Source: Squalus acanthias
Lineage: Eukaryota
Direction of reading: 5' to 3'
DNA: 64,000 nt
Assembly: GCA_030390025.1 (NCBI GenBank)
Contig: CM059446.1
Coordinates: forward strand, 5,952,001 to 6,016,000
The position numbers and the translations under genes were made by a program. Position 1 is the first letter of the stretch; every line of letters begins with the position of its first letter. Below are positions 1 to 64,000 of the stretch, in pieces. Under the pieces are notes generated by a model, which was given only the letters and a program-made list of their open reading frames with translations, did no database searches and was not told the DNA's origin.

Positions 1-24
1 TTCTCCGTGAGTGACAAGCAAAGT
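1..24 (+). CDS. CDH23: Cadherin-23 coding exon, 3' end only (FSVSDKQS); exon begins upstream of the window
   Basis: TTC TCC GTG AGT GAC AAG CAA AGT followed by a consensus donor gtaagt at 25-30. Resembles mammalian CDH23 EC1 'FSVSDHQG' and joins in phase 0 to the exon at 7722. Confidence 0.8.
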
Positions 25-861
25 GTAAGTAATGATTTGTTTGCCTCTGAATTAGAGACTTGAGCAGTTTAACTTCCTTGACTCTTCCCTCATGTAAGGA
101 AGAAATGCTCATTCCTTCTGTGGATGAGCTCAGTATGATTACGGTGCGATCCTTGAAGAAGCGACTTGATAAGCTGAAGTGGTGGGGGAAGAACACTGGG
201 TTAGTTAGTTTGCCAAGTGATGCACCACGGGGTAAACATGGTCTTCTGCAGCTTGCTTGATTGAAGGAATTTGGGTGTTAATTTTACCACTGGTTGCCCC
301 TGAAATTGGCCTCTTTTTTTCCTTCTTTTCCCCTCTGTTTATTGGCCTGCCCCAGGTGTTAGCATTACTAAGAGCTGGGGAGGGTGATGCCCAAGGTTGT
401 CCTGTTTACTGGGTAAGTTGTGCGTTGATAGGCCTGATGGTCTTTTCTTGACCTCCTTATGATCTGTTCTCATCGTCCCAGCAGCGCATTAGTCCAACAA
501 CCCATTGTGGTGTTAGGTTGGCCTCTACGGTATGACTTTAGAACTCTTGGAGGAAAATACAGAGTTTGGTAAACTGATCACATGATGGAGAAGGATTAGG
601 AAGGCTGTGTCCCACATCTAACTCATCTATCCTGAAAGAGCCGACAGTTCCCCCACCTCACAGCATCCAGCTATTCCTTGACTGTTTCCAGGGTTTTTTT
701 CCTGCCCTAACTAGCAGTCTTCAAAGTCCGAAATAAACGTTTACACAATCCTGCGAGAGGCAATTACAAATAGCGTATTGCAGAAACCGCAGTACAAAAG
801 AGAAAAAAATCAACGCCCTTTCAAAAGTGCGAAACTGCTTCTGGTAGATGTGGATCCATAA

Positions 862-1420
862 ATTGCCAGGCAATGACTATCTCCAACAAGCGAGAGTCCA
901 ACCACATCCCCATGTCATTCAACGCCATTACCATCGCCGAATCCCCCACCATCAACATCCTGGGGGGGTCACCATTGACCAGAAACTTAAACCGGACCAG
1001 CCACATAAATACTGTGGCAACAAGAGCAGGTCAGAGGCTGGGTATTCTGCGGCGAGTGTCTCACCACCTGACTCCCCAAAGCCTTTCCACCATCTACAAG
1101 GCACAAGTCAGGAGTGTGATGGAATACTCTCCACTTGCCTGGATGAGTGCAGCTCCAACAACACTCAAAAAGCTCGACACCATCCAGGACAAAGCAGCCT
1201 GTTTGATTGGCACCCCATCCACCACCTTAAACGTTCACTCCCTCCACCACCGGCGCACCGTGGCTGCAGTGTGTACCATCTACAAAATGTGGGAGTACCT
1301 TCACCACACGGACTGCAGCGGTTCAAGAAGGCGGCTCACCACCACCTTCTCAAGGGGCAATTAGGGATGGACAATAAATGCTGGCGACGCCCACATCCCA
1401 TAAACGAATATATAAAAAAA
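862..1420 (+). mobile_element. LINE 3' fragment (CR1/L2 supergroup, called 'family X' here), internally deleted
   Basis: ORF 873-1364 encodes a LINE ORF2 C-terminus (YKAQVRSVMEYSPLAW). Its 3' end ...caagggcaattagggatgg...cccacatccca plus an A-tail recurs many times in the window. Confidence 0.85.
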
Positions 1421-2979
1421 AATCCCGCTTCCCTTGTTGTTCTGGAGTACACAGCTTTTTCACGATGGGGTGGAATTTAGGTCAATGGTGACTGCTCCAC
1501 GGCTGTGCTAAATGCCGTGTTTACGACTTTTTTTGGCCGTAGACGTTTCCAGATGTAGTGAGAACATCTGCAAGAAATGCTTGGCTCGCCCGGTACAGGT
1601 TGGTCAGCACTCGTTCTGCTGTATATTGTTACACGAGTTCAGGTCAACATTTTTCTGGGGGTGACCAAATGAAGGCAGAATACAATGGCCTCCTTCTGTG
1701 CTGTGTATCATTCTATGATGAGAGCAGTGTTCATTGTCTGTGAAAGTTATTCATTACTCGATTTAATTATTCAGGCCGCTAAGGGTGTCCGCCTGGATAT
1801 AGAAAAGCTATGCTTCAAGCGGCCTGATGCAGCATCCCTTCGAAATGTTGGATTGGGAGATTAATAAGAGAGCAACCCTGAGCTGACACCAGGGGACCGT
1901 GACATACCAAGCAACATGCATGACGTTCATTTACTGCTGTCACACCTATAAGACAGCATTTTTACATCAAAATAGATTGTTCTCTGCAGATTGCAGTAAA
2001 GGTTTGGTAAAGAAAACGCAAGATATTGAAATCTAAATAGGATTCTGTAAATTTCTACTGACCAGGAAGTTTTTGGCAAACACTGAACTCGATATAGTAC
2101 AGAGTTATAAAACGTACAGCTTCCCCCCACTCAGCCAATTAGCATTGCATATTCCATTCTTTTCAGCAAATTTATTGATTTGCAGAACTGAATTGGACTG
2201 CATTTGTCAAAGAGTCGCCAAGGAAAAGCGTGTAAACAAGGAGAGCAAATCTATTCAGTTGCGTTAGGATTTCAGTCAAAAGAAAAAACAGTTTCAGTTA
2301 ACGCAGCCATTTTGGGTGAATCTGTGAGGAGATTCCAGGGATCATGGATTTGTCGACTCGGTATATTATTCGTGCAACCAATACAATTACTTTTCCGCAA
2401 CAAAGATGTTGTTTTCCATCTGACCCTTTTGGAAGTTGAGTGGTCCCTGGGAATTTGTGGAGGGGCCCCGGAACCATTCCCATATTTGTAGGAGGTCTAC
2501 TGGAATGTGCCAATATTCCAATCGAACAGTGGTGGAAAATCACACACTGTCCCTTTCTGACTATTTCCAATGTTGTTAAGTATCGCCGAGTGACTTCCTC
2601 TGCTCTGCAGGAGTTTGATTGCACAAAGCGGGACAGCACTCGTTTTGGTAAACCCGTCTTTATTGTATTTTAAGTCAATTATTTACCTCGGTAAAACTCA
2701 GCCAAGTCTTTGGCGCTGGTCTGGATATTATTTGGTCTCAAACACATTACTCTACCCGGTAGATTTATGACTATGTCCTGCCTCTGGAAATCCCTCTTCC
2801 TTTGAAAGGCCTCCCAAAAAGATAAGTACCCTTTCGCCATGCTTTTGCTTCCCTGAACCAGTCTGTTCCCATTTTCCCTTCTGCCCCGTCTACACTTTTT
2901 TGTTCCCTGTCCTCTCCGAGACAGCCTTGGGGGTTGGCAGTTGAAATCGCCCGTGGGACTTGACCTGCTGGGGAACCTG

Positions 2980-3275
2980 CTCTCATCCTTGTTTTCAAAT
3001 CCCTCCATGGCCCATATCTCTCTGTAACCTCCTCCAGCCCCACAACCCTCCAAGATCTCTGCGCTCCTCCAATTTTGGCTGCTTGCGCATCCCCCGATTT
3101 TAATCGCGCCACCATTGGCGGTCGTGCCTTCAGCTGGCGAGGCCCTAAGCTCTTGAATTCCCTCCCCAAATATCTCCGCCTCTCTACCTCTCTCTCCTCC
3201 TTTAAGACGTTCGTTAAAACCTACCTCTTTGACCGAGCTTTTGGTCACCTGTCCTAATATCTCAATATGTGGCTC
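2980..3275 (+). mobile_element. L2-type LINE 3' fragment
   Basis: Encodes TIGGRAFSWRGPKLLNSLP...FKTFVKTYLF, the L2 ORF2 C-terminus; homologous to the element at 29256-30537. Confidence 0.8.
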
Positions 3276-3791
3276 TTCTGCATGTGCGAGCGGGTCACCT
3301 GTCGGAAACCACCAGGGGCCGCCTTTAAATATGCAGATTGAGCTCTGGTGATGTCAGTGGGGCCCAACTGCTCCCTGAGACAGAGGCCTGTGCACAAAAG
3401 CTGTTGTGGCTTTCCCGCCACGCTAACCTAGCAAGAGAAGAGTTCGGGGTCAGAAAAGGTCCAAAAAGATGAGTGCCTTTATTTTTCTTGACTTTCCGTG
3501 CGGGGTCAGAAGTAGCAGGAGTGTGACTATAATTAGTCTCTGTGTGAGCATGGTATGTGATCAGTGCTGCTCGTTGCTGTGTTTCCTGAGCTGCTCTCCT
3601 CCCTTGTTCTATGCGAGAAACACCTGGGATTGGATTCAGTAATGAGCAGCGTGATCTGTTTGGCTAACTTACTCTTACCGCGGGCACCTGTCTGGGCTTT
3701 GGCACTGTATGGCCAGGCTGATTGAGCATAACTTGCATGTTGCAGAAGATGCTCTTATTTCAGTCTGAGCTGGTGCGTTGTCGCAGTCATC

Positions 3792-4170
3792 ACATAGAAA
3801 CATAGAAGATAGGAGCAGGAGTAGGCCATTCGGCCCCTCGAGCCTGCTCCGCCATTTAATGAGATCATGGCTGATCATCCAAATTCAGTACCCTGTCCCT
3901 GCTTTCTCCCCATATCCCTTGATCCCTTTAGCCTTAAGAAATATATCTAACTCCTTCTTGAATATATTTAATGAATTGGCCTCCACTGCCTTGTGTGGTC
4001 GAGAATTCCACAGGTTCACCACTCTCTGGGTGAAGAAATTCCTCCTCATCTCAGTCCTAAATGGCTTACCCCTTATCCTTAGACTGTGCCCCCTGGTTCT
4101 GGACTCCCCCACCATCGGGAACAGCCTTCCTGCATCTAGTCTGTCTAGTCCTGTTAGAATTTTATAAGTT
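3792..4170 (-). mobile_element. CR1 LINE 3' fragment
   Basis: ORF 3885-4115 (TRGHSLRIRGKPFRTEMRRNFFTQRVVNLWNS); 3' tail with (tttctatg)n repeat. Confidence 0.9.
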
Positions 4171-4389
4171 TCATCAAGACCAGTCGTGATGGCCTCCAGT
4201 GACTCTCAAATCAAATAACCCAATTATTCTTTCCTCATCCACGGTCAGGGGCTTCAGCTGTGAAGGGTCACCCGGTCTGTGGCAGCCTCTGCTCTCTTGC
4301 TGTGTGCCAGCTTAGCCTGCAAATATAAGAGGAGAGTGGTTACAGTCATGCATCATGACAGCACCTTGCGCTGCAGTTTTCTCTCAAGG

Positions 4390-4790
4390 ATTATGTCGAA
4401 TTTACAGCATAAAAACAGGCCATTCTGTGCCGGCGTTTCTGCTCCACACGAGCCTCCTCCCACCCTACTTCATCTCACCCCGTCAGCATATTCATTTCCT
4501 TTCTCCAGCTTCCCCTTAAATGTATTTGAACTCTTCGCCTCGACCACTCCGTGGTAGCGAGTTCCACATTCTCAACACACTCTGGGTAAAGAAGTTTCTC
4601 CTGAATTCCCTATTGGATTTATGAGTGACTATCTCATACTTACGGTCCCTTAGTTTTAGAACTCCTCCACAAGTGGAAACATCTTCTCCACGTCTACCCT
4701 ATCCAACCCCTTCATAATCTTGAAGACCCCTATCGGGTCACCCCTCAGCCTTCTCTTTTCTAGAGAAAAGAACCCCAGCCTGTTCAGTCT
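4390..4790 (-). mobile_element. CR1 LINE 3' fragment
   Basis: Reverse complement of a CR1 ORF2 end and 3' UTR; same subfamily as 13585-14010 and 21735-22605. Confidence 0.8.
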
Positions 4791-5384
4791 TCCATCCTAC
4801 ATCCAACAGCACTAAAGGTCAGTGTCTGGACATTGTTATGGATATAGATGTTTGCCTTCAAGAAATTGCCTCAGCTGATAAGTCTCTTTCAAGTGGAGGT
4901 AATGTCAAAACACTTTGTTTTCAGACTGTCACCTACTTCCATGTATTTCACATTTTACAGTGCTACATAACTTTTATTGATTAATGTTCCATCACACTTT
5001 CTTGCAGCATACATATCACACTGACAGTTCCCTGATGTGGACAGATATGAATTCCATTAACACTCATGCCATTGTAAAATCCTCTTCCACTTCTGACACT
5101 CTTCTTTAGATCTTGTATCTTCTGGCGAGATCGGAAAGATCACTGAGACAGAGATCACTTATTGGCAGTTTCCAGCCGTGCCTTTTTTCTCTTCTGTGGC
5201 CCTCCTGCATTGTGAAATGAGATTGCTTTTCTGCGCAGAACACTGTCCAATAGGACATCCATGCCGTTGTATTAATGCTTCTCTGCGTTTGTCTCGGCTT
5301 AATTCCTGATGCGTCCACTGTTTAAATACTTTCATTGCCTTCATATTGTTTGTGCAGTATCCGACACTCATTAATTTAGCTGCT

Positions 5385-5715
5385 TATCCTCTCCCTATCT
5401 CTGTAACCTCCTCCAGCCCTACAACCCTCCGAGATCTCTGCGCTCCTCCAATTCTGGCCTCTTGAGCATCCCCGTTTTTTCCTTGCTCCACCAGTGGCGG
5501 CCGTGCCTTCAGCTGCCTGGGCCCTAGGCTCTGGAATTCCCTCCCTAAACCTCTCTGCCTCTCCTCCTTTAAGACGCTCCTTAAAACCTGCCTCTTTGAC
5601 CAAGCTTTTGGTCACCTTGTCCTAACATCTCGTGTGGCTCGGTGTCGAATTTTGTTTGATAATCGCTCCCGTGAAGCGCCCTGGGACGTTTTGCTGTATA
5701 AATGCAAGTTGTTGC
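5385..5715 (+). mobile_element. L2-type LINE 3' end
   Basis: Recurrent L2 tail ending tataaatgcaagttgttg. Confidence 0.85.
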
Positions 5716-6109
5716 TTTCTGATTCGTTGCTTCCTGTTTGTCCATTTAAGTGAGCCTTGTGACGATGAATTCCCCCCCCCCCCCCCCCCCCTCCTTACTA
5801 AACTGGAGGAGTCCATCACCGCTATTTTAATATCAAAAACTTGCACCCTCCTCATTTTTACCATGCTGATCATATGCCAGTTTATAATTGGTGTAATTCC
5901 CTCAATAGCCCTTTGCTGGTGATGTAAGCAAGCCAGGACAGTGATGACATTTATTGTCGAATGCAACAATTTGAGAAACGTGAAGCAGACCTGTACCAGG
6001 TGATCAAAGACTCTACTGGGTCACGGGGTTGGGGTTTGTGGAGCTGTTTCTCTCGATTTAAAAAAAAAAGACACTCGAGTCTTGAACTGTTCTTGGAATC
6101 ATTATGTAA

Positions 6110-6830
6110 ACATAGAATCATTGAAATTTACAGTACAGAAGGAGGCCATTCGGCCCATCGTGTCTGTGCCGGTCGAAAAAGAGCTCTCCAGCCTAATCCC
6201 ACTTTCCAGCTCTTGGTCCGTAGCCCTGTAGGTTACGGCACTTCAAGTGCATATCCAAGTACTTTTTAAATGCGATGAGGGTTTCTGCCTCTACCACCCT
6301 TTCAGGCAGTGAGTTCCAGACCCCCACCGCCCTCTGGGTGAAAAAAGTTCTCCTCAACTCCCCTCTAATCCTTCTACCAATTACTTTAAATCTATGCCCC
6401 CTGGTTATTGACCCTTCTGCTAAGGGAAACAGGTCCTTCCTATCCACTCTATCTAGGCCCCTCATAATTTTATACACCTCAATTAAATCTTTCCTCAGCC
6501 TCCTCTGTTCCAAAGAAAACAACCCCAGCCTATCCAATCTTTCCTCACAACTGAAATTCTCGAATCCTGGCAACATCCTCGTAAATCTCCTCTGCACCCT
6601 CTCTCTAATCACATCCTTCCTGTAATGCGGTGACCAGAACTGTGTGCAGTATTCTAGCTGTGGCCTAACTAGTGTTTTATGCAGTTTAAGCATAACCTCC
6701 CTGCTCTTATATTCTATGCCACGGCTAATAAAGGCAAGTATCCTGCATGCCGCCTTAACGACCTTATCTACCTGTCCTGCTACCTCCAGGGATCTGTGGA
6801 CGGGCACTCCAAGTCCCTCTGGTCCTCTAC
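6110..6830 (-). mobile_element. CR1 LINE 3' fragment
   Basis: ORF 6193-6807 (LVRPQLEYCTQFWSPHYRKD...TRGHRFK...FFTQRAVGVWNSLP). Confidence 0.92.
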
Positions 6831-7721
6831 ACTTGTGCTAGAGAGAAGTTAACCTTTATTTGTGCTGCTTTTCCCAGTTGCCGCTGCTAATCGTCGAATC
6901 ATACGGCCCAGAAGGTGGCCATTCCGCCCCTCGTGCCTGTGCCACTAATGAGCAATTGATGCAAGATTTGGGGATCGTCTTCTCATCGACTTAAAAATAA
7001 TCTTTCTAAAATAAATCCTCCTAAGCTGGTGTTCAAACAGAACTACGTTTAAAAAAAAAATGATGTGCCTATCCCAGCAAATGTGATTTTTATGTGTGAA
7101 ATTCTAGTCCATAAATACACTCATGCTGGTTTTTTTTAAGCTGGTAATAGTATTTGGAATCCCTGGTTTAAAACTGAACAAACTGACCATAATAATGAAT
7201 AGAGATGACATGGGGTAATAAATATTGATGTGGTCTGAATATTGCATGGGGCGAGATTCCTTCCCTGGACTATTTTGAACGAAACAATTTGAAGTCCCTT
7301 TTGGCATGGCTCTGCTCAGTGCAAGTTTAACTACTCCAGTGAAATATTAAATGTACCTGCGTTTCATCAGTGTTCCTGAAGTATGATGTGCCTGATTGTG
7401 GTTAGTTGTACTGATTAGATATACAAGATCAGAGCTGGTTGCACAGTGAGTGATCTACATGAATTAATCAAGCTATTTCACACTTAGCATAATGCATATT
7501 GATTAGTTCATTGCACAATGCTTTTCTATTTTTGGTTGGGGGACAGGATAAGGCAAGAATCTCAAATGACAGCTTAATGAATGCAAAAGCACTTGCCAAA
7601 AAGCGACACTACTTTTTAGTAAGGTGGAGGAATCCATCAATGTCCAATGTTCATCTGATTCATTCATAATTAAATGAAATGTTGCACAATTTCTAAACCT
7701 TTCTTGACTCTTCCTTCACAG

Positions 7722-7814
7722 GTGATTAAAGGCATTGTCAATATTCAAGTAGGTGATGTCAATGATAATCCACCAGTGTTCCACAACCAGCCATACAGTG
7801 TCCGAATCCCGGAG
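7722..7814 (+). CDS. CDH23: Cadherin-23 coding exon, 93 nt (VIKGIVNIQVGDVNDNPPVFHNQPYSVRIPE), EC1/EC2 linker
   Basis: Polypyrimidine tract plus cag acceptor (ttccttcacag) and gtaggt donor. Contains the cadherin DxNDNxP motif and is nearly identical to recalled mammalian VNIQVGDVNDNAPTFHNQPYSVRIPE. Confidence 0.95.
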
Positions 7815-7979
7815 GTAGGTGCCCAACTTGAGAAGGAACCTTGTATTAAAACCAATCATTGCCTCGCCTTTTGAGTAATTTACCGGGAGTCCACGAGGTC
7901 CTGGGATTTCTGTCCGTCAGAGGCAGGGTGCTGTCTTGAGAATTCTGTTTATTTTTTTTATTCTGTATTAACTCATCGA

Positions 7980-8345
7980 GTGGCAGCTTGACACATTGGT
8001 AGCACTCTTGCTTCTGAGTCAGAAGACTGTGGATTCGTGCCCCACTGCTGAACGCAAACCCGATAACTTAGGCCAGCACTCCAGTGCAGCGCCGAGGGAG
8101 TGCTGCATTGTTAGAGGTGGCATCCTACAGCTGAGATGTTCTGGTGGATTAAATGGACACGATATCAAATGGCCCTATTTACAGAAGATTCTTCTGGCGC
8201 ATAAGTCAACATTCCCCCTTCAGCCAACACCACCGAAAACAGATTAAATGGTTGTTCATCTCATTGCTATTTCTGGAGTTTATAGTGTGGAAAAATGGAT
8301 GTCAGGTTTACCCATTTAACATCTACAGTTGTTATTTAATTCCAT
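7980..8345 (+). mobile_element. Degenerate DeuSINE (SacSINE1-like)
   Basis: Diverged match to the tRNA-like head (tggtagcactcttgcttctgagtcagaag) and core of the intact copies. Confidence 0.6.
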
Positions 8346-8604
8346 GACAACTGCCTGGGGGCATTTGAGAGATGTGATAATGAGCTCGTTCTTCCTAGAA
8401 TGTTCTTTTGCTGTATTCACTACCTTTGGGAAATTCAGATCGGAGGTGCCTGGTAGACGGACAATATTTACGGGGTCCCAGAAGAGTGCCACTGTTTTCA
8501 GAGGGTCCTGAGTGTGTGGCAATATTTGCAGGGGGTTCCCCCACAAATAAAAGTTTGACGACCACTGATTTATTTTACGCACACAACTGTTTATCCGGAA
8601 GCCC

Positions 8605-8980
8605 TCGATTTTAAAAATTCTCATCCTTGCGTTCAAATCCCATCCGCCTTTCCCTATCTCTGTGACCTCCCTCCGGCCCTACAACGCTCCGAGAACTCTG
8701 TGCTCCTCGTGCGCATCCCTGGTTTTCATCGTTCCACCATTGGCGGCCGTGCCTTCAGCTGCCTGGGGCCCTAAGCTTTGGAATTCTCTCCCTAAACCTC
8801 TCCGCCTATCTCTCCTCCTTTTAAGACGCTCCTTAAAACCTGCCTCTTTGACCAAGCTTTTGGTCACCTGTCCTAATATCTCCTTATGTGGCTCGGTGTC
8901 AAATTTTGTTTGATAATCGCTCCTGTGAAGCGCCTTGGGACGTTTTACTATGTTAAGGGCGCTATATAAATGCAAGTTGT
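8605..8980 (+). mobile_element. L2-type LINE 3' end
   Basis: Tail ...gggcgctatataaatgcaagttgtcg. Confidence 0.85.
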
Positions 8981-9052
8981 CGTAGGTCAGCCCTCAGATT
9001 ATGTCATGAACCAAATCTATACTAAAATATTAATTTTACTTCTGGGCTTTAA

Positions 9053-9737
9053 GGGGGAAAAATTCGGTTGCTTTGTGCCTCCCGTTAGTGCCCTAAGAGG
9101 GCGCAAAACAACTAACGCCCGGGCACGGCGCAGCCAACACCTCCCGCGAAATTCACCGGGAGGTTCGTGGCAGCAGTAACCGTTAGCGCCCCGCGGCGCT
9201 GCGCCCCGGCCGCGATCTTCGGTAGCGCCCCCTGACTTACCGCCGGACGCTATGTCCGACGGGGCCGGGGGGGCCAACCTGCGGCCGGGGCGGCGCAAAT
9301 TAAAGGTGAGGTGCCGGGCAGCCATTTTTGTTGCTGGCCGCCTGCCAGCACCTGCCACCGTTGCCGTTCCCGGCATCCTGAACCGCCGCCACACCCCCCG
9401 CGGAGTGCCGGCTGCTCTCCGTGAGCCCGGCACTTCTCGAGTGCCGGGCTCTTTTGCCGGCACTCCGATCCTTGGTGGCCCAGCTGGGCCCCGGGTTGTG
9501 CTGCGTAAGGCCCTTCCCCTTTAAGAAGGGGAGGAAGGCCTGTAGTACCGCGGCGCGATGTCACGCGCTGTGGCACTTAGCGCCGCGATATTCCCTCGCA
9601 GTGCCCCAAGAGGGAGGCGGGGTGCTTCCAGTAGCGCCCCGCTTCCCTCTTGGGGCGCTACCGATGAATTTCGGCCGCGGGGATGCTAATTTTGCGAAGT
9701 TAGCGCCCCAAAGGGGGCGCGACTCAATTTTCCCCCC
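9053..9737. mobile_element. GC/CpG-rich MITE, PIF/Harbinger-like
   Basis: Terminal inverted repeats gggggaaaaatt / aattttcccccc flanked by taa (9050-9052 and 9738-9740). No coding capacity. Related copy at 58069-58886. Confidence 0.75.
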
Positions 9738-11249
9738 TAAGTGTTTAATGTAAGCTTAGTCAGAAAAAGAAACAGTTCATTGTTTCAAGTGTTAAAAATG
9801 TTGATGCTTTTTTTGTAGAGACTTTTATGTTTTATTGTTGGTTTTGTGGGAGCGGAGCTATACCTGGTGTAAGCCCCTTGCTGATTCTCCGCCCACCCAG
9901 TGCTGTACCCCCTCAGGTGCTGGGCAGAAGTGAAGCGTCTTACCTGGAGGCAATTTCTAAAATCAATTTTTTTTTTTTAAAGTTGCTCCTTGCTGTTGCC
10001 AAGACACGGAGCATTAGCAAGTTTACATTTCTGTCTGCGATTATTGAGCACTTGTTATTGGCTGCTGTTTTTAAGTGGAGAAGTGGCCCAAATCGATTGC
10101 CTGGATTGTGTCCAGAAGGCACAAGATTTCAACAAGGTTGTATCGATGAGAATAGATTTGAGTTACAAAATTAAGGTAGCAGTGTTTGTAAATTCCTGCG
10201 GGATTATAAATTATTCAAGAGCCCAGCAACCACTTGCCCGTTAAGAGCAAACACTGAAGTGATAAAATCATTCACGGCCAGACTGCTCAAAGTTAGCCGG
10301 CGTATATAATGTTTGTTTGAATGAATAGTTTACCATCGATTCAGTTTGAATATACTTCGCGTTCAGTTTGAATATACTTCGCGCACAGAAAGTTGAATGC
10401 ATTGCACATGAACCAAAAAGGCTCCTCCCGTTAGCTGGCTGGATTCTGGAAAGGATGACGAACGCCCTGGACTGATCGGAGGTGGCGATCCAGTGTAGGG
10501 GTGGGGTGACATCCTAAACCACAATAACACAAGCTGGAGCAGATTAACTGTCATCTGAGCCGTCTGATTAGATTACTGACTTCAGACTGCTGCGCTTTTC
10601 TTCAACGTAAAGAATTGAAAGTCGGAATGGTTGTGGGGATGGTTTTGTTCTGTTTTGGGAATCTTACGTTTCGTTGGCAAGGTTTCTGATGGCCAGGCGG
10701 AAGGCTCAGTAGAGGGAAGCTGGCCAGACAGTTTTAGATTTAACTATTTTGTGCAGAGGATGGTGAACATGCGGAATGGACTGTTCAGGGAGGCGGGTAT
10801 TGTTTGAAGAGGGCGGGAAATTAAGGAAGAGTTGGATATATCGGAGGGAATGGATGATTGAGAGCTATTAGGACCTGCCAGAGTGTTTTCTGGTCCTGTA
10901 CTTTGCATGTTTCTGTGCTTTCTGGCACTCTCCATGAAAGATTTATGATTACTATTGCAAGTTTAGTGAGAGAGGTTTTGTAGACTGTTAGTTACTTGAT
11001 GTGTATTCTCAATATGATGCACAATTAATACAGAAAAATAGCTCGCAATACAAGTCTACGTTTTTCTTTTTAGGGGAACAGCAGTAGATTTTCCAAACCA
11101 CTAGAGTTTCATCAAGATCATTATTGGAAGCTAACCTTTTTAAAAAAAAAAATGACGATACCTTGCTGAGCAATTTATAATATATTTAATTGTGAGAACA
11201 GCCCCAAATTCTCTCCTGCAATAAAATCAAAAACCTTCGCATTCCGCAC

Positions 11250-11790
11250 TGTCAGTTAGGCTCAGTTGGTGAAAATGTCATTTTGTGACTCGAGATTTGT
11301 GGGTTCAAGCCCCACTGGAGACTGGAGTCTGTGATCTAGCTTGACACGTTAGTGTAGTACTGAGAGCGCTGCATTGTTGGAGGTGCGTCGGCATGTTTTG
11401 GTGGCTCACGATGTTAACAACCCCACCTGGTGCGATATGAAAAAGTGCAAGGAGTCCTCCTGGTGCCCCCTGGCCCAATATTCCTCCCTCGACCAACACC
11501 ACACAAAGCAAATGAGCTGGAGTCTGTGATCTAGCTTGACAGGTTAGCGTAGTACTGAGAGAGTGCTGCATTGTTGGAGGTGCCAGATGGACTGCAGAGT
11601 GTTTGCTGGTCCACCAAAAACAGCAAATGAGCTGGTCCTTCATTTGTGAGATCTTGCTGTGCACAAAATGGCTGCCACATTTGCCTGGACAACAACAGTC
11701 GTTGCAATTCACTTCAAAGTACGTGAATGTGTGTGAAGCACTTTAGTTAGGTTCTGATTTGGTTAAGGTGCTGTGTGAATGCAAGGCTCT
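11250..11790 (+). mobile_element. Degenerate DeuSINE with internal duplication
   Basis: SINE head at about 11250-11310; the segment ctggagtctgtgatctagcttgaca...gttggaggtgc occurs twice (about 11322 and 11517). Confidence 0.6.
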
Positions 11791-12398
11791 CTTGTTGAGC
11801 CCATTGTCTATCCTTTCCCTTTCCATGGTTGTTGCATTTTTATGCTGAATATGTTGCTTGGGTTCAGCACCATCAGCCTATCGTGTAAAGGAATCAAGTT
11901 GTTGTACTTGGATGTACCACGTATCGCCATGTAATCTAGACATTAGTAGCAGTGGAATAACACTCTATCAGACCATGACTCAAGCTATAAACCACTAGAC
12001 AAATTTGTTGGAACATGTAAAATGGATAGAAGAACAGTACTCAGTACAAATGGTATATTTACCGGAATTACAAATTACTAATCTGAAAAGGTTAAACTTC
12101 AAAGATGCATGTTTTTGCACCAACCCTCAACACAACACAGACCCTTGAAACACAAGACTTATTTCCTTGGTTATTTGCTCCCATGGAACCCTCTGACTTA
12201 AATTCATAACCCTGCTGCCTTCAGACTGCCGAGTGAGCCGAGTGCAGGCAGCCAAATATAAAGCTGCAACCTGCAGTGCTGTCTGTCAAAAAGAATTCAT
12301 GACCTTGCTGACAAATCTGATGTGCATCGGATATAGCTGTCAATCTAATGTTATTTTATAAAGATCCCCCAATATGTCTTCACCTATTGTTCGTCTCC

Positions 12399-12765
12399 AA
12401 ACCCTTCCGCCGTTCGGCGCCAAGCCCTTCCGCCATTCGACGCCAGACCCTTCCGCCGTTCGACGCCAAACCCTTCCACCATTTGACGCCCAACCCTTCC
12501 ACCGTTCGACGCCAAGCCCTTCCGCCGTTCGACGCCAAGCCCTTCCGCCCTTCCGCCGTTCGACGCCCAGCCCTTCCGCCGTTCGACGCCCAGCCCTTCC
12601 GCCCTTCCGCCGTTCGACGCCCAGCCCTTCCGCCGTTCGGCGCCCAGCCCTTCCGCCGTTCGGCGCCCAGCCCTTCCGCCGTTCGGCGCCCAGCCCTTCC
12701 GCCGTTCGGCGCCCAGCCCTTCCGCCGTTCGGCGCCCAGCCCTTCCGCCGTTCGGCGCCGAGCCC
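12399..12765. repeat. 23-bp GC-rich minisatellite, about 16 units (gcccttccgccgttcggcgccca)
   Basis: Tandem array visible directly; ORF translations repeat every 23 aa (three units). Confidence 0.95.
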
Positions 12766-13584
12766 TTTGAATAACCTGAGACGAGTCCCCATCCAATTAT
12801 AATGGCTGCAATCAAACCACGATTACCCCGGCCTTCCTGAACCATGCGTGTCTTGCTTTGACCTGAGCTGTGACTATCAGATGGACTGTAATGAATATTC
12901 TCTGCAGCTTGAAAAATCAGCTCAAATTACCTAACTTGATAACCCCGTGTGTGTGCTTGTGGCCAACAGAATAAAAATCCCCCAAATTCACCCATCATAC
13001 GCACAAATAATCCTTCATTTTTGTGTCACTTTTTCTTAAAGCCAGGCTTCTAACTTTAAAAAAAAAGTTTCCTTATCTGAACAATAGTATTGAGTCTTGC
13101 CATCCAAGCTTCTTTGCTTTATCACTGGGCCCTCAGAGGAACAATTATGGTTCAATAAAGAAATATTTTGTCCATTAATCCAGGTCAGTCTTTTCCCCCC
13201 CAAAATAGTGTGTTTCTGGTCCAATAAAGGAAGTGATTTGTTTCTCCCACACACCAGTACAAAGAAAGTGAGCTGGCTTTAAATGGCATTTCATCTTTTC
13301 ATCCCTCCATGCGGCACTCCACCAATCAACAGCTGCCAAGAGCGACACTACAGGAGAGCCACTTCACCACTGATCAGACTCTTCAAGGAGAACCTCTACT
13401 TTGTCAGACTGGGAGAAGTGGGTCGTGTATCGCTGAACGCTGCGCGTGTGTCTGGGGGAGGGGGGGTATCTGGGGGGGTGGGTATGTGGGGGTTTGTATA
13501 TCTGGGGCTTGCCTGGAAGCCATTGAAGACTGTGTGATCCGGTGCTTGTGTGCATCCTGCCAGTGTATTAAGGTGCTGTATTAT

Positions 13585-14010
13585 CATAGGATATACGGCA
13601 CAGAAACAGGCCATTCTGCCCAACCAGTCCATGCCGGCGTTTATGCTCCACTCGAGCCTCCTCCCGTCTTTTCCTCATCTAAATCGATCCGCATAACCCT
13701 CTATTCCCTTCTCCCTCATATGCTTGTCCAGCCTCCCCTTAAATGCATCTATACTATTCGCTTCAACCACTCCCTGTGGTAGCGAGTTCCACATTCTCAG
13801 CACTCTCCGGGTAAAGAAGTTTCTTCTGAATTCCTTATTTGATTTCTTGGTGACTATCTTATATTGATGGCCTCTAGTTATGCTCTTCCCCACAAGTGGA
13901 AACACTCTCTCTGTATCGACTCCATCAAAACCTTTCATAATTTTAAAGACCTCTATTAGGTCATCCCTCAACCTTTTTTCAAGCGAAAAGAGCCCCAGTC
14001 TGTTCATTCT
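13585..14010 (-). mobile_element. CR1 LINE 3' fragment
   Basis: ORF 13675-14070 (RLGLFSLEKRLRDDLIEVFKIMKG...TRGHQYK). Confidence 0.9.
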
Positions 14011-14521
14011 TGGTAGGATGTGAATTCCTAAAGTGACCGCACAAGTTTTTTTTGAAGCCAGCTGGGCCACTTGGTCAGCACAGAAAAGCAGAGACAGAAA
14101 GGAAAACTCGAGGGGGATTTACCATGACTGCCCTCACCACCGACAGGCTGCTTGGTGAGAGCTTTGGCACAGGCCTGGGAGGAGATAACCTGTTCACCAG
14201 GGATGATGCTCACACTGGAGAAGAGGGGAAAAGGAAGCCTGAAAAGCTAGAAAACAATTATTATTACGGTAGAAAACCAGTAGGAAATGTTATCGTGTCA
14301 AAGCAATATCAGACGGTAAATGGCATTTTATAGTGAACTAGTGTTAAATCTGATTGCAAATGCATATTTATTGCAGATTAATTTTTTTTTAAGTCTATTT
14401 TTCTGCGTAGATGCAAGATTAAAAGTCACTCTTATTTGCAAGATGCTTTGAATCCCTCTTCCTCAGGTCGTACTCCACACCTTTGCATTGCGAGATGGTC
14501 TAATATTGCAGTTAAACCACA

Positions 14522-14748
14522 CTGGAAATCTGAAATAAAAACAGAAAATGCTGGAAATACTCAGCAGGTCAGGCAGCATCTGTGGAGAGAGAAACAGAGT
14601 TAACGTTTCAGGCGATGACCTTTCGTCAGAACTGCTGAAACGTTAACTCTGTTTCTCTCTCCACAGATGCTGCCTGACCTGCTGAGTGTCTCCAGCATTT
14701 TCTGTGTTTATTTCAGATTTCCAGCATCCGCAGTATTTTGCTTTTGTA
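14522..14748. mobile_element. Palindromic Penelope-type pLTR fragment (hammerhead family B)
   Basis: Inverted arms of about 90 bp (14522-14611 / 14635-14724) with a hammerhead at the centre on the - strand. Confidence 0.75.
14598..14633 (-). ncRNA. Minimal type I hammerhead ribozyme motif
   Basis: agtt-CTGACGA-a-agg/tcatcg/cct-GAA-ACGT-T-aact: catalytic core, stem I (agtt/aact), stem II, palindromic ACGT in place of stem III. Confidence 0.7.
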
Positions 14749-15062
14749 CTGGCGTTCTAAAAGTTATCTTCAGCCGCTGACATTTTATAATGTATAATTT
14801 CCTCCCCCCCCAACATCACCAAACACTGATCAACTGGTTATTAATGTCATTTCTGTTTATGGGATCTTGCTGATTATAAAAATGGTTGCTACACGACAAA
14901 GCAATTCATGGTATGTGAAGGCACAAAGACACTTGAGATGTGATGAGGCACGATAATAATTGCAGCTAATTGGTTTTATGACGGTGACAAACTGGCAGTT
15001 ACGAATTGTGGGAATCAGAGAAGTGATGTCAGAAACCCGACACCATCAGCTTGGACAGTATT

Positions 15063-15808
15063 GGCCCAGAAATTCGGGTCGGAGGCTTCCCGTGGGTGCA
15101 AGCATAGCGGGTGCACTTACATAGCACCGTTGTGCTGTGGGCCCGCGTGGGATTCCGATCCTGGGCCTCCTCCAGCTGCCGGTGTGCAGTGCTCGCGTAT
15201 CCCAGGGGCGCAACTAGTTCGCACCGTCCCCTGGGATCACGTGGTCCATGGGGAGCCAATCGGAGCAGGGAATCTCCATTCATAGATTTGACAGGAAGAC
15301 CTGTCAAATCTATGAATAGAGATTGGCCGCAAAACCTAAGTAAAACTTCAAATAAATTAAAAAAAAACACATTTTTAAAATAACTATAAATTACATTAAC
15401 TATTTTAAACAAAAATTTAAATTTTTGAAAAAATTCTTAAAGTTTTTAACGGGGCTAAAAATAAACTTACCTTTCTTTAAAGTATTTAAAAATGATAAAC
15501 CTGTGGAAAAAATGTTTAAATTTTACTTAATTCACCTCTTAACTTGTTAAAAGCAGGCCTTGCGCCTGCTTTTTCCACACGCAGCTGCTAGGGACTTAAC
15601 CGCACGGAGAAACCTGTATTTAAAAAAAAAAGCGGAAGTTCGCTGCGTACGCGCTGCCTCTCCCGCGCACGCAGTTGACCCGCGAACCCCTTCCTTCAAG
15701 AGACCGGAAGTTCCGGTTTCCCGTGCATGCGCGAAACCGGCACTTCCGGTAGCCCTACGGGTGAGTACACAGCGCGTACTCACCCGTAGGGACCCGAATT
15801 TCTGGGCC
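15063..15808. mobile_element. MITE with perfect 18-bp TIRs and internal hairpins
   Basis: ggcccagaaattcgggtc (15063-15080) and its exact reverse complement gacccgaatttctgggcc (15791-15808). Confidence 0.85.
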
Positions 15809-16367
15809 GATATGTGTGTAAATAATTTATGACCCGTGAATTACTTTATAGCTCGGTTTATGAAGTAAAATAAAAGCACTTATTCATAAAGTGTGAAAAT
15901 GACTTTACCAATTCCACAAAAATTTCTTTGGAAAACATAATGATTCCTTTGTCATTTTTAAAGGACCATTGAGTATTGGCACAGCTGAAACTAATCCATG
16001 AAGTTAGACGTGACAAACCTCATTAAATTTGCATGTATTCATTTTATGCTAATCGCTGTCCTCTGACTGATATTTGATTCTTGGTAATAGAGTTTTATGA
16101 CTTTCCAATTTGCAGAATGTGTTCTGTCTGTCACGGTGCCCTGCAGTCTCTGGAGCACATTAGTTAAGGACTGAAATATATATTCAACTGACCTTCAATT
16201 CCCATTCGCTGTGATAAACTAGCAATGTCATCCAACATGAAGATTTTGGCACAGGAGGGAATGGAAGGGATGGGATGTATAAAATTCCCACACCCAGTGC
16301 GTTTGGACAACAAAACCCCAACTTAATGGTTAAAGTAAGTTGAGAAAGATAAGGAAGCTGTTTATAA

Positions 16368-16548
16368 ACCGTCACGGTCGCTGGATCAAAATCCAGGAGC
16401 TACCGACCTAACAGCACTGTGGGAGCACCGTCACCACAAGGACTGCACGGCTTCAAGAAAGCGGCTCACCACCACCTTCTCAAGGGCCGTTGGGGATGGG
16501 CAATAAATGCTGGCCTTGCAAGCGACGCCCGTGTCCCGCAAAATAAAA
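16368..16548 (+). mobile_element. LINE family X 3' end
   Basis: Matches the 3' terminus of 36655-37205. Confidence 0.8.
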
Positions 16549-16611
16549 CATTTTCAAGTCCAAAGAAACCTGGAGAGTCCACAGCAAAATGGACCAAGTT
16601 GGGACCATCCG

Positions 16612-16955
16612 AGACTGGAGCAGGAGTCGGCCATATGGCCCGTCAAGCCTGCTCTGCCATTCAATAAGATCATGGCTGATCTTCTACCTCAACTCCACTT
16701 TCCTGCACTATCCCCATATCCCTTGTTTTCATTAGAATCCAAAAATCTATCGATCTCAGCCTTGAATACACTCAACGACTGAGCCTCCACAGCCCTCTGG
16801 GGTAGAGAATTCCAAAGATTCACCACCCTCCTGAGTGAAGAAATTTCTCCTCATCTCAGTCCTAAATGGCCGACCCCTTATTCTGAGACTGTGACCCCTG
16901 GTTCTTGACTCTCCAGCCAGGGGAAACAGCCTCCCGGCATCTACCCTGTCAGTCC
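16612..16955 (-). mobile_element. CR1 LINE 3' fragment
   Basis: Reverse complement of the 3' end of the long CR1 at 41833-44268. Confidence 0.85.
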
Positions 16956-17711
16956 CTCTGCACTGGCTCGTTAGCTCAGATTACATGCTCGAATGTTGGA
17001 GTGAGGCTTAAACCCACCATCCTTCTGATTAAGATGCATGAATGCTACCAACTGAGCCACACCCGACGCTTTGCTTTTGAAAGATTTTTTTCAACAGGGA
17101 GCAGCAGCAAAGTGTTAACTTACATTTTACACTCTGGCGGATTAGCTCCTGCGCGGCTTCCCATTTCAGATGGTTCCACGCCGGTAGTTTTTATCTGTTG
17201 CCTCAGCTACTGTTGATGATGTGAAGCAAACCAAGGGAGATCCATTAATTCGTATCAAAGTCTTGGGACCAACCAGACCCGCTCGTTATGTTATTGTACA
17301 TTGTGCACCATTCCAAAAGTAAAAGAGAATAAATATTTACTAAGAGACTGGGCAGAATTTATCAGTGCATTTGGTGTCGATGCTAATTGTGATGTGACCC
17401 ACTGCAAAATGAATCGCCTGCAGATCTTCTTTACTCTTATCCTGCTGTCCTGCAGCCTGGGGGAGGGGGGGGGGAGGCGGGGGGTGGTAGTAATGGCAAC
17501 TCTCTTAACCTCTTAAAACTTCCTGGACCTACAAGTTGCTTCCCGAGTGGTGCTAAAATTCAGCTCCTTCATTGGCTTAAATGCACCAATAAGGAGCAGC
17601 ATTTTTTGATCCTCCAGGCCTGGGTGGGGTTTGAACCACTTGGCCGCCAAACTGCAGGCTGGGCGACAGGACCTCGTGGGCCCCACAGACCTAGGGGACC
17701 ACTGGGCCCCC

Positions 17712-17975
17712 CCTCCAACCCTTCGAGATCTCTGCGCTCCTCCAATTCTGGCCTCTTGCACATCCCCCGATTTTCGTCGCTCTCCTCATTGGCGGCCGTG
17801 CCTTCAGCTGCCTGGGCCCTAAGCTCGGGAATTCCCTCCCTACACCTCTCTCTCCGCTTACGACGCTCCTTAAAACCTGGCTCGGTGTCAAATTTTGTTT
17901 GCTAGCGCTCCTGTGAAACGCCTTGGGACCTTTTACTGTGTTAAAGGCGCCGTATAAATGCGAGTTGTTGCTGTT
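17712..17975 (+). mobile_element. L2-type LINE 3' end
   Basis: Recurrent L2 tail. Confidence 0.8.
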
Positions 17976-18699
17976 GCCTGTGTGAAGACCGTTCAAAAGT
18001 ATTGAGTAGCAAGATAAGGGATTATTTCATGAAGCCATAATGTTGGTTCAGATACAAGAAATATTACTTATTTGTGAGCAGAAACTCTATGTATCTAATC
18101 TGCAACAAGTCACTCACTGAGAGAACATCAAAGTTGTCGTATTATATGAAGGAACAGAGGTTAGGTTTACTGATGAAGCTAATTTATTAACGCATGTCAA
18201 AGAATGGATACAGTGAAAGTGTTTTAATTAAATTCACACTTGCTGAGCAAATTTGAATCTGGAACAACTAATTTTGCTTGTCTGTATTTTAATAACTTGA
18301 CTACACAACATGTTTAACCGTCTTATTTCAACTTCAGTTCATAGCGTGTGACTTGACATTAGCATTCGCTAAGGGATTGGATCAGTAATGTGGTTCCATA
18401 CTCGAGCTCCAATTGTTTTCTGCTTCAGTAATTCCACAGAAAATTGATATGAAGGGCACTGCGATAACCTTTCACTTCTAGGGTATATTGACCGTCTTTG
18501 CAGGAAGACACTTCTGTTTCGAGAGTGTGGCTCACTCTCTGGAGTTGAACCCTTTGTGTGTAATCTCTCGGAATGGATGGTAGGAATGAGCTCTGTGCAA
18601 GGAACAAAGGAGGAGGAATAGACCATTTGACCCGCTGAACCCGCTGCACCATGGTTTTTTTTGCCGTAGCACCTCCTATCCTTTTCATCCCAATTCCTT

Positions 18700-18960
18700 A
18701 ATGCCCTTACGCCCCACCATTGGCGGCCGTGCCTTCAGCTGTCTCGCCCCCAAGCTCTGGAATTCCCTGCCTAAGCCTCTCCGCCTCTCTCTCCTCATTT
18801 AAGATGCTCCTTAAAACATACCTCTTTGATCAAGCTTTTGGTCACCTGCCCTAATATCTCCTTATGTGGCTCAGTGTCAATTTTTGTCTGATAACACTCC
18901 TGTGAAGCACCTTGGGACATTTTACTATGTTAAAGCCGCTATATAAATGCAGCTTGTTGG
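18700..18960 (+). mobile_element. L2-type LINE 3' end
   Basis: Recurrent L2 tail. Confidence 0.8.
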
Positions 18961-20339
18961 TGTCACTTTCCATGTAAGTATCTCTCTTTTAAACATCTCA
19001 GTTGATTTTGCATCGATGACCTTTTTGTTTAAACGTTCTTGCACTTTGTGAAGAGGTTTTTCTGACTGAATTCCAAACCTATATTTGACCCAATTGGGCC
19101 AGTTTGCCAAATGTCCCTGTGGACATTTCAGGTCTGCATGCACCTGTGTCTTCAATATTATTTACCTGGTACTGATACATGAAGAGAATGGCTATCATCT
19201 ATGGTTAGATAGATGGTCACAAAGGGAATAGTGTGAGTTGTGTGACATTCTTGGTGCACAAGGTTGTCAATCAATTTTCTTTTAAATCAATAGCATTTAG
19301 TTTCTATCCCTTGGTGGTCTGCTTCAGATTACTTTGCAGTGTTGAGGTAGATCTACAGTTGGAAAAGTTTTCCAATGTAACTTGGTAGATTGCAGAAATC
19401 TTCCAGCTTTACAAATATTCAAGCTTCATCTATTCCCAAGCAGAAAGCTGGGGTAGACCACTTGCATGTACTCACGCATACAAACACCTAGCCCCAATGA
19501 CTACATCCAGGGATTGTACACAGGTTAACACTTCTGTTACGATAGGACACATGGAGGAATTTTAGAAGGACACGCTAAGCATTTGTATGTTAGTACTGTA
19601 TTCACACTGTCTCATTTCAAGGTTGCGGAGTTCATGGGATCATTGTGTAATTAGATTTGATAATCATAATGGCCAAATTTCAGGTCTAGTCGAATTGTCA
19701 AGGAAATCTGTAATCCGCATAGAGGTGCTTGTAAGGCATGTTGTAAAGAAAGTCGGTGTCTACAAGTGATCTATACATGGCAAGATGCACTCACGAACTG
19801 TAAGGGCATAGCTAAGCTGAGGTTAATATTTCCGGTGCTCCATAAATACAGAGGCTGTACTGGAAGAGAATTAGTGGGATCCTGATGTTTAAAAATGGAG
19901 AAGATTCGGAAGCAGGGAATTATGGACCAGGGTCTAAGAGTGGCAGTGGGGAGAGTACTGGAGAACTTTGTAATCTCTTATTGATGCTTATCTGACAGGG
20001 AGAATTCTGGTGGAGGTAATTAGCATGGTTTTAGGAGCAGCAGTTAATGTACGAGAATTCTCGGAGGGTGGAAGCAAAGTAGTGGACTGGGTCTATCCAG
20101 TTGAAATAATTTACTAGGGTTTTTGGAAAGTATTTGATAGCGTTCCATGTGTAAAAATAATATTTTAGGATGTGGCATATGAGTTATCGGAGACATGAAA
20201 TCTGGTAAGTGTCGTATGTTTGAAAAAAAACAGGTGACTTTGAAACTATGGTTACCAAGGCGTTTTACCATTCGGGTTTTTCCTCGCCTCATGTCTGGGT
20301 CGGCCGCAGACTAATTGATAGAGATTGATTGCCATGGTT

Positions 20340-20653
20340 TTTTTTATTTTTTTTAAATTTTAATATTGAACAATTTATTTATGGTTAATGACATTACAGA
20401 GCCCAGGTCTCAGCTCTTTGTACAAAGTCACAAGCCATCATTCCCTCCAAGGCAGGGGTCCCACTCACAATTAAATAAACACGAGTACGAAACACAATAA
20501 ACTTGATCCCAGTAGTCACTTTAATCGCTCTCTCCCAGAGTGAGTTTGTCAAACGGGTAAATTTTCGGATGGCCCGTACAGGGATTAAAGCCGCGACCTT
20601 GGCGTTATTAGCACCACGCTCTCACCAACTGAGCTAACCGGCCACAAAGCGCC
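20340..20653 (-). mobile_element. tRNA-Ile-headed retroposed insertion (SINE or chimeric retrocopy) with A-rich tail and 15-bp TSD
   Basis: Direct repeat ttgattgccatggtt at 20325-20339 and 20654-20668; T-rich tract at the left end (poly-A on - strand); tRNA at the right end. Confidence 0.85.
20570..20643 (-). pseudogene. tRNA-Ile(AAU)-derived sequence, probably non-functional
   Basis: 74 nt GGCCGGTTAGCTCAGTTGGTGAGAGCGTGGTGCT-AAT-AACGCCAAGGTCGCGGCTTTAATCCCTGTACGGGCCA, matching vertebrate tRNA-Ile-AAT except for a damaged T-loop/B-box (GGCTTTAATCC instead of GGTTCGATCC). Confidence 0.88.
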
Positions 20654-21184
20654 TTGATTGCCATGGTTAGTCAACAACTCCATCGTCGTCGTTGTATCAT
20701 GTGACTATCAGGACGGTAGAAGGATAACTCGATGGATCCGGTTTAATTTTGTCCAGCACTTCCTATGATGCTTTTAAAGAAGGCTAAGGCTCGTAACATG
20801 AATGGCAGGTTAGCTGTCTTGGTAGAAATTGCACTTAGCAATAGAAAGTGATAAAAAATAAATTCAAAGAATTATTGGGTAATTTCATTACTCCCATGCT
20901 CCCGGTCAAGGGACCGTGAGATGGAGATGAAACTGCGACAGTGTAGTGCTAATTGTCAAACCTGTGCTTCCTTTGGGAGTGTTGGTTGAGTGAATTTATC
21001 TACGTAAGTAAGGAAATAGACAAGTCTCTGGTTAATATTTTAGGAGCTGCATCAATGAATTTCTTGTGGATGTTGAGTAGTCAAGTTTCACGTGGGTCTG
21101 CCTTAGATATCTGGTTGTTCTCGCTATTCATGTGATTGTATAGGAAGTTGCTTGTAATGTAAACTTTGCTGATGATTGCAAGCC

Positions 21185-21625
21185 ACAGTCACACTCGCGC
21201 CTCTGAGTCAGAAGGTTGTGGGTTCAAGTCCCACTCCAGAAACTTGAGCACAAAAACCTAGGCTGACACTCCCGGTACAGTGCTGAGGGAGCGCCGCACT
21301 GTCGGAGGTGCCGTCTTTTGGATGAGACGTTAAACCGAGGCTCTGTCTCTGCCCTCTCGGGTGGATGTAAAAGATCCTGTGGCACTATTCGCAGAAGAGC
21401 AGGGGAGTTCTCCCCGGTGTCTGGGCCAATATTTATATGTCAATCAACATCAGTAAAACAGATTATCTGGTCATTATCACATTGCTGTTTGTGGGAGCTT
21501 GCTGCGTCAAATTGGCTGCCGCGTTTCGTACATTACAACAGTGATTACACTTCAAAAAGTACTTCATTGGCTGTAAAGCGCTTTGGGACGTATGAGGTTG
21601 TGAAAGGCGCTTTATAACCAAGTTT
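21185..21625 (+). mobile_element. DeuSINE (SacSINE1-like)
   Basis: B-box gggttcaagtccc, Deu core (ggatgagacgttaaaccgagg...gtaaaagatcc) and L2-like tail. Confidence 0.85.
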
Positions 21626-21734
21626 TTTAGAAGCAGCACAACAGATGCTGCTCGGCAGTTAGACAACCTAGATTATGTTTACACCATTCCCCTGGTGGAC
21701 ATATCCTATTCTCTTCTCCCCTGCAAACAAACAT

Positions 21735-22605
21735 ACCTATCAGGAAAGATTGAACAGGCTGGGGCTCTTTTCTCTAGAAAAGAGAAGACTGAGGGGTGAC
21801 CTGATAGAGGTCTTTAAAATTATAAAAAGGTTTGAAACATAGAAACATAGAATCTAGGAGCAGGAGTAGGCCATTCGGCCCATCGAGCCTGCTCCACCAT
21901 TCAATACGATCATGGCTGATCATCCAAATCCAGTACCCTGTCCCTGCTTTAATCCCCACAGTACACATATCCCACCCCACCCCCGTAACCCCACGTATTT
22001 AATTCCCCCTAACATATCCCATCCTATCCCCATAACCCCACATATTTAATCCCCCCCTAACACTAAGGGTCAATTTATCATAGCCAAATCAACCTAACCC
22101 GCACATTTTTGGACTGTGGGAGGAAACCGGAGCACCCGGAGGAAACCCACGCAGACACGGGGAGAATGTGCAAACTCCACACAGACAGTCACCCGAGGTC
22201 AGATTCGAACCCGGGTCCCTGGCGCTGTGAGGCACCAGTGCTAACCACTATGCCACCGTGTTGAGTGGGTAGACGTAGAGAAGATGTTTCCACTTGTGGG
22301 TGAGATTCAGAACTAGGGGCCATAAATATAAGATAGTCACTAATAAATCCAATAGGGAATTCAGGAGAAACTTCTTTACCCAGAGAGTGGTGAGAATGTG
22401 GAACTCGCTACCACAGGGAGTGGTTGAGGCGAATAGCAGAGATACATTTAAGGGGAAGCGAGATAAACACATGAGGGAGAAAGGAATAGAAGGATATGCT
22501 GATGGGGTGAGATGAAGAGGGGTGGGAGGAGGCTCGTGTGGAGCATAAACACCGGCATGGACCAGTTGGGCCGAACGGCCTGTTTCTGTGCTGTACATTC
22601 TTTGT
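21735..22605 (+). mobile_element. CR1 3' fragment interrupted by a V-SINE
   Basis: CR1 sequence stops at about 21833 and resumes at about 22261; ORF 22294-22515 is the CR1 C-terminus. Confidence 0.85.
21834..22260 (-). mobile_element. Full-length V-SINE (HE1-like) with CR1-derived 3' tail
   Basis: On the - strand: tRNA head ggtggcatagtggttagcactgg...gggttcgaatc, V-domain gtgggtttcctccgggtgctccggtttcctcccacagtccaaa, then a CR1-type tail. Confidence 0.9.
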
Positions 22606-22875
22606 AACTGGGGAAAAAAGTGTTCTGTAATTGCCCAGTAACATCCCTCGGACTGTGGTACCCAGGAGCTGCTTGGTTTTATATTGCAGACAATCTATAT
22701 ATATCTCAATGGCATGTTATAAAATCAATGTGATATACTTTGTAGGTTTATTCCCTGAACATGGTTATTAAGAAACAATTTTTTCCTGGTTATCAAATTT
22801 GGGACCAGTTCTTAACATTAGGAATGGAACTTCCTGAGATAAACACTTTGTTTCCCTGTTATAAACAGATATTTC

Positions 22876-23186
22876 ATAGAATCATATAAATTTACAGCAC
22901 AGAAGGAGGCCATTCGACCTATCGTGTCCGTGCTGGCCAACAAAGAGCTCTCCAGCCTAATCCCACTTTCCAGCTCTTGGTCCGTAGCCCTGTAGGTTAC
23001 GGCGCTTCAAGTGCATATCCAAGTACTTTTTAAATGTGATGAGGGTTTCTGCCTCTACCACCCTTTCAGGCAGTGAGTTCCAGACCCCCACCACCCTCTG
23101 GGTGAAAAAAGTTCTCAACTCCCCTCTAATCCTTCTACCAATTACTTTAAATCTGTGCCCCCTGGTTATTGACCTCGCTGCTAAGG
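22876..23186 (-). mobile_element. CR1 LINE 3' end
   Basis: Near-identical to 6110-6425; ORF 22957-23268. Confidence 0.9.
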
Positions 23187-24051
23187 GAGGTCGGCTAACA
23201 TATTTCTGGTGACAAAAATAACACCTTATGGGGGAATTTCTTTTAAACGAGTACAAGTGTAGAGTCACTTGCTTATTATTGAATTCTCATTCGATTTAGT
23301 AATAAATTGCATTAACGCCATTTAGTGGTGGGGGGAGAAAACCCCATTACAGGGACCTTTTTGTGAGTGGCGATCGTAATGGTTGGATCTCAGTTTTTCA
23401 GTGTTTCAAGCAACTGAATCCGTGGCAGGTTACAGCCGTGCTATTTTTCTGCCCAGGTTAGCGGGTGCGATGAGTATTCAACATAAAGCTGTCAGGTTGA
23501 GAGAGGCCAAGTGGGGAATTGAGCCATAAATTAAAAACTTTCAATTAAGCAGTTACAACACAACTGTGGAAACAATTACTGGGTGAAATACTTAATTGGA
23601 ATTTCTCTGTTACACCAGCCAGCATTAACTCACAGTGAAGCATTTAATTTTCTCCTCTCCAACCTCCTTAATGCATTCTTGTGCAAACAGCAGTTTATAT
23701 TAACCGGCACTGTGATAGAGAGTTGTGCTGTTTACCCTACTGTGATGTTGACACTCTTATTGAAGTACTCAAATCTCCATGTAGCAACAAGCACAGCTTA
23801 TGCTTCACATCAAGAATTGTATAAACAGGGACTGTCGTCAATTCCAGCCCTGTATTGGGCAATGAAAGACTTGATTTTTGGGCAGGATAGATCACCGTCT
23901 CCCCATCTTAATTTCTCTTTGCATGTGCAGGTCATAGTTGAGAGTCTTAATCCCACAATCTGCCCCAAAACATATATGGTGCCAACTCTGGTGGAATGTC
24001 TCTGGTGGCCCAGCATCTATATAATATGTTCTTACATGGGTTCATTTGAAC

Positions 24052-24875
24052 AAAGAAAGAAAGACTTGGATTTCTATAGCGCCTTTCATGACCACCGGAT
24101 GTCCCAAAGCACTTTACAGCCAATGAAGTACTTTTTTGAAGTGTAGTCACTGTTGTAATGTAGGAAACGCGGCAGCCAATTTGCGCACAGCAAGCTCCCA
24201 CAAACAGCAATCTGATAATGACCAGATAATCTGATTTGGTGATGTTGATTGAGGGATAAATATTGGCCAGAACACCGGGGATAACTTCCCTGCTCCTCTT
24301 CGAAATAGTGCCGTAGGATCTTTTACGTCCACCTGAGAGAGCCGACAGGGTCTCAGTTCAAGGTCTCATCCAAAAGATGCCACCTCTGACAGTGCAGCAC
24401 TTCCTCAGTACTGGCACTAGAGTGTCAGCCTAGATCTTTGTGCTCAAGTCGTTTTAAAAAAATATTCGTTCTGAGATGTGGGCGTCGCTGGCAAGGCCAG
24501 CATTTATTGCCCATCCCTAACTGCCCTTGAGAAGGTGGTGGTGAGCCGCCTTCTTGAACCGCTGCAGTCCGTGTGGTGAAGGTACTCCCACAGTGCTGTT
24601 AGGGAGGGAGTTCCAGGATTTTGACCCAGTGACGATGAAGGAACAGCGATATACTTCCAAGTCAGGACGGTGTGTGACTTGGAGGTGGTGGTGTTCCCAT
24701 GCGCCTGCTGCCCTTGTAGGTGGTAGAGGTCGCAGGTTTGGGAGGTGCTGCTGAAGGAGCCTTGGCGAGTTGCTGCAGTGCATCTTGTAGATGGTACACA
24801 CTGCAATGGGACTTGAACCCACAACCTTCTGGCTCGGAGGCGCGAGTGCTGCCCACTGAGCCACGGCTGACACAA
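24052..24875 (-). mobile_element. DeuSINE interrupted by a LINE family X fragment (about 24452-24805)
   Basis: SINE body 24052-24450; the head resumes at about 24806 (tgggacttgaacccacaacc...ccactgagccacggctgacac). Confidence 0.85.
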
Positions 24876-25574
24876 GAACAGCCATGGAACATTTCGTATG
24901 GGAATTCCAATGTGCAAATATTTACACTTGCCTGTTCAATTTCCCTGTGACCTGTGTAGCTGGTGCTCTTAATAATCTGCACACTGACTTGCAACGGCTC
25001 TTTGAAATACCACTGTGTGGTGCTGGCTTCCCTTTTCTACACAAGTCGCTCAAAAAACCATCTGAAAAATGATTGTTCTCCATTTCATTTTCTTAACAAT
25101 TGAAATTTCAACTTTCCAGGTTATGATGTTATACACAATTTTAAAAAGTTACATATTCCACACAAATAATGGATGGTCAATAAATCTGCAAGTGGTGCCC
25201 ATATACCGAGAATGAATATTTTAAAAAAAACGTATCCATTGATTTGTGTCTTGTGTCTTTGAATTAAAATGCTCACTTTGAAGTTCTCCTGTTACCATTT
25301 TGCGAAGATGCGTCAGTACCACTCAGTACGCTGGAATATTTTTCTTTTGCTTCTGGAAAATACTGCGCCATTTGTTTCCAAAATTATTTTAAGAGCTAGA
25401 AGACAAATTTCAAAAACTTTATTCGGATAAAATTTATTTGTGTTTCTTCAAAACAGGGAGGCAGTGAGAGAGAGTGAAACTGTGATGGACCAAACTGATT
25501 ACATGCACATTGTAGCTTTCATTTTATGTTCTATAAACTTTAGAATGCATATTAAGCTGAGAGAGAGAGACAGT

Positions 25575-26432
25575 GGCCGTGATTTTATCAATGGAGGTGG
25601 GTTGGGTGTGGATCAGGCGGTTTCCGGCTTCCAGTCCCGCCCCCAGCTGCATCCGGCCCACAAACGTGATTTTACGTTGATTGACCTTGTTAAGCCCGCC
25701 CTGTGGGCTTGCCGGCCAATTAAGAGGAAGCGGGTTGGATGACATCATTTGATGATGCGTCATCTGCCGGTTTCCTTAAAGGGACCACGCACAATTTTTT
25801 TTTTTGACAGCTGATTTCTCAGTGTTTGACAGCATTGAGGTGCTGCAAACACTGACAATCACTGCACAAAGGTGACCTCTTGCACCCAGGCTCTCCAATA
25901 ACTCCCTCCATAGGCTGGAATAGATGGCAGCTGCAGGTGAGGTGACGGAAGCGATCTGTCACTGGTGAGAGAGGTTCTCCCAGTGAGGTGGCACTGGACA
26001 TGGATTTCAAAACTTGTAACCTAAAGAAATGTGTAAATGTATTAAAAATGCATTTCCCAACATTTCCTTACCTCTGAGACTCGCCAGTACAACATTGGAT
26101 CCTTCACACCACTTCTGCAGCTGTCATCAATCCAGAAACATTACAGCAGACTCACAACACGCCACACTTAACCTGGCGTGGTGTCCGGACGTCGGAAAAC
26201 CCGAGCCAGAAGTGGCAAAATTCAAAAATAGCCTGGCAACTACCTGTTAATAGGCAGGTAATTGGCTTTAAATCCTCTTCCCGCCGCTAGGTGTCGGGTC
26301 CATGCGCAAATCGGGGACCCGACACTTGGGAAAATGGTTTGGAGGTGGGTTGACGGCGGGATCGCAATCCGCTGTCAATCAAACCGATTTTAACCTTTGA
26401 CCTGCCCTCTGAGCGCCGGCAAAATCCAGCCC
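25575..26432. mobile_element. Older MITE/non-autonomous DNA transposon, Harbinger-like
   Basis: Imperfect TIRs ggccgtgatttt / aaaatccagccc, with agt immediately outside both ends (possible 3-bp TSD). Confidence 0.55.
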
Positions 26433-27861
26433 AGTGTCTTTCCTCCTGTGATTTGAGTTCATTAAAAAAAAAATAAACAAGGGTTGAATTTTAAAGTAAA
26501 CCCCAAGCTTCTATCACCTGTTTATGCTGACAGTAAAAAATGCAAGTATTCTAGTTTCTGGTACCTGTGAGCACGAGATAGAGAGCAAGTTAGAAAATGC
26601 AACTAATCTATTCACTGACACTTGCGAGACTGAGTGGTTGACGGTTAGAAAGTGTTCTAATTACTGACACCTGTGAGAAGCAGAGAGTGTGTGTGCCTGA
26701 ATATCGTTCCTCGTCCTAATGAGTTTCATAAAGTTGTAATTTGAAAGCAACGAATCCTCTGAGGGAAATGGATTCGAGGCGGGGTGGGGGGGGGTGGAAG
26801 GGAGGAGGTGGGTAGTGAGGGATCCTTTGGCCTCTCGTCACTCGCCTTTTGGGGGGAGTAAGTAGAGTGAGGATGGAGGGTTAAGAGTGAGTTGAGTGAC
26901 AGTGGAATGAGTGCAGGGGTGGGCGAGGTATGCAGGGATTGATCAGGTCATTCAAAGGGAAGGTGTCAGTGATGGGAGTCGGGGGCTGATAGCAAGGGGA
27001 AGGTGTAGGAGACATAAGAGGATTGGGGATAACCGGAGTGATCGGAAAAGGGCAGCTGAGGGCTGTTGGTGCAAATTCTGCCCTCAATTCCCCCACCAGC
27101 CTGCTGCCCCTGGTCCCTCTTCCTTGCCACGCCACGCGACTCATTATCCCCTACTGAAATATGTAGGCGCACAAGGCACCAGAGAGAAAAGCAAAGCATA
27201 GAGTTAGGGGTAGAGACAAACAGAAGAGGAGAAACAGAGAGAAACAGCCGCTCGAAGATGACAGATGGGTAAGAGAGAGACAGACCATATTCTCTGACAC
27301 TGCAATGCTACAGGAGATCCAGTAGCATAAAAAAAAATCGATAGCCAGAAGTCGATAGGCTTTGTTGTTTAAGACATCACCTGAGTAAGTTCAAATCACA
27401 TCCTAAAAGTGCGAGTGGTTTATGACTGTCTCTCAATTTTAGATTGCATCCTTGAAATCACTTTTTCCTCATTTGTTGTTACATTAAGGATATTTTTCTT
27501 TTATCATTACAATTTTTTAGACTTTGATATCCTCAATCATGGGAAGTATGAGGTAGGAAATGTGAAATTTCTTTTGAGCCGTCTACCCCTCCCGCCCCGC
27601 GCGACTGAATCGCTGCCCCCTTGCTGTTCACACGCAAATCTCACTTGCTTTCCTTCTCTGTCTCGTTCTATCTCTCTTCGTTCCTGCTTTGTTGTCTCTT
27701 CTGCACACACCAGTCAATCAAAACATGAACCGGAACCTGCGGCTGAGTCTTCAGTGGAACTCTGAAGGAATAATCCACTCACGATGACAGCATCAGTGAG
27801 GAGCAGCAGTGGGGACCGTGCTGCTCTTCATCAGCCGGTTCCTTCTGATATTTGTGTTGTG

Positions 27862-28238
27862 CTACGCCTCAATCATAAAATTCTCATCCTTGTTTACAAA
27901 TCCCTCCACGGCCTCGCCCCTCACTATCTCTGTAACCTCCAACGACCGTCACAGATCTCTGCGCTCCTCCAATTCTGGCCTTTTGTGCATCCTCCGATTT
28001 TAATCGCTCCACCATTGGCAGCCGTGCCTTCAGCTGCCTGGGCCCTAAGCTCTGATATTCCCTCCCTAAACCTCTCCGCCTCTAAGGTGCTCCTTAAAAA
28101 CTACCTCTTTGACCAAGCTTTCGGCCGTCTGTCCCAATATGTGGCTCGGTGTCAAATTTTGTTTGATAACGCACCTGTGAAGCCCCTTGGGACGTTTTAC
28201 TATGTTAAAGGCGCTATCTCAATGCAGGTTGCTGTTGT
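27862..28238 (+). mobile_element. L2-type LINE 3' end
   Basis: KILILVYKSLHGLAPHYLCNL motif and L2 tail. Confidence 0.85.
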
Positions 28239-28867
28239 ATTGGTGGAAAGCTCTCATTTGATTTTGTTTTAGGGTCATAGTAATTCAAGATTTAATGAAA
28301 AAGGATAATTTAATATACACTACATCAACTCAAACTCTGCTTTCAGACTGCAACTTGCAGGCTCCTGTTTTGTGTAGTCTGGATCTAATCGATTGCCTAA
28401 GTGATAAATTGTCAGATTCTGATTGTTAAGGAAATATTTCAGAATTATGTACTGAAACATAGAACACCGACTGAAGTAAGGGAACAGCCATAAATGCTCA
28501 TACTGTATGATTATAATTGGTTGCTAGATTGAATTTACTTGGTCCTGTTATTTTGCGTCTCCTAAGTTATTTCTAGATTGTACAATGAAGAGAAAGAAGG
28601 AACAAATGTGCCTTTCATGTCTTCAGGACATCCCAAAGCGCTGAACTGACGTCTAATTACTTTTCAAGCACTGCCACTGTAGGTAACGTGGCTGCCAATT
28701 TCTGTACAGCAAGATCCCAAAAAAAGCAAATGTAATGAATGTTCAGTTCATCTGTTTGGGAGGTGTTGAGGGATGAAAGTTGGTCAGGCCACCAGGAGAA
28801 CACCATGCAATTCTTTGACTTCCATTTTATATAGTAGATTTCGCAAGCTCAAGGCATTCGGAAGCGC

Positions 28868-29237
28868 TTTTTTAATTCGTTTATGGGATGTGGGCGTCGC
28901 TGGCAAGGCCAGCATTTATTGCCCATCCCTAGTTGCCCTTGAGAAGGTGGTGGTGAGCCGCCGCCTTGAACCGCTGCAGTCTGTGTGGTGAAGGTGCTCC
29001 CACAGTGCTGTTAGGGAGGGAGTTCCAGGATTTTGACCCAGCGACGATGAAGGAACGGCCGATATATTTCCAAGTCAGGATGGTGTGTGACTTGGAGGGG
29101 AACCTGGAGGTGGTGGTGTTCGCATGCGCCTGCTGCCCTTGTCCTTCTAGGTGGAAGAGGTCGCGGGTTTGGGATGTGCTGCCGAAAAAGCCCTGGCGAG
29201 TTGCTGCAGTTCGTCTTGTAGATGGTACACACTGCAG
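28868..29237 (-). mobile_element. LINE family X 3' fragment
   Basis: Reverse complement of the 3' part of 36655-37205. Confidence 0.85.
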
Positions 29238-29255
29238 TACTCCCTCAATACTGCA

Positions 29256-30537
29256 GCAACAACAACAACTTGTATTTATATAGCGCCTTTAACGTAGTAA
29301 AACGTCCCAAGGTGCTTCACAGCAGTAATATGAGACAAAAAATTTGACAGAGCCACAAAAGGAGAAATTAGGGCAGGTGGGTCAAGGAGGTAGGTTTTAA
29401 GGAGCGTCTTAAAGGAGAAAAGAGAGGTGGAGAAGTTTAGGCAGGGAATTCCAGAGCTTAGGGCCCAGGCAACAGAAGGCACGGCCACCAATGGTTGAGC
29501 GATTATAATCAGGGATGCTCTGGAGGGCAGAATTAGAGGAGTGCAGATATCTCCGGGGTGGGAGGGGGCAGGGGAGGGTTGTGGTGCTGGAGATTCGAAA
29601 TAGGGAGGAGCGAAGCCATGTAGGGATTTGAAAACAAAGATGAGAATTTTGAAATAGAGGTGTTGCTTAACCGGGATCCAATGTCGGTCAGCGAGTACAG
29701 GGGAGATGGGTGAACGGGACTTGGTGCGAGTTAGACACGGGCGGCCGAGTTTTGGATGACCTCAAGTTTACGTAGGGTAGAACGTGGGAGGCCAGCCAGG
29801 AGTGCGTTGGAATAGTCAAGTCTAGAGGTAGCAAAGGGATGATTGATGAGGGTTTCAGCAGCGGATAAGCTGAGGTAAGGGTGGAGACCGGCGATGTTAC
29901 GGAGGTGGAAATAGGCGGTCTTTGTTATGCCGCAGATATGTGGTCGGAAGCTCATTTCAGGGTCAAATATGACACCAAGGTTGCGAACAGTGTGGTTCAG
30001 CCTCAGACAGATGTTAGGGAGAGGGATGGAGTCAGTGGCTAGGGAACGGAGTTTGTGGCGGGGACCGAAAACAATGGCTTCGGTCTTCCCAATATTTAAT
30101 TGGAGAAAATTTCTGCTCATCCAGAACTGTATGTCGGACAAGCAGTCTGACAATTTAGAGATCGTGGAGGGGTCGAGAGAAGAGGTAGTGAGGTAGAGCT
30201 GGGTGTCGTCAGCGTACATGTGGAAACTGACGCTGTGTTTTCGGATGATGTCGCCAAGGGGCAACATGTAGATGAGAAATAGGAGGGGGCCAAGGATAGA
30301 TCCTTGGGGGACACCAGAGGTAACGATGCGGGAGCGGGAAGAGAAGCCGTTGCAGGTGATTCTCTGGCTACGATTAGATAGATAAGAATGGAACCAGGCG
30401 AGTGCAGTCTCACCCAGCTGGACGACGGTGGAGAGGCGTTGGAGAAGGATAGAGTGGTCAAACATGTCAAAGGCTGCAGACAAGTCAAGAAAGGCGAGGA
30501 GGGATAGTTTACCTTTGTCACAGTCACAAAGGATGTC
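29256..30537 (-). mobile_element. L2-type LINE, 5'-truncated, with reverse transcriptase remnant
   Basis: ORF 29731-30483: LSAAFD, GVPQGSILGPLLF, YADDTQLY, LNIGKTE, SRLDYSNALL; (caa)n tail at the left end. Confidence 0.95.
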
Positions 30538-32204
30538 ACTGGAGTGTCAGCCTAGATTTTGTGCTCAAGTCCCAGGCATGGGACTTGGAACCCACAACCT
30601 TCTGACTCAGCTGAGAGTGCTACCATTGAGCTGACCCCTGTTGTGCCATGGGATCTCTTATGTCCACCTCAACAGACAGATGGGGGCTCAGTTTCATGCC
30701 TCATCTGAAAGGTGGCATCTCTGACAATGCAGCAATTTCTCCTCTCTGCACTGAACTGCCAGCCTAAATTATGTACTCGTATTCTGCCGACTGGGCTCGC
30801 AGTCTTCCAACTCCGAGGCAAAGGAGAAAGCCAGAGAATAATAAATGTTGTGACCCTTCTCAAGTCACGTCAAATAACCGTGCACTCTGATTCCTTGGAC
30901 ACCAGATGCAACTTTGGTTCTGAATGATGTGTGTCCAAAATACAGTGCCCGGGTGATGCAAATGAAAGGTTAAAGGCCCATGCAGCTGAAGACAATTCAG
31001 TTCTCTCTGCCGTGCACTGTTGCTCTTTATTGTATTTGACTTTGTAAGTCTTACAGCTGGGTACTGTAACTGATTCATTCCACAGTGGGAAAAGGTTAAC
31101 TGCAGCTTCTGTTTTATTGTGCCTTTAAAACTCTGGAAATTGCCTGATGTGATATTAATATTTGAACACTATATGTATTTGTGTCGAATTCTTTGTCTGC
31201 CATTTAAACGGAGGCGTTAACACGTTTAAAGCAAATGCCTCTGTTAAAATAACACGAGGGAGGGATTTGATGCCGACATGTTAGCTGTTCCTACGTTATT
31301 ACCAGACTCATCGTTTCCACGGCCAAAAATTTTTCCATAATTCCTCGAGCAGTGTTTATCCAACAAACACAAAAATTAGCATAAAAACAAGAGCTTCGGA
31401 GAGTGGGCGCTCTTCACAAAAGGGTTTATCCGTTTCCAAAGTAGCTGCTTCCTGCACGATGAAATCAGAGGATCAGAGAAATTTACGGCACAGAAGGAGG
31501 CCATTCGGCTCACTGCGTCAGTGCCGGCCAAAAAAAGAGCCATCCAGCCGAAATCTCTTCTTTTTTCAAAATCTATTTAAAGGCCAGAAGGGTGCGTGCA
31601 GCTACCGAAACCACTTCAGTTCACTCTCGAATTGCAGGTATCCTTACAGCAACATTTCAGTCAGGGTCCTTTAGCAGTACAAATTACCCGGGGGATTCAG
31701 AACCTGCCAATGCTTTTTTTTTTCCTCCGTTTTATTTGATGCGTTTGTTTTACATTCGGATCGATTGAAGTGATGTGTGTCCTGTCACCACCGCTCTTAT
31801 GCAGCGTGACGGGCACGCTTCATGTTCTGCATCCCCTGAGCACTAGTAACTTCTCGCCGGGCATTTGGTTTCCCCGTCGTTGAGTGCCACATGTAGTGGA
31901 AACAGCTTACACCGCTCCTGCGATTCTTGTGTAGCCACGATCAGGGACAAGCAGCCCAATTGCGTTGGGAGTGTCTTTGAACCGGGGAATATTGAGGCAA
32001 TTACTGTGAATGAGAGGACTCTCCCAGCCTGCTTTGCTCCTTAATTACACAAATTAGGGTTGTATTCCCTGGAAATTAGAAGGTTAAGGGGCGATCTGAT
32101 TGAAGTTTTCAGCATATTAAGGGGAACAGATAGGGTAGATGGAGAGAAACTATTTCCGCTGGTTGGGGAGTCTAGGACTAGGGGGCATAGTCTTAAAAAT
32201 TAGA

Positions 32205-32452
32205 TACCTTCTAATGTGGTACCTTCCTGGCTGACCTGATTAACTTTATCACACCTCGGCAGATAGTCAGGATGATTTAATTTAGTTGTCTGCAATTGTA
32301 AGGTACACATGCTTTGTTCTCTATCTATATATGCTTTGGCGATTCTGTATCTATTTACTTCACCTGAGGAAGGGGCAATCGATAGCTCCGAAAGCTTGTG
32401 ATTTCAAATAAAACTGTTGGACTATAACCTGGTGTTGTGCGACCTCTCAATT
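32205..32452 (+). mobile_element. Penelope-type pLTR fragment (hammerhead family A) with 12-bp TSD
   Basis: Flanked by ttaaaaattaga (32193-32204 and 32453-32464); its 3' part is homologous to the pLTR of the GIY-YIG element at 60670-60755. Confidence 0.85.
32360..32401 (+). ncRNA. Minimal type I hammerhead ribozyme motif
   Basis: tcac-CTGAGGA-a-ggggc/aatcgata/gctcc-GAA-AGCT-T-gtga. Confidence 0.72.
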
Positions 32453-32857
32453 TTAAAAATTAGAGCCAGACCTTTCAGGAGTGAAATTAGGAAACACTTC
32501 TACACACAAAGGCTGGTAGAAGTTTGGAACTCTCTTCCGCAAATGGCAATTGATGCTAGATCAATTAATTTTGAATCTGAGATTGATAGATTTTTGTTAA
32601 CCAAAGGTATTAAGGGATATGGGGCAAAGGCGGGTATATGGAGTTAGGTCACAGATCAGCCATGATCTCACTGAATGCGGAACAGGCTCGAGGGGCTGAA
32701 GGGCCTCCTCCTGTTCCGATGTTAGTACCAGACGGTATTGATTATAAGTTGTTGGTGGCATCAAAGATTTCTGAATCTATTGTTGAGAAGGTAAATTTAC
32801 CAGTCTGCCCTCTGTTGCCACAATTTCAGACACATTTCTTTGATTCTGGCAAAATAC

Positions 32858-33272
32858 TAAGTCCCACTCCAGAGACTTGAGCACAATAGTCTAGGCTGAC
32901 ACTCCCAGTGCAGTACTGAGGGAGTGCCGCACTGTCGGAGGTGGCGTCTTTCAGATGAGACGTTAAACCGAGGCTCCGTCTGCCCTCTCGGGTGGATGTA
33001 AAAGATCCCACGGCACTATTTGGAAGAAGAGCAGGGGAGTTATCTCCGGTGTCCTGGGGCCAATATTTATCCCTCAACCAACATCTCAAACACAGATGAT
33101 CCAGTCATTATCACACTGCTGTTTGTTGGAGCTTGCTGTGCACAAATTGGCTGCCGCTTTTCCTACATTACAACAGTGACTACACTTCAAAAAGTACTTC
33201 TACTTCATTGGCTGTAAAGCGCTTTGGGACGTCCGGTGGTCATGAAAGGCGCTATATAAATGCAAGTCTTTC
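32858..33272 (+). mobile_element. DeuSINE (SacSINE1-like), head truncated
   Basis: Deu core and tail gaaaggcgctatataaatgcaagtcttt. Confidence 0.85.
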
Positions 33273-33402
33273 TGCCTTGCTTTCCAATTTGACACAAAAA
33301 AAGGAATGCGAGTGAGGAAAAGGTGATCTTAATTAAATACGGGTTTGTTCAACACTACTTTAGATTTGCTTTCAGAGCACAGATAAGGCAAAGATTGCGT
33401 TA

Positions 33403-33650
33403 GAAAGAAAGAATTTGGATTTGTATAACTCCTTTTGCGACCTGGGGATGCCCAAAAGCGCTTTACAGCCAATGCAATACATTTTGGAGTGTAGTCACTG
33501 TTGTAATATAGGAAACAACGCAGCCAATTTACACACAGCAAGCTCCCACAAACAGCAGTGTGATAATGACCAGATAATCTGTTTCTGGTGATGCTGGTTG
33601 AGGGATAAATATTGGCCTGCCAATACTCCCCTGCTGTTCTCTTCCCTCGA
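33403..33650 (-). mobile_element. DeuSINE 3' half
   Basis: Reverse complement of the SINE tail. Confidence 0.8.
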
Positions 33651-35351
33651 GAAATAAATTCCTCTTTTCCTGGAAAACAGGAGAATGCCTCTGGTTTTTC
33701 TCCGTAATGAGAGCGACTCTCAAACAAAATAGCGGGAATACTCAGCCGCGACGTGTGATTTGAGACTGTCGTTTTATTAGAGGGTTGGTTATCAGGGAGA
33801 AAAATTGGCTTTCTCCCATTTTTTAAAGGAAAAAATTCACTGGCCTTGATGTGTTTTTAAGTGTAGGAAAATGGGTCAAAAATGATTACTTTTTCCAGCG
33901 TTTGAATTTTCACCAAATTCAAGTCGTGGGCTCTCTATGTAGAGTGTAGCAACATGTACTGCATGCATAAAAATAATGTTATGTTGTTTATTATAGCCTG
34001 AATTGGTCAAAATACATTTGCTTTCCATTTTCTGATCTGTTTTTCCCATCTTGCGCTCAGCCTGCTTTATTTTTTTTTTTTGCTTTTCTTTGCCTTTGTG
34101 CAGAATTCTTTTCTCCCATAAATCTCTTCCTTCAGCCCTGTTTATATTGTCTTAACTCTCAAGGCTCTCTCACTTTGAGGTTTATCACCAGCCCTCTACT
34201 CTGCATTCTGCAGTCTCTTTCCCGTCTCCTTACGTCTGACCTTTAAAATTGATTGCTTGATCTCAGAAATGGGATTTTTTTTTTTTTAATAAGTATCTGT
34301 TCTATTAAACTCTTAAATTCCATCTCCTGATCTCCAGCTCAAACCTACTCGCTCAGTATTTATCTCCCCGCACTGTCCACATGTGACTGCACATCGAAGC
34401 CTCATTTTGAATACAAGATGGCATCTGATGGGGCTTCTGTACTCATCAAATGTTCACTCACTCATGGGACAGAGACGGCGCGACAATGAGAAAATCCAAA
34501 ATGACTTTAAAAGCTTGGACCAAAAATAGAAACCTAAGCCCGGAGAGAGTGGATACGGAGGGAGATTTGAGAGGGAGATAGATCTGAGATTGGCGAGATA
34601 AGGAAAAATAAATAGAGCAGCACCTAACCATAAAATTGGTATAGGGAAAGTAGGAAACGATCTGTTTTCTGTGTCTCCGCCGCTCTCCATCCCAAAGTGT
34701 GTGCAGTGGTTGAGTCCTGGTATTAAATATGAGTTGGATACGCACTGGTATGATGTACATGTTCCCTATGTTCCAAGTTGCCTCCGTGTGGGGGGCAGCT
34801 CCGAGGAATTTCTTGCTGTACTTTCAATGACTGAGTTGGATAGTGTTGCATTCTGCCTTCATGCCATGGGTCAGTGCCTTTATTGCTGATTACATTTATT
34901 AAGTTATGGGAAACTCTTCGAGGCAAAATGGCAAACCTGAAATTCCAGTGTAAGGTTCAAATTTAAAAAAATGAAACAAAAAAATAAATGCTGGAACCTG
35001 TGAGATTTATGTGGATTGGAGTTACTGAACAGGCCTGTAATTAAAATGAAATCTTTAAGGGTTTTAGAAAATCAGCATGCAACACCTATGCTTGAAAGAT
35101 CTAAAGACATCTCTCTTCTGAACTTTAACATTTCTCATTGCCTGTGGCACTCTCTAACTGCTACTTCAAGCCTTGCCATTTTTTGAGTGAAAGTTGATTG
35201 CATTTATACCTAAGATTTCTGAAAAAATTTGCATTCTGATTCACCCTTCGAGACCTGCTGATGTTCCCGTTGCAGATTGAACCTGACAGCTTGGAGGTTG
35301 TTTGGTTTTACCTGCACTGAGGAGCCCCTGGAGGAGTCAAAGGCTAATATA

Positions 35352-35668
35352 ATACAGCACAGAAGGAGGCCATTTGGCACATCATGTCCTGTGCCTGCTC
35401 TTTGACAGATCTATTGAATTAGTCCCACTCTCCCCTACCCTTTCCCCCTAGCCCTGCAAATTTTTACTCTTCAAATATTTATCCAATTCCCTTTTGAAAG
35501 TTACTTGAATCTGTTTCCACCGCCCTTTCAGGCAGCGTGTTCCCGATCACAACAACTCACTGCGTAAAAAAAAATTCCTCCTCCTGTCGCCTCTGGCTCT
35601 TTTGGCAATTATCTTAAATCTGTGTCCTCTCGTTGCCGATGCGCTTGCCACTGGCACCAGTTTCTCTT
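35352..35668 (-). mobile_element. CR1 LINE 3' end
   Basis: Reverse-complement similarity to 52540-52855. Confidence 0.75.
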
Positions 35669-36654
35669 TGTCGCAGAATGCTGCACTTCCTCAAAGCAGG
35701 TGCGCTGTCTTAATATTGCGCGGTACAATCCAGTTGGGAAGGAAAATTCAGGATAATAACTCGTCTGCAATGATAGCGCAGTAACTGTTGGTGCCCAGTT
35801 TGAAAGCCACAGTGGAATGTTTCACGTAAGTTTCAAGTTAAGCGCGAGCGGCTCTCCAGTGGCATTGCTCACAGTCAGCTGTCAGAGTCTGTCAGAGATG
35901 TGGGCGGATACAGTGAAGCAAGTGGCTAGCGGGCAAGTGCTTGCAAATAGGACAAACTAATCTAAGTGAAACGGGGTATTTTATACCAAGACATTTAAAG
36001 TGAGACGCCCACTGTATGCAAGACTTCTAATACGTCACTAGATTTCCCAGGGCATTGCTCATGTCATTGGCAGATTTGTTTCATGAAGTTGTTGCATTTG
36101 CACATTAATTGCCCATTAAACTCGCCACAGAAAGATAAGTCACATAATTAATAGTATAAGTACCCTTTTAAGGTTGTGATAATTGTTAATGACTGCCAAT
36201 CAACCTCTCTTGCCCAGAAAGTGAACAATTAAAAGTCTGGAGTCCCATTCCTTCAGGTAGTGAATTGTTGTTGGAGATTTTTAAAATATAAAATTTTAAA
36301 TTTGTAACTTTATTTCTTGCTTTTCCTTTCTGCTTTTTTTCTCTCTCTTAATCCAATCTTTTTTTCCCCCTCTCTATTTCTCTTTCTATACCTGATTTGA
36401 CATTGAATTCTCCCAGTCTAATTCGTCCTCCTTCTCAGTCCATCCTTTGTTTATTTTTCAATCATTAAATCTCATCGGTTAAGGAGATAGACTGTCGGTC
36501 CCGCCATTCACCAAGGTCCCAGATGCCCCCGTTGCCCTCGTCCCGCCGTTTTCAGCGCGCACTTCCAGCAACTTGCAGTGGAAGACGTTCTTGAGCTGAA
36601 GGGTGCAGGAAAATGTCTGTCTATCCAATGCCCCGTTCCAGCAAATACTAGCCC

Positions 36655-37205
36655 ATTTCCACCATCTACAAGGCACAGGTCAGGAGTGTGATGGAATACT
36701 CTCCACTTGCCTGGATGAGTGCATCTCCAACAACAGTCGAGAAGCTCGACACCATCCAGGACAAAGCAGCCCGCTTGATTGGCACACCATCCACCACCTT
36801 AAACATTCACTCCCCCCACCACCGGCGCACCGTGGCTGCAGTGTGTGCCATCTACAAGATGCACAGCAGCAATTCGCCAAGGCTTCTTCGGCAGCACCTC
36901 CCAAACCCGCGACCTCTTCCACCCAGAAGGACAAGGGCAGCAGGCGCATGGGAACACCACCAGCTCCAAGTTCCCCTCCAAGTCACACACCATCCTGACT
37001 TGGAAAAATATCAGCCGTTCCTTCATCGTCGCTGGGTCAAAATCCTGGAACTCCCTCCCTAACAGCACTGTGGGAGTACCTTCACCACACGGACTGCAGC
37101 GGTTCAAGAAGGCGGCTCACCACCACCATCTCAAGGGCAATTAGGGATGGGCAATAAATGCTGGCCTTGCCAACGACGCCCACATCCCATCAATGAATTT
37201 TTTTT
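36655..37205 (+). mobile_element. LINE family X 3' fragment
   Basis: ORF 36688-37062 (MEYSPLAWMSASPTTVEKLDTIQDKAARLIG). Confidence 0.88.
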
Positions 37206-37921
37206 TTAAATAGACATTTTCAGGCAGTCATTGAACCTCCATGGTACTGAAAGTGCTGAGTGAAAATGTGAATTTGCTTGTGGGGGAAACGGGCACTTCC
37301 AAACATATTCATTCTGAACAGCCATAACACGGTATTTGTTTCAAATTAACAATACGTTGCAAATATTATCGAAGTATTTCAAACGGTCCAAGCATTGTGC
37401 TTTGGGAATTTAGAGCAGATTTTTTAATGGACTCGGGTAGTTAGCAGCTTGCTGAACCAATCTCGAGATCTGATTGTACAGGTGTGTGTGGGGCGTCGTC
37501 TGAGGATAGCGACGGTCTTATTTTTTCTCTTGTGGCGGTGAGATATCTAGAGAGGGTCAACTACACTGGGGGGGGGCGGAATATATATATCACAAAGTGA
37601 ACTGCACAGTGGCAGGGAGCTTTGACACTCCATCAAACAATGGCACATAATTTCTATATTTATGCTGACCTAAATCTCGGACTGAATTCCGGAATCGGGC
37701 AATTGTCCCCCCCCCCCCCACCGCCCCCCCCCCGGCCATAGCAACAGAATAGTTATTATGTTTACGGCACAAGGTTGCGGCGATTCTGTCAACAGGAATG
37801 CGCATTTATCGTGCTCCTCCCGTGCAGGAAAACCGCCTGCTCCTAATCATCCACTAACTCCCAAGCAAGCGTTTGTTTGGCTGTCGGGGACGTGGTATCC
37901 CAGTGCGTTATGCCATTGCGC

Positions 37922-38275
37922 TACAACAACAACAGCTTGCATTTATACAGCGCCTTTAACGTAGCGTAACGTCCCAAGGCACTTCACAGGAGCGATTATC
38001 GAACAAGATTGGACACTGAACCACATAAGGGGGATATTAGGGCAGGTGACCAAAAGCTTGGTCAAAGAAGTAGGGGTGTCTTAAAGGCGGAGAACGAGGC
38101 GGAGAAGTTTAGGGAGGGAATTCCAGCGGTTAGGGCCTTTGCAGCTGAAGGCACAGCCACCAATGGTGGAGCGATGGAAATTGGGGAGGCTCAAGAGGCC
38201 AGAATTGGAAGAGTGCAGAGATCTCGGAGGGTTGTCGGGCTGGAGGAGGAGATGGGGAGGGGGGCGAAGCCATGA
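37922..38275 (-). mobile_element. L2-type LINE 3' end
   Basis: (caa)n plus reverse-complement L2 tail, about 130 bp upstream of the CDH23 exon. Confidence 0.85.
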
Positions 38276-38408
38276 TTCTCCTTTGTTTTAATTGAACATA
38301 GTCAGGATATCTACTCAAAATGCACAGAACACGGGTAACTTTTCCTCTGTTGTGTTGTTTCACTTTATCCTGTTAACTGTGGTGCGGTTCCTTTATTTCC
38401 TCTTTCAG

Positions 38409-38603
38409 AACACTCCTGCGGGACTCCGATTTTCATTGTGAATGCCACGGACAGAGACCAGGGCACGGGGGGCAGCGTGCTGTATTCCTTCCAACCACCA
38501 TCACGCTTCTTCTCCATCGATGGTGCCCGAGGAGTCGGTAACTGTTCAAAGACCACTGGATTATGAGACCACTCGAGCCTACCAGCTTCAAGTCAATGGA
38601 ACG
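38409..38603 (+). CDS. CDH23: Cadherin-23 coding exon, 195 nt, EC2; as assembled it carries a -1 and a +1 single-base indel
   Basis: Acceptor tctttcag, donor gtacga. Corrected translation NTPAGTPIFIVNATDRDQGTGGSVLYSFQPPSRFFSIDGARGVVTVQRPLDYETTRAYQLQVNGT matches CDH23 EC2 (AxDxD, LDYE). The uncorrected frame reaches TGA at 38439-38441. Confidence 0.92.
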
Positions 38604-38879
38604 GTACGATTCCGATGTCCTTCAATATTCTGTATGGGAGCTTATTCGAGTGCCAATGCGCAGTGCCCTGGAGTGGTGGGAGGTAGACATGATTCCCTCC
38701 CCCACCCCACTGGCTGAGTTCCTGATCGGGGTCATATTGATAGAAGGAGCGAACACGTGGAGTCTGGGCAACTCCCTGCAGTGGAAGAGATAATTCAATA
38801 GGGAATTTTTAGAGCTTCAGAGTACCAAAAATCACCAACCACTTATGTAGCAGATTCAACTTAGTGAAAGTCTGAGCAC

Positions 38880-39450
38880 CTAGGAACATAGGAATGGGAG
38901 GAGGCCATTTAGCCCCTCGAGCCTGTTCCGCCATTCAATGAGATCATGGCTGATCTGTGACCTAACTCCATACACCCGCCTTTGTCCCATATCCCTTAAT
39001 ACCTTTGGTTAACAGAAATCTATCAATCTCAGATTTAAAATTAACAATTGACCCAGCATCAATTGCCATTTTCGGAAGAGAGTTCCAAACTTCTAGCACC
39101 CTTTGTGTGTAGAAGTCTTTATCTTTATCTTTACTCCTGAAAGGCCTGGCTCTAATTTTTAGGTTGCACAACACCAGGTTATAGTCCAACAGTTTTATTT
39201 GAAATCACAAGCTTTCGGAGTTACTACTCCTTCGTCGGGTGAAGTGAAACGATACAGAATCGCCAAAGCATATATAGATAGAGAACAATGCATGTGTACC
39301 TTACAATTTTTAGGCCATGTTTCCTAGTCCTAGACTCTCCAACCAGTGGAAATAGTTTCTCTCTATCTACCCTATCTGTTCCCCTTAATATCTTGAAAAC
39401 TTTGATCAAATCACCCCTTAACCTTCTAAATTCCAGGGAATACAACCCTC
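38880..39450 (-). mobile_element. CR1 3' fragment interrupted by a PLE/hammerhead insert
   Basis: Same CR1 subfamily as 32030-32722 and 47495-48248. Confidence 0.88.
39164..39304 (-). mobile_element. Penelope-type pLTR fragment (hammerhead family A) with 10-bp flanking direct repeat
   Basis: Flanked by aatttttagg (39154-39163 and 39305-39314); homologous to about 32299-32442; hammerhead at 39205-39242 with core variant CCGACGA. Confidence 0.85.
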
Positions 39451-39459
39451 ATAAAGGGG

Positions 39460-39926
39460 AAAAAAGAACTTGTATTTCTCCAGCACCTTTTACGACCTCA
39501 GGACGTCCCAAAGCGCTTTACAGCCAATGAAGTACTTTTAAAAGTGTATCACTGTTATAATGTAGGAAATGCGGCAGTCAATTTGCGCACAGCAAGCTCC
39601 CACAAACAGCAATGTGATAATGACTGGATAATCTGTTTTAGTGATGTTGGTTGAAGGCTAAATATTGACCCAGGACACCGGGGAGACTCCCCTGCTCTTC
39701 TTCGAAATAGTGGCCACGGGATCTTTTACGTCCACCTGAGAGAGCAGACGGGGCCTCGGTTTAACGTTTCATCTGAAAGACAGCACCTCTGACAGTGCGG
39801 CACTCCCTCAGCACTGCACTGGAGTGTCAGCCTAGATTTTTGCGCTCAAGTCTCTGGAGTGGGACTTGAACCCACAACCTTCTGACTCAGAGGCGAGGGT
39901 GCTACCCACTGAGCCACGGTTGCCAC
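39460..39926 (-). mobile_element. Full-length DeuSINE (SacSINE1-like)
   Basis: Head, Deu core and tail all present. Confidence 0.9.
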
Positions 39927-40172
39927 AAAGAAGAAACAGGCATTGAACAGCAAGTGACTGAAGAAGTAGCTGAAGAGAGAGGTTCAGTAGAGGCTGTAAA
40001 GATGTGGTAAATTGCAGAGAATTAGGGAGAGGATTCCAGAGAGTGAGAGTGATGGCTGTTTCATCGATTCAGGGAAGGGAGGGATACGCAGGCAGCCAAC
40101 ATCTAGTGTGGGAAAATCCATAGAATATGGTAAATCGCTAATAGCATACAAGGAAACTCGATAGAAAAGTTA

Positions 40173-40280
40173 TAAAATAAAAACAGAAAATGCTGGAAAT
40201 GCTCAGCAGGCCAGGCAGCATCTGTGGAGAGAGATACAGAGTTAACGTTTCAGGCCGATGACCCTTCGTCAGAACTGGAA
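40173..40280 (-). mobile_element. Penelope-type pLTR fragment, family B, with hammerhead at 40240-40276
   Basis: agtt-CTGACGA-a-gggtc/atc/ggcct-GAAACGTT-aact; same family as 14522-14748. Confidence 0.75.
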
Positions 40281-40569
40281 CAGGAAAAGTTGCCCACAAA
40301 CTAATCAGAATTGTTTAATTTGAGTGGGTTTGCCTTTTTTGCGACAGCAAGGGTTGGCAGGCGATTTTGCTTGTGAGCTTTACCAATGTTGGCGTATTAA
40401 TCAGAGGTAGTGACAAATGACCTAGCAGTTACTGACATTTATTATTCATTTACTTAAAATTTAATTAGCAAACATTAATGGCTTCTGTCACCAGAGACAC
40501 AAGATTCATTTGACTCCATGCATTTGAAATGTTCATTAATAATGGCTAAATTTGTCCTCTGATTTCTTG

Positions 40570-41042
40570 AAAGAACAAAGAAAGACTTGCATTTCTATAG
40601 CGCCTTTCACGACCTCAGGACGTCCCAAAGCGCTTCACAGCCAATGAAGTACTTTTTGGAGTGTAGTCACTGTTGTAATGTAGGAAACGTGGCAGCCAAT
40701 TTGTGCACAGCAAGCTCCCACAAACAGCAATGTGATCATGACCAGATAATCTGTTTTAGTGATGTTAGTTGAGGGATAAATATTGGCCCAGGACACCGGG
40801 GAGAACTCCCCAGCTCTTCACCAAAATAGTGGCCATGGGATCTTTTGCGTCCACTGAGAGAACAAACGGGGCTTCGGTTTAACGTCTCATCCGAAAGACG
40901 GCACCTCCGACAGTGCAGGACTCCCTCAGCACTGCACTGGGAGTGTCAGCCTAGATTATGTGCTCAAGTCTCTGGAGTGGGACTTGAACCCACAACCTTC
41001 TGACTCCGAGGCAAGGGTGCTACCAACTGAGCCACTGGTGAC
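40570..41042 (-). mobile_element. Full-length DeuSINE (SacSINE1-like)
   Basis: Highly similar to 39460-39926. Confidence 0.9.
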
Positions 41043-41832
41043 TTGTTCTACCCCTAACATTTACCATTCTCCCGAAGGTTCTGGGGTGACGGGGGTAGAG
41101 ACAAACATGGTCAATTCCCTGAATATGGTTTTCAAGCTCGAGTAGTCTTTGGGTAAAAATGGCGCATTCCATTCTGGATCATCTCGCCTTTGTCTGCTGG
41201 GAGGACCAGCAAGGTGAGTGTGGATTCTCAGCTGGAGGTGTGCCTTCTCAAAGCTGAGAGCCATCACACGGGGAGGGGGGGTGGTTTGTGGATTGGAGTG
41301 TGGCGTAGCACTGCCATCGAATGTCTGAGATCACAGATACAGTGGAAACTATTTCTCAGCCACTCACCGAGCAGGTCACAGCAGCACCCGTCTATTTTCA
41401 GAGTTAGGTGAAACGTTGTCCAATAATAGAGGGAGGTTCAGGCCTGACACCCAAGTCATAAGTCTAAACATGCTGTTACTGATTTCAAGTGAATGAATTC
41501 AGTGAAATGGAAATTCTAAAAATTAAACAGACCAAATTCAATCCCATTAAATCATGTTGCTCAGAATTGGTTCAGTGACCAATAACTCTCACGGAGGCGA
41601 TCAGTTGCTTATCACAAGCCCTCACAACTATCTTTTAATTTGGAGATAGATCAGCCACAAAAGATTAAATGTGCAAATGAAATAGGATTTAGAGGTTTTT
41701 TTGTAAATTATTTTTTCTGCTGCCCACCGACTGCTAGACTAGTGTTCTCTCTCCAACAAACGCAGCTCATTCTTTAAGGTCTACTTGAATATGTAGTCAT
41801 CCCTGTGATGTCTGCAGTGCATCACTTTTTGC

Positions 41833-44268
41833 AAATTTGCAGTAATAGTGTGGAGGACGAATTCATGGAATGTATACAAGGTAGTTTTCTAGATCAGTAT
41901 GTTGAGGAACCAACTGGGGAACAGGCTATTTTAGATCTAGTATTATGCAACGAGAAAGGGTTAATTAATAACCTTGTAGTAAAGGGGCCTTTAGGGAACA
42001 GTGACCATAATATGAAAGAATTTTATATTGAGTTTGAAAGTGATTTAGTTCAATCCGAAATTAGGGTCTTCAATCTAAACAAAGCAAACTGCGTAGGTAT
42101 GAGGGGCGAGTTGGCTAAGATAGATTGTGAAACTACATTAAAAGGTATGACAGTAGAGAAGCAATGGCTAGCATTTAAAGAATTATTGCATAATTTACAA
42201 CAGATATACATTCCTTTAAGGCACAAAAACGCCACAGGAAAAGTGGTCCAACCGTGGCTAACGAGAAGTTAAAGATATATTTAGATCAAAGGAAGAGGCT
42301 TATAATGTTGACAAAAAAGAGCAGTAAGCCTGAGGATTGGGAGGATTTTAGAGGACCAAGAAATTGATAAAGAAAGGGAAAATAGAATACGAGAGTAAAC
42401 TAGTGAGAGACATAAAAACAGACTGTAAAAAGCTTCTATAGGTATGTAAAAAGGAAAAGATTAGCGAAAGTAAATGTGGGTCCATTACAGGCTGAGACAG
42501 GAGAAGTTATAATGGGGAATAAGGAAATGGCAGAGAAATTAATCAAATACTTTGTGTCTGTCTTCACAGAAGAAGATGCAAAAAACTTCCCGGAAATAGT
42601 GGAGAACCAAGGGTCTAGCGAGAATGAGGAACTGAAAGAAATTAGTATTAGTAAAAAAAAAAGTACTGGAGAAATTAATGGGACTGAAAGCCGATAAATC
42701 CCCTGGACCTGATGGCCTACATCTGACGGTTTTGAAAGAGGTGGCTATTGAGATAATGGATGCATTGGTTGTCATTTTCCAAAGTTTCGTAGATTCTAGA
42801 ACGGTTCCTGCGGATTGGAAGGTAGCAAATGTAACCCCACTATTTAAGAAAGGAGGGAGAGAGAAAACTGGGAACTACAGACCAGTTGGCCTGACATCAG
42901 TAGTAGGGAAAATGCTGGAATCTATTATTAAGGACGTGGTAACCGGGCACTTGGAAAATAATAATAGGATTGGGCAGAGTCAACACGGATTTATGAAAGG
43001 GAAATTGTGTTTGACAAATCTGTTGGAGTTTTTGAGGTTGTAACTAACAGAATAGATAAGGGGGAACCAGTCGATGTGGTGTATTTGGATTTTCAGAAGG
43101 CATTCGATAAGGTGCCGCACAAGAGGTTATTAAACAAAATTAGGGCTCATGGGATTGGGGGTAATATACTAGCATGGATTGAGGATTGGTTAACGGACAG
43201 AAAACAGAGTAGGAATAAACGGGTCATTTTCATTTTCAGGTTGGCAGGCTGTAACTAGTGGGGTACTGCAAGGATCAGTGCCTCAGCTATTCACAATCAA
43301 CATGAATGATTTGGATGAGGGGACCAAATGTAATGTATCCAGGTTTGCTGATGAAACAAAGCTGGGTGGGAATGTAAGTTGTGAGGAGGATGCAAGGAGG
43401 CTTCAAGGGAATAAAAACAGGCTAAGTGAGTGGGCAAGAACATGGCAAATGGAATATAATGTGGAGAAATGTGAAGTTATCCACTTTGGTAGGAAAAATA
43501 GAAAAGCAGAGTATTTTTTAAATGGTGAGAGATTGGGAAATGTTGGTGTTCAGCAGGACCTGGGTGTCCTTGTACACGAATCACTGAAAGTTAACATGCA
43601 GGTACAGCAAGCAATTAGGAAAGCAAATGGTATGTTGGCCTTTATTACAAGAGGATTTGAGTATAAGAGTAAAGAAGTCTTACTGCCATTATATAGGGCC
43701 CTGGTGAGACCACACCTGGAGTATTGTGTACAGTTTTGGTCTCCTTACCTAAGGAAGGATATACTTGCCATAGAGGGAGTGCAGCAAAGGTTCACCAGAC
43801 TGATTCCTGGGATGGGGATTGTCCTATGAGAAGAGATTGAGTAGACTAGGCCTATATTCTCTAGAGTTTAGAAGAATGAGAGGTGATCTCATTGAAACGT
43901 ACAAGCTTCTTACAGGGCTTGCCAGGGTAGATGCAGGGAGGATGTTTCCCCTGGCTGGGGAGTCTAGAACCAGGGGGCACAGTCTCAGGATAAGGGGTCG
44001 GCCATTTAGGACTGAGATGAGAAATTTCTTCACTCAGGAGGGTGGTGAATCTTTGGAATTCTCTACCCCAGAGGGTTGTGGAGGCTCAGTCATTGAGTAT
44101 ATTCAAGACAGAGATCGATAGATTTTTGGATATTAAGGGAATCAAGGGATATGGGGATAGTGCAGGAAAGTGGAGATGAGGTAGAAGATCAGCCATGATC
44201 TTATTGAGTGGCGGAGCAGGCTTGAGGGGCCGAGTGGCCGACTCCTGCTCCTATTTCTTATGTTCTTA
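41833..44268 (+). mobile_element. CR1 LINE, 5'-truncated; ORF2 (endonuclease end plus RT) broken by frameshifts
   Basis: ILDLVL..GNSDHN, KSPGPDG, VTPLFKKG...NYRPV, YLDFQKAFDKVPH, FADETK, LVRPHLEYCVQFWSP across ORFs 41805-44121, followed by the CR1 3' UTR. Confidence 0.97.
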
Positions 44269-44412
44269 TCACACTGGTGCCCGTGTCGTTATTTGAATTT
44301 TCTTCAACGATATACAAGCTTTGCTTGAAAAGAACCTGAAAAATTGTTTTCCAACAGTCACCTGCAAATAGGCTAGTGTGTTGCAGAAACCAAAGGGAAA
44401 TTTATTGATATA

Positions 44413-44822
44413 AAGGAAGAAAGACTTGCATTTGTATAGCGCCTTTCACGACCACCGGACGTCCCAAAGTGCAACGCAGCCAATGACGTACTTTTTGAAG
44501 TATAGTCACTGTTGTAATGTAGGAAACTCAGCAGCCAATTTGCACACAGCAAGCTCCCACAAACAGCAATGAAATAAATGACCAGATAATCTGTTTTAGG
44601 TGTTGGTTGAGGATTAAATGTTGGCCAGGACACCGGGCAGAACTCCCCTGCTTTCCTTTGAACAGCTCCATGGGATTGTTTACGTCCACCTGAGAGGGCG
44701 GACAGGGCCTCGGTTTAACGTCCCATCCAAAGGACGGCTCCTCCGGCAGTGCGGCACTCCCTCAGTACGGCACTGGGAGCGTCAGCCTAGATGATGTCTC
44801 TGGAGTGGGACTTGAACCCACT
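44413..44822 (-). mobile_element. DeuSINE
   Basis: Reverse complement of core and tail. Confidence 0.85.
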
Positions 44823-45601
44823 GATCTTATGATGGAAGGAAGATCATTAACGGAGCAGCTGAAGATAGTTGGGCCACTTTCCTGACGAACTCCTATGGCT
44901 GTAATGGCTGGCCTCTGATAATCACAACCATCTTGCTTTGTGTCAGGTATGACTCCAGTCACTGGAGGGTTCTGCTTTTCAGTTTTCCCAGATTTGTACC
45001 AGTGAATAAGTTGAAATGAAGCACTTCATGAAGATAATTGGCAAGACCTACCAGTTGCTTGAAATGCATTTTCTGGTCCATCATAATGAATTTTAAGATC
45101 TAGCCAAGCCACTACAAACAGTAGATGGGGAAAATGGTTTAAAATCTCAGACAAAGAATGTGACTCCTCTCGAAACAATTCAATCTCGTTGCTTTGCAAT
45201 AACGTGGAAAGTGACGGTCATTTTCATAAATGACATTTCTGAAATGTATTTGAAAAGTTTACATCAAGGTCACAATTGGGGTACTCTGGTGTTCACCTGG
45301 TGTCTTGGCCAAAATCCCTCCCCTAAACAACAGCCAAAAAAGGATGAATTGGTCATTCATCACATCGCTGTTTGTGGGATCTTACTGGGCTACTGTGTTC
45401 ACATGACAGCAATTACTGCACCTCAAAGTAATTCATTTGGGACATTTGAGAGGCATAATATTGTGCTATATAAATGCAAGCATTTTTTTCAATCAATGTT
45501 TGCAGGATAAATTGAACGATTACAAAATTAAGAAATAACACCAGAAAAGAATAAGTGGAAATTATTTTAGTTACATGTAAATTTTTTCTATTTGGTTTCA
45601 G

Positions 45602-45730
45602 GACCAGGACAAGGACCACCCTCTCTCCACGTTGGCCAACCTTGCGATCACGATAACCGATATCCAGGATATGGACCCTATTTTCGTCAATCTTCCTTAC
45701 AGCACAAACATTTACGAGAACTCCCCTCCA
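45602..45730 (+). CDS. CDH23: Cadherin-23 coding exon, 129 nt (DQDKDHPLSTLANLAITITDIQDMDPIFVNLPYSTNIYENSPP)
   Basis: Acceptor tttggtttcag, donor gtgagt, phase 0 on both sides. Contains the CDH23-typical DxQDMDPIF linker between EC2 and EC3. Confidence 0.95.
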
Positions 45731-46049
45731 GTGAGTAGCAGTTTTCTATACGTCTCCACGTTTGTTGTCGCCACTCAAAAGCTGTCGAAACGCACGTTGG
45801 ACGAGGGCATTTCGGATGTTATCCTGCTGCCGTGGGCTGCTTACAATGTAAAGTGTGTCTGTAAACTCGTCACCCTGCAATTGTAACCTCCTGCCAGTGC
45901 TGACATCTTAAAACATCATCCCAGCACTGCCACACCCCAGGCTACCCACAATATGGCAGTGTTCCCTGGCAGTGCTAATTGACCGAGCACACTCTAGTTT
46001 TTATAAAACCTCTAGCTGAATATGAGCCACGCCATGGGAGAATTGCTAG

Positions 46050-46480
46050 GTGGCAGCTGTGGCTCAGTGGGTGGCCCCCCTCGCCTGAGTCAGAAGGTTG
46101 TGGTTTCAAGTCCCACTCCAGAGACTGGAGCACAAAAATCTAGGCTGACACTCCAGAGGGAGTGCTGCACTGTCGGAGGTGCCGTCTTTCAGATGAGACG
46201 TTAAACCAAGTCTGCTCTCCCAGGTGAACGTAAAAGATCCCATGACACTATATCGAAGAAGAGCTGGAGAGTTAACCCCGGTGTCCTGGCCAATATTTAT
46301 CCCTCAATCAACATCACTAAAAAAAAAAGTTGCTGCTTGTGGGAGCTTGCTGTGCGCAAATTGGTTGCCGCATTTCCTACATTACAACAGTGACTACACT
46401 TCAAAAATACTTCATTGGCGCTTTGGGACGTCCTGAGGTCATGAAAGGTGCTGTATAAATGCAAGTCTGTCTTTCTTTCT
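46050..46480 (+). mobile_element. DeuSINE
   Basis: Head tgtggctcagtggg, core and tail. Confidence 0.85.
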
Positions 46481-46782
46481 AGTTTTAATTTTTTTTGAAC
46501 TTTTATAAATGATTCTGAAACTTTTGGTATGGATAGACTCTGAGCAGATAGCTGTAGAGTATTTATTTCTACTCAATACTTGATTGTGTGCGCTGCAGCA
46601 CTTTTTATTTCAGTAGCTCAAGTCTCCGCTTGACTTGGTTGGTAGACCCTCACCCCTCGAGTCAGAAGGGAACGGGTTTGAGTCCTACTCCAGGCATTGA
46701 GCACCTAATCTAGGCTAACGCCAATGCAGCACCGAGAGTGCTATATTGTTGGAGTAGTTTAATGAGACATTATGCAAGCAGC

Positions 46783-47335
46783 TTCCCACCATCCCGGACA
46801 AAGCAGTCCGCTTGATCGGCAGCTCATCCACCACCTTAAACATGGGGAGAGAGCAGGAATATGGTATTGAGATAGAGGATCAGCCATGATCATATTGAAT
46901 GGTGGAACAGGCTCGAAGGGCCGAATGGCCTACTCCTCCTATTTTTCCATGTTTCTATCTACTCTCTCCACCACCGTGGTTGCAGTGTGTACCATCTACA
47001 AGATGCACTGCAGCAACTCGCCAAGGCTTCTTCGGCAGCACCTCCCAAACCCGCGACCTCTTCCACCTAGAAGGACAAGGGCAGCAGGTGCATGGGAACA
47101 CCATCCCCTCCAAGTTACACACCATCCTGATTTAGACATATATCGGCCGTTCCTTCATCGTCGCTGTATCAAAATCCTGGAACTCCCTCCCTAACAGCGC
47201 TGTGGGAGCACCTTCACCACACGGACTGCAGCGGTTCAAGAAGGCGGCTCACCACCACCTTCTCAAGGGCAATTAGGGATGGGCAATAAATGCTGGCCTT
47301 GCCAGTGACGCCCATATGCCAAGAATGAATTTTTT
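46783..47335 (+). mobile_element. LINE family X 3' fragment with a nested CR1 3' tail (about 46842-46958)
   Basis: Colinear with 36745-37200 apart from the short CR1 tail. Confidence 0.8.
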
Positions 47336-47494
47336 TAAAGTCTGGTATCTGTCTGCTGTCATGGTTCAGGGCAAAGTTAACCTTAAGTAGCGTTCAAAGG
47401 AGAGTAGGGAGTTTCTCATTGTCTGGACCAACATTACCTCCTCAACAAGCACCACCAAAAGTGGATTAGCTGACCATTCATCTCTTAACTGTGG

Positions 47495-48248
47495 CAAATT
47501 GATTTCAGTGTAGACAAATGTGCGGTCATCCACTTTGGACCTAAAAAGGATAGAACAGGGTACTTTCTAAATGGTAAAAAGCTAAAAACAGTGGAGGTCC
47601 AAAGAGACTCAGGGGTCCAGGTACATCGATCATTAAAATGTCATGAACAGGTACAGAAAATAATCAAAAAGGCTAATGGAATGCTGGCCTTTATATTGAG
47701 AGGACTAGAATACAAGGGGTAGAAGTTATGCTTCAGCTGTACAAAGCCCTGGTTAGACCACACCTGGAGCACTGTGAGCAGTTCTGGGCACCACACCTTA
47801 GGAAGGATATATTGGCCTTGGAGGGAGTGCAGCGTAGGTTTACCAGAATGATACCCAGAGCTCCAAGGGTTAAATTACGAGGAGAGATTACACAAACTAG
47901 GGTTGTATTCCTTAGAATTTAGAAGGTTAAGAGGTGATCTGATTGAAGTTTTCAAGATATTAAGGGGAACAGATAGGGTAGATGGAGAGAAACTATTTCC
48001 TCTGGTTGGGGAGTCTAGGACTAGGGGGCAGAGTCTAAAAATTAGAGCCAGACCTTTCAGGAGTGAAATTCGGAAACACTTCTACACACAAAGGGTGGTA
48101 GAAGTTTGGAACTGTCTTCCAGAAACGGCAATTGATGCTCGATCAATTGTTAATTTTAAATCTGGGATTGATGGAATGGCGGAGCAGGCTCGAGGGGCTC
48201 AATGGCCTCCTCCTGTTCCTGTGTTCCTTTGTCCTATGTTCCTATGTT
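47495..48248 (+). mobile_element. CR1 3' fragment carrying the empty site for the PLE inserts
   Basis: ORFs 47728-47922 and 47903-48250; uninterrupted gtctaaaaattagagccagacc at about 48033-48054. Confidence 0.92.
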
Positions 48249-49180
48249 AACTGTTTGTGTGGTCTTGCTGGGGTGCAAAATGGCTACTGTGTTTGCTTAC
48301 ATAACAACAGTCATTGCGCTTCGATGTAATTTATTGAATGTGAAATAAGTGGTCATTTCTGAGATGTGATGGGTTCCTATGTAAATGTAAGGCGTTTTTT
48401 GTTTATCTTGTAAATTTAAAATAGCGGAGTATTAAGGGATAAAGATGGTTTTTACTCGTGTTTGTAATGCATGTTGGGGCATTTGTTTGAAATTCGTCTT
48501 GAGCTTTTTAAATACACGTTTAAACTCAGAGTTATTGCATTAAAGTAACTTGTTTGTTAAAGATATCATTAAGATTAATTTCACCCCATAAATTCAGCGT
48601 AAATTCTTCAGACCTGTGAAATTCCTGGGGAGGACACGAGTGCGAGCTTTACGCCGATGATAGAAAGAGGAATCTTGGTTATTTAATGTGCTGGACCCAC
48701 GCTGCAATGCCACTTGGTTTAAAGCAAACCTTCCTGAGGTGTTTGTTAATATCCTCATTACAGCCCTGATTTTTTTGTATACAGCCTTGCTCAGCAGTGC
48801 ATTAATCCCTTTAATTAAATATTTAAAGATAATTAGAGCGAATAGTAAAGATAAAGTGCTCGTGTAGCAATGAAGCTCAGTCAGCCATGTCCTTCAAATG
48901 TTACGCTAATGGGATAGAAGGTCTGTTTTATATAAGTCTATGCAAGATTAAAATTCAACCCATGCGCTTTTGGTCAGAATAAGTAATTACTAAAATGCTA
49001 AATGTGCAACACCGACGCTACTCTGTTGAAATACAGAATAATAGGTTTTAGTGCAAACTGTTCAGAGATATTTGGCAGCAGCTTCTTTGCTTTTTGTGCT
49101 CCGCCATGTTGCATGTTGCTTGTTATATTATAGTTAGGTACGTTCTCTGTGTCAGAGTCTTGTGGCTTCAATTGCTGTTA

Positions 49181-49630
49181 GTGTCAGCTGTGGCTCAGTG
49201 GGTAGCACTCTCGCCTCTGAGGCAGAAGGTTGTGGGTTCAAGTCCTGTTCCAGGGACTTGAGCACATAAAGCTAGGCTGACACTCCAGTGCAGCGCTGAG
49301 GGAGTGCCGCACTGTCGGAGGCGCCGTCTTTCGGATGAGACGTTAAACCGAGGCCCCGTCTGCCCCCTCAGGTGGACGTAAAAGATCCCACGGCACTATT
49401 TCGAAGAGGAGCAGGGGAATTCTCCCAGTGTCCTGGCCAATATTTATCCCTCAATCAACATCACTAAAACAGATTATCTGGTCATTATCACATTGCTGTT
49501 TGTGGGAGCTTGCTGTGCGCAAATTGGCTGCCGCGTTTCCCATATTACAGCAGTGACTACACTTCAAAAGTACTTCATTGGCTGTAAAGTGCTTTGAGAC
49601 GTCCGGTGGTCGTGAAAGTCTTTCTTTATT
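49181..49630 (+). mobile_element. Full-length DeuSINE (SacSINE1-like)
   Basis: A-box tggctcagtggg, B-box ggttcaagtcc, Deu core and tail. Confidence 0.92.
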
Positions 49631-49934
49631 TTATGCCCAAATGTATCCCATGCACTCCTCAGATTCTGGGTTATCGCTTGTCTCCCACCGGTCTTTCATG
49701 CATTGGCTGGTCCCTCTGCCCATAACATTATTTGTAAATCACTGTGCCCCATAATTTCTCTTAAAATATTAATTTTGAAGAGGTTTTATCACGATTTCCG
49801 ACCCCATCCCTTGAGGTTTTTTTTAGTTAGTCAGATGATTGACAGGTGTAGATTACCATCATTCTGAGACCGCAAACCAAGGTACAGTGAAATCTGTCCA
49901 GAGACACCTTCCATTTTCACAATTCAGTGTTTAA

Positions 49935-50252
49935 TAGAAACATAGAAACATAGAATCTAGGAGCAGGAGTAGGCCATTCGGCCCGTCGAGCCTGCTCCAC
50001 CATTCAATACGATCATGGCTGATCATCCAAATCCAGTACCCTATCCCCTGCTTTAATCCCCACAGTACACATATCCCACCCTACCCCCGTAACCCCACGT
50101 ATTTAATTCCCCCGAACATATCCCATCCTATCCCCATAACCCCACATATTTAATCCCCCCCTAACACACTAAGGGTCAATTTATCATAGCCAAATCAACC
50201 TAACCCGCACATTTTTGGACTGTGGGAGGAAACCGGAGCACCCGGAGGAAAC
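49935..50252 (-). mobile_element. 5'-truncated V-SINE, near-identical to 21834-22147
   Basis: Direct sequence comparison. Confidence 0.9.
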
Positions 50253-50629
50253 AGAATTGGAGCTTTTGCCCTTGGCTTCTCTTGTTTTCACTTGGTGCTG
50301 AATGGCAGTTTTCGACACCAGACTCCACAATGGCGAATACACCTTCATTGATTGGAGTGCGGGCTGGGATTTTCCTCTTTCTAACCTGCTAATTTACGCA
50401 CCCCTCCCCCGCCGCCCCACAAATCTCCCATCCACTTTAGCGCTTGCTGCTTTACTGATGTACTGAGTTTGCATCTTTTACTTGCTTAAAGACCAGGGCA
50501 CTCTGCAAAATGGGGACCAGCAGGAGAAAAGGTTAGGACTGGGAGAGAGTAGTTGCTGCAAGATGTGATAGTGAGAGGGGCACCGGCGAGTGAGGCTTTG
50601 CTGTGGAGGTGGGGCCAGGTTCAGGATGC

Positions 50630-50986
50630 AAGCAACAAGAACAACTTCTATTTATATAGCGCCTTTAACGTAGTAAAACAGCCCAAGGCGCTTCGTGTGA
50701 GTGTTATCAAACAAAATTTGACCCCAAGCCGCGTGAGGAGATGTTGGGACAGGTGGCGAGGTAGGTTTTTAAAGAGTAACTTAAAGGAGGAGAGCGCGGT
50801 AGAGGGGCGGAGAGGTTTAGGGAGGGAATTCCAGAGCTTCGGGCCCAGGCAGCTGAAGGCACGGCCGCCAAAGGTGGAGCGATGAGAATCGTGGCTGCGG
50901 AGGAGGGCAGAGATCTCGGAGGATTGTCGGGCTGGAGGAGACTAGAGATGGGGAGGGGCGAGCCCATGGAGGGATTTGAAAACCAG
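50630..50986 (-). mobile_element. L2-type LINE 3' end
   Basis: Reverse-complement L2 tail. Confidence 0.85.
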
Positions 50987-51634
50987 GCTGAGAACCAGAT
51001 AGCTGTCTTGCTGCTGCCATGACCGATCTGGAGTCACGGCCCCAGCAGGTACGTACGGCCACACCTCGAACCTAATGCAACACCGAGAGAAACAGGAGGG
51101 TCTCGGACCTGCGCTGAGAGGGAGCAGCGAGCCTCAGACTGGGAGAGAACAGTATAGGTTTGGGTTGGGAGGGAGTTGTTAGACATTTGTTTCTGAGTTC
51201 TGAGGGTGGGAGGGAGACGGGAAGCAACAAGACTAGGATGGAGTGGCGCGGTTGTGAGCCAGGGAGGACATAGGAGGCAGCAGGACCTAGAAGTCAGAAC
51301 TAAAATAGCAAACAAATTGGAAACACACTTTGTTAACATTGATATTTATTGTCACCCCTATGGATTGAAGAATACCTTCTCTTTGCAAATTGGCTTGCTC
51401 TGAGGTTGTGTGTGTGTGTGTGTTTTTACATCAAATCAATAAAAAGATATGCTGCACAGGCAAGGTGTTAAAGTCCACGAAGCTCTGCTCAGAATGACTT
51501 TTCAACCTTTTTAAAGCCAACAGCAAATTGGAAGTTCAGGAGCAAGGAGTATTTTTGGAATGGTTTAACTCCTACTTTGCATTTCTTGATTGGTTCATTG
51601 TAGCAATCAATGCTTGCTGCGACTGAACCGTGAA

Positions 51635-52048
51635 GAGAAAGAAAGACTTTTATACAGCACCTTGCACAATCTCAGCACATCTCAAAGCGCTTCGCAGCCA
51701 ATGAAGTACTTTTTGGAGTGTAGTCGCTGTTACAATGTTGAAAACGCAGCAGCCAATTTGCGCACAGCAAGCTCCCACAAACCGCAATGAGATAAATGAT
51801 CAGATAATCTGACTTGGGTCTTGGTTGAGGGATAAATATTGGCCAAGACGCCGGGGAGAACTCCCCTGCTCCTCTTCGACGTAGTGGCCGTGTGATCTTT
51901 TACATCCGCCGAGGGGGACAGATGGGACCTCGGTTTAACGTCTTATCCAAAAGACGGCACCTCCGACAGTGCAGGCACTCCCTCAGCACTGCACTGGGAG
52001 TGTCAGCCTGGATTATGTGATCAAGTCTCTGGAATGGATTTGAACACC
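51635..52048 (-). mobile_element. DeuSINE
   Basis: Reverse complement of core and tail. Confidence 0.85.
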
Positions 52049-52304
52049 AATTGAAGCAATTTTCGTGGAGCAGATTTCGGTAACTTTGCACAGTGTGCCA
52101 TTTATGATATTTTGAATCACGAGTCTAGAAGCCCTGTACCTTTTTTGCCTCCTAATAAGGGCACAGATTCGCTGGCAACACACTGGCTAAATCAGTTTTC
52201 CCTCTCTGCAGTGCCCAGGTGCATCCTCTTAGTGTTTTGCAGCCACGTACTCCCCATCCAACCAATAGCCATATAAGGAAGTTACGCTAATCCTTTATAA
52301 ATCA

Positions 52305-52856
52305 CTGGTTAGGACCCAGCATTGGGGCCAATTCTGGGAACCACACTTTAGGAAAGATGTCAAGGCCTTGGAGAGGGTGCAGAGATTTACTAGAATTATA
52401 CCGGGGATGAGGGACTTCAGTTATGTGAAGAGATTAGAGAAGCTGGGATTGTTCACCTTAGAGCAGAAAAGGTGAAGAGGAGATTTAAGTGAGGTGTTCA
52501 AAATTATGAAGGGTTTTGGTAGAGCTAAATAAGGAGAAACTGTTTCCACTGGCAGGAGGATCGGCAACCAGAGGACACAGATTTAAGATCATTGACAAAA
52601 GAGCCAGAAGGGGGACAAGACCTTTTTTTGCGCAGCGAGTCGTTGGAATTTGGAATGCGCTGCCTGAAAGGGCGGTGGAAGCAGATTCAATGGTAACTTT
52701 CAAAAGGGAATTGGATAAATACTTGAAAAGGAAAAATTTGCAGGGGCTTTGGGGAAAGAGCAGGGGGTAAGTGGGACTAACTGGAGAGCTCTTTCAAAGG
52801 GCAGGCCCAAGCACAATGGGCCAAATGGCCTCCTTCCGTGCTGTAAGATTGTATGA
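52305..52856 (+). mobile_element. CR1 3' fragment
   Basis: ORF 52516-52770 (TRGHRFK...FFAQRVVGIWNALP). Confidence 0.88.
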
Positions 52857-53789
52857 ATGTGAAGACTAAAACTCGGCAAAATTTTAGCTGTCTGTGTCCT
52901 GTTCCTAACAGCCCATCCTTCTCAACCTCTGGGTTCATACAGGACCACCTAGAAAATCAGCAAAAACTGGAGTATAGCCTTGATTATAAGCCTATACTAT
53001 GGAGAGTCAAGCAGTTACATGGTCTTTATAACTTGGGCTGTAGATTTCTTCATTTATATTGAAGAGGGAAAGGTTAGTACATGAAATCCTGAAGGGAAAT
53101 GCATATGGTGAAGCATTTTGGCGTTTTATTTGGTGCATTTTCCAGCATTTTGTAATCTATAATCAACAGGACCATTGCGTGCCTGATTCACCCCACAGGA
53201 GATATTTGTTGAATTTTGATGAAAATTAATCTCAGCCATTTGAGAGTGAATGATTTTTCTTTATATTTTGAAACAACTTTCTCCCAGTAGATGTAAGCAA
53301 TCTTTGACTCTTCCCATCCCTCCTCAAAGAATGGGTCCAGCTTGGTCCCTCTCATTATTGCTCCCTCAGTTCTCCGCAGTGCTGGTGCTTCATGCCCCTT
53401 TCACTCCCCTTTCCGCTTCTCCCTTTCCCTGTCACCTCCACTCCCCCCCCGCCCCCAATTCCTCTCCTTTTTTACTTTCCCCACAATCCCTCCATTGTTC
53501 TTACTCGAGTCTTGCTGCGGTACACCGTGGGCAGGAATCCCCATTATCGCAGCTCCTTGGCGTCTTGTAGTTAAGAGGCAGGATTAGGGAAGCTACAGTT
53601 TCTGTTCAGTACGGACAGTCAATGCTTTGGGGGCCTAAAGCATTGACAGTCCATGCTAATCCCCTCCTCTGAACTCTAAGCTATGAAAGAGTGGCTGTTG
53701 CTGATAATCAAGTCACTGATTTACGATATCCGAATGGTGCTTTTACTGCATGGCATTTAGCATTTTTACCAGTATTGTCGGATCACGTT

Positions 53790-54213
53790 CACCATCTCGC
53801 CTCTGAGTCAGAAGGTCGTGGGTTCATGCTCCACTCCAGAGACGTGACCCATGCTGACACTTACCGTGCAGTACTACACTGTCGGAGGTGCCGTCGTTTG
53901 GATGAGACGTTAAACCGAGGCCTCGTCTGCTCTCTCAGGTGGATGTAAAAAATCCTATGACACTATTCGAAGAAGAGCAGGGGGGAGTTCTCCCCGGTGC
54001 CCTGTGGCCAATATTTATCCCTCAACCAACATAACTAAAACAGATTACCTGATCATTATCACATTGCTGTTTATGGGAGCTTGCTGTGCGCAAACTGGCT
54101 GCCGCGTTTCCTACATTACAACAGTGACTCCACTTCTAAAGTACTTAATTGGCTGTAAAGCGCTTTGGGACATCCTGAGGTTGTGAAAGGCGCTATAGAA
54201 ATGCAAGTCTTTT
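53790..54213 (+). mobile_element. DeuSINE
   Basis: Head remnant, core and tail. Confidence 0.85.
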
Positions 54214-54812
54214 CCCCTCTGTAAAAATAAATTGCAAACCAGTATCTTTGTCGATGGCCATAGCCTTATATTGATGGGTGGTTACCATCTGTAGAACGTG
54301 CCCCTTAATTGCTCACAGCAATATAATTCCTCTCGATATGTAACCGGATATAACGGCAAACCATTGCATAATCAAGATTGCACTGAGTCAATCATTAATA
54401 TATAGCCTGCAGAATAAAAAAAACACATCCCTTATGGGACCGTGCTATCAATCAGATTCAGAACAGCTTTTCCCACTGCTGGCAGCTTTAGGAGACTGCA
54501 TTTATTTTTTAATTTGCGTTTTTAAATTTGCAACATATAGTGAGTATTTATAACCTACTGATGGATTATGATTTTATCACAAAGCAATTCCAGCATTATT
54601 GCATGGCAGCAATCCTATTGGTATTACATTATACTGCAGCTTTTCAAACTGTAGCCCGTGAAGTCATCAGATTTCTCTGTGTCTCATCAAATTTCTGTAT
54701 TTCTGGACTTATTAGCACATTATTACTTGTGCTGCATGTACTAATAGAGACTGTTTTTCAATGCGATCACTGTCCCTTTGGATAGTTGACCTGGCCTTTC
54801 ACAAATTAGGAT

Positions 54813-55586
54813 GGGGGTCCCTGGGAGTGTGTCAGTATTTACAGGGGGTCCCCGGGAGTGTGTCAGTATTTACAGGGGGTCCCCGGGAGTGTGTCAGTAT
54901 TTACAGGGGGTCCCCGGGAGTGTGTCAGTATTTACAGGGGGTCCCCGGGAGTGTGTCAGTATTTACAGGGGGTCCCTGGGAGTGTGTCAGTATTTACACG
55001 GGATCCCCGGGAGTGTGTCAGTATTTACAGGGGGTCCCCGGGAGTGTGTCAGTATTTACAGGGGGTCCCCGGGAGTGTGTCAGTATTTACAGGGGGTCCC
55101 CGGGAGTGTGTCAGTATTTACAGGGGTTCCCCGGGAGGGTGTCAGTATTTACAGGGGATCCCCGGGAGTGTGCCAGTATTTACAGGGGATCCCCGGGAGT
55201 GTGCCAGTATTTACAGGGGGTCCCCGGGAGTGTGTCAGTATTTACAGGGGTCCCGGGGAGAGTGTGTCAGTATTTACAGGTGGTCCCCAGGAGTGTGTCA
55301 GTATTTACAGGGGGTTCCCCGGGGAGTGTGTCAGTATTTACAGGGGGTCCCCGGGAGTGTGTCAGTATTTACAGGGGGTCCCCGGGAGTGTGTCAGTATT
55401 TACAGGGGGTCCCCGGGAGTGTGTCAGTATTTACAGGGGGTCCCCGGGAGTGTGTCAGTATTTACAGGGGGTCCCCGGGAGTGTGTCAGTATTTACAGGG
55501 GTTCCCCGGGAGTGTGTCAGTATTTACAGGGGGGTCCCTGGGAGTGTGTCAGTATTTACAGGGGTTCCCGGGAGTGTGTCAATACT
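54813..55586. repeat. 31-bp minisatellite, about 25 units (gggagtgtgtcagtatttacagggggtcccc)
   Basis: Tandem array visible directly; ORF translations repeat every 31 aa. Confidence 0.97.
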
Positions 55587-55726
55587 TGGGGAGAGGATGA
55601 CCCCATACAGAAACATTTAAAACCTCAAACAGTTGGGGAAAGTTTGCTGTGACGATATTTTCTGTGGGGAAAAAAATAATTGTAATGCGTGACCTGATAT
55701 GAGGGAACAACTAGTTACAGGAACAA

Positions 55727-56020
55727 CAACAGAAAATGCTGGAAATACTCAGCAGGTCAGGCAGCATCGTGGAGAGAGAAACAGAGTTAACGTTTCAGGT
55801 CTGTGACCCTTCGTCAGAACTGGAAAAGGTTAGAGATGTAACAGATTTTTAAGCAAGTGCAGGGGCGGGGAGAGGGGGGAGGAAAGAACAAAAGGGAAGG
55901 TCTGTGATAGGATGGAAGGCAGGAGAGATTAAATGACAAAAGGGATGATGGTGCAAGGCAAAAGGAATTGGTAATGGGACAAGTTAAGAAACAAAAATGA
56001 CTCTAGATGAAGTGTAAATG
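55727..56020 (-). mobile_element. Penelope-type pLTR fragment, family B, with hammerhead at 55785-55821
   Basis: agtt-CTGACGA-a-gggtc/aca/gacct-GAAACGTT-aact with longer upstream pLTR sequence. Confidence 0.72.
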
Positions 56021-57397
56021 GTTACAGGAACATCCTAATGAAATTAGGACACAACAGATAAAAGGGAAGCACACGGTAGAAAATTCCAGAAGCTTGTCAG
56101 AAGTGGTACATAAAAGGACGAAGAGACACCGTATTGCAGATTAAAAAATTATCTTTTAAGAAATGCAAATGAATAACTTACATAGAGAAGTAAAAAAACA
56201 AGCAGACAAAGACGTGGTAATCTGCATTGCTCACTTGACAAAGTGGAGCTGAGGCTGAAGATCAGCCATGATCTTACTGAATGGTGGAGCAGGCTCGAGG
56301 GGCCGTATGGCCGACTCCCGCTCCTATTTCTTGCGTTCTTATGACACGTCTGAGACTGAAAATGCTGCCTAAAAATCGTAGCGACTGCGGTTGTATTCGT
56401 ATACGTAGCGGTGGTCTTTTATGCTTCACAGAAAAAGCTTCGGAAATATGTCTCAGATTCCTGAGATGAGCCTCCGGTAGCTGACTCCAGTTAACCAGGC
56501 TGTGACACGATCGCCAGGCACTGTTTACCCGCTCTAAGAAAACAGAATGTCAGATCTTCTATGAGCGAGCGATTTTGAGAGGACTCTCCTGGGGCAGTAA
56601 ATTAAGTGCTGTAAATTCTGGAAATGGGATGGTGAATATTACACATTGCCTCTATTTCCTGTAATACCCTCTCTACCCTCTTTAACGTGGTTGCTGATTT
56701 GGAAAAGGCAATTACTGCGGTGACTTATTGCCCCTGGAGACCATTTGCTGTCTTACCCCCCCCCCCCCCCCCCGACCCCCCCTCACAAAGGTCATTGGCC
56801 TTGGATTTATGGATGTCACTGTTTAAGTCTAAATGCACTTTTGATTCGGATAGCTAGCTCAACTGACCTAGAATTTCAATTGCAGCAATTGAGCCGAACA
56901 GCGTCTCGTTTTGCTGCAGTCAATCTTTGAGACGATATAAACATTGGTTTCAACAGCGGAAAACAAATTGTGCTACTATGGCTGGCAGAATGACAAATTG
57001 TATTTTGCTTCAGTGTAAATATTTTACCAGAATTTGCTCTCCCAGATTCTTACCAACTCTCTCTTTTTATTAACTTTATCTGCGCTGTCCTGGGTAGAGC
57101 AAGCTTCACAATTAAAAGCATAATCCGTGTCCCATTGAGCAGTTGAGGAAAAGAATATGAGACTTGTATTTGTGTGGGGCCATAGATGTCTTCCAAATAT
57201 CTCAAAGCACTTCTCTGACAATGACTTTCTTTTGAAATGCAGTTACTGTCGGCATACATGGCACCCATTTGCACATCTATAGGCTCAACAAGAAAATCCA
57301 GTGAGACAAATAACCAGTTAATCTATTTTCGGTGATGTTGGTTGTAATGGGAACGTTAGCCAGGACACTAAGAATGCTCTCTTTCGAAAAGTGCCAT

Positions 57398-57870
57398 TTA
57401 AAAAAAAAAATTAAAAAAATTATTATTCGTTTTTATGGGATGTGGGCGTCGCTGGCAAGGCCAGCATTTATTGCCCATCCCTAATTGCCCTTGAGAAGGT
57501 GGTGGTGAGCCGCTTTCTTGAACCGCTGCAGTCCGTGTGGTGAAGGTGCTCCCACAGTGCTGTTGGGGAGGGAGTTCCAGGATTTTGACCCAGCAATGAT
57601 GAAGGATCGGCTGATATACTTCTAATTCAGGATGGTGTGTGACTTGGAGGGGAACTTGGAGGTGGTGGTGTTCCCATGCGCCTGCTGCCCTTGTCCATCT
57701 AGGTGGAAGAGGTCGTGGGTTTGGGAGGTTCTGCCAAAGAAGCCTTGGCGAGTTGCTGCAGTGCATCTTGTAGATGGTACACACTGCAGCCACGGTGTGC
57801 CGGTGGTGGAGGGAGTGAATGTTTAAGGTGGTGGATGGGGTGCCGATCAAGGGGGCTGCTCTGTCCTTGG
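57398..57870 (-). mobile_element. LINE family X 3' fragment
   Basis: ORF 57398-57850 matches 36688-37062. Confidence 0.88.
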
Positions 57871-58068
57871 TTTATAACATCCACTTGAACACCTGGACCA
57901 AGCGTGCAGAACCTAACTCACTGTCCCATCTGAAGGATAGCATTTCTAGAAGGCAACTCTTCCTCATTACTGCACTGGCGATCTCAGAATGTGATCACAA
58001 ATTCTGCGACATGACGGTTTAAAGAAGTTTACCAATCACTGTTTCCTGGTTTATTAATAAAAAATACT

Positions 58069-58886
58069 GGGGGGGGGGAATTGGGTATCGCCCATTTTGG
58101 GGCGCTAATATTGGCCGGGCGCAAAGTTTAGCGCCCGGCGCTAATTATCGCCTCCAACTGCAAAATTCGCCTCTATCGCCCCTGGAGGTGATTTGAGCGC
58201 TAAATCCGGTGCTACACACCTCTCTTGGTGCTAACGTCGGGGAACGAGGCGCTACCTCAGAACGCTACCGAAGCTCAGGCGATGTCTGTTACCATGGAAG
58301 CCAGACAGACTGGCGCTGTCCAGTTTTTAAAGGGGTGGGGCCATCTTGCTGGCCGGCCACTCCCTGCTCATTGCAGCCTTGAATCTCGGCCTGGAGAGAC
58401 CTCTAAAGTAATTGTGTTGGAAGCACTAATGGATTGGCCCAGGGAAAGAGCTCGGCACTGAGGAACATCAAAAGTGGTGCTGAGGACCAAAACTCCTTAA
58501 GACAGCATTGAGTCTCTCCAGACGTCTGTCTCCCTCTCAACCTGCGTGTACCAAAAATTTTGCCGACAAAAATCAGGAATCCCCCGCCTTTAAATAGCGC
58601 TCCCCCAGCCCCTTCCTGACTTGAAAACGTTCCCCTCTACCTGTCGTTCCTAGCGGCAGGCGCTAAGGCAGGGGGCGCGACTCAATTTCCAGTTGCACGC
58701 TTGCATGACGTCACGATCTGCAGGCGCAGAAGATCGTGGCAGTAGTGTTTAGCACCAGTGCAAAATGGCAGGTCAGTTTTGCGAGCAGCGCTAAAATTGC
58801 AGTGCTCGGGCGCTAAGTTGCTAGCGCCCCGTTAGCGCCCCCCAGAGGTGCCAATGGGAGGCGCTAGCCAACCAAATTTTTCCCCC
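58069..58886. mobile_element. GC-rich MITE, same family as 9053-9737 in opposite orientation
   Basis: Termini gggggggaatt / aatttttccccc; subterminal tagcgcccc repeats shared with the 9-kb copy. Confidence 0.7.
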
Positions 58887-59892
58887 TTGGTGTTGTGCGC
58901 CAAGCTCTTAAGTGTCAAATCTACTGATCAGTTACAAAGTTGGACCAAGCAAAAAGGAATCATAGAATGTCACAGCACAGAAGGAGGCCATTCGGCCCGT
59001 CGTGCCTGTGCCGGCTCTTTGACAGAGCTGTCCGATTAATCCCATTTCCCTGCACTTTTCCCATAGCCCTGAACATTTTTGGTTTTCAAGTATTTATTCA
59101 ATTCCCTTTTGAAAGTTATTTCAAAAAAAAAGGAGGATCTTGAAGGAGGAGAGGGAGTTGGAGAGGCGGAAGGAATTGGCAAGAATGCGGCCTGAGTGGC
59201 TGAAGGCATGGCCACTAATGGTGGGACGAAGAGAGCGAGGGATGCACAAGAGACTGGAGGGAAAAGTGCGGAGATTTATGGGGGGGCGGGTGATGAGTTG
59301 TAAAGCTGGAAGAAGTTACGGAACCAAGGAGGGAATGAAGCCATGTAAGAATTTAAAATTGGGGCGTTGAGAGGACCAGATGCCAATGTAGGTCAGTGAG
59401 GACAGGCAAGATGGACGAGTGTTTCTTGGTACGGGATATGACACGAGCAGCAATAATCAGGGTGATCTGAAGTTTATGGAGGGTGGACAATGGGAGGCCA
59501 GCCAGGACAGCATTGGAGTAATAGAGTCTGGTGGTGATCAATGCATAGATGAAGGTTTCAGCAGCAAATAGACTGTGGTAGGGGCAGAGATGGATGTATG
59601 AAGAAGGTTTGAGGTTGGAAGCTTAATTGGGGTCTGACAGGATGCTGAGGTTGTGAACAGCTTGGAACAGTGGCCAGATAGAGGGATGGAACCGATGACC
59701 AGTGTACAGAGTTTGTGGAGGGGACGGAAGACAGTAGCTTCGGTCTTCCCAACTTTCAGCTGGAGAAAGTTGCAGCTCATCCAAGACTAGTTGTTGGAGA
59801 AGCAGTCTGACAGCACAGAAGCAGTGGAGATGCCAAGAGAGATGGCGGAGAGGTAGAACTGGGTGTCATTGGTGTATGTGTAGATAATGTTG

Positions 59893-60755
59893 ATGATGTG
59901 GAGATGCCGGCGTTGGACTGGGGTGGACAAAAATGAGAAGTCGCACAACACCAGGTTATAGTCCAACAGATTTATTTAAAATTACAAGCTTTCGGAGCTG
60001 TTGCCCCTTCCTCAGGTACAGTTACTGTGAGACAATCTACCAGAATTCACAGAATATAAACACAGAGAAAATGCATTCAATCTTTCCCTACATCAAAGAC
60101 ACACTAAGAGTACAGCCAAGACAATGAGATGTGTCCCAGGGGGTCCAACGTGTCAAAACACCTGCTGGCTGCATATCCTCTCCATTTGGGTTTGTTTCTT
60201 GTGTTTGTTTTTTTAAAAAGCTGGAAAGACCGGCAACGATGTCAAGTCACGTTCTGTAACGTGACATGAACCCGATATCCCGATTGAGGCCATCCTCATG
60301 AGTGCGGAACTTGGCTATCAGTTTCTGCTCGATGATTTTGCGTTGTCGTGTATCCTGAAGGCCGCCTTGGAGAACGCTAACCCGCAGATCCGAGGCTGAA
60401 TGCCCTTGACTGCTGAAGTGTTCCCCGACTGGGAGGCAACCCTCCTGCCTGGCGATTGTTGTGCGGTTTCCGTTCATACGTTGTCTCAGTGTCTGCATGG
60501 TCTCGCCGATGTACCATGCTCTGTGGCATCCTTTACTGCAACGTATCCCTGGGACACATCTCATTGTCTTGGCTGTACTCTTAGTGTGTCTTTGATGTAG
60601 GGAAAGATTGAATGCATTTTCTCTGTTTATATTCTGTGAATTCTGGTAGATTGTCTCACAGTAACTGTACCTGAGGAAGGGGCGACAGCTTCGAAAGCTT
60701 GTAATTTTAAATAAATCTGTTGGACTATAACCTGGTGTTGTGCGACTTCTCATTT
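59893..60755 (-). mobile_element. Penelope-like retroelement, 5'-truncated, GIY-YIG endonuclease C-terminus, inverted pLTRs, 12-bp TSD
   Basis: ORF 60247-60771 contains RCSKGCHRAWYIGETMQTLRQRMN...VGEHF...EQKLIAKFRTHEDGLNRD. Inverted arms 59930-60141 / 60547-60756. Direct repeat tagataatgttg at 59881-59892 and 60756-60767. Confidence 0.92.
60668..60703 (+). ncRNA. Minimal type I hammerhead ribozyme motif (mirror copy on - strand at 59983-60018)
   Basis: tac-CTGAGGA-a-ggggc/gaca/gcttc-GAA-AGCT-T-gta. Confidence 0.7.
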
Positions 60756-62519
60756 TAGATAATGTTGCCAAGGGGGCAGCATGTAAATGAGGAAGAGGAA
60801 AGGGGGAGGGGGAATAGATTCTTGGGGAGCTCCATAGGAATGCCAGAAGAACATCCCAAGAGCAATATTCAAGTATTAGATGTATTTGGTCTTCATGAAG
60901 TGTTGGGACTTGTTGAGGGAGACATGTAATGGAGATCAGTAATTCTATTTGACATCAGAGGAGATCATGACGGATGTAAATGTGGCCCGAGACCCAGTAT
61001 CAGAGGTGGCCTGGGCCTCACGATTCAGGCACAGGGATTGCTCCATGCTCCTCACGCCCCTCCAAAAGTGGGCACACTCAAACCTCGAGGCCACCATCTT
61101 TGTATCACTGTGGGCTTTCAATACAGTGCCTCCTGCCTCTTCCCTTCCACCACTCATTGCACCCTGGAGTGAAGAGCAAACAGAGGTTTGGAGCTCATGA
61201 GACACCAGTGCCCACTGCAAGGAGTTGAGCTTGTTTCCGAGTAAGTCAGAGACTGTCAGATTTTGCCTTTTCTCAAACTGAGAAGGTGCGAATTCCCCGC
61301 TCCACCTGAAATGTTCCATTTTGACAAAGAATTGATGAACTCATCATTGTGTGCGACAGGTCAGTTGGACTGAGACACAGCCTGGGGCCCCCAGGATGCC
61401 AATCGGAGCATCGAGAGCCTTCACCGGGTCACTGAAAAGGCGAATCATTTGTTTATGTTGAAGGGTTTGTTACTGGGATGAAGAGGGACTTATCCAGAGA
61501 GAGCAGCAACATATTTTAAACCCTGCTTTGACTTGCCCTGCCTGCCTGTATTTTGCGCTCGCTTTCAATTGTCGAATCGGCATTTTAAAAGAAAATGCAG
61601 TTGCACTTCAATTATAAGTAGAATAAGAGAATAGTAAAAAGCTTAATGTGCCCTTTGACATTTTCAAACAAATTGCCTGCCAGTGCGGATTACTTATGCT
61701 GACATATTTATGCTTCAGTAATTAAAATATGACGGTGCTATTTGACATTTTCCACGAGTGAATACAGGTTGTGTTTTATTTTGTCTTTTTTTTAAAGTAA
61801 TACTGACTTTCTAGAAAAATAATTGACGCCTTTGGTAGTCATTTTTAAATTAGTCCAGCACATTTCTTGCTCTGTGTTTTGGAACACCTGCATCCACTGT
61901 GGATTAACAGTAAATTAAGAGGAACATCACGGCAGAGCACGGAATTCCTGCGAGAAGAGAAAGGAAATGAAGTTTCTCGCTCGCATTTCCTCCGAAACCT
62001 ATTGCGTTTTTCGAGGAGCTGTCTTCTATGGCTTTGCACATCGCACTGAGGTTTGGGGCTAATCATGGTCCCTGCCGTAAGTCACAATGGTAAGCAAATT
62101 GCGAGCTGCCTCACTGCAAGGTGCCATCAAAATTCTCATTTAAATTTCAAATCTTGGGCATTAAGCGCCAAATAATTTGGATGATGGCTTCGTTTCACGC
62201 CTATGCAAACCTGAATAAGTGCCACACTTGACAAAATCGAATGCTCTTCCAAATATCCACGGGCAACACGCTGCTTCCCAGTACCACGGACTAACGGGGA
62301 TGTAATTCCGAGCCTTCCCTTTCCCACTTTAAAATAACGGATCAAATGCATTTTTCTTCCCTCTTCTCAAGCTGAGCTGGGATTAGATTGAACTGGTTGT
62401 CTCCTGGTGCTGCACGATTGGCTGAGATTGCTTCCAGCTCCTCCTCCTTCCCCCATTTGTCAGGGCGGTGATTGACTTTTGTGCGCAATCTCTAAATTGT
62501 CGACCCTATAGCTTGTGTT

Positions 62520-62880
62520 GCTGGTTGGGTGTGGTGATAGTGGTTACTGGTGGTGGTTGGTGGCAACAATTACTAGTGATGGTTCGTGGCAATAATTACT
62601 GGTGATAGTTAGTGATAATTACTGATAGTGGTTGGTGGTGGTGGATGGTGGGAGTTACTAGAGGAGGTAGTGAAGGTCGTTTTTTGGAATGGTAGTGGTT
62701 ACTGGTGGCTGATGATGGTTATCGGTAATGGTTTGTTGTAGTTATTGGCAGTGGCATTGGTTACAGGTGGTGGTAGTGGTTATTGGTAATGGATGGCGAT
62801 AATAATTACTGGTAGTTACTGATGGTGGTTAACTAGTCGTGCCTGGTGGCAGTAGTTATTGGCAATGATTATTGATGGTG
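62520..62880. repeat. Degenerate GGT/TGG-rich low-complexity repeat
   Basis: Repeated tggtggt and gttactggt words. Confidence 0.75.
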
Positions 62881-62955
62881 CTCGTTGAGGAAGGATCAAT
62901 TTTACATTAAAAAGAATGAGTGTCCTCCAACTGTTCTCGGCAAAACTTTGAAAAT

Positions 62956-63067
62956 CAAATAAAAACAGAAAATGCTGGAAATACTCAGTGGGCCAGGCAG
63001 CATCTGTGGAGAGAGAGAAAGTTAAAAACATTTTCTGTGTTTTATTTCAGATTTCCAGTTGCTTTTG
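62956..63067. mobile_element. Collapsed palindromic pLTR fragment, family B (hammerhead deleted)
   Basis: Left and right arm remnants like 14522-14748, with the centre missing. Confidence 0.65.
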
Positions 63068-63177
63068 AAGAACAAGTGTCTGGGGGTTCCTGTAAATTTC
63101 AGGTTTCTCCCACCATACCGCCCCAAAAAATAAAACCAAGTTTTACCTTTTGGTTGAACACTTGAGTTTTTGTGCAA

Positions 63178-63490
63178 TGTAGAACCAGGGGTCACAGTCT
63201 CAGAATAAGGGGTCGGCCATTTAGGACTGAGATGAGAAGAAATTTCTTCACTCAGAGGGTTGTGAATCTTTGGAATTCTCTACCCCAGAGGACTGTGGAT
63301 GCTCATTAATCATTGAGTCTATTCAAGATGGAGATTGATAGATTGTCGGACTCTAGGGGAATCGAGGGATATGGGGATCGGGCGGGCAAGTGGAGATGAG
63401 GTAAAAGGTCAGCCATGATCTTATTGAATGGCGGAGCAGGCTCGAGGGGCCGAATGGCCGACTCCTGCTCCTATTTCTTGTGTTCTTATG
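63178..63490 (+). mobile_element. CR1 3' end
   Basis: Matches 43965-44268. Confidence 0.9.
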
Positions 63491-63764
63491 CTGAACCCGG
63501 AACTATCCGGAATTTGAGATACTTCACGTCCTAATTGATTTGGAGTTGCCTTTGTATCAGCAGGATGGTCTTTGGGCAATGGTGGCTGTCGGTATGTTGA
63601 AGATGTCAATCAAGAGGAATCAGCTGTCATTTTAACTTTTTTAAAGTTTAATCAGAAAAGTTTCATATGATACAATACAGTTTACTCCGAACTCAAAGTC
63701 ACGTAATTCAAATGATCTGAATGTAATTTTTTTAGCACTATTCCCACTTTGCCGTGTTATTTAA

Positions 63765-64000
63765 AACAACAACACCTTGCATTTATATAGCGTATTTAAC
63801 ATAGTAAAACATCCCAAGGCACTTCACAGGAATGATTATCAAACAAAATTTGACATCGAGCCGCAAAAGGAGATAGTAGAACAGGTGTCAAAAAGCTCGA
63901 TAAGGAGCATCTTAAAGGAGGAGAGAGAGGTGTAGAGGGGCGGAGAGATTTAGGGAGGGAATTCCAGAGCTTAGGGCCCAGGCAGCTGAAGGCACGACCG
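63765..64000 (-). mobile_element. L2-type LINE 3' end (runs off the window)
   Basis: Reverse-complement L2 tail. Confidence 0.85.

What the first reader, a model, noticed from the sequence alone, without database searches (positions are those of the whole stretch)
32193..32464. Hammerhead-bearing Penelope fragments occupy the same site in two copies of one CR1 subfamily: possible site-targeted parasite of a LINE
Seen: three copies of one CR1 subfamily span the sequence ...TAAAAATTAGAGCCAG. The copy at about 48035 is empty. The copy at 32 kb carries a 248-bp insert flanked by ttaaaaattaga. The copy at 39 kb (- strand) carries a homologous 141-bp insert flanked by cctaaaaatt. Both inserts have the same orientation relative to CR1. 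They differ in 5' length, junctions, flanking-repeat length and hammerhead stem II. Established: PLE pLTRs carry minimal hammerheads, and GIY-YIG nucleases favour AT-rich targets. Inference: either independent insertions targeted to this CR1 motif, or a composite CR1-hammerhead subfamily that retrotransposed and later lost part of the insert. Two hits at one site within 64 kb would be unexpected for random insertion.
Basis: partly seen in the sequence, partly recalled or inferred. Interest (0 to 1): 0.8.

Follow-up and report, generated by a model that had tools for sequence, protein, structure and literature searches.

The report
Penelope retroelement reads symmetric DNA target
Two separate copies of a very abundant jumping gene landed at the same spot in two copies of another repeat, likely because its cutting enzyme reads a short mirror-symmetric DNA sequence that these two copies match better than their empty relatives, and not because it seeks out that repeat.

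Summary
Both inserts are 5'-truncated ends of one abundant Penelope-like family (101,308 end-motif matches) with a minimal hammerhead; the 32 kb insert is 100% identical over 240 nt to a full-length copy elsewhere. They are independent insertions, not a composite. About 39 copies of this CR1 site are occupied genome-wide, in both orientations (19 vs 17), with different junctions and scattered hosts. That is about 0.1% of insertions; other CR1 sites take 14-15 times more, and satellite, SINE and other DNA are also hit. Targets share a symmetric motif, CnMTGnY-[12-bp duplication]-RnCAKnG, recoverable from non-CR1 sites alone. A one-base CR1 variant that completes it is in 18 of 34 occupied copies but 96 of about 7,350 empty ones (odds ratio 85; the motif predicts about 100). 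Both occupied window copies are better-matching variants (14.2 and 9.4 bits); the empty one scores 2.1. So the preference is for a sequence, not for CR1. A residual excess of up to about 1.7-fold in LINEs is not excluded. I found no paper describing the motif, but this scan noted it before (e1-8152903, same genome; e1-9380332, another genome).

The parts
32044..32723 (+). CR1-type LINE 3' fragment (end of ORF2 and 3' end), host of insert 1
   Evidence: self-BLAST; alignment; mask
32193..32204 (+). 5' copy of the 12-bp target-site duplication TTAAAAATTAGA; this host has one extra T that puts a G at motif position -2 (site score 9.4 bits, top 0.03% of background positions)
32205..32452 (+). Insert 1: 7 extra nt, then the 3' part of the pLTR of a Penelope-like element ending at the short (tail-less) end; 100% identical over 240 nt to the pLTR of full-length copy L158
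32360..32401 (+). Minimal type I hammerhead motif: 4-bp stem I, CUGAGGA core, unpaired A, 5-bp stem II, GAAA, palindromic AGCU in place of stem III
   Evidence: pattern and stem-II fold; place; no Rfam hit
32453..32464 (+). 3' copy of the 12-bp duplication
38875..39452 (-). CR1-type 3' fragment, host of insert 2; carries the rare TGGC left arm (site score 14.2 bits)
39305..39314 (-). 5' copy of the duplication, cut short; its last 4 nt (AATT) are shared with the element
39164..39304 (-). Insert 2: shorter pLTR end of a different subfamily (97% to copies at unrelated sites)
39205..39242 (-). Minimal hammerhead motif with core CCGACGA (U4 to C, a trait shared by many copies) and a different stem II
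39151..39162 (-). 3' copy of the duplication in the 12-bp register (CTAAAAATTAGA)
48035..48046 (+). Empty site in the third CR1 copy (about 47487-48250); poor left arm, 2.1 bits
59881..60767 (.). Third insertion of the same Penelope-like family, inverted (tail end left, short end right), 12-bp duplication TAGATAATGTTG, at an unrelated site (6.4 bits)

Best explanation
The two inserts are independent insertions of an abundant hammerhead-bearing Penelope-like retroelement whose targets share a mirror-symmetric motif around a 12-bp duplication, and they likely chose these two CR1 copies because the element's GIY-YIG nuclease reads that motif and these copies match it better than their empty relatives. 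Shown: independence, 12-bp modal duplication, symmetric motif (C at -6, C/A at -4, T at -3, G at -2 left of the duplication, mirror image on the right), both orientations, 1-3 nt matches between the element end and the start of the duplication, and an 85-fold effect of one base in the CR1 site. Inferred: a two-fold symmetric (likely dimeric) RT-nuclease nicks both strands 12 nt apart, leaving 3' overhangs. An overhang anneals by 1-3 nt to the pLTR RNA inside a roughly 10-nt window (short end) or near the ORF start codon (tail end) and primes reverse transcription. Early termination and microhomology joining give stubs like these two; priming from both overhangs would give inverted copies like the one at 60 kb. 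CR1 hot spots arise because thousands of near-identical CR1 copies carry good matches. Two hits 7 kb apart is a coincidence on top of that preference.
For: Motif from non-CR1 sites is symmetric without being forced (28 sites). Leave-one-out median 8.6 bits, top 0.06% of background (26 sites). It ranks most CR1, satellite and SINE hot spots at 11-19 bits. TGG left arm: 18 of 34 occupied vs 96 of 7,348 empty, OR 85, p=1e-24; strict set 9 of 12, OR 227; matrix difference 11.5 vs 4.8 bits, about 100-fold. A second CR1 site scoring 14.5 bits has 262 one-orientation junctions vs 3,537 empties (about 7%), like the TGG variant here (9 vs 96). Duplication length mode 12: 23 of 71. Microhomology mean 1.8 vs 0.6 nt permuted, p=0.0002, n=52; same in 35 de-duplicated sites. 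29 of 30 two-ended copies have one short and one tail end. PMC11167929 reports that a purified PLE protein cleaves and extends both strands, starts at two internal RNA sites and is predicted to be a dimer.
Against: Targets fall in my LINE mask more often than the motif predicts: 29 of 72 (40%) vs 22% of background and 23% motif-weighted (bootstrap 12-38%), and 13 of 17 vs 41% at the tip of C1, where the motif-weighted share was 27%. The matrix rests on 26-28 sites from one chromosome. 3 of 26 training sites score below zero on leave-one-out. 16 of 34 occupied copies of this site lack the TGG arm. Six occupied hosts including the 39 kb one group weakly with one empty copy (support 95/77), so part of the TGG effect may be an older CR1 sub-lineage. 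PMC11167929 found initiation without homology to the cut DNA and only an ATT preference for its own element. No biochemistry here.
Confidence: 0.8

Rival explanations
1. The element has evolved to home to LINE/CR1 copies as safe havens, either by a motif tuned to conserved CR1 ORF2 sequence or by extra recognition (chromatin, CR1 transcription, CR1 proteins).
For: Targets in the LINE mask 1.9-fold above background in both samples (p=0.0005 and 0.005), only partly explained by the motif. Several recurrent sites lie in CR1 ORF2.
Against: 47 of 89 targets are outside the mask. The motif is fully recoverable from non-CR1 sites. The common form of this CR1 site is almost never used (about 0.2% of exact sites in one orientation). 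High-scoring empty sites are not concentrated in the mask (24-33% at all thresholds). Selection against insertions in unique DNA would give a similar excess (inference).
Confidence: 0.12
2. A composite CR1 carrying the insert retrotransposed, or one local copy converted the other, with later loss of part of the insert.
For: Two occupied copies 7 kb apart, inverted, both CR1 fragments starting within about 10 bp of each other; the chance of such a pair for this site alone is 0.3-1% within 7 kb.
Against: Both junctions differ. The inserts belong to different subfamilies, each closer to copies elsewhere (100% and 97%) than to each other. Hosts are about 88% alike and not sisters; occupied hosts need 16 changes on the tree and are one group in 0 of 200 bootstrap trees. 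Opposite-orientation insertions exist.
Confidence: 0.03
3. Generic AT-rich preference plus chance.
For: Duplications average 67% A/T; papers report AT-rich or ATT preference (PMC11167929, PMC3846280).
Against: About 70-fold above an AT-only expectation. The information lies in G/C-containing flanks. An A-to-G change raises use 85-fold. A GC-rich duplication (ACCTCCCCTGTG) is a recurrent target.
Confidence: 0.05

Closest known systems
PAc, Poseidon element of Anolis carolinensis (PMC11167929; parts 1-2 of 4 of the text read)
   Same: RT plus C-terminal GIY-YIG ORF, hammerhead at the pLTR-ORF boundary, two internal reverse-transcription start sites that give short and tail ends, both strands cut, dimer predicted.
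   Different: PAc was reported to prefer ATT in AT-rich DNA and to start without homology. Here there is a symmetric G/C-containing motif, a modal 12-bp duplication and 1-3 nt microhomology. This element also has a CX4CX2C linker that Penelope/Poseidon lack (PMC8557442 passages).
Neptune/Nematis-type EN+ Penelope-like elements (PMC8557442, passages; PMC3846280, passages)
   Same: CX2-5CxxC linker, CCHH motif, partial-tandem and inverted layout, tail on one inverted pLTR, duplications of 8-10 bp in the rotifer examples.
   Different: In the passages seen, the described preferences are microsatellites, rDNA or AT-rich DNA; no symmetric non-repeat motif was seen there. Clade not tested by a tree.
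Minimal hammerheads of metazoan PLEs (PMC4209133; parts 1-2 of 4 read)
   Same: Short stem I, unpaired base before stem II, G10.1-C11.1, palindromic 15.2-16.2, high stem-II variability within one genome.
   Different: The 39 kb subfamily has U4 to C in the core, not mentioned in the parts read. Activity untested.
Palindromic target-site model of DNA transposons such as the P element (PMC2577343, search listing only)
   Same: A symmetric target motif with fixed duplication length and no orientation bias.
   Different: That is a cut-and-paste transposase; here it is a target-primed retroelement.

Membership tests
EN+ Penelope-like element | Single ORF with RT and C-terminal GIY-YIG nuclease | tested here: met
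   L158 ORF from ATG with RVT_1 at E=2e-9 and VVY...YIG motif; intact C-terminus in L146. No Pfam GIY-YIG hit; L158 changes frame near its end.
EN+ Penelope-like element | pLTR with optional 3' tail; tandem and inverted layouts | tested here: met
   (29 of 30 two-ended copies are short plus tail)
EN+ Penelope-like element | [quoted passage not shown] | tested here: met
   cysteine pair between VVY and YIG and two downstream histidines in L146; definition from PMC8557442 passages
Neptune clade | CX2-5CxxC linker between RT and nuclease | tested here: met
   CX4CX2C in L146 and L158; shared with Nematis
Neptune clade | RT phylogeny with Neptune references | not tested
   no reference sequences fetched
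Minimal PLE hammerhead | Core boxes, stems I and II, palindromic 15.2-16.2 | tested here: met
   39 kb copy has U4 to C; Rfam gives no hammerhead hit
Minimal PLE hammerhead | Self-cleavage | not testable with these tools
   needs an in vitro assay
Site-specific retroelement targeting one repeat | Most copies at one site of one host repeat | tested here: not met
   11 of 8,375 young short ends here; 0 of first 100; the largest site class is about 15 of those 100 (read by eye)
Site-specific retroelement targeting one repeat | Fixed orientation to the host | tested here: not met
   19 vs 17
Composite CR1-PLE subfamily | Shared junctions and a single host clade | tested here: not met
   (short alignment, mostly open branches; formal one-clade test not run)

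The most novel reading that the evidence does not exclude
This Penelope-like family uses a homing-endonuclease-like, two-fold symmetric recognition of about 26 bp with a fixed 12-nt stagger, and the motif has been tuned by selection so that its best matches lie in CR1 ORF2 and other abundant repeats, making it a sequence-guided hyperparasite of LINEs.
Probability: 0.13. Interest if true: 0.75.

Novelty: new variant of a known kind. Interest (0 to 1): 0.45.

Why it matters
How Penelope-like elements choose and cut their target is largely open; the one in vitro study read here reports only an ATT preference. This genome gives a defined symmetric motif, a predicted cut geometry (12-nt 3' overhangs) and a ready matched substrate pair differing by one base with an 85-fold difference in natural use, plus near-intact young elements. 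That makes the dimer and double-priming model directly testable and bears on using these proteins as gene-writing tools. It also warns that repeated insertions at one site of a LINE need not mean the LINE is targeted. The two stubs themselves are ordinary, and the motif was already noted by this scan.

Tried and rejected
Rfam scan: no hammerhead family hit in the window; minimal PLE hammerheads had to be matched by pattern. An early idea of a CTAW-NNN-WTAG palindrome inside the duplication (note 1) was dropped: the information lies in the flanks. The PLE library held a piece of CR1, which hid some duplications and inflated the PLE mask; fixed, and the main counts come from then on (the 29 of 30 two-ended count uses the table). 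My CR1 mask is over-inclusive (it also covers other LINE- and SINE-like repeats); it was applied alike to targets and background. Two of 91 fetched young-family loci (L257, L274) fell out as duplicates by key; both look like CR1 hot-spot sites. Public runs laid on both inserts (4 of 24 runs, contigs only) were uninformative: contigs break in the repeats and the skips seen can come from other empty CR1 copies, so polymorphism is untested. No dimer prediction was obtained. Local enrichment of this CR1 site near the window is not evident: outside the window, 2 looser matches in 200 kb. Literature searches for a symmetric PLE target or PLE-in-CR1 targeting gave nothing on point; passages of PMC12602865, PMC9977147 and bioRxiv 10.64898/2026.07.22.740005 had none. 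Repbase entries, subscription papers and supplements were not seen and may describe it.

Full report
Observation. The three CR1-type copies and both inserts are as described. Insert 1 is 248 bp between two copies of TTAAAAATTAGA; insert 2 is 141 bp; the 48 kb copy is empty. The window lies on contig C23 of a 3.7-Gb genome. Its repeats look like those of cartilaginous fishes; that label is recalled, not tested.

What the inserts are. Insert 1 is 100% identical over 240 nt to the 3' pLTR of a full-length element at L158. That element has an ORF starting at the end of the pLTR tail, an RT domain, a VVY...YIG nuclease and a CX4CX2C linker, which by passages of PMC8557442 marks Neptune or Nematis rather than Penelope/Poseidon. 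Both inserts carry a minimal hammerhead matching the features listed in PMC4209133; Rfam does not detect it. Insert 2 is a different subfamily, 97% like copies at unrelated sites. A 21-nt motif near the element end has 101,308 exact matches; inverted copies count twice.

Composite or independent. The element end joined to this CR1 site occurs 19 times in the same orientation, the two window copies included. Of 19 hits of the mirror search, 17 are this site in the opposite orientation. Tail-end searches gave 2 and 7 hits, of which 3 are new places, so about 39 exact-match copies are occupied, a lower bound. Their lengths and 5' junctions differ, and 29 readable inserts of 36 show 20 stem-II variants. 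On a tree of host right flanks (58 of 61 rows kept, 199 columns, mostly open branches) occupied copies need 16 changes (shuffled mean 19.7; 31 of 500 shuffles as low), are one group in 0 of 200 bootstrap trees, and the two window hosts are not sisters. The insertions are independent.

Is this site targeted. It is enriched: 11 of 8,375 young-family short ends against 0.008 (uniform, one register) or 0.15 (AT-rich 12-mers only) expected. But it is minor. None of the 16 closest relatives of insert 1 and none of the first 100 listed young ends is there. Two other CR1 sites have 262 and 285 one-orientation junctions. Read by eye, the 100 listed ends include about 15 at one CR1 site class and 7 in a tandem repeat; two SINE-like sites appear.

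The target motif. I fetched 91 of the first 100 young-family places; 89 remained after de-duplication, and 71 gave a duplication, with mode 12 bp (23 of 71; 13 at 13). From 28 sites outside the LINE mask, the unsymmetrised profile shows C-6, C/A-4, T-3 (0.88), G-2 (0.92) on the left and the mirror image (C 0.82, A 0.65) on the right. After removing two misfiled sites, 26 sites give a leave-one-out median of 8.6 bits, reached by 0.06% of 456 kb of background. An earlier, partly overlapping set with older subfamilies gave the same motif in 39 distinct target classes. Most CR1, satellite and SINE hot spots score 11-19 bits under a matrix trained without the CR1 and satellite sites.

A natural one-base experiment. 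The common CR1 site has TAG in the left arm (4.8 bits); the TGG variant scores 11.5 or more. TGG is in 96 of about 7,350 empty exact sites and 0 of the first 30, but in 18 of 34 occupied copies with a readable left arm (10 of 17 and 8 of 17 by orientation; 2 unreadable): OR 85, p=1e-24; with matched definitions 9 of 12, OR 227. The matrix predicts about 100. Several TGG-occupied hosts sit among TAG empties in the main group of the tree, but six occupied hosts around the 39 kb copy group weakly, so sub-lineage age may add to the effect. In the window, the 39 kb host is a TGGC variant (14.2 bits), the 32 kb host has an extra T that restores G-2 (9.4 bits; the pre-insertion state is inferred from the junctions), and the empty copy scores 2.1.

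Mechanism. With the duplication fixed at 12 bp, the element end matches the first bases of the duplication by 1.8 nt on average against 0.6 when targets are permuted (n=52, p=0.0002), and the end position shifts with the target. Of 30 two-ended copies, 29 have one short and one tail end, the layout described in PMC3846280 (passages). I infer a symmetric, likely dimeric nuclease making nicks 12 nt apart, with either or both 3' overhangs priming on the pLTR RNA. PMC11167929 supports two-strand cutting, two start sites and a predicted dimer for another PLE, but reports no homology at the start site and only an ATT preference. Nothing here is biochemical.

What remains unexplained. Targets lie in my LINE mask about 1.9 times more often than background (29 of 72 vs 22%; 13 of 17 vs 41%), while the motif-weighted background share is 23% with a wide interval (12-38%). 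Small samples, loss of the best sites from the empty pool, selection against insertions in unique DNA, or real LINE preference could each explain this. Two occupied copies in one window has an expectation of 0.013-0.055 for this site alone, but same-site pairs are expected repeatedly at larger hot spots.

Prior knowledge. Seven literature searches found no description of a symmetric PLE target or of PLE hot spots in CR1; Repbase, subscription papers and supplements were not seen. Earlier notes of this scan reported the same idea (e1-8152903 in this genome, e1-9380332 in another). I had a lead on hot spots before reading them, and the motif analysis came after. New here are the non-CR1-trained test, the one-base effect and the microhomology test.

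Verdict. Real, explained, and not a CR1-specific parasite: a known kind of element with a target preference that seems undescribed in print. Interest 0.45.

Noticed in passing
window 59881-60767: Inverted insertion of the same Penelope-like family with a 12-bp duplication, tail on one side only, in an older repeat that also matches 29678-30207.
   Followed up: partly
window 14523-14723, 40172-40284, 55722-55829, 62949-63016: A second family of short elements, one of them a fold-back, with a hammerhead-like core and a different stem II; probably another Penelope-like family. It causes the weak Rfam mir-14 hits.
   Followed up: no
L158:4578-7854 (G000:C1 near 2.36 Mb): Full-length young element with an 848-aa open frame and a frame change near the nuclease C-terminus, inserted in a CR1 copy.
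   Followed up: partly
G000 genome-wide; e.g. L102, L120, L118, L107: At least four stronger CR1 ORF2 hot spots; one has about 7% of exact sites occupied in one orientation.
   Followed up: partly
L106, L121, L123, L128: A tandem repeat is a recurrent target (7 of the first 100 young ends, read by eye).
   Followed up: partly
loci with core CCGACGA, e.g. L036, L038, L236: A whole subfamily carries U4 to C in the hammerhead core yet has spread, which suggests that cleavage is dispensable or tolerant.
   Followed up: no
window 20570-20643 (-): tRNA-like sequence, Rfam 47.5 bits.
   Followed up: no
window 54813-55587 and 12389-12767: Tandem repeat arrays (self-BLAST).
   Followed up: no
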